The notes under the pieces: generated by a model
The model's input: the letters and a program-made list of their open reading frames with translations, nothing else
What the model was told of the DNA's origin: nothing
The model's database searches: none
Made by a program: the position numbers and the translations under genes
Virus record (IMG/VR): IMGVR_UViG_3300009156_000281
Location: 1 to 28,546 of that record
DNA from: a virus
Taxonomy: Duplodnaviria; Caudoviricetes
Length of the DNA stretch: 28,546 nt
Direction: 5' to 3' (one strand)
Part shown: piece after piece, positions 1-28,546 of the stretch
Layout of the letters: every line of letters begins with the position of its first letter
Position numbering within the stretch: position 1 is the stretch's first letter

Positions 1-1
1 A

Positions 2-841
2 GATTTCGAGCCGCCATATTGGTGGCCACGAGTTATCGCAGCTGATTGGGGCTATACGGCTAAGACATGGGTCGGCTGGGGAGCGGTGGCACCGGATGGC
101 AGGCTCTTTCTTTATCGCGAATACGTTAGGGAGAAAACTTCTATCGAGGAATGGGGGTCAGACGTTAGAAGAATTTCTCAGTTTGAACTAGACAATCTGG
201 GAGCAGCCACCCTCGATCCTTCAGCTTGGGGAAAACGTGGAGAGGCTAAGACCCTTCAGCAACAAATTACAGAGGCCACAGGAATTTCCTGGGAGCAAGC
301 AGATAATGATCGATTGGGTGGAAAGCTCCTCATGCACGAGATGCTTCGCTGGAAGCCTCGGCCACCTAAATACACGCCTGCTGAGGGATTCAGGGAAGAA
401 ACCGCGCAGCGAATCCTGCGAATGCAAGGTCCAGACGTATATTCGGAATACGTCAAGATGTTCGAGCCTGATCCTCCGGAGCTGAATCTTCCGAAGTTGC
501 AAGTTTGTCGTTCTTGCAGTCATTTTAGGGAAGCGATTCCGTCGTGCATTTATGAACAAAAGGATGGAAAGAACGCCGAGGATGTTCAAGAGTTCGACGG
601 TGATGACCCTTACGATGGTGGTCGTTATCTTATCAAGGCTTATTCTCGATATATTCGAGAATCTAAAACCAAGCACGAGAAACAGACCGCCCTGGGAGAA
701 ATCATTCAGAAACTCACGGAGACGAATGATTACAACCAGTTCCACCGGCAAATGCACGTTTTCGAGCACAAATTCCTCAAAAGGTCGAAATCAGTTCACC
801 GGACCAGATCTCGCTCAGTAGGACACCGTTTTCGAGCATAA
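2..841 (+). CDS. terL: Terminase large subunit, C-terminal nuclease domain (5' partial)
   Basis: Frame is open from position 2 (DFEPPYWWPRVIAADWGYTAK...). It shows the RNase H-like D-x-G motif (AADWGY), LYREY, DPSAW, ADNDRLGG and DDPYDGGRY (equivalent to DH..DALRY). It lies upstream of the portal. Confidence 0.9.
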   Translation, partial: DFEPPYWWPRVIAADWGYTAKTWVGWGAVAPDGRLFLYREYVREKTSIEEWGSDVRRISQFELDNLGAATLDPSAWGKRGEAKTLQQQITEATGISWEQADNDRLGGKLLMHEMLRWKPRPPKYTPAEGFREETAQRILRMQGPDVYSEYVKMFEPDPPELNLPKLQVCRSCSHFREAIPSCIYEQKDGKNAEDVQEFDGDDPYDGGRYLIKAYSRYIRESKTKHEKQTALGEIIQKLTETNDYNQFHRQMHVFEHKFLKRSKSVHRTRSRSVGHRFRA

Positions 842-849
842 GAGGCATT

Positions 850-1341
850 ATGGATACACCAATGGGAATCGGCGGTGCTCCGGACGCACCAATGGGGCAG
901 TCGGTAAGGCCGAAGAAGCTCCGTGGGCCGAGAGAGTCGCTTGGAGGTCCTCCTCCGATGGGTGGAGGGATGCCTCAGAGGATGGGACCTCCCGGAGGAA
1001 TGCCTCCACAGGCTCAGGGACCAATGCAGAGACCCCAAATGCCTCCTCAGGCAATGATGGCCCAGAGGAACGCCCAGATGCAGAGAATGCAGCAAATGCA
1101 GGCTCCGCAGGGTCTCCCACCGGGTCAAGCTCCTCCGGGTGTGCAGATGCCTCAGGGTCCTCCTCCCGAAATGTCGCCGATGGGACCGATGCAACAGCCT
1201 GACCCTATGCAGATGCAGAAAATCATGCAAATGAAGGCCATGCAGGAGGGTCAGGGCGGTGGGATGGGACAGATGCAAGATCCTCGTGCGCGTATGATGG
1301 CCTATCGTCAAGCCATGATGGGTCAACAGGGCATGATGTGA
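850..1341 (+). CDS. Pro/Gln/Met/Gly-rich low-complexity hypothetical protein
   Basis: 163-aa ORF with an SD-like AGAGG upstream; its stop overlaps the next start (TGATG at 1339-1343). Confidence 0.75.
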   Translation: MDTPMGIGGAPDAPMGQSVRPKKLRGPRESLGGPPPMGGGMPQRMGPPGGMPPQAQGPMQRPQMPPQAMMAQRNAQMQRMQQMQAPQGLPPGQAPPGVQMPQGPPPEMSPMGPMQQPDPMQMQKIMQMKAMQEGQGGGMGQMQDPRARMMAYRQAMMGQQGMM

Positions 1342-1766
1342 TGTGGCCGTGGAGTAAATTTGCTCGGTTGGAGGCCGAAATTGTTCGCCTGAAGAACGAT
1401 TTACGGTCTGCCGAGATGACATACACGGGCTACATGGCTCAAAACATGAAATTAGAGGACAGAGTTCGAGCTTTGGAGGCAGATGAGCGGGAGATTCGTC
1501 TCAACCTGTTGCGCCGATCCGGTGTCCTCCCCTCCGAGGCCCATATCGACGCCAAAGAGCGTGAATTTAAGCCCGTAAAGAAAGCTGTGATTCCTTGGTC
1601 ACAGCAAGCTGCCAAACTCGAAGCGGATTCCAAGGAAAGGTATTGGAAAAAGCAGATAGAATTGAGAGAACGGCCTCAATTAGAGAGAGCACAGGATCAG
1701 CAGAATCAGGAACAGGTCGATTTTGATAGGGATTTGGCGGAATTAAACAATGTTTCCTCCAGCTGA
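1341..1766 (+). CDS. Coiled-coil hypothetical protein
   Basis: ATG at 1341 in the TGATG overlap; heptad-like N-terminal half (LEAEIVRLKNDL...LEDRVRALE); overlaps the portal start. Confidence 0.75.
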   Translation: MWPWSKFARLEAEIVRLKNDLRSAEMTYTGYMAQNMKLEDRVRALEADEREIRLNLLRRSGVLPSEAHIDAKEREFKPVKKAVIPWSQQAAKLEADSKERYWKKQIELRERPQLERAQDQQNQEQVDFDRDLAELNNVSSS

Positions 1767-4305
1767 CCCAGAACTCCTCGACGAATCGCTTCTTCCCCAG
1801 GAAGATCTGGGTGGTCCCATCGTCCAGGGTGACTTGGAGCCGCAGGACGAAGCTCTGGCTCTCACTCCCGAGGCACCGCCAGAAGAACCGGAAGAAAAGG
1901 AGCACTTCTGTGACTCCGATATTGCAAAAAATCTCGCCCGCATCATCGACCACCTTGAGCAGCACGACCGCTTCGCGCGTGAGCGTCTTATTAAGAAGTG
2001 GCGGAAACAGCTCTGTTATTGGGATAATATCCAATACATCTGGTGGTCAGACTTTGCTCTCGATTGGCGCACTCCGGATCAAATCAAAGAAGAAGATCCG
2101 CAGAGCGATATTGACCCAGCTCTCTATGCTAAGATTATCAACATCTACAGAGCTTACGGAGAGGTTATTATCGCTGCGATGAGTTCGGCTCTGCCGACTG
2201 TTCCCTTCGTGCCTGACGACGCCGAGAATCCTGATGACATTCAGACGGCGAAGGCGTATACGAAGATAGGAATGCTCGTTCAGAAGCACAATTACGCCGA
2301 GCTTTTGTTCATGAAGGCTCTTTTCATTCTGTATAATCAAGGCGTCATCTTTGGTTACAATGAAAATCGAGCCTCTGAGAAGTTCGGCGTCTACGAGAAG
2401 CCAATCGTTCAGAATCATGCCGTAGTTACTCGCGAATACTATTGTGCGAACTGCGGCTACGCTCTCGGTTCGGAGGAAATTTCTGCCTCCCCCATTCCTC
2501 AGTCCCCGGAGGAGGCTGGGTCCGAAGAACCGAGTCCTATGGACCTCCCGTCGCCCACTGGTCCGGTTGACGAGCCTCCGGTGGCTCAGAGCTTGCCACC
2601 TATGGCGGATCAAGCTATGGGAACTCAGGCCTGCCCGCAGTGTGGCTACGATAATATGCCTGAATCCGATGATTTTGAGGAAATGGTCCCCAGAATCGCC
2701 GGATACGCCAAAACTCCGAAGAATAGGGAATGTCTTGAAGTCTACGGACCTCTAAATGTCAAAGTTGCTCCCTGGGCGACGAAAAAAGAGGATTTACCGT
2801 ATCTTATTCTCGAAACTGAAGAACATTATGCCAAACTTCAAGACATTTACCCCGATATTGCGGAGCGTATTCAACCTCTGATAGACATGGAGAGCATGGA
2901 TCGGGCGATGCGAACGTCTGTAGCCCTCAAAGGCGACGTTTCGACCGACCTTTGCACCTGTCGGAGAGTGTGGTTGCAACCGTGGTCCTACAATGTCCTG
3001 GGTATGGCTGGTCACAAGGACGAGATAGAGGAACTTCGCTCCCTCTACCCGAATGGCGTTTATTGCGTCGTAATCAACAAGGACCTAGTCGTCGAAGGCA
3101 TTCCCGACGTCATGGAGGACCATTGGACGATTACGGAGCATCCCCTCTCCGAAAATCTTCATGCGGAGAGCGTTGGAAGCTCGGTCATGCCCATCCAGGA
3201 TATGACGAATGAAGGATGGAACCTCACCCTCGAAGGTATCGAATTTGGAATCCCAGAACTCTACGCGGACCCAGATGTGCTGGATTTCGACGCCTACGGG
3301 AAGTCGGAAGCTCGTCCAGGTCAAGTTTCCCCTGCGAAGGCTCCCGCAGGTAGGTCCCTTGGTGAAGGTTTTTTTGAAGCTAAGACATCATCTATCAGCC
3401 AAGAAATTGATAAGTTCCTCAATCGCCTTGAGCGCGTCGGCCAATTTATCTCCGGAGCGTTACCTACGGTTTTTGGCGGGTCTATCACTGGAGGATCAGG
3501 AACCGCCAAAGAATACGAAATGAGCCGAGCGCAGGCTCTCCAGAGACTCCAGATTACTTGGAAAATCGTCAAGATCTGGTGGGCGCGGATGCTCTCGAAG
3601 GCAGTTCGGAGCTACGCGATCAACATGCTGGAGGACGAGAAATACGTAGAAAAGCGCGGCTCTACATATGTGAACGTCTGGATTCGACATATCCACATGA
3701 CCGGCTCCGTGGGTGAAGTTGAGCCTGACGTCAACGAAAGCTTCCCGATCTCCTGGGCGCAGAAAAGGGATATGATTCTCCAGCTATTCCAGGGTGGTAA
3801 CGAGGATGTGATGAACGTCCTCCGACACCCTGAGAATGCAGGACTCATCGCTCTGATCATTGGAGTTCCTGAACTCTACATCCCTGGTGATGATGACAGG
3901 AATAAACAGCTCGTAGAGATCGGGGAGCTTATTCTTTCTGAGCCGACCCAGACAATGCCTCCCATGCCTCCACCTCCGCCAGCAGAAGGTGGGATGGGAC
4001 CGGTTGGGCCTCCTGCTCCTCCTCAGGCTGCGCCTTCGTCTGAAGAAGGTATGGGGATGCCGATGATGACCTCCTCGGTCCCGATAGACGAAAGTCTCGA
4101 TAACCACGAGATCGAGATGATTACGTGTCAGGCATGGCTGAAATCTGAGATTGGCCTGCAATACAAGAAAGAGAATCCTGGCGCGTATATGAATGTCCTC
4201 CTTCATATGCAGGAGCACCAGAGATTAGTGCAGATGGCAGAGGCTCAGGCTGCTGAAGCCGAAGCTGAAGGATCTGAAGGTAAAGAGAAACCGCCTCAGG
4301 AGTAG
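1750..4305 (+). CDS. Portal protein with an inserted CxxC...CxxC zinc-ribbon-like segment
   Basis: 851 aa between terL and scaffold/capsid. P22-like portal features include an early N.YR..GE.IIA.M helix, P.D....D...A, and PIQD..N followed by a SG..P...G....SGTA region. CANC and CPQC lie at 2443-2643. Confidence 0.85.
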   Translation: MFPPADPELLDESLLPQEDLGGPIVQGDLEPQDEALALTPEAPPEEPEEKEHFCDSDIAKNLARIIDHLEQHDRFARERLIKKWRKQLCYWDNIQYIWWSDFALDWRTPDQIKEEDPQSDIDPALYAKIINIYRAYGEVIIAAMSSALPTVPFVPDDAENPDDIQTAKAYTKIGMLVQKHNYAELLFMKALFILYNQGVIFGYNENRASEKFGVYEKPIVQNHAVVTREYYCANCGYALGSEEISASPIPQSPEEAGSEEPSPMDLPSPTGPVDEPPVAQSLPPMADQAMGTQACPQCGYDNMPESDDFEEMVPRIAGYAKTPKNRECLEVYGPLNVKVAPWATKKEDLPYLILETEEHYAKLQDIYPDIAERIQPLIDMESMDRAMRTSVALKGDVSTDLCTCRRVWLQPWSYNVLGMAGHKDEIEELRSLYPNGVYCVVINKDLVVEGIPDVMEDHWTITEHPLSENLHAESVGSSVMPIQDMTNEGWNLTLEGIEFGIPELYADPDVLDFDAYGKSEARPGQVSPAKAPAGRSLGEGFFEAKTSSISQEIDKFLNRLERVGQFISGALPTVFGGSITGGSGTAKEYEMSRAQALQRLQITWKIVKIWWARMLSKAVRSYAINMLEDEKYVEKRGSTYVNVWIRHIHMTGSVGEVEPDVNESFPISWAQKRDMILQLFQGGNEDVMNVLRHPENAGLIALIIGVPELYIPGDDDRNKQLVEIGELILSEPTQTMPPMPPPPPAEGGMGPVGPPAPPQAAPSSEEGMGMPMMTSSVPIDESLDNHEIEMITCQAWLKSEIGLQYKKENPGAYMNVLLHMQEHQRLVQMAEAQAAEAEAEGSEGKEKPPQE

Positions 4306-4309
4306 TTAA

Positions 4310-5611
4310 ATGTTTTTCTTCAAGTCTCAACAGTTCTTTTCACCCGATGATTCCGGAGGAGGATCGGATGGGGACTTCTCTGCAGACATGGCCGTCCTCA
4401 ACGAGCCATCTGGAGAATCTGCTCCTGCTCCTGAAAAAACTCGAACCTTCAACGAGGAGCCAACAACCGAAGACCTCGCCGAGGAGGAAGAAGATGGCGA
4501 AGATAAAACTGACGAAGGTGACGAGACCGACGAAGGCGAGGAGTCCGAAGAGACCGACGAGGCCGACGCGCCCGTCCAGGGTAAACCGACCCTAAAGGCG
4601 ATTAAAGAGCAGTTCCCTGGCATCTTCAAGAAGTTTCCAGAGCTGAAGGCTGCTCTTTTCAGGGACCAGGAATTCTCGAAGTATCACGCAACGCCTGAGG
4701 ATGCGGCGCAGGCTGCGGTCAAGGCGGATAACTACGACCGTCTGGAAAGCACGCTGGTTCAAGGGTCTCCTGACCTCCTGATGTCAGAGCTTGCGGAGAA
4801 CAACCCGAAAGCTTTCAAGGAGGTTGCTCTCAATTGGTTGCCCAAACTTCGAGAAATTGACGAGAAGCTGTTCATTTCAGCGACCGAACCTGTTTTAGAG
4901 GAGCTTATCTTTCTCGCTTTCAAGCATGGGGAGAAAACAGGAGACAAGAACCTTGCGATGTCGGCGCGCCACCTCGCGAATTTCATATTTGCAAATGGTG
5001 GGGAGATTCCGGACATTTCGAAAAAGCAGCAGAAAGAACCCAATCCTGCCGAAATTCAGCTCCAGCAGGAGCGGCAGCAGTGGGCTCAGACTCGATTTCA
5101 AGAGGCCGATGGGGAGATTTTCAACTTCGTGACATCCTCGCTGGACCAGACCATTCGGCAAGGTTTGGACCCGGCTGGAACGATGCCCGAACGGATGAAA
5201 GCCTCTATAGTGCAAGATGTGATAAACGAGATGAACTCCCAGCTCGCCAAGGACCCCGTCCACGCACGTAGGATGCAGGGTCTATGGAAACGGGCTGCTG
5301 GAGATGCCTATTCACGACAGAGCAAAGAGAGTATCGTAAACACCTACCTCTCGGGTGCGCGTCCGCTCTTGCGTGACCTCCGGAACCGAATCAGATCGGA
5401 GTATCTCGGCTCGAATCCCTCCCGTAAACCTAACGGGCGACCGGATGAGAAGCTCGCAGCTACTCCACAGAAAAAGAAGCCCTTCGAGGGATCTTCGAAG
5501 CGGGTAGATTCAAGGCGGGAGAGGGCGACGGTTCTCGATCCGAAGAAAATCGACTACGCCCACACTACCGACCTGGACATACTCTCGGGCAAGGTGACCT
5601 TGAAGAAGTAG
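4310..5611 (+). CDS. Putative capsid scaffolding protein
   Basis: Sits between portal and capsid; acidic disordered N-terminus, helical middle, basic C-terminus. Confidence 0.65.
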   Translation: MFFFKSQQFFSPDDSGGGSDGDFSADMAVLNEPSGESAPAPEKTRTFNEEPTTEDLAEEEEDGEDKTDEGDETDEGEESEETDEADAPVQGKPTLKAIKEQFPGIFKKFPELKAALFRDQEFSKYHATPEDAAQAAVKADNYDRLESTLVQGSPDLLMSELAENNPKAFKEVALNWLPKLREIDEKLFISATEPVLEELIFLAFKHGEKTGDKNLAMSARHLANFIFANGGEIPDISKKQQKEPNPAEIQLQQERQQWAQTRFQEADGEIFNFVTSSLDQTIRQGLDPAGTMPERMKASIVQDVINEMNSQLAKDPVHARRMQGLWKRAAGDAYSRQSKESIVNTYLSGARPLLRDLRNRIRSEYLGSNPSRKPNGRPDEKLAATPQKKKPFEGSSKRVDSRRERATVLDPKKIDYAHTTDLDILSGKVTLKK

Positions 5612-5621
5612 GAGAATTCAT

Positions 5622-6902
5622 ATGGCTTTGACAGAAACTCAAGTGGTCGCAGCCGAGCTTGAGACTGTCCAGAGCAAGGTTCCTGTCCTATTCGACCGTG
5701 ACTCTCTCTTTTACGGCAACATCGAGAAGAGAGATGTGGAAAAGGTTTCCAACCGGGATATGAGAGTCCCGATGGAAATCCGCCCCGGTGGTAGGTTCGG
5801 ATACTTTTCTCCGGATGGTGGGGACCTCGGCAGAGGCGATGGTCAGTCGTTCGAGAAGGCTCTCGTCTCCACGGTCCACATGAAGCACGGTGTGGAGTGG
5901 CAGAAGCGGGCACAGTGGGCCACCGACGATACGAGGAAGTCGGTTGTCAACGCATTCCGTCAGTTGCTCGCCAAAGCGATGGCCGAGTTCCGGCGTCAGG
6001 TCGATTCCTCGCTCATGACGGGTGGAAATGGCGCGGTCGCCACGATCACCAGCGTTTCAACTGCGGGCGGCCAGGACACCTACACCTGCACGACGGATGG
6101 TTTCGGTGTGCGCCTCCTCCGATACGGGCAGTTCGTGTCGGTTTACGATGCTGCTTTCGCCGCAGCTCGTGTCATCGCTCCTTCAGCTGGTGCGGCTCTG
6201 GTCGGGACCGCCGCCCAGATCGACTTGGTGGATTATGCGGCCAAGACATTCCGCATCAAGGGAGCGGCGACCTCGCCCATCGCTGGTGATAGGATCGTTA
6301 TCGAGGGGCTATCTGGGGCCAACCCAGTCGCTCTGCTTGGCGTTCCCTACCATCACAACAATGCGTCAACTGGGACTTGGCTCGGATTGGATCGAGCGCA
6401 GTTTCCAGAGATTCGAGCCTCACGAGTTGCAGCGGCTGGTCCGTTGGCACCTGCACACGCGAGGGTTGCTCTGAATCGCATCGGAGACCGCATCGGCCTC
6501 GACAACGGTGTCAAGGTTCAGGCGTGGATGCATCCCTGTCAGGTCCAGGCTTACGAGGAGCTGGGACAGGCGGTGCAGGTGGTCAACCGCAATGGCGGAT
6601 CGTCTCAAGGCCTCGACCTCTACTTCGACATTCAGCAGATTGCTGGAGCGCCGATTCGCAGGTCGTATTCGTGGGACAAGACCCGCATCGACTTCATCGT
6701 CGGAGAGGTCTGGGGACGCGCCGAAATGCATCCCGCAGGCTTCTACGAGGAAGAGGGTCGGCGGCTCTTTGAACTTCGCGGAGCATCGGGTGGTGTGGCG
6801 ACTGCCACGATCTTCTACCTGACCGCATCGTTCAACACCTTCATCAACAATCCGGCTTCGTGCTCATACATCGATACCCTGACGGTTCCGTCGGGCTACT
6901 GA
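5622..6902 (+). CDS. Major capsid protein (HK97 fold, putative)
   Basis: 426 aa, strong SD (AGGAG), strongly C/G-ending codons, directly after the scaffold and followed by a structured intergenic region. Size and composition are typical of P22-coat-like proteins. Confidence 0.8.
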   Translation: MALTETQVVAAELETVQSKVPVLFDRDSLFYGNIEKRDVEKVSNRDMRVPMEIRPGGRFGYFSPDGGDLGRGDGQSFEKALVSTVHMKHGVEWQKRAQWATDDTRKSVVNAFRQLLAKAMAEFRRQVDSSLMTGGNGAVATITSVSTAGGQDTYTCTTDGFGVRLLRYGQFVSVYDAAFAAARVIAPSAGAALVGTAAQIDLVDYAAKTFRIKGAATSPIAGDRIVIEGLSGANPVALLGVPYHHNNASTGTWLGLDRAQFPEIRASRVAAAGPLAPAHARVALNRIGDRIGLDNGVKVQAWMHPCQVQAYEELGQAVQVVNRNGGSSQGLDLYFDIQQIAGAPIRRSYSWDKTRIDFIVGEVWGRAEMHPAGFYEEEGRRLFELRGASGGVATATIFYLTASFNTFINNPASCSYIDTLTVPSGY

Positions 6903-6916
6903 TGTAGAGGAGGGAA

Positions 6917-7041
6917 GGGGGCCGGATTCGATAACACGGATTCGGCCTCCCAACTTAGACCGCGGTGCAGGGTTTTTACCGTTTCACCTGCTTTGGGTCT
7001 ATCGGAGCGGAACGGTGTCAGATAGGCCACGCGGCTTTTTT
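6917..7041 (+). promoter_or_regulatory. Structured intergenic RNA / terminator region after the capsid gene
   Basis: 14-bp hairpin 6917-6930/6937-6950 (3 G-U pairs); second stem tagacc 6956-6961/ggtcta 6996-7001 enclosing gcagg/cctgc; short gcc-acgc-ggc stem followed by T6 at 7036-7041. Confidence 0.5.
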
Positions 7042-7638
7042 ATGGACAACGTCTTAATCACTTACTTTAACAACAAACTGGCAGATCACGGGAGGTCCCT
7101 TGATGGCCGCCCAATCTGGAGAATCTCGTGGGCACCAGACCAGCGTGAAAAACGACTCGGAACCTTCTCCGACTTCTATGGATCAATCTTTCTTCGAGAG
7201 CGAACAGAAGTTAGAGACGTCCCTAAATACTGGTATGTGGGTCCGCGTTGGGTGCTTGAGCGCCTTACTTTTCTACCTCCTGGTAGCTCTGTTCATCGCG
7301 AGCTTGTTTCTCAAAGCAGTCCATTAGACATCTCTTCCCCGGTGAGGAGCGGGACCTATGAGCCAGTCTATGTTTTTCAAGACGCTAAAGGTGAAGCTCT
7401 CCCGGTCACTGAGTGGGCTTTGGACGCAGTTATGCACACTGCTGAGTTCGGAGAAAGGCGGCAGCTTTCGGACGCGGATATGAGGGATAAATATCACGCC
7501 TCGATGGAAGAGGATGCAAAGTATTTCGAAGCTCAATTCCATGAGGCCGGGAGGTCCGCCCTGTTCGCATTCGAGAACTCCGTGTTTGTAGATTCAACGA
7601 AAGTCTATAAAGAGAGCGTCCATGCCTCCGAGATCTAA
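7042..7638 (+). CDS. Hypothetical protein
   Basis: ORF track starts at GTG 7015; ATG 7042, after the T tract, is more likely. Protein-like composition; overlaps the next gene. Confidence 0.7.
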   Translation: MDNVLITYFNNKLADHGRSLDGRPIWRISWAPDQREKRLGTFSDFYGSIFLRERTEVRDVPKYWYVGPRWVLERLTFLPPGSSVHRELVSQSSPLDISSPVRSGTYEPVYVFQDAKGEALPVTEWALDAVMHTAEFGERRQLSDADMRDKYHASMEEDAKYFEAQFHEAGRSALFAFENSVFVDSTKVYKESVHASEI

Positions 7639-8293
7639 CGACATCTGCACCATCGTCACCATCCTCCCGTATCCCCTGGTAGAGGAGAAGCCCGGACTCG
7701 TTCCGGGAACTTTCATCATCCCCTACACGGAGCCGGGAGACTTCAATCTCGTCAACATCGAACGATGCCAACATGCCGTTTATCTTGACTCAAATCGTCC
7801 TCGACTCATTGTGCCTGATCCCTCTGACTTGGTTGCTCGATCCGTGGCCTACGACCACAAAACTGCTATGGTCTGCTATGAGGCCGGTATCGCGGAGCCG
7901 GGCATAGATTGGGTCTGGGGGGAATACCTCCCGAACGAGAACGGGAAGCTCGCATTTGCAGCCGCGCACGGAGCCGTCCTCGAAGGAATGAAGCGTCTCC
8001 AGGATGAGTGGTATGTGCGGCTGTTGAGAATGGCGGATGACGACTGGGCCAGATACCGCCAGCACAAATTCATCACCGGGCTGCAAAGAACCGCAGCTCA
8101 AGTCTTGGGTCAGACCGATCGGGACTGGATGGTCCAGAACCGTATCGAAGAAAGCCTGAGCAAATGTAGGTTCTGCTTCGCTCAGGTTCACCCGGTCGCT
8201 TGCATCTGCCCCTCGTGTCATGGTATTCTGGATAAGGCCAGATACGAGAAGGAGTTCCTCGGGGCGGGTGTTATTGAGAAAGTGAGAGGCTAA
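7622..8293 (+). CDS. Hypothetical protein with C-terminal zinc ribbon
   Basis: CRFC-x10-CPSC near the C-terminus; TAATG coupling to the next gene. Confidence 0.75.
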   Translation: MPPRSNDICTIVTILPYPLVEEKPGLVPGTFIIPYTEPGDFNLVNIERCQHAVYLDSNRPRLIVPDPSDLVARSVAYDHKTAMVCYEAGIAEPGIDWVWGEYLPNENGKLAFAAAHGAVLEGMKRLQDEWYVRLLRMADDDWARYRQHKFITGLQRTAAQVLGQTDRDWMVQNRIEESLSKCRFCFAQVHPVACICPSCHGILDKARYEKEFLGAGVIEKVRG

Positions 8294-8523
8294 TGCCGAC
8301 ATACCAGATTCCCTGTGGCGTTCCGACCCAGATTGCACAGAATGCTGTCTGGGCGCTCCCTTCCTTCAAGGTTCGTGTTCGAGCGGAACCGAATTGCGAA
8401 CTTGCACAAAGCCCGACCGGACCCTGGGCTGCAATGACCGGCCCGGTGGAAGGTTTCGACTCTGCTGCCTCCTACATCCGATGCACTACCGCCGCCGCGA
8501 TGGTGACTTGTGTCAAAGGCTGA
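8293..8523 (+). CDS. Small hypothetical protein (beta-rich, possibly virion-associated)
   Basis: 76 aa, GAGG SD, TAATG overlap with the preceding gene. Confidence 0.65.
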   Translation: MPTYQIPCGVPTQIAQNAVWALPSFKVRVRAEPNCELAQSPTGPWAAMTGPVEGFDSAASYIRCTTAAAMVTCVKG

Positions 8524-8662
8524 ACTCTGGTCTTTCACTTTGGAACTTTGCAAGGGTGATAAGGTTGTCGATAAAATCGACGTCTCAGACCACCACTTGG
8601 AAGAGATCATCGAGCTTCTGGAACGGTGGTTGGAGGATCTGAATGCCAATCGACACGTTTAA
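8510..8662 (+). CDS. Small hypothetical protein not in the ORF track (50 aa)
   Basis: GTG 8510 to TAA 8662 gives MSKAELWSFTLELCKGDKVVDKIDVSDHHLEEIIELLERWLEDLNANRHV. It fills an otherwise empty gap, overlaps both neighbours like other genes here, and has an amphipathic C-terminal helix. Confidence 0.5.
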   Translation: MSKAELWSFTLELCKGDKVVDKIDVSDHHLEEIIELLERWLEDLNANRHV

Positions 8663-8855
8663 CGTCGAGGATGTCTTTACCTGGGAGGCACCGGAGCATC
8701 CTCGGGAAAGGTTGGTAAAGAAGGTCTCTCTCGACTTCGTTACCCTGGCTCAGAGCATCCTCTATAATGTTCCAGATTCTCAGGAACGGGTTGATGCTCT
8801 GAAGCTCTTGTTTGATGCCGAGCAGCTTTGTATTTTAAGAATAAAAGAAGGTTAG
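8643..8855 (+). CDS. Acb2/Tad1-like helical hairpin protein (divergent)
   Basis: GGAGG SD. VEDVFTWEAP...LAQSILYNVPDSQERVDALKLLFDA matches the recalled family pattern F.YH.P...A..I...CP.SRE.S.A...LEE. Confidence 0.5.
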   Translation: MPIDTFNVEDVFTWEAPEHPRERLVKKVSLDFVTLAQSILYNVPDSQERVDALKLLFDAEQLCILRIKEG

Positions 8856-8856
8856 A

Positions 8857-9510
8857 ATGGCGATCCTGGCAGCCACGATCCTACAAGGTGCAAAACCTCT
8901 CCTGAATGATCCTCAGGGGATAATGTATCCGGATACTGCACTCCTCCCGCTCTTGAGTAAGGCATACCGGGAACTCCAGACCCGCTTGTCTCGCTCGGGC
9001 ATGGGAGTCACGAAAGAGGTAGCAGAGAGGGTGCCCGTGAATGCTGGGGTCGTCGCTCTCGGGGATGGCTCAGGTTTACCTCTGGGCCTTCTCTATCCGA
9101 TTGAAATTCGGGAAGGCGCGAGAGGTGCGCCCCAGAGGGATTTCCGGTATCTTGAGGAGAGGAATTGGGAACCTACATCTCACCCGACCACAGAGCTTCA
9201 GTGCTGGGCATGGCGGGAGGAGGAGATTAAACTACTACCAGCCCTCACGGATCGAGACCTCTACATCAAGTTCATGAAGGGCTTGACTCCGATAACCGAC
9301 GTCAACTCCAACATCCAAATCCTCAATTCGGAACTGTTTCTGGAAGCCAGGACCGCAGCAATCGCAGCTGCCCTCCTGGGAGAGAACTACTCACGCGCTC
9401 AGAACCTCAATGCGGACGCTGAACAGTGGTATGACGTCCTCATTGGTGGTCTCGTGAAGCGTGGTCAGAGAATGCCTGTAAGACGAGGAAGAACGCGATA
9501 CCGCGCCTAG
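8857..9510 (+). CDS. Head-tail adaptor (tail tubular protein A / P22 gp4 position)
   Basis: 217 aa with a typical adaptor layout: N-terminal helices (I...A..LLND...Y.D..L..LL..AY.EL), beta-rich middle with I.L.P, and C-terminal helices. Confidence 0.65.
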   Translation: MAILAATILQGAKPLLNDPQGIMYPDTALLPLLSKAYRELQTRLSRSGMGVTKEVAERVPVNAGVVALGDGSGLPLGLLYPIEIREGARGAPQRDFRYLEERNWEPTSHPTTELQCWAWREEEIKLLPALTDRDLYIKFMKGLTPITDVNSNIQILNSELFLEARTAAIAAALLGENYSRAQNLNADAEQWYDVLIGGLVKRGQRMPVRRGRTRYRA

Positions 9511-9547
9511 GAATCTCCAGCCTAGGGTCCGACGGTCAGGAGGAAAA

Positions 9548-9862
9548 ATGCCTATTGCTTTTGCACAGACGATGCGTCTCCCGGAGTTCCGCACGATTCG
9601 AGTAATCGGAACTCTCACATTCTCCGGCTCCTACGTGGTGAACGGAGAGGTTCCGACCGGACTCCTGAAGCCCGGAACTACCAAAGCGCCTCTCTGGGCG
9701 ACGTTCTACAGCAAGGGAACTCACACATTCAAGTTCGATGCAGCGACCGGAAAGGTTCTGGCCTACGCTCCCGGTGGCACCGAACTCACGGCTGCTGCTT
9801 ACCCGGCAGGTGTGACGACGGACGTGGTGACCATGGAAGTCGAGTATCCGAAGTTCGGATAA
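9548..9862 (+). CDS. Small beta-rich structural protein (decoration or tail, putative)
   Basis: 104 aa, strong SD AGGAGG, codon usage like the capsid gene, Gly/Thr-rich. Confidence 0.6.
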   Translation: MPIAFAQTMRLPEFRTIRVIGTLTFSGSYVVNGEVPTGLLKPGTTKAPLWATFYSKGTHTFKFDAATGKVLAYAPGGTELTAAAYPAGVTTDVVTMEVEYPKFG

Positions 9863-11727
9863 TGTCCCTCCGCGACCACGAGCCGATTTCGTTTTCGCAG
9901 TTCCGCGGCACTTTTGACCGGGGGGAGGACGAGTCTGTCCCCCCGGGTTTTTTCAAGGGGTCGAGGAACATACAGTTCATCAATCAGGGGATTAAGACGA
10001 GGGATGGCTCTGCAATCGATACGGCGGAGACTGGGCCTATCCGACGCATTGCGATTTACAAAAGGATAGGAGAGGTCGCGCGCCTCCTTATTCTCAACAA
10101 CGCTGGCGTCCTTTTCGACTCAATAACGCACGTCGCAATACTTACCATCCCGGCCATGTCTGACTTTAGCATGGTCTCGATGTTCAACCGAGCTTACATC
10201 ACTCCGCACAACGGCCTCCGAGGTCTCCCGGGAGAGAAACTTTATGTCTATGAGGGATCAGGAGTGGCACGAGCGGCGGGCGGAACAGCTCCGCCTCCAA
10301 CGGGAATGGCAGCAGCAGAGGGAGTTGCGGGGAACTTCGACCCGGGAATTCATCTTTTCGCAGTTGCGTTTGAGACTGCATCAGGATACATTACACCTTT
10401 CGGCTCCTCCTGTGCTCTCTCCTCCACGACCGGAGGAAAGAAGGTAGACCTTTCCGCCATCCCGACTGGGCCTCTAGGAACTGTTGCGCGTGTTTTGATG
10501 GGAACGAAGGATGTAGCAATCAATGGGGTCTTCTCCGGGGACTTTAACAACCAGACTTGGTATGTAATCCCGGACGGGAGAATCCCGGACAATTCTACAA
10601 CCTCCAAGAGTGTAAGCTATTTCGACGCTGACTTGCAGTCAGACATTTCCTACCTCTCAGAGCAGATGGGGTCTATCCCTGCTGGAGTAGGAGTCAACAT
10701 CTATCGGGGCCGCTTAATTATTTGGGGTGAAGATGTCAACGAATCAATCGTTAGAGCTTCCGCCATTGGACAGCCGGAGTCCTTTGACGAGGCCGATGGC
10801 TTCGTTACCATCAATCCCGGCGATAGTGGCGGTGGTGTCCGATTCTGCTTCGAGTATCGAACTCAGCTTATTTGTTGCAAATCTCAGCGATCCTACATTA
10901 CGCAGGATAATGGAGATAATGCAGGAAGCTGGAAAGTTGACGCTCTCGATAAAAGTGTCGGGACCGAATGTCACGGAGTTGGAAAAATTCTCGACTTTGG
11001 CGAGGACGTTCGAGACCGCGCCTTCGTCGCAGATAGGAGTGGGCTTCAGCTTTATACTGGAACTTTCTCCGACACTGAGGTCACCAGCAACATCTCCGAC
11101 GTCTGGGACCGAATAAACAAGGCGGTTTTCCACAAGGTCGAGGTCGCGGTTGACCCTCTCAAGGGCCTCACTTACGTTGCTTGCCCTCTGGATGTAGCGA
11201 CGGAGAACAACGCCATCATCGTCGTGGATTGGTCAGAAGGTTTGACCGTCGAGGATATTCGGTTCACCATTTGGGAGTTCCCGTATCGACCGCAGACCGT
11301 CGTTGTAGACGTGAACGAGGCGGATAAAGAGTCGGTCATGAAGTTCGCTGGCCTCGACTCTATCAACGTATTCAAGATAGTGGAGAATCTGAAGCTCGAC
11401 AACAACCTCGCTATTGATACATGGGTGGAGTTCCCTCTCCTCCCCCAGGACGACGATTGGCCGGTAAATCACTTCACCGGATTTCGCGCGCGAATTAAGG
11501 GGGTTGGCTACCTCCTAATAAATCTCACGAGCCTTGACGACGCACAGCAGGTTGTAGTGCCTCCTGTAACTCTGAATCCTCAGCCCGGACGCCCGCTTTT
11601 CCGGGGTTTCAACTTTACCTCTGAGCGGTGTTCGGTGAAGCTAAGGACGAACCAGAGCGGCAACTACTTTATGATGACGAACTTCAACTTGTATTACAAG
11701 CTCCTCTGGTCGACCCGAGCTGAGTAA
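9862..11727 (+). CDS. Tail hub/nozzle (tail tubular protein B / P22 gp10-like stabilisation protein)
   Basis: 621 aa, beta-rich. Hallmarks of podovirus gp10/gp12-like proteins: N-terminal F.G.......PPG.....NI....G..TR.G, YRGRLIIWG and S..G.PESFD. Confidence 0.7.
   Translation: MSLRDHEPISFSQFRGTFDRGEDESVPPGFFKGSRNIQFINQGIKTRDGSAIDTAETGPIRRIAIYKRIGEVARLLILNNAGVLFDSITHVAILTIPAMSDFSMVSMFNRAYITPHNGLRGLPGEKLYVYEGSGVARAAGGTAPPPTGMAAAEGVAGNFDPGIHLFAVAFETASGYITPFGSSCALSSTTGGKKVDLSAIPTGPLGTVARVLMGTKDVAINGVFSGDFNNQTWYVIPDGRIPDNSTTSKSVSYFDADLQSDISYLSEQMGSIPAGVGVNIYRGRLIIWGEDVNESIVRASAIGQPESFDEADGFVTINPGDSGGGVRFCFEYRTQLICCKSQRSYITQDNGDNAGSWKVDALDKSVGTECHGVGKILDFGEDVRDRAFVADRSGLQLYTGTFSDTEVTSNISDVWDRINKAVFHKVEVAVDPLKGLTYVACPLDVATENNAIIVVDWSEGLTVEDIRFTIWEFPYRPQTVVVDVNEADKESVMKFAGLDSINVFKIVENLKLDNNLAIDTWVEFPLLPQDDDWPVNHFTGFRARIKGVGYLLINLTSLDDAQQVVVPPVTLNPQPGRPLFRGFNFTSERCSVKLRTNQSGNYFMMTNFNLYYKLLWSTRAE
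9918..9953 (+). terminator. Intragenic intrinsic-terminator-like hairpin
   Basis: ccgggg..ggac-gagtct-gtccccccgg stem followed by gtttttt, about 55 nt after the stop of 9548..9862. Confidence 0.4.
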
Positions 11728-13184
11728 TGACCGAGATTGATACCCAACAGCTTCTCGGAGACATTGAGTCAGAGCTCCGTAAGCAGCACATCGATGTTCA
11801 AGGGCTGATCCAGGGAATCCAGCTTGAGAACCCGAGGTTATACCAAATCCTGATGGAGTTGAACGGCGGCCTTCTCACGATGCAAGAGGAGATCTTCCCT
11901 CTTATCATCAAGGATAGGCTTCCGACTACCATCGGTGAGATCCTCCTTCAGCCAGCTTCGTTCACCTTTGCATTCCAGCCGACCTCTGTCCGGTTCTTCT
12001 GGAGCCAAGTTGAGCACGCATTTGGTTATGAAATTCGAGAAGGCTTACTCTGGGATACTGCGACTTTTCGAGTTCGCACTGCTTCTTTGCAGGTGGATCT
12101 GGATGCTCTTTTATCTGGCTCTTATTACTTTCTCATCAAGACGATAAACACGGCGGGGGAATACTCGGTAGATACACGCTCGGTCCTCGTCGATGTTCCG
12201 GCGATCTCCGCAGTTACTCTTGCGCGCGAAGTTATCGATAACAACGTCCTCCTGAGATGGACTCTCCCATCTTCAACTTTTCGGATTCTCTACTATGAGA
12301 TTGCTAAGGCAGGAGTCGTAATTGGGCAAGTAGATTCCACCTTCTTTTCCACTTTCGAGAACGTAGCGGGCACGTATGTCTATTCGGTCCTTGGCGTCGA
12401 TGTGGCTGGTAATCGAGGGGCACCTGCGGATATTACCGTTCAGGTTGCCTCCCCTCCGGACTACGCGCTTCAAGATAAGAGGACTTCCCAACTCCTTGGG
12501 TCTCGTGTTGACATAATTCGGCAACCCCTCATTCCCTCCCTCCTTGGTCCCTGGTTCCCAACGACGTGGGAGGAGCACTTCGTAAATAATAACTGGGACC
12601 AGATCTCGGACCAGCTAGAGGCTGACTACACGATCTACATTCAGCCTACAGACCTGAACGGAACTTACGATGAGTATATAGACTATGGAACGGTGATTTC
12701 CAATGTCATCGTCACTATAGCCTTCAATTTCAACCTCATCGTCCAGGATGTTGCTGTAATTATTGAAATGTCCTCATCCTTGGACAATGCAGCATGGACT
12801 CCGGTGGTGACTGGGTCGAGCCAGTATTTCCCTTCTCTCCGACATCTGTTCCTTAGGTTGAAGTGGAATGCGCTGGATGATAGAAGCCTCCTGGAACTCT
12901 GGCATCTTACCATCTCAATTTCAGTAAAGAGGGAGAACGATGGTGGTGAGGTTTACGCAACTTACAATGCTGTTAATGATCCAGGGACCTACGTCGCGTT
13001 TACTAAGCCTTTCAAAGACGTGGAATCCATCACTTGCACCACAAAATCTGTTACAGAGCCTTACTATGCAATCTTTGACTTCGCGGATGTTCCGAATCCT
13101 CTTGGATTCTCCGTCTACGTCTTCGACTCCTCGGGAAATCGAGTGAAGCGGACGGTAGACTGGAAAGCTCGGGGAATCGTCTAA
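11727..13184 (+). CDS. Tail protein with fibronectin type III-like domains
   Basis: FN3-like patterns (VRFFWS....GYEIR...YYFLIKTINTAGEYS; VLLRW.....YYEI...YVYSVLGVDVAGNRG) and a C-terminal F.KPF...GF.V......VDW.A.G motif common at the ends of tail proteins. Confidence 0.7.
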   Translation: MTEIDTQQLLGDIESELRKQHIDVQGLIQGIQLENPRLYQILMELNGGLLTMQEEIFPLIIKDRLPTTIGEILLQPASFTFAFQPTSVRFFWSQVEHAFGYEIREGLLWDTATFRVRTASLQVDLDALLSGSYYFLIKTINTAGEYSVDTRSVLVDVPAISAVTLAREVIDNNVLLRWTLPSSTFRILYYEIAKAGVVIGQVDSTFFSTFENVAGTYVYSVLGVDVAGNRGAPADITVQVASPPDYALQDKRTSQLLGSRVDIIRQPLIPSLLGPWFPTTWEEHFVNNNWDQISDQLEADYTIYIQPTDLNGTYDEYIDYGTVISNVIVTIAFNFNLIVQDVAVIIEMSSSLDNAAWTPVVTGSSQYFPSLRHLFLRLKWNALDDRSLLELWHLTISISVKRENDGGEVYATYNAVNDPGTYVAFTKPFKDVESITCTTKSVTEPYYAIFDFADVPNPLGFSVYVFDSSGNRVKRTVDWKARGIV

Positions 13185-14341
13185 TGTGGCAACGATACAA
13201 TCAGGGGAGCCATATCTTCGAGAAGTCCCTCGACAACGGAGCCTCATGGGTTCCGATGCCGATAAATGCGTCCAGCTTAGAAGGGACTGTTCCTCCTTCT
13301 GTTCTAGGTGGAGCACTTGCGTATACGGATCGGATTAACACCGGGCATCTTACATCTGTTGGGACCATCCGTTCTCAAGGTGATCGTGGTGCTCCTCCAG
13401 CATCCGGTGGTGGTATCGAGCTGTTCTACCAGGGTGGGATTGGATACGTCCATGTCTATGACACGGCTGGTTCATATCCTCCGATGACCTTGTATGCCGG
13501 TAGCGTGTCATATGCGACGCCAGGAGGCGCATTCAAAACAGAAGGTAATGTGTATGTCGGGAGTGACACGAACAAAGGCAATCTCTACACGACGTGGCCT
13601 ATCTATCCTGGTCGCAATGACACAGGCTGGACAGCACAGAGTTCATGGTATCTTGGTTCTCATAGCTCTTATGGTCTGTTTTCGAATACAGGTCTTTATC
13701 TTTCAGGAAGTCTCTGGGTAGTTGGTGGGACGTCGTGTGCGGCCATCTCCTGCGCATCCATTAACACAAACGGCTATGGGGTCACGACTGGAAACCTCAG
13801 TATAACCGGCAATACATTTTTCGCGTGTAATATCTGGCATTACAGTGCTGAGAACTGGCAGCGTCTCCATTTCACATGGGGTGGAGCTACCTACCTGAAA
13901 GGTCCTGAGATTCGCTTTCGGAATAACTCAGACTCTGATATTGCTATTTTCTCTGATAATGGGGACTTAGCTGTCTCTGGGTCGATTGGATGCACCGGCA
14001 ACGTTTGGAGGAGTAATATCCATGTTGCTGGCTACGTATATCCTGGTAGAATGACTGAAGGTGGCGGGGCACAAGTTAGTTGGTTTATCGCTGGACATTC
14101 CTCGTATGGCCTCTATATCAATACCGGCTTGTATATGGCGGGAGGCATCTGGTGTCCTGTTCTCTATATGGGTGGCGACATATACATTTACCAACTGCAC
14201 ACTGGATATACCGGGAAGTGGGTGGGTAACTGTGACAACGGTAACTTCCCTGGGTCTTCAGGTAATGCCTCGACCAATTCTGGGTTTGTGCAAATGCGGC
14301 ATCCTAATGGCACCCCTATCTATATTCCGTATTGGTATTAA
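13184..14341 (+). CDS. Tail fibre / receptor-binding protein with internal duplication
   Basis: Gly/Ser/Tyr/Trp-rich; two ~40-aa repeats YPGR...Q.SW....HSSYGL..NTGLY..G.[LI]W; C-terminal NG...YIPY. Confidence 0.7.
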   Translation: MWQRYNQGSHIFEKSLDNGASWVPMPINASSLEGTVPPSVLGGALAYTDRINTGHLTSVGTIRSQGDRGAPPASGGGIELFYQGGIGYVHVYDTAGSYPPMTLYAGSVSYATPGGAFKTEGNVYVGSDTNKGNLYTTWPIYPGRNDTGWTAQSSWYLGSHSSYGLFSNTGLYLSGSLWVVGGTSCAAISCASINTNGYGVTTGNLSITGNTFFACNIWHYSAENWQRLHFTWGGATYLKGPEIRFRNNSDSDIAIFSDNGDLAVSGSIGCTGNVWRSNIHVAGYVYPGRMTEGGGAQVSWFIAGHSSYGLYINTGLYMAGGIWCPVLYMGGDIYIYQLHTGYTGKWVGNCDNGNFPGSSGNASTNSGFVQMRHPNGTPIYIPYWY

Positions 14342-14350
14342 GGAGGGAAG

Positions 14351-14704
14351 ATGGAAGAACTTGTCCTGACCGACCCCGTAGTGAAACCTGAGGAAGTCAA
14401 GAGCAACTTCAAGATTATTTCACTAACGCTGGACCATGAAGCGATAGCTCACACTGGGCCTCCTCCTGCAACCGTCGAGGCGGGCCTTGTGTCAATCCGA
14501 CTGAAGGACAATCTCGGTGCGTATTACAATCATCAGTATACAGGCAAAACCGCAACAGACTTTATCAAATACATTAACACCGCAAACTTCACGACGAATT
14601 CTTTGCACAAACGGATTCTTCAGCGACTGTCAGCTGATGGAATCCTGCCCGGGACCGTAACTGGAACGCCTGATCCTCCTGCAGGAGTCTTTGATGCCGA
14701 ATGA
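14351..14704 (+). CDS. Hypothetical protein (possible fibre chaperone or accessory)
   Basis: 117 aa, SD AGGAGG, directly after the fibre gene. Confidence 0.65.
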   Translation: MEELVLTDPVVKPEEVKSNFKIISLTLDHEAIAHTGPPPATVEAGLVSIRLKDNLGAYYNHQYTGKTATDFIKYINTANFTTNSLHKRILQRLSADGILPGTVTGTPDPPAGVFDAE

Positions 14705-14894
14705 ACCGAAAGAGCTACCACGTCAGGAAATCACTCTCGATGAGCTTTATCAGGTCGTGGGTGAGCTAGAGATCGTTCGCCGGAAGTTTTCTCAGCAACT
14801 TCAACAGCTCTATACCCAGGTCGACGAGATGGCGAAAGAGATTGCGAACCTGAGGAACAAAGATGGCGGACTGGCTAAAGCCGACAATCACTAG
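14694..14894 (+). CDS. Short coiled-coil protein
   Basis: AGGAG 6 nt before ATG 14694; heptad pattern LYQVVGELEIVRRKFSQQLQQLYTQVDEMAKEIANL. Confidence 0.6.
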   Translation: MPNEPKELPRQEITLDELYQVVGELEIVRRKFSQQLQQLYTQVDEMAKEIANLRNKDGGLAKADNH

Positions 14895-15492
14895 CAATTA
14901 CGTTACCTTCGTCGACGAGGTGAAGGAACGTGATTTCGACGCTATCTCTCTGCAATACAACGCGCTCGTAAACCCCCCGAACGCCTCGGTGAAGCTCGTC
15001 CGCTCTCCTGTCAAGTTCCAGCAGTGGATGACGGGAGCGTGGAACGAGCTGACCCTCTCCGTCGAGGGAGGAGGAACTGGAGCGAATAGCATCGCTGGTA
15101 TTCGGACGGTTATTGGCCTCGGATCAATGGCCTACCAGAACTCCAATGCTATTGCAGTTACGGGTGGGACGATCCAGAACATTACGTCTGGAGGAAGCTA
15201 CTTCAACCATCAGGGTGGGACAATAACGATTCTCCAGCCCACTATAGCAGGTCACGCGCTCACGATAAATGCGCCTGCTAACGGATACCAGGGGATACTC
15301 ATTGCGGGTTCGGCTGGTCCTATCTCGCATGGAATGCACATTGCGGCGGGTGCGAACCACAACGATTTCCCACTTCGGATCTTGAACTACAATTCCGCGG
15401 TAGAGCTTTTCAGAATCACAGGTGGAGGCTCTGTTTGGATTCCAAATACCCTTGCTATCCCCGTTGGTGCAGATAGATGGGTTCCCTGGTAA
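14863..15492 (+). CDS. Tail fibre-like protein
   Basis: Contains the common fibre motif GGTGA....IR..IGLGSMAYQNSNAIAVTGGTI and an ELFRITGGGSV-type beta repeat. Confidence 0.7.
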   Translation: MADWLKPTITSNYVTFVDEVKERDFDAISLQYNALVNPPNASVKLVRSPVKFQQWMTGAWNELTLSVEGGGTGANSIAGIRTVIGLGSMAYQNSNAIAVTGGTIQNITSGGSYFNHQGGTITILQPTIAGHALTINAPANGYQGILIAGSAGPISHGMHIAAGANHNDFPLRILNYNSAVELFRITGGGSVWIPNTLAIPVGADRWVPW

Positions 15493-16413
15493 ATGGCTAA
15501 GCGTCCCGGCTCCCTTTGGGTCGAAGGGAATAGCCTCAATTACGTAGACGCATATGGTAGGGAGTGGTCCTGCGCTGGTGCCCTCATAAAGAACATAGGA
15601 TGGAGCAGACCTGGCTCTCTATGGGTTGAAGGATACTATATCTTCTACGTCGCGGAATCAGGCACTCAGGTTTTCCGGGTGCAGGCAACCTTCACTGGAG
15701 AATATCACGGGAGAACTGGCTCTCTTTGGGTCGAGGATTGGACGCTTCGGCACATTGGCGGAGGCGAAGCTGCTGAATTCTACGTGCATGATAATCTTGC
15801 TCACCAGAATGTAACGCACGTAGATACCGGAATCGCAACTCACACCAATACGCATACGAACATTGGACATCAGAACATCGCACACGTCAACTGGCACTCG
15901 AACGTAGCACACGTCAATTATCATACCAGTTATGAGCACGCCAATTATCATGGGAATGTGCATACAAACGTCCCGCATGATGATGATCACTTTGATTTGG
16001 CACATGGGAATACGCACTCAAACATTAATCCTTATGGTTATCATCACGCAGATTGCACTCGGTATGATAGAAATACTGTAATCGATCATAAGGACCATAT
16101 CGACGCGCCTTACCCGTATCCGCAACACAACGATGGTTACTACTTCAAGGATCATTGCGACTGGCATGACGACCTCCAACATGCAAACACGCATATAAAT
16201 TCGCCGGGCCAAGCTGCACACACGAACTATCACGGGAACACGGAGCACGTTGATTACTGGACCCAAACAGCGCACTCAAACGCGCATGGGAATACGCATA
16301 CGAACGTCGCGCACACAGACGTTCCTCATGCGAATCATAACGACACGATTCACCAGAATGTGGCCCATGCAAACGTCACCCATCAGGATCAGCCTGTTCT
16401 CATAGGATACTAA
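15493..16413 (+). CDS. His-x-Asn/Asp repeat protein (putative radical SAM substrate, tail-associated)
   Basis: N-terminal ~98 aa hold three R[PT]GSLWVE repeats. Residues 99-299 hold 36 HxN/HxD tripeptides plus one HxS. Confidence 0.85.
   Translation: MAKRPGSLWVEGNSLNYVDAYGREWSCAGALIKNIGWSRPGSLWVEGYYIFYVAESGTQVFRVQATFTGEYHGRTGSLWVEDWTLRHIGGGEAAEFYVHDNLAHQNVTHVDTGIATHTNTHTNIGHQNIAHVNWHSNVAHVNYHTSYEHANYHGNVHTNVPHDDDHFDLAHGNTHSNINPYGYHHADCTRYDRNTVIDHKDHIDAPYPYPQHNDGYYFKDHCDWHDDLQHANTHINSPGQAAHTNYHGNTEHVDYWTQTAHSNAHGNTHTNVAHTDVPHANHNDTIHQNVAHANVTHQDQPVLIGY
15502..15738 (+). repeat. Three 35-aa (105-nt) period repeats with an R[PT]GSLWVE core
   Basis: Cores start at 15502, 15607 and 15712. Confidence 0.85.
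15787..16389 (+). repeat. H-x-[N/D] tripeptide array, His spacing mostly 4 or 5 residues
   Basis: Counted from the translation: 36 of 38 His in this stretch have N or D at +2. Confidence 0.95.
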
Positions 16414-17609
16414 TGACTATCGAATACCTCCCCGTTGGTATCGCTTGCAACATCGCTTGCAAATACTGCTATCAGGAAACGCAAAGAGATGCAGGCAATA
16501 TCAACGTGCCTCGGGATTGGGACCGGGTGCGCTTCCAGCTCGACCGTCTGAACCATGACTTCGCGGTCTTTGGTGGAGAGCCTCTCCTCGCTCCTATGGC
16601 CCATCTGGAGGAGGTTTTCAAATACGGCTTCGAGAAATACAAGAAGAACGGAATCCAAACCAACGGATCTCTTATCACCGACGAACACATCGAGATGTTT
16701 GCGAAATATGCGGTCCATGTGGGTATCTCGATAGATGGACCCGGTGAGTTGAATAGTGTTCGCTGCACGAACGATTTGACAGAGAAAACAGAGAGCGCGA
16801 TCAGGAAGCTATGTGATCGGGGAATCCCTCCCTCCCTCATTATGACGATCCACCGGGGGAACAATGATATTCCTGCTCTCACTCGCTGGCTTGATGATCT
16901 TGCTACTATCGGCTTACGCTACCTTAACTTCCACGAAATGGAGCAAGAGTGCGGACAAACAGAACCCGCCCTCTCCGAAGCCGAAACCATAAGGAACTTC
17001 CTCCAGCTTTACGAGTGGTCGAAGGGAACGAAGTTCTGGATTAACCCATTCGTCGATATTCGCTCTCTACTCACAGAGATGGAGCCTCACGCTAACTGCG
17101 TCTGGCACGCCTGTGACCCTCAGACTACCGAAGCCGTTCAAGGAATCAATCCCGATGGATCAATGTCAAATTGTGGTCGAGCTTATAAGGACGGCGTCAA
17201 CTGGCTCAAGGCTGATACCCCCGGATTCGAACGATATGTTGCGCTTTATCACACTCCTCAAGAACACGGCGGATGCGCAGGATGTAAGTATTTTGCTTTC
17301 TGTAAAGGTCAGTGTCCGGGCACTTCGATCGGAGGAGATTGGAGAAACCGCTCCCTAGAGTGTCGACTCTGGTATTCTCTTTTCGATGCTATTGCGTCGG
17401 ACAATCAAGACAAACTTCTGCCTCCTGAGGTAGTGGATAAGAAGGTCGAAGAACTTCTTGGTCGCTGGGTTTCTCCACAGAATACCGAGCATGGAGACAA
17501 GCATGGGGATTCCCCTCACGGGGACCAACATGGCGACCACACGGACTACGGACCTGGAGTCGAAGCTGTATTCTTAGACGAGAAACCAGAATGGTTACTG
17601 ACAAACTAG
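16413..17609 (+). CDS. Radical SAM enzyme with SPASM domain (anSME / peptide maturase-like)
   Basis: CNIACKYC (CxxxCxxC), GGEPLL, IQTNG, ISIDGP; SPASM cysteines C....C...GINPDG...NC and CAGCKYFAFCKGQC...C; HGD-repeat tail. Confidence 0.93.
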   Translation: MTIEYLPVGIACNIACKYCYQETQRDAGNINVPRDWDRVRFQLDRLNHDFAVFGGEPLLAPMAHLEEVFKYGFEKYKKNGIQTNGSLITDEHIEMFAKYAVHVGISIDGPGELNSVRCTNDLTEKTESAIRKLCDRGIPPSLIMTIHRGNNDIPALTRWLDDLATIGLRYLNFHEMEQECGQTEPALSEAETIRNFLQLYEWSKGTKFWINPFVDIRSLLTEMEPHANCVWHACDPQTTEAVQGINPDGSMSNCGRAYKDGVNWLKADTPGFERYVALYHTPQEHGGCAGCKYFAFCKGQCPGTSIGGDWRNRSLECRLWYSLFDAIASDNQDKLLPPEVVDKKVEELLGRWVSPQNTEHGDKHGDSPHGDQHGDHTDYGPGVEAVFLDEKPEWLLTN

Positions 17610-18952
17610 AGCGATTAGACTTCTCAATCCCGGATTTCTTCCGAACTATCTGGGTGTCGGAGCACGCGAAGGATACCTGGGAGTCCAGGATTCATGCGAT
17701 AGCCTCGAACTGGCCCTACATTGAGAGGGCTACTTTGACTCAAGGCTTGCGGGATGGAATTCTCCAAACCATTCTGCCTCAGCAACTTCCGGAGGTTCAG
17801 AACTGGGCCTTTGAGAAGCAAATCCCAATGGTTATCTTGGGTCTGGATGGAGAAACCGGCCTCCCATATGGAAACGCGGCTGCTCCATATCAGGAAGGAA
17901 GACCATTCTCCTATAGGATCTATTTCGGGAAGGCTCCTGAGAACTTCCAGAAGTATTGGAAGGAAAGTAATCAGCTCGCTATTGGGAGAGCTTTGGGATA
18001 CCCTCCCTGCTGCATTGAGTTCTTCACGAAGTATTGGAAGGGTGAGGGGTGGCACGACCTCACTTACCTTTCCTACGACGACCCGAACCAGAAGAACTTG
18101 ATGTATAACAATATCTTGCTCCGCTCTCTGGGAGTTCGTGCAGTTTCCCATTTGCCATGCTCCGTGAACTGCAAACCTTCCATTCGAATAGGGATGGACG
18201 TATTCTCGGTCATGGAGAAGTGTGGTCATCAGGCAGAGATAATTGAGTGGATGAAGACCCTCCTCTCGATGCCGATGAAGTGGTCCTCGCTCCACGGGAT
18301 TGCTATTACTACGACGCCTCTATTCAAGTTGATAAACGCGACCGACCCGCTTCCCTCAGTAGCAGACCTCCATCTGGCGAGTGACTATTATCCTCTGGAG
18401 GGTGCGAGCGGAGTCCTCTTTCCATTTCAGAAGGTGCAGCATCTAAGACTCTCAAAGTCGAAGGATACTGATTTTCTGGACAATGGATTCGGGTCGCGGA
18501 GCGCGATGGAAGCGGCGCATCGGTTCATCATCTCGATGATACCGAAGGAACTCTCTGGGGGGATAGCTACCAATGTCCTGGATCTTGGTTGCGGTAATGG
18601 TCGCCTCCTACAGAGTATTAAGAAACTACATCCGTATGTAACAGTCTACGGAGTAGATACAAAGTCGATGAAGTTCGACGGGTTCACTCAGGTAGACATT
18701 TACGACTACGAATGGGAGGGGCAATACGAGCTAGTTCTCATGTCGGTAGAGAGGTTGCATGAAGTAGATAAGGAAGTTGCCTCTGACTTGCTCCAAGCAA
18801 TTAGGTTGCATTCCAAGTATCTCCTCCTTTCCACCTACAACAATTGGATGCACGGATTCGACCATGTAATCGACAAGTTGTTCTCTGTAGTTTCTGTCGG
18901 CCTCGATCCTGCACTCGGGTATGAGGCTAAACTTCTTGAGAGGAAAATCTAA
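17591..18952 (+). CDS. DUF483-like Cys-rich domain fused to a class I SAM-dependent methyltransferase
   Basis: IGRALGYPPCCIEFF (from 17981) and HLPCSVNC..S (18149-18172) resemble DUF483 motifs as recalled. VLDLGCGNGRLL (from 18575) plus VYGVD are methyltransferase motifs I and II. Confidence 0.75.
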   Translation: MVTDKLERLDFSIPDFFRTIWVSEHAKDTWESRIHAIASNWPYIERATLTQGLRDGILQTILPQQLPEVQNWAFEKQIPMVILGLDGETGLPYGNAAAPYQEGRPFSYRIYFGKAPENFQKYWKESNQLAIGRALGYPPCCIEFFTKYWKGEGWHDLTYLSYDDPNQKNLMYNNILLRSLGVRAVSHLPCSVNCKPSIRIGMDVFSVMEKCGHQAEIIEWMKTLLSMPMKWSSLHGIAITTTPLFKLINATDPLPSVADLHLASDYYPLEGASGVLFPFQKVQHLRLSKSKDTDFLDNGFGSRSAMEAAHRFIISMIPKELSGGIATNVLDLGCGNGRLLQSIKKLHPYVTVYGVDTKSMKFDGFTQVDIYDYEWEGQYELVLMSVERLHEVDKEVASDLLQAIRLHSKYLLLSTYNNWMHGFDHVIDKLFSVVSVGLDPALGYEAKLLERKI

Positions 18953-19596
18953 TGGCCTATGACTTGAATCGATGCCCGCAGACCGAGGCAGAAGCACAGG
19001 ACTACATCTTCACGCTTTACAACCGCACGATCGGTCAGCCCGCGAACGACTGGCAGGGCGTGATGCAGAATAGCAATCTGCCTCACAACATCTACACTCC
19101 TGGCCTCAAGGCAGACGGAACCTGGCCGATGTTCGGGTTCACGCAGATGTGGTCGAACGGCCCTCGGGGACGCATTTTTCTGCCGAGTCAGAGCGCCGAC
19201 GAGAACAACTACTACACTCGTCAGATTCAGGTCATCGAGGACGCTCCTGAGGGTGGATTGCGTTGGGCGTGGAAATACATCTCCGGATTCGCCTACTCGC
19301 CGGTTCAGGGAGTCTCAGAAGTGCCTCCCGGAACTGGTCCTCCTCCCGCAGTCATCATCGGCGGCGGTCTGACCGAGGCCCAGGTTCAGGCGATGATTGA
19401 CGACAGCATCGCTCAGGCCATCGCGGGTTTTCAAGGGGTCCTCTACGGGGACAAGATAGCCCTGAGGACGAACTCTGGACTTCTAGCAGGTATCCAGGGG
19501 GGCGGACCCACCGTCGAGGACCAGCCGGTGAACCTTATTGGGAAGAATGATCCTCCCCATGCCTGGGAGTCATTCGAAGTCGTAAAGGGTGAATGA
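18952..19596 (+). CDS. Hypothetical protein with a single C-terminal fascin-like (beta-trefoil) repeat
   Basis: GDKIALRTNSG.....GGG.....L.......AWESFEV matches one fascin-type foil; it is preceded by a Pro linker and a short amphipathic helix. Confidence 0.6.
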   Translation: MAYDLNRCPQTEAEAQDYIFTLYNRTIGQPANDWQGVMQNSNLPHNIYTPGLKADGTWPMFGFTQMWSNGPRGRIFLPSQSADENNYYTRQIQVIEDAPEGGLRWAWKYISGFAYSPVQGVSEVPPGTGPPPAVIIGGGLTEAQVQAMIDDSIAQAIAGFQGVLYGDKIALRTNSGLLAGIQGGGPTVEDQPVNLIGKNDPPHAWESFEVVKGE

Positions 19597-19976
19597 AGAT
19601 TCGTCCTTTCCAGGATTCGGATATGCTCGCCATAGACGAAATCTGGAAGAAGCACCACAGCAACGACTTTTCCGTTCCGAACCGAGAGACTCGCTTGGTC
19701 GAGTGGGTAGCGGAGGAGGATGGGAAGGTCGTTGCTTACGGGCAAGTCAAGCTCTTTGCCGAGGCTATGATAATCCTTGATAAAGATGCCTCACAACGTG
19801 CTAAGATAGAGTCCTTAAAGGGTCTGCTTTTTGAAGCTTTCCGAGGAACTAATTTAGCAGGTCTTGAGGACATCTATTGTTTCATCCGAGATCCTTCCTT
19901 CGCATCTATCCTCATCAACCATTTTGGCTTCGAGCTAGTCGATAATCCAGGCGAACTTCTATTGAGGAAGGTGTAA
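19593..19976 (+). CDS. GNAT-fold acetyltransferase-like virion assembly protein
   Basis: MKIRPF..SD...I, VAEEDGKVVAYG and HFGFE are GNAT-like; it precedes the ejection genes, the slot occupied by T7 gp13 and P22 gp14. Confidence 0.7.
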   Translation: MKIRPFQDSDMLAIDEIWKKHHSNDFSVPNRETRLVEWVAEEDGKVVAYGQVKLFAEAMIILDKDASQRAKIESLKGLLFEAFRGTNLAGLEDIYCFIRDPSFASILINHFGFELVDNPGELLLRKV

Positions 19977-19977
19977 T

Positions 19978-21312
19978 ATGGGTGGAGGTAAGGAAGGGAA
20001 AAAGACCAACACGATGATCGACACGGATAGGACCAAGGCCACCCAAGAGCACAATACCTACATGGGAGCGGTCAACACTGGTCTAACCGGAGCGCAGTCT
20101 CGTGCGGGTGATATGTATGGAGTCCAGTATGGCGGCTTCAAGGACTTCTCGGAAGGGAAATACAACTACGGCTCTCCAGACCTTCAAGGAGCGGGAGGTG
20201 GCGGTGGAGGTGGTGGAGGCGGAGGTGGCGGGTATGCTCCTGCTGCTGCAGACGAACGAGGTAGTCTCGCTACAGACTCCTATAAGAAGTTCCTCGAATC
20301 GGGAGGAGCGGATCGAACCCTCTTTGACACGCATCAAGCGACTCTCTCAGAGCTTGAGAAGAGTGGCGGCTGGTCTCCCGAACGCATGGCATCGATGCAG
20401 GGCAATATTGATGCGTTCAAGGAGATGGGTCGGACGGGAGGGGTAGACGCTGCGGGTCAGGCGAGGATTCGTGGTGGGGGCATGTTCGAGGACTGGGCAC
20501 GCACTGGAGGCTTGTCTAGTCAAGATATGGGGAACATGCGAGCGCGTGGGAATTCGGTCATCCCGTCGTATTACAAGACGATGCAGGATGAGTCGAACCG
20601 GATGGGGGCTATCCAAGGTGGATACGGCCCTGGTCGGCAGGCGATGGCTTCTCGTGCCGCTCGAGACCAGGCTTACAACGCACAACGAGCAGCCCTGGAT
20701 ACCGAGCTTGGAATTTCGGATACGAAGAGGAAGGGTCAGCAGTGGGGCGGACAGCAGATGTCCTCCTCCGAGCAAGGACTCCAAGAACTCCTCTCTCGTA
20801 ATCGGACAGCAGGCCTCACTGGAGCCACCCAAGCTGAAACTGGGATGGTTTCAGACATTGCGCGGACTCGTGGAACTTCTGCTTCATCTGCTGGAGCGAA
20901 TGAGCTAGAGATGCAGGGTCTCCTCCAGAAGGGCAAGATGTTCGGGACTGAAGGATTGGCAGCCCAAGCAGAAGCCGAAGCTAACAGAGCGGCTCAGAGT
21001 GCTGCTGCCGCTGCTGCTCGGGGAGACTACAATCGGCAGTGGGAAGCTCAATTCAACGCAGGAAATCGGCTCGCTGGTCTCGAAGGTATGAATGCTCTTT
21101 ATACTTCGAAACCGGCTGAGGTCGACATGTATCTCGGGGCGAATCGCTCCGGGAGAGACCTAGCCTACGGACAACAGAGCACAACCTACGATGCGAGAAT
21201 GCAAAACAATCCCAAGACAGATTGGGTGGGCCTTGCAGGTAGCCTCGCAGGTGGTGCGGGTGGCTTGATGACTGGAGCCGGTGCTCTTGGCTTCGGAAAG
21301 AAGAAGAAGTAA
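19978..21312 (+). CDS. Putative ejection (internal virion) protein 1
   Basis: Gly/Ala/Gln/Met-rich and Cys-free; G13 tract at 20194-20232; hydrophobic Gly-rich C-terminus ending KKKK; follows the GNAT gene. Confidence 0.65.
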   Translation: MGGGKEGKKTNTMIDTDRTKATQEHNTYMGAVNTGLTGAQSRAGDMYGVQYGGFKDFSEGKYNYGSPDLQGAGGGGGGGGGGGGGYAPAAADERGSLATDSYKKFLESGGADRTLFDTHQATLSELEKSGGWSPERMASMQGNIDAFKEMGRTGGVDAAGQARIRGGGMFEDWARTGGLSSQDMGNMRARGNSVIPSYYKTMQDESNRMGAIQGGYGPGRQAMASRAARDQAYNAQRAALDTELGISDTKRKGQQWGGQQMSSSEQGLQELLSRNRTAGLTGATQAETGMVSDIARTRGTSASSAGANELEMQGLLQKGKMFGTEGLAAQAEAEANRAAQSAAAAAARGDYNRQWEAQFNAGNRLAGLEGMNALYTSKPAEVDMYLGANRSGRDLAYGQQSTTYDARMQNNPKTDWVGLAGSLAGGAGGLMTGAGALGFGKKKK

Positions 21313-22385
21313 TGGGACTCATGGACTCCTATCGTCTCAACAGTATTATGGGGGGTCAGAGGAAAAGCCCCTATAAGTCTGTCAACTTCAACACTCCCGA
21401 CGCCCTAGAGACACCGATTGGTCCCAGAGGTGTGAGCTTCCAGCAACCAGAGATTCAGATCCCGACCGAGGACGAGGATGATTCGTCCAGATACTATCGG
21501 ATGATTCAGGACATTCGAAACGAGCAGACGCCGGGAATGACAGCTTACAAAACTGCCCTCCAGCACCGACCGCAGGAGGAGGAATACAAGCCGAATGCCT
21601 GGACCCGAACTGCCTCTGCCCTCTCTGGGTTCTCTGCTGGATTGAAGGATGCTGGCAAGGGCATCACCACTGCTATGGGTCTCAACAGAGAACCTTATCG
21701 CAGGGCGATGGAAGAATACCAGGGTCAACTTTCTGGACTGGAAGAACAGGCAGGGATGGAGCAGGACGAGCGGGAATCTCGGATGGAAGCAATTCGAGAT
21801 GCCTCGAGGATGGGACTGGAACATCAAAAGTTCCTGCAACAGGGACAGCACAATCGGGCGCTTGAGGGGACTGCTGCGGAGAACGCTCGTGCTAACATCA
21901 TGAGAGCGGAAGCCTCGACGAAGCCCACCTACGCTCTACACGCAACACAAGGTGGGTTCCTCGCGGTCAATAGCAAAGACCCGAGCGATACCAAGATGAT
22001 TGCAGCCAAGACTCCTCAGGATGCAGCCCATGAAGTTGCCCTGATGAACGCACGGAACTCACAGGCCCAGACTCAGATAAGCAGAGAGCAGCTCCAGAGA
22101 GGCTTGAATCAGGACCAAGTTAACAACTACTATCGGGATGCAGACCTCAGCATCCGAAGCCGAACTGCCGACGCGAATGCCAACAAGCCCCCGACTCCTG
22201 CCTCACAAACCAGTGCGCGTGAGCTGGCTCTCGATAAGCTTATGATGCATCCGAAGTGGAGCAAGTTTGTTGGGACGAAGGATGAACCCAAGGGTCCGCA
22301 GGACTTTACTCCGGAGCAGTGGAATACATTCCAGCAAACTTTGAGGGCGCTGGAAGAGGAAATCCTAGCAGGAGGGGGTGAGTAA
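21312..22385 (+). CDS. Putative ejection (internal virion) protein 2
   Basis: 357 aa, helical, Gln/Glu/Ala-rich, Cys-free; TAATG coupled on both sides. Confidence 0.6.
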   Translation: MGLMDSYRLNSIMGGQRKSPYKSVNFNTPDALETPIGPRGVSFQQPEIQIPTEDEDDSSRYYRMIQDIRNEQTPGMTAYKTALQHRPQEEEYKPNAWTRTASALSGFSAGLKDAGKGITTAMGLNREPYRRAMEEYQGQLSGLEEQAGMEQDERESRMEAIRDASRMGLEHQKFLQQGQHNRALEGTAAENARANIMRAEASTKPTYALHATQGGFLAVNSKDPSDTKMIAAKTPQDAAHEVALMNARNSQAQTQISREQLQRGLNQDQVNNYYRDADLSIRSRTADANANKPPTPASQTSARELALDKLMMHPKWSKFVGTKDEPKGPQDFTPEQWNTFQQTLRALEEEILAGGGE

Positions 22386-25300
22386 TGCCTCGCCAAAAAC
22401 TCAGTTTCGATTCGCCTCCTCCGAACCTCAGCTTCTCTTCACCGACTCAAGCTCAGGAGCCTCAGCGACCGGCTCGTCGGAGCTTTGCCGAGATAGAGGC
22501 GGAGCAGAGTGCTCTCCTTGACAAATACGAAGCAGAGCAAGGGACAGGAGAATCCATCTGGGAAAACGCAAATCGTCCTCGATGGACAAAGCCTGCTGAG
22601 TGGGGGCAGCAATTAGGGGAGTTCGTAGAGAGCGCCCCAATTACCTCTCCAATGGGTCTCGTCAGGAATAAGGTAGCAGGTGCAGCCTCTAGATTCGCAG
22701 GGAACACCGTCTCCCAAGCTACCTCTCCAGTAGGCGCTGCTACACTTGCCGCGACCGCAGTTTCAGGTGGAGCAGCTGCGCCTCTCCTCGGTGGTAGGAT
22801 GGCTGCGGGAGCTGCGATTCCCTTTGCTGCGGGACGTGTGGCTCAGGGAATTGGTGCGCTGCAAACTGCACATGGAATAGGTGAGGTCGGGGGAGGTCTG
22901 TCAGAGGGGGATTACGGGCGGGCAGGAATGGGGGCGGTGGAGGTAGGCTTTGGTGCTCTGGGCCTTCGGAATCCTGGAGGGAAGCCTCGTCCTACTGTGG
23001 GATCGAATGTCGGAAATGTAGGACTCGAAGATATCGGTGCGCCTCCGACTACTACGACCGGGATTCGTGGGACTCCCATGCAGCCTCAGGGTCGTCCTGT
23101 AGGGGGGCCAAATCTCGCTGGGACTGATCCGACTCTTACGACTCAACCGAGGACAATTCCGCTTCAGGGTCAGACCTCCCCACTCAGAGCACATCCTCGG
23201 AGAATGCTACCGGAGAATGCAGCAACGCCTCCTCCTCTACAAAGTGACCTGCCTGGGCCTCCCAGATTCATAGCTGGTCCAGCAGGAACCGAAGTTTTCC
23301 CTGGGAACCGATCTTTGGGCGTTGTAGAGAAGGGCCGAGTCTCTAATGTCTCTGCTGGGATGGGTGGTGCTCAGACTCCTGAGAAGTCAGCATTCGAGGC
23401 TCTGGTCCCTGACCGCTATAAGCGGAGCGCGCAGGGAATCTCGGATGAAGGCCTCACCTACAACTGGAGAGGCGAAACTGTTGAGCCTCCGACTCCAGGG
23501 TTGCGCCTCAATCCTCAGGGACAGCTCCGGCCCGAAAAGGGCTTCAGCATGGACTTCCCGCAGATGGTCGATAAGTATGGTCTAGAGGAAGCTGCGGCTC
23601 GAGCGCGCGTGACTGAAGCAGAAGCTCGGAAGCTCCTGAAGGGCAAACCGATAGTTCCAGCTGCAAAGCCGAAGGCTAAGTCGAAGTATCCTCCTCCGAC
23701 CCTGACTGGTAAACAGCCAAAAAAAGTGGAGGCGACACCCCCTGAAGTCATAGCAGCGGCTAAGAAGTTGCAGGCAATGACCCAGCGGGAAGCTGCTCCC
23801 GTCGCCACTGCTGCTCCTGTTCAGGGGCCAAATCTGGGAGCGATGAAAACCACGGAGCTTAAGGCTCTGGCAGCGGAGGGAAATACGCAGGCTGCTGATA
23901 TTCTCGCCAAGAGAGCAGCCTCCCCTCGTCAACCGACCTCCCTGAAAGAGCGGTTGGCAAATGCGATTCCCGAAAGACTGAAGGGAGAGACCGGAGCTAT
24001 CGGACCTGGGGTCGGCCAGCTGAATGTGACCAAGGCTGCCCTAGACGATGTGGACCGACAGATCGCTGCAGCTGTGAAAAACGGCGAGCCGGTGGAGGGA
24101 CTCCTAGCAGACCGTGAGGATGCGTATAACGCTTGGCAGAGTGCTAGGGGTGTAGATCCAAAGGCGGAGGTTCCTCGGAATGCTTTGGCTAGAGGGCCTC
24201 GGGAATCCCTGAATCCAGAGTTCGATGCGCGACGTCAAGCTATGGCTGACGACACAGCTCGAATGGAGAGGGAGCGTCTGGAAAAGCCATTCAATCAGGC
24301 AGAGCAAGATAAGGTTGATGATTGGAACAGAAGGACTGACAGGTCAGCTCTCTACGAGGGTAGGAATGTCAATGATATTCGCACTCCCCTCGATGAACGA
24401 CAGCTTCAGGTAAAAGCTGCTAACGACAAGATGCGGCAGTTCTCAGATGAACGCGCGCGTTGGTTCTCTGAGCAGGAGGAACAGCTACCAGAAGGTGAGT
24501 TCTTCAAGCCTCCTCCCGGACGCACGAAAGAGGACTTCAATCGGGAATACGGGCGGATGCAGGACGAGCGTAATGCCCTCGTTGAAAGACTCTATCCAGA
24601 GGAAGTGCGCGCGCTCAAATCTCGTCCTCCAGATATCGACGTAGAGCCAATTCCGACTCGTCCAAGTTCAGACGACCCTCGTTGGCTAGAGTCAAGACAG
24701 CATTCTTCAGGCGTCGATGCAATGCTGCGAGAGGACTCTAATCCAAATTGGGAGCGTCCTCCTTTCCGTAACGTAGAGGATAAGCCGCCTTTCATCAATA
24801 CCGGAGAGGGGTCCACTATCGAATCGGGACGTCTGGTTCCGCATAAGGACTGGTATGCGGGACAAGACCGTATTGACCGGGGTCAGGTAGAGTCTGTCAA
24901 GGAGTTTGGAGTCAGCGCCCCAGAGGCAGCAGCGAGAAGTAAGCCTTACGTGACTATCGATGCAGATGGTAATTACCAGATTCACGATGGTCATCACAGG
25001 TCTACTGCAGCCTTGGAAAAGGGTGAAGCCCTCGACATGAACATAGAGGACTATAGCCCTAGGGACTCCTGGTTCCGCAAAACTCGCAACATGACCGGAT
25101 ACGACAGCCCATTTCGGGAGGCTGGGTCGAAGGCTGCCTCGAAGTTCAGTGCGGCAATGGATGCAGCTGAATCGAAGGAGCTAGGGGAATCCTCCTACGA
25201 TGCTCTGATTCGAAGTCTTGCGTCAATGCGGAGAAGGTTCGGAAATGAAACGGGAGCTGTAGGTAAGAACATCAATCCGATAATTAAGGAGCAGGCCCGG

Positions 25301-26293
25301 ATAAAGGCTGCTCGTGCTCAAGCAGCGGCGGGTGGAGCGAACAGAGGTCGGGTGCCGGGAGGAGGGAATCCGCCCTCTCCGAGACCTGGTGCTTCCCCAC
25401 CTCCAGGAGGACAGCCTCCTTCTACGGGTGCGGGAGCAGTTCCGAACAAACCAGCAGGGATTGGGGAGAAGGCGTGGAATGCGATGCTCCAGGCCAGAAT
25501 GACGGCGATGCTGTCAGGTCTGGCAATTCCCAAGTCGATGCTAGGGAACGTGGGAGCACACGCATTTGCGTCGATGGAGAGGAAGTCGATGAAACCTCTC
25601 CAGGAGCTTATGAATACGGGGGAGAATTGGAAGAATTTGAAGGCAGGATGGAAGGCGGGAGCTGTCACACCGGATGCTAACGACCTAGGGTTTGGTAAGT
25701 TCAACATTCCTGGTCGTGTCATGGGTGCATTCGATGAAATGTCGACCAAGAGCCTGCAAAGAGCTGGAATGACCGAAAAGGAAGCTAAGGAGATCCTCCT
25801 GACTTCTCCGACTACCTTTGGTAAATCCCTAGGCTTGCAGACTCCTCTGGGTAAGCTCCTGGTGCCCTTCCAAAAGACGCCCGCGAATACCATGAAGCAA
25901 GGATTCGAGCGCGCGTGGAAACACAAGGGTATCGGAGCCGGTGCAATAGGTGCGGGTGCTGCGATGGGAACGCAGACGGATGACCCGAAGAAGATTGCTT
26001 TGGCCTCCGCTCTAATGGGGCCATATGCTCTCCCATTCCTCCTCGGTGCCCTACCGACCGCAGGTGAGAAAGCAGTTCAGGGATTCTCTCCCATACCCGA
26101 ATGGTCGGTTCACAAATCGATCACGGACCCCTTTGCTCCCTTCCAGAAGCCAGGTTTTGCGCGGCTATTTGAGAAGAAGGGAGGAGACGCAAGCCTCTGG
26201 GGTAAGGAAGGGGATACGCGAATCTGGGAAAAGAAAAGCCCCGCCGGTCGGGCGAGGCCTAAGAGTTCCAACAGGCGCAGTCGGAGGGACTAA
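22385..26293 (+). CDS. Large putative ejection protein with a ParB/Srx-like domain
   Basis: 1302 aa, last gene of the operon, with Gly/Ala hydrophobic stretches near both ends; PYVTIDADGNYQIHDGHHRSTAALEKG around 24944-25024. Confidence 0.7.
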   Translation: MPRQKLSFDSPPPNLSFSSPTQAQEPQRPARRSFAEIEAEQSALLDKYEAEQGTGESIWENANRPRWTKPAEWGQQLGEFVESAPITSPMGLVRNKVAGAASRFAGNTVSQATSPVGAATLAATAVSGGAAAPLLGGRMAAGAAIPFAAGRVAQGIGALQTAHGIGEVGGGLSEGDYGRAGMGAVEVGFGALGLRNPGGKPRPTVGSNVGNVGLEDIGAPPTTTTGIRGTPMQPQGRPVGGPNLAGTDPTLTTQPRTIPLQGQTSPLRAHPRRMLPENAATPPPLQSDLPGPPRFIAGPAGTEVFPGNRSLGVVEKGRVSNVSAGMGGAQTPEKSAFEALVPDRYKRSAQGISDEGLTYNWRGETVEPPTPGLRLNPQGQLRPEKGFSMDFPQMVDKYGLEEAAARARVTEAEARKLLKGKPIVPAAKPKAKSKYPPPTLTGKQPKKVEATPPEVIAAAKKLQAMTQREAAPVATAAPVQGPNLGAMKTTELKALAAEGNTQAADILAKRAASPRQPTSLKERLANAIPERLKGETGAIGPGVGQLNVTKAALDDVDRQIAAAVKNGEPVEGLLADREDAYNAWQSARGVDPKAEVPRNALARGPRESLNPEFDARRQAMADDTARMERERLEKPFNQAEQDKVDDWNRRTDRSALYEGRNVNDIRTPLDERQLQVKAANDKMRQFSDERARWFSEQEEQLPEGEFFKPPPGRTKEDFNREYGRMQDERNALVERLYPEEVRALKSRPPDIDVEPIPTRPSSDDPRWLESRQHSSGVDAMLREDSNPNWERPPFRNVEDKPPFINTGEGSTIESGRLVPHKDWYAGQDRIDRGQVESVKEFGVSAPEAAARSKPYVTIDADGNYQIHDGHHRSTAALEKGEALDMNIEDYSPRDSWFRKTRNMTGYDSPFREAGSKAASKFSAAMDAAESKELGESSYDALIRSLASMRRRFGNETGAVGKNINPIIKEQARIKAARAQAAAGGANRGRVPGGGNPPSPRPGASPPPGGQPPSTGAGAVPNKPAGIGEKAWNAMLQARMTAMLSGLAIPKSMLGNVGAHAFASMERKSMKPLQELMNTGENWKNLKAGWKAGAVTPDANDLGFGKFNIPGRVMGAFDEMSTKSLQRAGMTEKEAKEILLTSPTTFGKSLGLQTPLGKLLVPFQKTPANTMKQGFERAWKHKGIGAGAIGAGAAMGTQTDDPKKIALASALMGPYALPFLLGALPTAGEKAVQGFSPIPEWSVHKSITDPFAPFQKPGFARLFEKKGGDASLWGKEGDTRIWEKKSPAGRARPKSSNRRSRRD
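26229..26258 (-). terminator. Intrinsic terminator for the leftward replication transcript
   Basis: Minus strand reads GCCTCGCC-cgacc-GGCGGGGC-TTTTCTTTT (8-bp stem, 1 G-U), about 30 nt after the helicase stop. Confidence 0.7.
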
Positions 26294-27501
26294 TTCCCCT
26301 CCTTCTGCATCTTCGAGTAGTTCTCAACTACGGCTGTAGTCAAGACATAGACAATCTCCTTCTTCGTGCTACCATTGAGAGAAATCAACTTAATCGTTAC
26401 CGCCTTCTGAGCCTCTAGGGATTCTGCAATTCGGTCCAGCTCGTAGGAGTCAAAGTCTGCCCAGTGTTTCTTGAGCATATTGACTCTGGTCATAGCGTAG
26501 CCGTGTTCTTTCCGCGAGAGCAATTCCTTCAGGAAGGTCGCAGTCCCCACCGAAGTTATCGACTTCCCGCCTCCCATAGAAACCCTGCGCGCACCCGGCA
26601 CGAAGTCCTGACAGGCGATAATAGCCTCTTGCACATCTTCCTCCTCCAAGACTAGGTTGACCTTTCTGGAGAGGGAGATGAGCATTGCCGCCTTCAGGAT
26701 GTGGTCGTGCAACCGCTCGATGGTCCCTGTGGTATCCGTATACTCCCCATCGGAGAAGTCCGCATACCACTTGTTGTAAATCTCCCGAGCACCGTCTGAA
26801 TACGTGAACTGACCACGAAGCTGAGATAGAACTTTCAGATACTTCGCAAGTTCTGGAATCTCGATAGACTCCTTAGGCTTGCTGGTCAGTGGGTTGACGA
26901 TGCTCTTCCTGTCTGCATGGATGATATTGGTGCGCGCCACGAATCCACCTCCGAGGGCGTTGTCCGGGACAGCGTCCTTGAAGTGAACTTCGTTACTCGC
27001 TCCAATCATCGTCAGACATGGATTCTTCAGCTTTTCCGAGCCGCTGCCTTTGGTGAGGTTTGTCCATTCGGGGTTGTAGTCGCCGTCGTATAGGTCTGTG
27101 AGGATGGTTAGTGCTTGTTGGTCTTGGATGATGAAACTTGCAAACTCCGAAGTCGTCAGGAATCCAGAAGCGTCAGTCAAGGGAGGGCCTCCATTATCAC
27201 TGGTCTTGGCTTTCTGAAGTTCAGTGATAATAGCTTGGATACTTGCCCTTCCCGAAATGACCCGAGTATTACCTACCTCTGTGACCAACCGTTTTGCTAG
27301 TGCTACGGGTGGCCCCTTTCTGATCCCGGATTTACCCACGAGCAGGACGTAAATGTTAGGGTATAGCTTGTAATAGAACTTGTCAAGATACACCTGATTT
27401 TTCACGACTGCTGCGATGGCTGACATACCGGCCCAGTAGTAATACTTTCTAGGACTCTCTGACTCCTTAGTTACTGACATCAGATGGTCCAGCCATGTCA
27501 T
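26290..27501 (-). CDS. DUF3987/YfjI-type P-loop NTPase, putative replicative helicase
   Basis: LYPNIYVLLVGKSGIRKG (Walker A-like), SEF (Walker B-like), LTDLYD, NPCLTMIGAS and GGFVAR (Arg finger-like); adjacent to the DNA polymerase. Confidence 0.75.
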   Translation of the reverse strand: MTWLDHLMSVTKESESPRKYYYWAGMSAIAAVVKNQVYLDKFYYKLYPNIYVLLVGKSGIRKGPPVALAKRLVTEVGNTRVISGRASIQAIITELQKAKTSDNGGPPLTDASGFLTTSEFASFIIQDQQALTILTDLYDGDYNPEWTNLTKGSGSEKLKNPCLTMIGASNEVHFKDAVPDNALGGGFVARTNIIHADRKSIVNPLTSKPKESIEIPELAKYLKVLSQLRGQFTYSDGAREIYNKWYADFSDGEYTDTTGTIERLHDHILKAAMLISLSRKVNLVLEEEDVQEAIIACQDFVPGARRVSMGGGKSITSVGTATFLKELLSRKEHGYAMTRVNMLKKHWADFDSYELDRIAESLEAQKAVTIKLISLNGSTKKEIVYVLTTAVVENYSKMQKEGN

Positions 27502-27510
27502 CTCGTCCCC

Positions 27511-28545
27511 TTAAGCTGCTACTGGTAAGTAATCGTGCATTCCATCACATCCTCTACAGCCCTTAACTTTGCACTCCTTGTAGTTCCGTCCGACCTTGGC
27601 TTCTGAAGGGATTATCAGCTTGCCACGAGAGAGGGTGCAGTTAGCGAAGTCGATGGGCTTATTCAACTCCTCAGTCATGATCTGCACGTATCTCTCGACG
27701 TAATCATTGGGGACTAATCCAACGAATGCGTCGTGAGCCTCCACTACGAACGGGGTTTTGCCTCCGATGAAGCGTGGGAGAACCTTGTCCGCCCAGAAGC
27801 GAGGAAGAGCTCGTAACCCAGCCTGTCTAAGGTGATCTGGGACAGTTGACTGGGGTATGTGCGCGTAGGCTTCTCGGTAGAGGTCATCTCCCCATCTACC
27901 AAAGAATTTGCGGTATCGTCCGAAAGGCGAGACAAGGACACGGTCGTTTTTGTCAATCGCATCCCTGATTTCTTTGTGAAAGACTTGACGGATAGGAGGA
28001 TTGAACTGATGGAACTTTTCGAGTATTTTGCCTCCTTGCCACTCAGAAATGCTGATGTTAATACCGAACTTCTTGGCGTCCGTATTAACAATTTGCATGA
28101 GTCTCTTTTTGCCCATGTCATAGTTTCCAGCATGGCGAGTTGTTTTACCGATAAACCTAAACTCAGGAGTAACTTTTTCAAAGGCCACACCAAATATCCA
28201 GGTCGATGTAAGCCGATGTATGTCAACTTTATCGTCGAACAACTTGAGGGTTTTTTCATCTCGTCCTAGGAGCGCGACAATCCTAGCCTCCGCTTGCGAA
28301 AGGTCGATTTCGACGAATGAGTAGCCTGGGTCTGCGATGAAGTAGGAGCGAAGTTCTGCCCCTATCTCACCGTGCTTTGTCATCGTTTGGAAAGCGAGTC
28401 CAATCTTTTCGGGTCGTAGGGGCTGCTTAAGGATGCTGTTAGAGCTTCGCCCGGTTTCAGTTCCACAGATTCTGACACTAGTTCGCATCCGTCCGTCGTA
28501 GTCAGGCTTAGCCTCAAAGTAAGTCCCCTTGGACTTACGTAATCG
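27511..28545 (-). CDS. polA: DNA polymerase family A, polymerase domain (5' partial)
   Basis: Frame is open to the window edge (RKSKGTYFEAKPDYDGRMRT). Shows TETGRSS, motif A DLSQAEARIVA, D[IV]H, motif B RFIGKTTRHAGNY, SPFGRYR and motif C AHDA. Confidence 0.93.
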   Translation of the reverse strand, partial: RLRKSKGTYFEAKPDYDGRMRTSVRICGTETGRSSNSILKQPLRPEKIGLAFQTMTKHGEIGAELRSYFIADPGYSFVEIDLSQAEARIVALLGRDEKTLKLFDDKVDIHRLTSTWIFGVAFEKVTPEFRFIGKTTRHAGNYDMGKKRLMQIVNTDAKKFGINISISEWQGGKILEKFHQFNPPIRQVFHKEIRDAIDKNDRVLVSPFGRYRKFFGRWGDDLYREAYAHIPQSTVPDHLRQAGLRALPRFWADKVLPRFIGGKTPFVVEAHDAFVGLVPNDYVERYVQIMTEELNKPIDFANCTLSRGKLIIPSEAKVGRNYKECKVKGCRGCDGMHDYLPVAA

Positions 28546-28546
28546 G

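Follow-up and report, generated by a model that had tools for sequence, protein, structure and literature searches.

Structure of the locus

The window, by which we mean the whole stretch of 28,546 nucleotides that was analysed, carries a cassette of three consecutive genes. They encode a protein with a dense array of His-x-Asn/Asp triplets, a radical SAM/SPASM enzyme and a DUF483-like protein fused to a methyltransferase (Table 1). The genes are tightly joined, as an earlier note on this DNA had described, with TAAATG at 15490-15495, TAATG at 16411-16415 and at 18950-18954, and an overlap of 19 nucleotides at 17591-17609. The cassette limits drawn in that note hold for the three genes, but the short fibre gene immediately upstream, which they leave out, is likely also a member. 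The note had further placed the cassette between fibre and ejection genes. PHROG matches bear out tail genes on the upstream side (the product of 11727-13184 matches phrog_1727 at 1e-17). On the downstream side, neither Pfam nor PHROG gives a match for the supposed ejection genes.

There is no break in GC content at the cassette, promoter- and terminator-like sites are not in excess, and no tRNA gene was found. Among the 28 proteins of the window, from a record that is about 59% complete, there is a single radical SAM enzyme and no match to peptidase, exporter or PqqD families or to a sulfatase.

Table 1. Genes, domains and motifs of the cassette and the adjoining fibre gene
Feature	Position	Strand	Details
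Short tail fibre gene	14863-15492	+	209 aa; phrog_25747 (tail-fibre), E 5.5e-5
Fibre docking motif [LFIV]xxP[VF]Gx[DN]x[WFY]	15448..15489	+	C-terminal residues 196-209
Array protein gene	15493-16413	+	306 aa; open reading frame
GSxW beta domain, three repeats	15493..15804	+	residues 1-104; W9, W44, W79
H-x-N/D array, 36 triplets	15787..16389	+	residues 99-299
Radical SAM/SPASM gene	16413-17609	+	398 aa
Enzyme cysteines			CxxxCxxC at 12/16/19; Cys 229, 234, 254, 288, 291, 297, 301, 317
Putative specificity loop C254-G-R256-A257-Y258-K259	17172..17189	+	257: HxN vs HxD; 256/258: xD vs xK
Enzyme HGD/HTD tail, 4x HGD + HTD	17490..17546	+	residues 360-378; absent from the earlier note
DUF483-like + methyltransferase fusion gene	17591-18952	+	453 aa
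DUF483-like domain			residues 1-285; conserved C140, C141, H187, C190, C194, H235

The array protein

As counted previously, 36 of the 40 His residues of the array protein fall in HxN/D triplets (23 HxN and 13 HxD), which are mostly spaced 4-5 residues apart; just one of the 40 has Ser at +2. Shuffling residues 98-306 100,000 times gave a mean of 8.5 triplets and a maximum of 20, and no shuffle reached 36. The flanks of the array are Asn-rich and its centre is rich in Asp and aromatic residues, with two Cys. The protein has no Pfam domain, no Gly-rich motifs and no signal-like features at its N-terminus.

In the AlphaFold2 model the unmodified array has pLDDT values below 50 over most of its length, and the GSxW domain has values of about 89-98. 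The N-terminal region had been called fibre-like; the prediction is instead a compact beta domain of three repeats, which strands at residues 296-305 probably complete in the model. The array is predicted to leave and re-enter one domain in the manner of a hairpin. A search of the PDB with the array-protein profile gave no match at E<=1, and a fold search of the PDB with the model gave none at E<=0.001. The single strong match to the model in BFVD is a protein of 342 residues, the same length as phiMa_29. For the GSxW domain the ESM Atlas offers a sole match at 0.75, and its sequence relatives form 569 clusters (50% identity, E<=1e-3). LlpA, the best VIA-align match (Z 3.7, rmsd 3.5, 83 residues aligned), was rejected as too weak.

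Predicted docking onto the tail fibre

Homologues of the upstream fibre protein match tail-fibre PHROGs, and the fibre, for which an alignment has 33 rows, was modelled as a trimer. Its C-terminal docking motif occurs together with a GSxW domain at 41 of 52 loci (adjacent in 38, fused in three) and at none of 118 loci without the domain. In a model of the complex, built from our own alignments, three fibre C-termini dock onto the three GSxW repeats of one array protein, and the modelled interface consists of the docking motif and these repeats, as had been predicted beforehand. This model scores 0.87, against 0.01 for the best of three controls. The runs share at least 98% of contacts, with a partner pLDDT of at least 87. 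As a rough guide for the present case, the mark applied to such models was passed by 116 of 157 solved pairs and by two of 215 mismatched pairs.

Nature also provides fusions, in which the array is joined to a homologue of the central tail fibre protein J (L051, E 4e-47) or to a collagen-like fibre (L067). The docking motif, the fusions and the complex model together argue for the virion appendage that the earlier note preferred to a secreted peptide. On these grounds, the array protein is probably located on the fibre tip. It is likely an adhesin-like protein, and we incline slightly towards the idea that it binds the host.

The enzyme and its partner

The second gene product matches Pfam Radical_SAM at 5e-18, and its AlphaFold2 model has a pLDDT of 82.5. 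Its eight SPASM-type Cys are invariant across 51 aligned homologues. The nearest solved folds are anSME, in first place, and ChlB, with anSME level with or above ChlB. The enzyme falls under the cut-off of every characterised family. The best score for a cyclophane family is 80 bits for AmcB against a cut-off of 425, followed by YhhB (53 against 445), GrrM/OscB (49 against 310) and XyeB (39 against 450). No Hxs model is among the best 25 of 59 NCBIfam matches. We found no experiments on this enzyme family in open-licence PMC and bioRxiv.

The C-terminus of the enzyme carries a self-tail that, by its sequence, resembles the substrate repeat. At least two HGD/HTD-type repeats are present in 118 of the 120 nearest homologues, and the tail is found at 49 of 56 viral loci versus nine of 68 genome loci.

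The third protein gives sub-cut-off matches to DUF483 (1e-4) and to class I SAM methyltransferases, the two domains being fused. A search of the PDB with the DUF483-like profile gave no match at E<=1; in the ESM Atlas the partner finds DUF483-labelled clusters at 0.93-0.94. A DUF483-like partner is present at 67 of 74 viral loci and 72 of 73 genome loci, and at 18 of these 73 it is fused to the radical SAM enzyme. The methyltransferase fusion described in the earlier note is common among relatives (63 of 74 viral loci). It is, however, optional, since the related phages Cumys and phiMa have no methyltransferase.

Distribution across relatives

It had been suggested that the proposal would fail if homologous radical SAM enzymes usually occurred without an HxN/D protein. 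Such a partner is present at 64 of 74 viral loci, a set that includes near-duplicates, and on our reading nine of the ten partner-less loci end at a contig edge where the partner would be. Across viral and bacterial sources, and with seven distant genome loci (L158-L164) excluded from the counts, an HxD/N array goes undetected at 46 of 171 non-redundant loci, some of which are short contigs or have other triplets. No array is visible at L096, L127, L128, L142, L144-L148, L154, L156 and L157. Enzymes of this family are widespread in bacteria as well, where some of the partners are short peptides or carry a twin-Arg leader.

Covariation of the enzyme with the triplets

C254 of the enzyme aligns with C276 of anSME, a cysteine of the auxiliary-cluster region, and on the alignment to anSME the neighbouring residues 256-258 would lie at the active site. 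Covariation was assessed on 125 non-redundant array-bearing loci, which include C-terminal arrays of giant bacterial proteins and arrays based on Lys or Tyr, using quick and FastTree trees. With a 0.3 threshold that was picked after an earlier look at the data, residue 257 is Ala or Gly at all nine HxN-rich loci, which represent four lineages, versus two of the 116 others. Of 141 conserved columns, only 257 departs in all nine. A paired sign test over the four lineages gives p 0.125, and with three or four lineages such a test cannot reach 0.05. At L031 and L046, Ala257 enzymes stand beside pure HxD arrays.

A second change is seen in a clade with H/Y-x-Lys triplets, in which Arg256 is lost and Asp258 gained. 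The enzymes with N/L256-T-D258 (n=4, one clade, Bacteroidota) adjoin Y-x-K or H-x-K arrays. In HtkB an Asp determines the choice of Lys at X3 (PMC11499958).

Position 1 of the triplet also varies, with Phe, Tyr or Trp in place of His in homologous arrays. One array (P0249) has 12 F-x-N/D triplets and no His triplets. OscB acts on W/F-x-N/D, and HaaB and YhhB form His cross-links (PMC11002830). By analogy, the aromatic interchange in the arrays would be a triceptide pattern. Co-occurrence, covariation and this interchange support the earlier idea that the enzyme acts on the array; to judge from these sequence comparisons, it is probable that the enzyme modifies the triplets. That the reaction is an aromatic-to-Cβ cross-link is moderately more likely than not.

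Comparison with known systems

The cassette was not recognised as a described phage system in the earlier note. The gene trio has in fact been published as the 'rSAM module' of the Thermus phages Cumys (Cumys_13/12/11) and phiMa; its function was not given and DNA modification was guessed (PMC11437467). Outside Figure 3B, the main and supplement text of that paper do not mention the His repeats. With tblastn we find homologues of all three genes in both phages, in matching order and after fibre genes, with identities of 42-43% for the radical SAM enzyme, about 30% for the array protein and 27-28% for the DUF483-like protein. The array-protein homologues are Cumys_13 and phiMa_29, in which every His is in a triplet (54/54 in Cumys and 53/53 in phiMa). 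Cumys_14 ends in the docking motif shared with the fibre of the present phage. Cumys and phiMa have pure HxD arrays and Thr257, whereas the array considered here is HxN-rich and its enzyme has Ala257.

Among solved structures anSME is the best match to the enzyme in both sequence and fold, and its auxiliary-cluster Cys pattern aligns; the identity, however, is 18-19%, and the TIGR03942 score of 69.5 bits falls short of the cut-off, 349. The triceptide synthases resemble the phage system in that a radical SAM/SPASM enzyme is encoded beside an aromatic-X-X substrate, and ChlB is among the nearest folds to the phage enzyme. Both His C2-Cβ links and W/F-x-N/D motifs have precedents among them, and one enzyme residue governs the preference at X3. 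Their substrates are short leader-core precursors released by proteolysis. The likely substrate of the phage enzyme has 306 residues, 36 triplet sites and a predicted folded domain, and the phage system adds the DUF483-like partner and the enzyme self-tail. His-x-Asp/Asn links are not among the triceptide examples compared.

In the HXS system (HxsA-D) a whole His-x-X repeat protein is likewise matured by radical SAM enzymes and is active at the phage-host interface. HXS is bacterial and periplasmic, with five HxS repeats, two radical SAM enzymes (HxsB and HxsC) and HxsD. Its effector carries a peptidoglycan-binding domain, which the phage protein does not match. The main text of PMC13128918 mentions none of HxD, DUF483 or tail fibres.

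A structural parallel is the T-even adhesin gp38 of phage S16 (PDB 6F45), which, according to the excerpts of PMC6851490, caps the gp37 trimer through three conserved Trp 120 degrees apart and bears an unusual distal repeat domain, a polyglycine sandwich. In our model W9, W44 and W79 follow a comparable three-Trp logic. As far as these excerpts describe it, the gp38 cap differs in being a helical bundle, while that of the array protein is predicted to be all-beta and has no sequence likeness to solved chains; the payload differs too, since the polyglycine sandwich is replaced by an aromatic-x-D/N array, which would depend on an enzyme.

Proposed role and alternatives

We propose that the array protein caps the fibre tip and is multiply cross-linked by the radical SAM enzyme, a combination we hold to be somewhat more probable than its negation. 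One copy of the GSxW domain would bind the fibre trimer by its three C-termini, with the array looping out from that domain. The enzyme would cross-link many triplets from an imidazole carbon to Cβ of the residue at +2, at a cost of 2 Da each (-2 Da), and the links would give the array the rigidity of a projecting domain that contacts the host and may bind a receptor. The DUF483-like domain, with its conserved Cys/His site and frequent fusion to the enzyme, may be a helper, and methylation would be optional. Since an array protein predicted to lie at the fibre tip is paired with an enzyme that covaries with its triplets, we infer that a host-contact protein is likely cross-linked. A bolder version, to which we give rather less than an even chance, is that in many phages an unfolded tip protein, mounted by GSxW on a trimeric fibre, folds only after the phage enzyme has added dozens of aromatic-to-Cβ cyclophanes. 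The product would be a poly-cyclophane virion polymer, with loop 256-258 re-tuning the choice among Asp, Asn and Lys.

If the proposal is true, peptide-natural-product chemistry builds a structural component of a virion, for which we found no printed precedent in open-licence PMC and bioRxiv, and a chemistry previously described for small bacterial peptides serves a whole phage protein. The enzyme would be a processive cross-linker that acts at many sites of whole proteins and has a predicted switch of specificity, and DUF483-like proteins would be assigned a role. The C-terminal fibre motif and the GSxW domain would form a new adaptor pair of the fibre tip, with payloads that appear interchangeable. 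The module is present in two cultured Thermus thermophilus HB8 phages, which makes the proposal directly testable.

The triplets of a fibre-tip protein might instead receive another chemistry (an HXS-like gain of C with loss of 4 H, Cβ oxidation, epimerisation or changes at few sites), with methyls added by the methyltransferase. HxsA sets the precedent, with a single radical-SAM-made change of +8 Da at a His-x-Ser site rather than many of -2 Da (PMC13128918 section 9). The enzyme's place in no characterised cyclophane family, the almost constant need for a Cys/His-rich partner and the frequent methyltransferase fusion point the same way. We nevertheless regard this as unlikely, given that Phe for His suits an aryl C-C link but not chemistry at a His nitrogen, that aromatic-x-D/N is the substrate pattern of OscB and that Cumys and phiMa lack the methyltransferase. 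Less probable again is a modified array protein that is not in the virion, being processed to peptides or acting in the infected cell or envelope (superinfection exclusion, defence or interference) like bacterial HXS or RiPPs. Here the bacterial relatives are suggestive: 14 of 44 bacterial partners have a twin-Arg leader, some are short pure-array peptides, PqqD neighbours occur at L105 and L109, and HXS is itself a radical-SAM-matured anti-phage effector. The phage gene, however, is translationally coupled within the tail operon and its product has no signal-like N-terminus; in the complex model its domain binds the C-termini of the fibre, natural fusions join homologous arrays to fibre proteins, and the window yields no match to a peptidase or exporter family.

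Dense His and Asp at i, i+2 can bind metals, and the T4 fibre tip has HxH iron sites. An unmodified metal-binding needle, for which the enzyme acts only as a chaperone or does something else, would also suit the hairpin-like course of the array. We rank this metal-binding option, raised in the earlier note, as weaker because homologous arrays have Phe, Tyr or Trp where His would stand, and those based on Phe and Trp cannot ligate metal; Lys arrays moreover pair with a charge-swapped enzyme, and residue 257 follows Asn versus Asp. The needle is decidedly improbable, and DNA modification, as suggested for Cumys and phiMa, more so still. That suggestion rests on cyanobacterial homologues near deazapurine genes (PMC11437467 section 3.4). 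Against it stand the fold of the enzyme, that of a peptide-modifying SPASM protein, and the covariation that links it to the triplets; loci L001-L244 contain no DpdD or DpdK homologue (phmmer E<=1e-4). In a survey of the cyanobacterial phylum the enzyme was present in two of 401 genomes. We did find one locus of the kind invoked (L248, cyanobacterial), with the enzyme and partner, but no array, about 1.4 kb from dpdK/dpdD; there the module itself is bordered by a coiled-coil gene and a lectin-like gene.

Organization of the cassette

The earlier note described three contiguous open reading frames, their junctions and 36 His-x-Asn/Asp motifs, all of which are borne out. The array protein places 36 of its 40 histidines inside such triplets (23 HxN and 13 HxD); 100,000 shuffles of the array region gave a mean of 8.5 triplets and a maximum of 20. 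The viral record is about 59% complete, the major capsid match in the window is weak and the SU10 adaptor match is below cut-off. The large genes 3' of the cassette, read in the note as ejection genes, are without any family match.

Two small genes lie nearby. Of the 74 viral loci carrying enzyme homologues, 21 have a homologue of the first, which is GNAT-like by eye and without family match, and 17 have one of the second, which is coiled-coil-like and set amid the fibre genes.

Features of the window and of related loci
Feature	Sequence	Positions	Strand	Remark
Tail protein	window	11727-13184		
Small coiled-coil-like ORF	window	14691-14894		
Fibre gene	window	14863-15492		209 aa
Array protein	window	15493-16413	+	306 aa
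Radical SAM enzyme	window	16413-17609	+	398 aa
DUF483-like/methyltransferase protein	window	17591-18952	+	453 aa
GNAT-like gene	window	19593-19976		127 aa
DUF3987/primase-like gene and family A DNA polymerase ORF	window	26290-28488	-	converge on structural operon
Split radical SAM gene	L012	10001-11197		also split in L002
phiLo_135-137 array proteins	L010	17807-23663	opposite	4-10 kb from rSAM/DUF483 pair
Bacterial clusters, short HxD tails	L105	6014-7940		PqqD and NTP_transf_5 neighbours
	L109	12178-14828		as L105
	L086	9110-9874		as L105
Cyanobacterial dpdD/dpdK locus	L248	3768-17491		

Probable location of the array at the fibre tip

The AlphaFold2 model of the array protein has a confident three-repeat beta domain (residues 1-104, the GSxW domain) and confident strands at 296-305. 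Since the intervening array is of low confidence, it probably loops out of this domain. The gene directly upstream carries a conserved terminal motif (residues 196-209 of the fibre protein here), alike in proteins of 94 to 1426 amino acids, and the motif-bearing proteins match tail-fibre PHROGs. The GSxW domain is present in 52 of 170 non-redundant loci; the motif is on the adjacent gene in 38 of these, fused in three, and without an adjacent match by the strict pattern in 11. The motif is absent from all 118 loci that lack the domain.

The idea that this motif docks the array protein was recorded before modelling. A fibre trimer (residues 60-209) modelled together with array protein residues 1-106 scored 0.87, against 0.01 for the best control; 116 of 157 solved and two of 215 mismatched pairs reached that level, figures that apply to this complex only approximately. 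At least 98% of contacts agree between runs, with partner pLDDT of at least 87, and in the modelled interface residues 196-209 of each fibre copy contact the repeats around Trp9, Trp44 and Trp79. Recall of a known structure is an unlikely source of the score, because neither sequence nor fold searches returned a solved relative of the array protein. Phage S16 gp38 on gp37 (PMC6851490) has a similar layout, without homology.

Where the GSxW domain is lacking, the array is fused directly to a homologue of tail fibre J, to a collagen-like fibre or to a structural protein of the virion (four of 18 proteins scanned gave matches). A profile search with the domain gave 569 clusters; of the 150 top-ranked clusters, 86 have five or more HxD/N motifs and 64 fewer, many of the latter being fragments and some bearing other payloads. 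Because such payloads occur too, the domain looks like a general fibre-tip mount. Non-array payloads are found at either end of the domain (P0126, P0129, P0141, P0164, P0181 and P0227).

The enzyme and the third triplet position

The enzyme is a radical SAM protein whose eight SPASM-type cysteines are invariant in 51 homologues. Its top NCBIfam matches, each far under cut-off, are the peptide maturases AmcB and DynA, and anSME; the closest fold to its AlphaFold2 model (pLDDT 82.5) is anSME, followed by the cyclophane synthase ChlB. The family comprises 1016 clusters at E<=1e-40 (7999 candidates scored). By analogy, the cassette would function like a triceptide system, outside every characterised family. 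The enzyme's own C-terminal HxD tail recurs in 118 of the 120 nearest homologues; most viral loci have it (49 of 56), but few genome loci do (9 of 68). The radical SAM gene is split in two loci and the entire cassette is fragmented in L080, which may reflect assembly error or decay.

Covariation was examined in 171 enzymes of <95% identity, 125 of them with a partner carrying at least eight HxD/N motifs. Asn-rich arrays (at least 30% Asn, a threshold picked after first-pass data) number nine, in four separate lineages, and residue 257 is Ala or Gly in all nine; the remaining 116 enzymes have Thr (104), Val (nine), Met (one) or Ala (two). Among 141 conserved columns this is the sole departure common to the nine, and the fourth lineage (L121) turned up once the rule was already set. 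With four lineage pairs, the paired test gives p 0.125 at best. Arg256 is present in 166 of the 171 enzymes. Four with Asn/Leu256 and Asp258 each lie directly 3' of a protein ending in Tyr-x-Lys or His-x-Lys triplets, and the enzyme exchange is a charge reversal; the four form one clade and so count as one event. They belong to Bacteroidota (L147, L150, L151 and L153), where the adjoining proteins have 830-1044 amino acids.

Cys254, just before these residues, aligns with anSME Cys276, and the equivalent region, hence residues 256-258, presumably lines the active site. The enzyme appears to follow the third residue of the triplet. HtkB offers a precedent with respect to lysine, in that an enzyme residue, Asp214, selects Lys at X3 (PMC11499958).

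The first triplet position, chemistry and alternatives

Many GSxW arrays, seen as protein sequences alone without gene context, have His replaced by Phe, Tyr or Trp with the +2 Asp/Asn retained. P0249 carries 12 Phe triplets and no His triplets, matched by none of 1000 shuffles, and Tyr arrays adjoin the enzyme at L155, L147 and L151. Position one may therefore admit any aromatic residue. PMC11002830 and PMC12912966 give aromatic-x-Asn/Asp as the OscB substrate pattern and ascribe His C2-Cβ links to HaaB, YhhB and MicB. Phe/Tyr/Trp interchange and the OscB-like pattern speak for an aryl C-C link rather than for metal binding or chemistry at the His nitrogens. A modification of another kind is conceivable by analogy with HXS, in which a radical SAM enzyme acting on His-x-X repeats gives a single +8 Da change (PMC13128918). 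For the full mechanism, in which the enzyme cross-links the aromatic residue to Cβ of the +2 residue in triplets of a fibre-tip protein, we see a little better than an even chance.

The earlier note did not recognise a described phage system here. The trio has been published, with no function assigned, as an 'rSAM module', for which PMC11437467 suggests DNA modification from a dpdD/dpdK-type context; the array as substrate, fibre docking and radical SAM modification of a virion protein were not found in the open-licence literature. In one cyanobacterial locus, L248, dpdD and dpdK do lie next to the enzyme and its partner, without an aromatic-x-D/N array, but no Dpd homologues were found in L001-L244. 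The enzyme-partner pair in L248 is flanked by a 2144-residue protein, an HDQ-heptad coiled coil and a coiled-coil gene that is lectin-like.

Distribution

Array, enzyme and DUF483-like partner do occur together. The 74 viral loci, near-duplicates included, have an HxD/N-array protein in 64 cases, the partner in 67 and the fused methyltransferase in 63; we read nine of the ten array-less loci as cut by a contig end at the array's expected position. The cultured Thermus phages phiMa and Cumys carry all three genes 3' of fibre genes, and in Thermus phage phiLo enzyme and partner occur with three large proteins whose arrays number 75, 104 and 58 triplets. IS605 transposase genes lie directly upstream of the phiLo radical SAM gene.

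The best 80 of 585 genome matches, less seven distant ones, gave 73 loci, with the partner in 72 and fused to the enzyme in 18. Bacterial arrays take the form of short peptides, twin-Arg-leader proteins (14 of 44) or tails of giant proteins. No HxD/N array was detected in 46 of 171 loci, several bacterial ones showing no triplet partner of any kind. Enzyme and partner without a visible array occur in Bradyrhizobium and other proteobacteria (L128, L144-L148, L154, L156 and L157), with B12-binding radical SAM neighbours confirmed at L128, L144 and L154. Two cyanobacteria encode a fusion between an HxD tail and a KilA-N domain.
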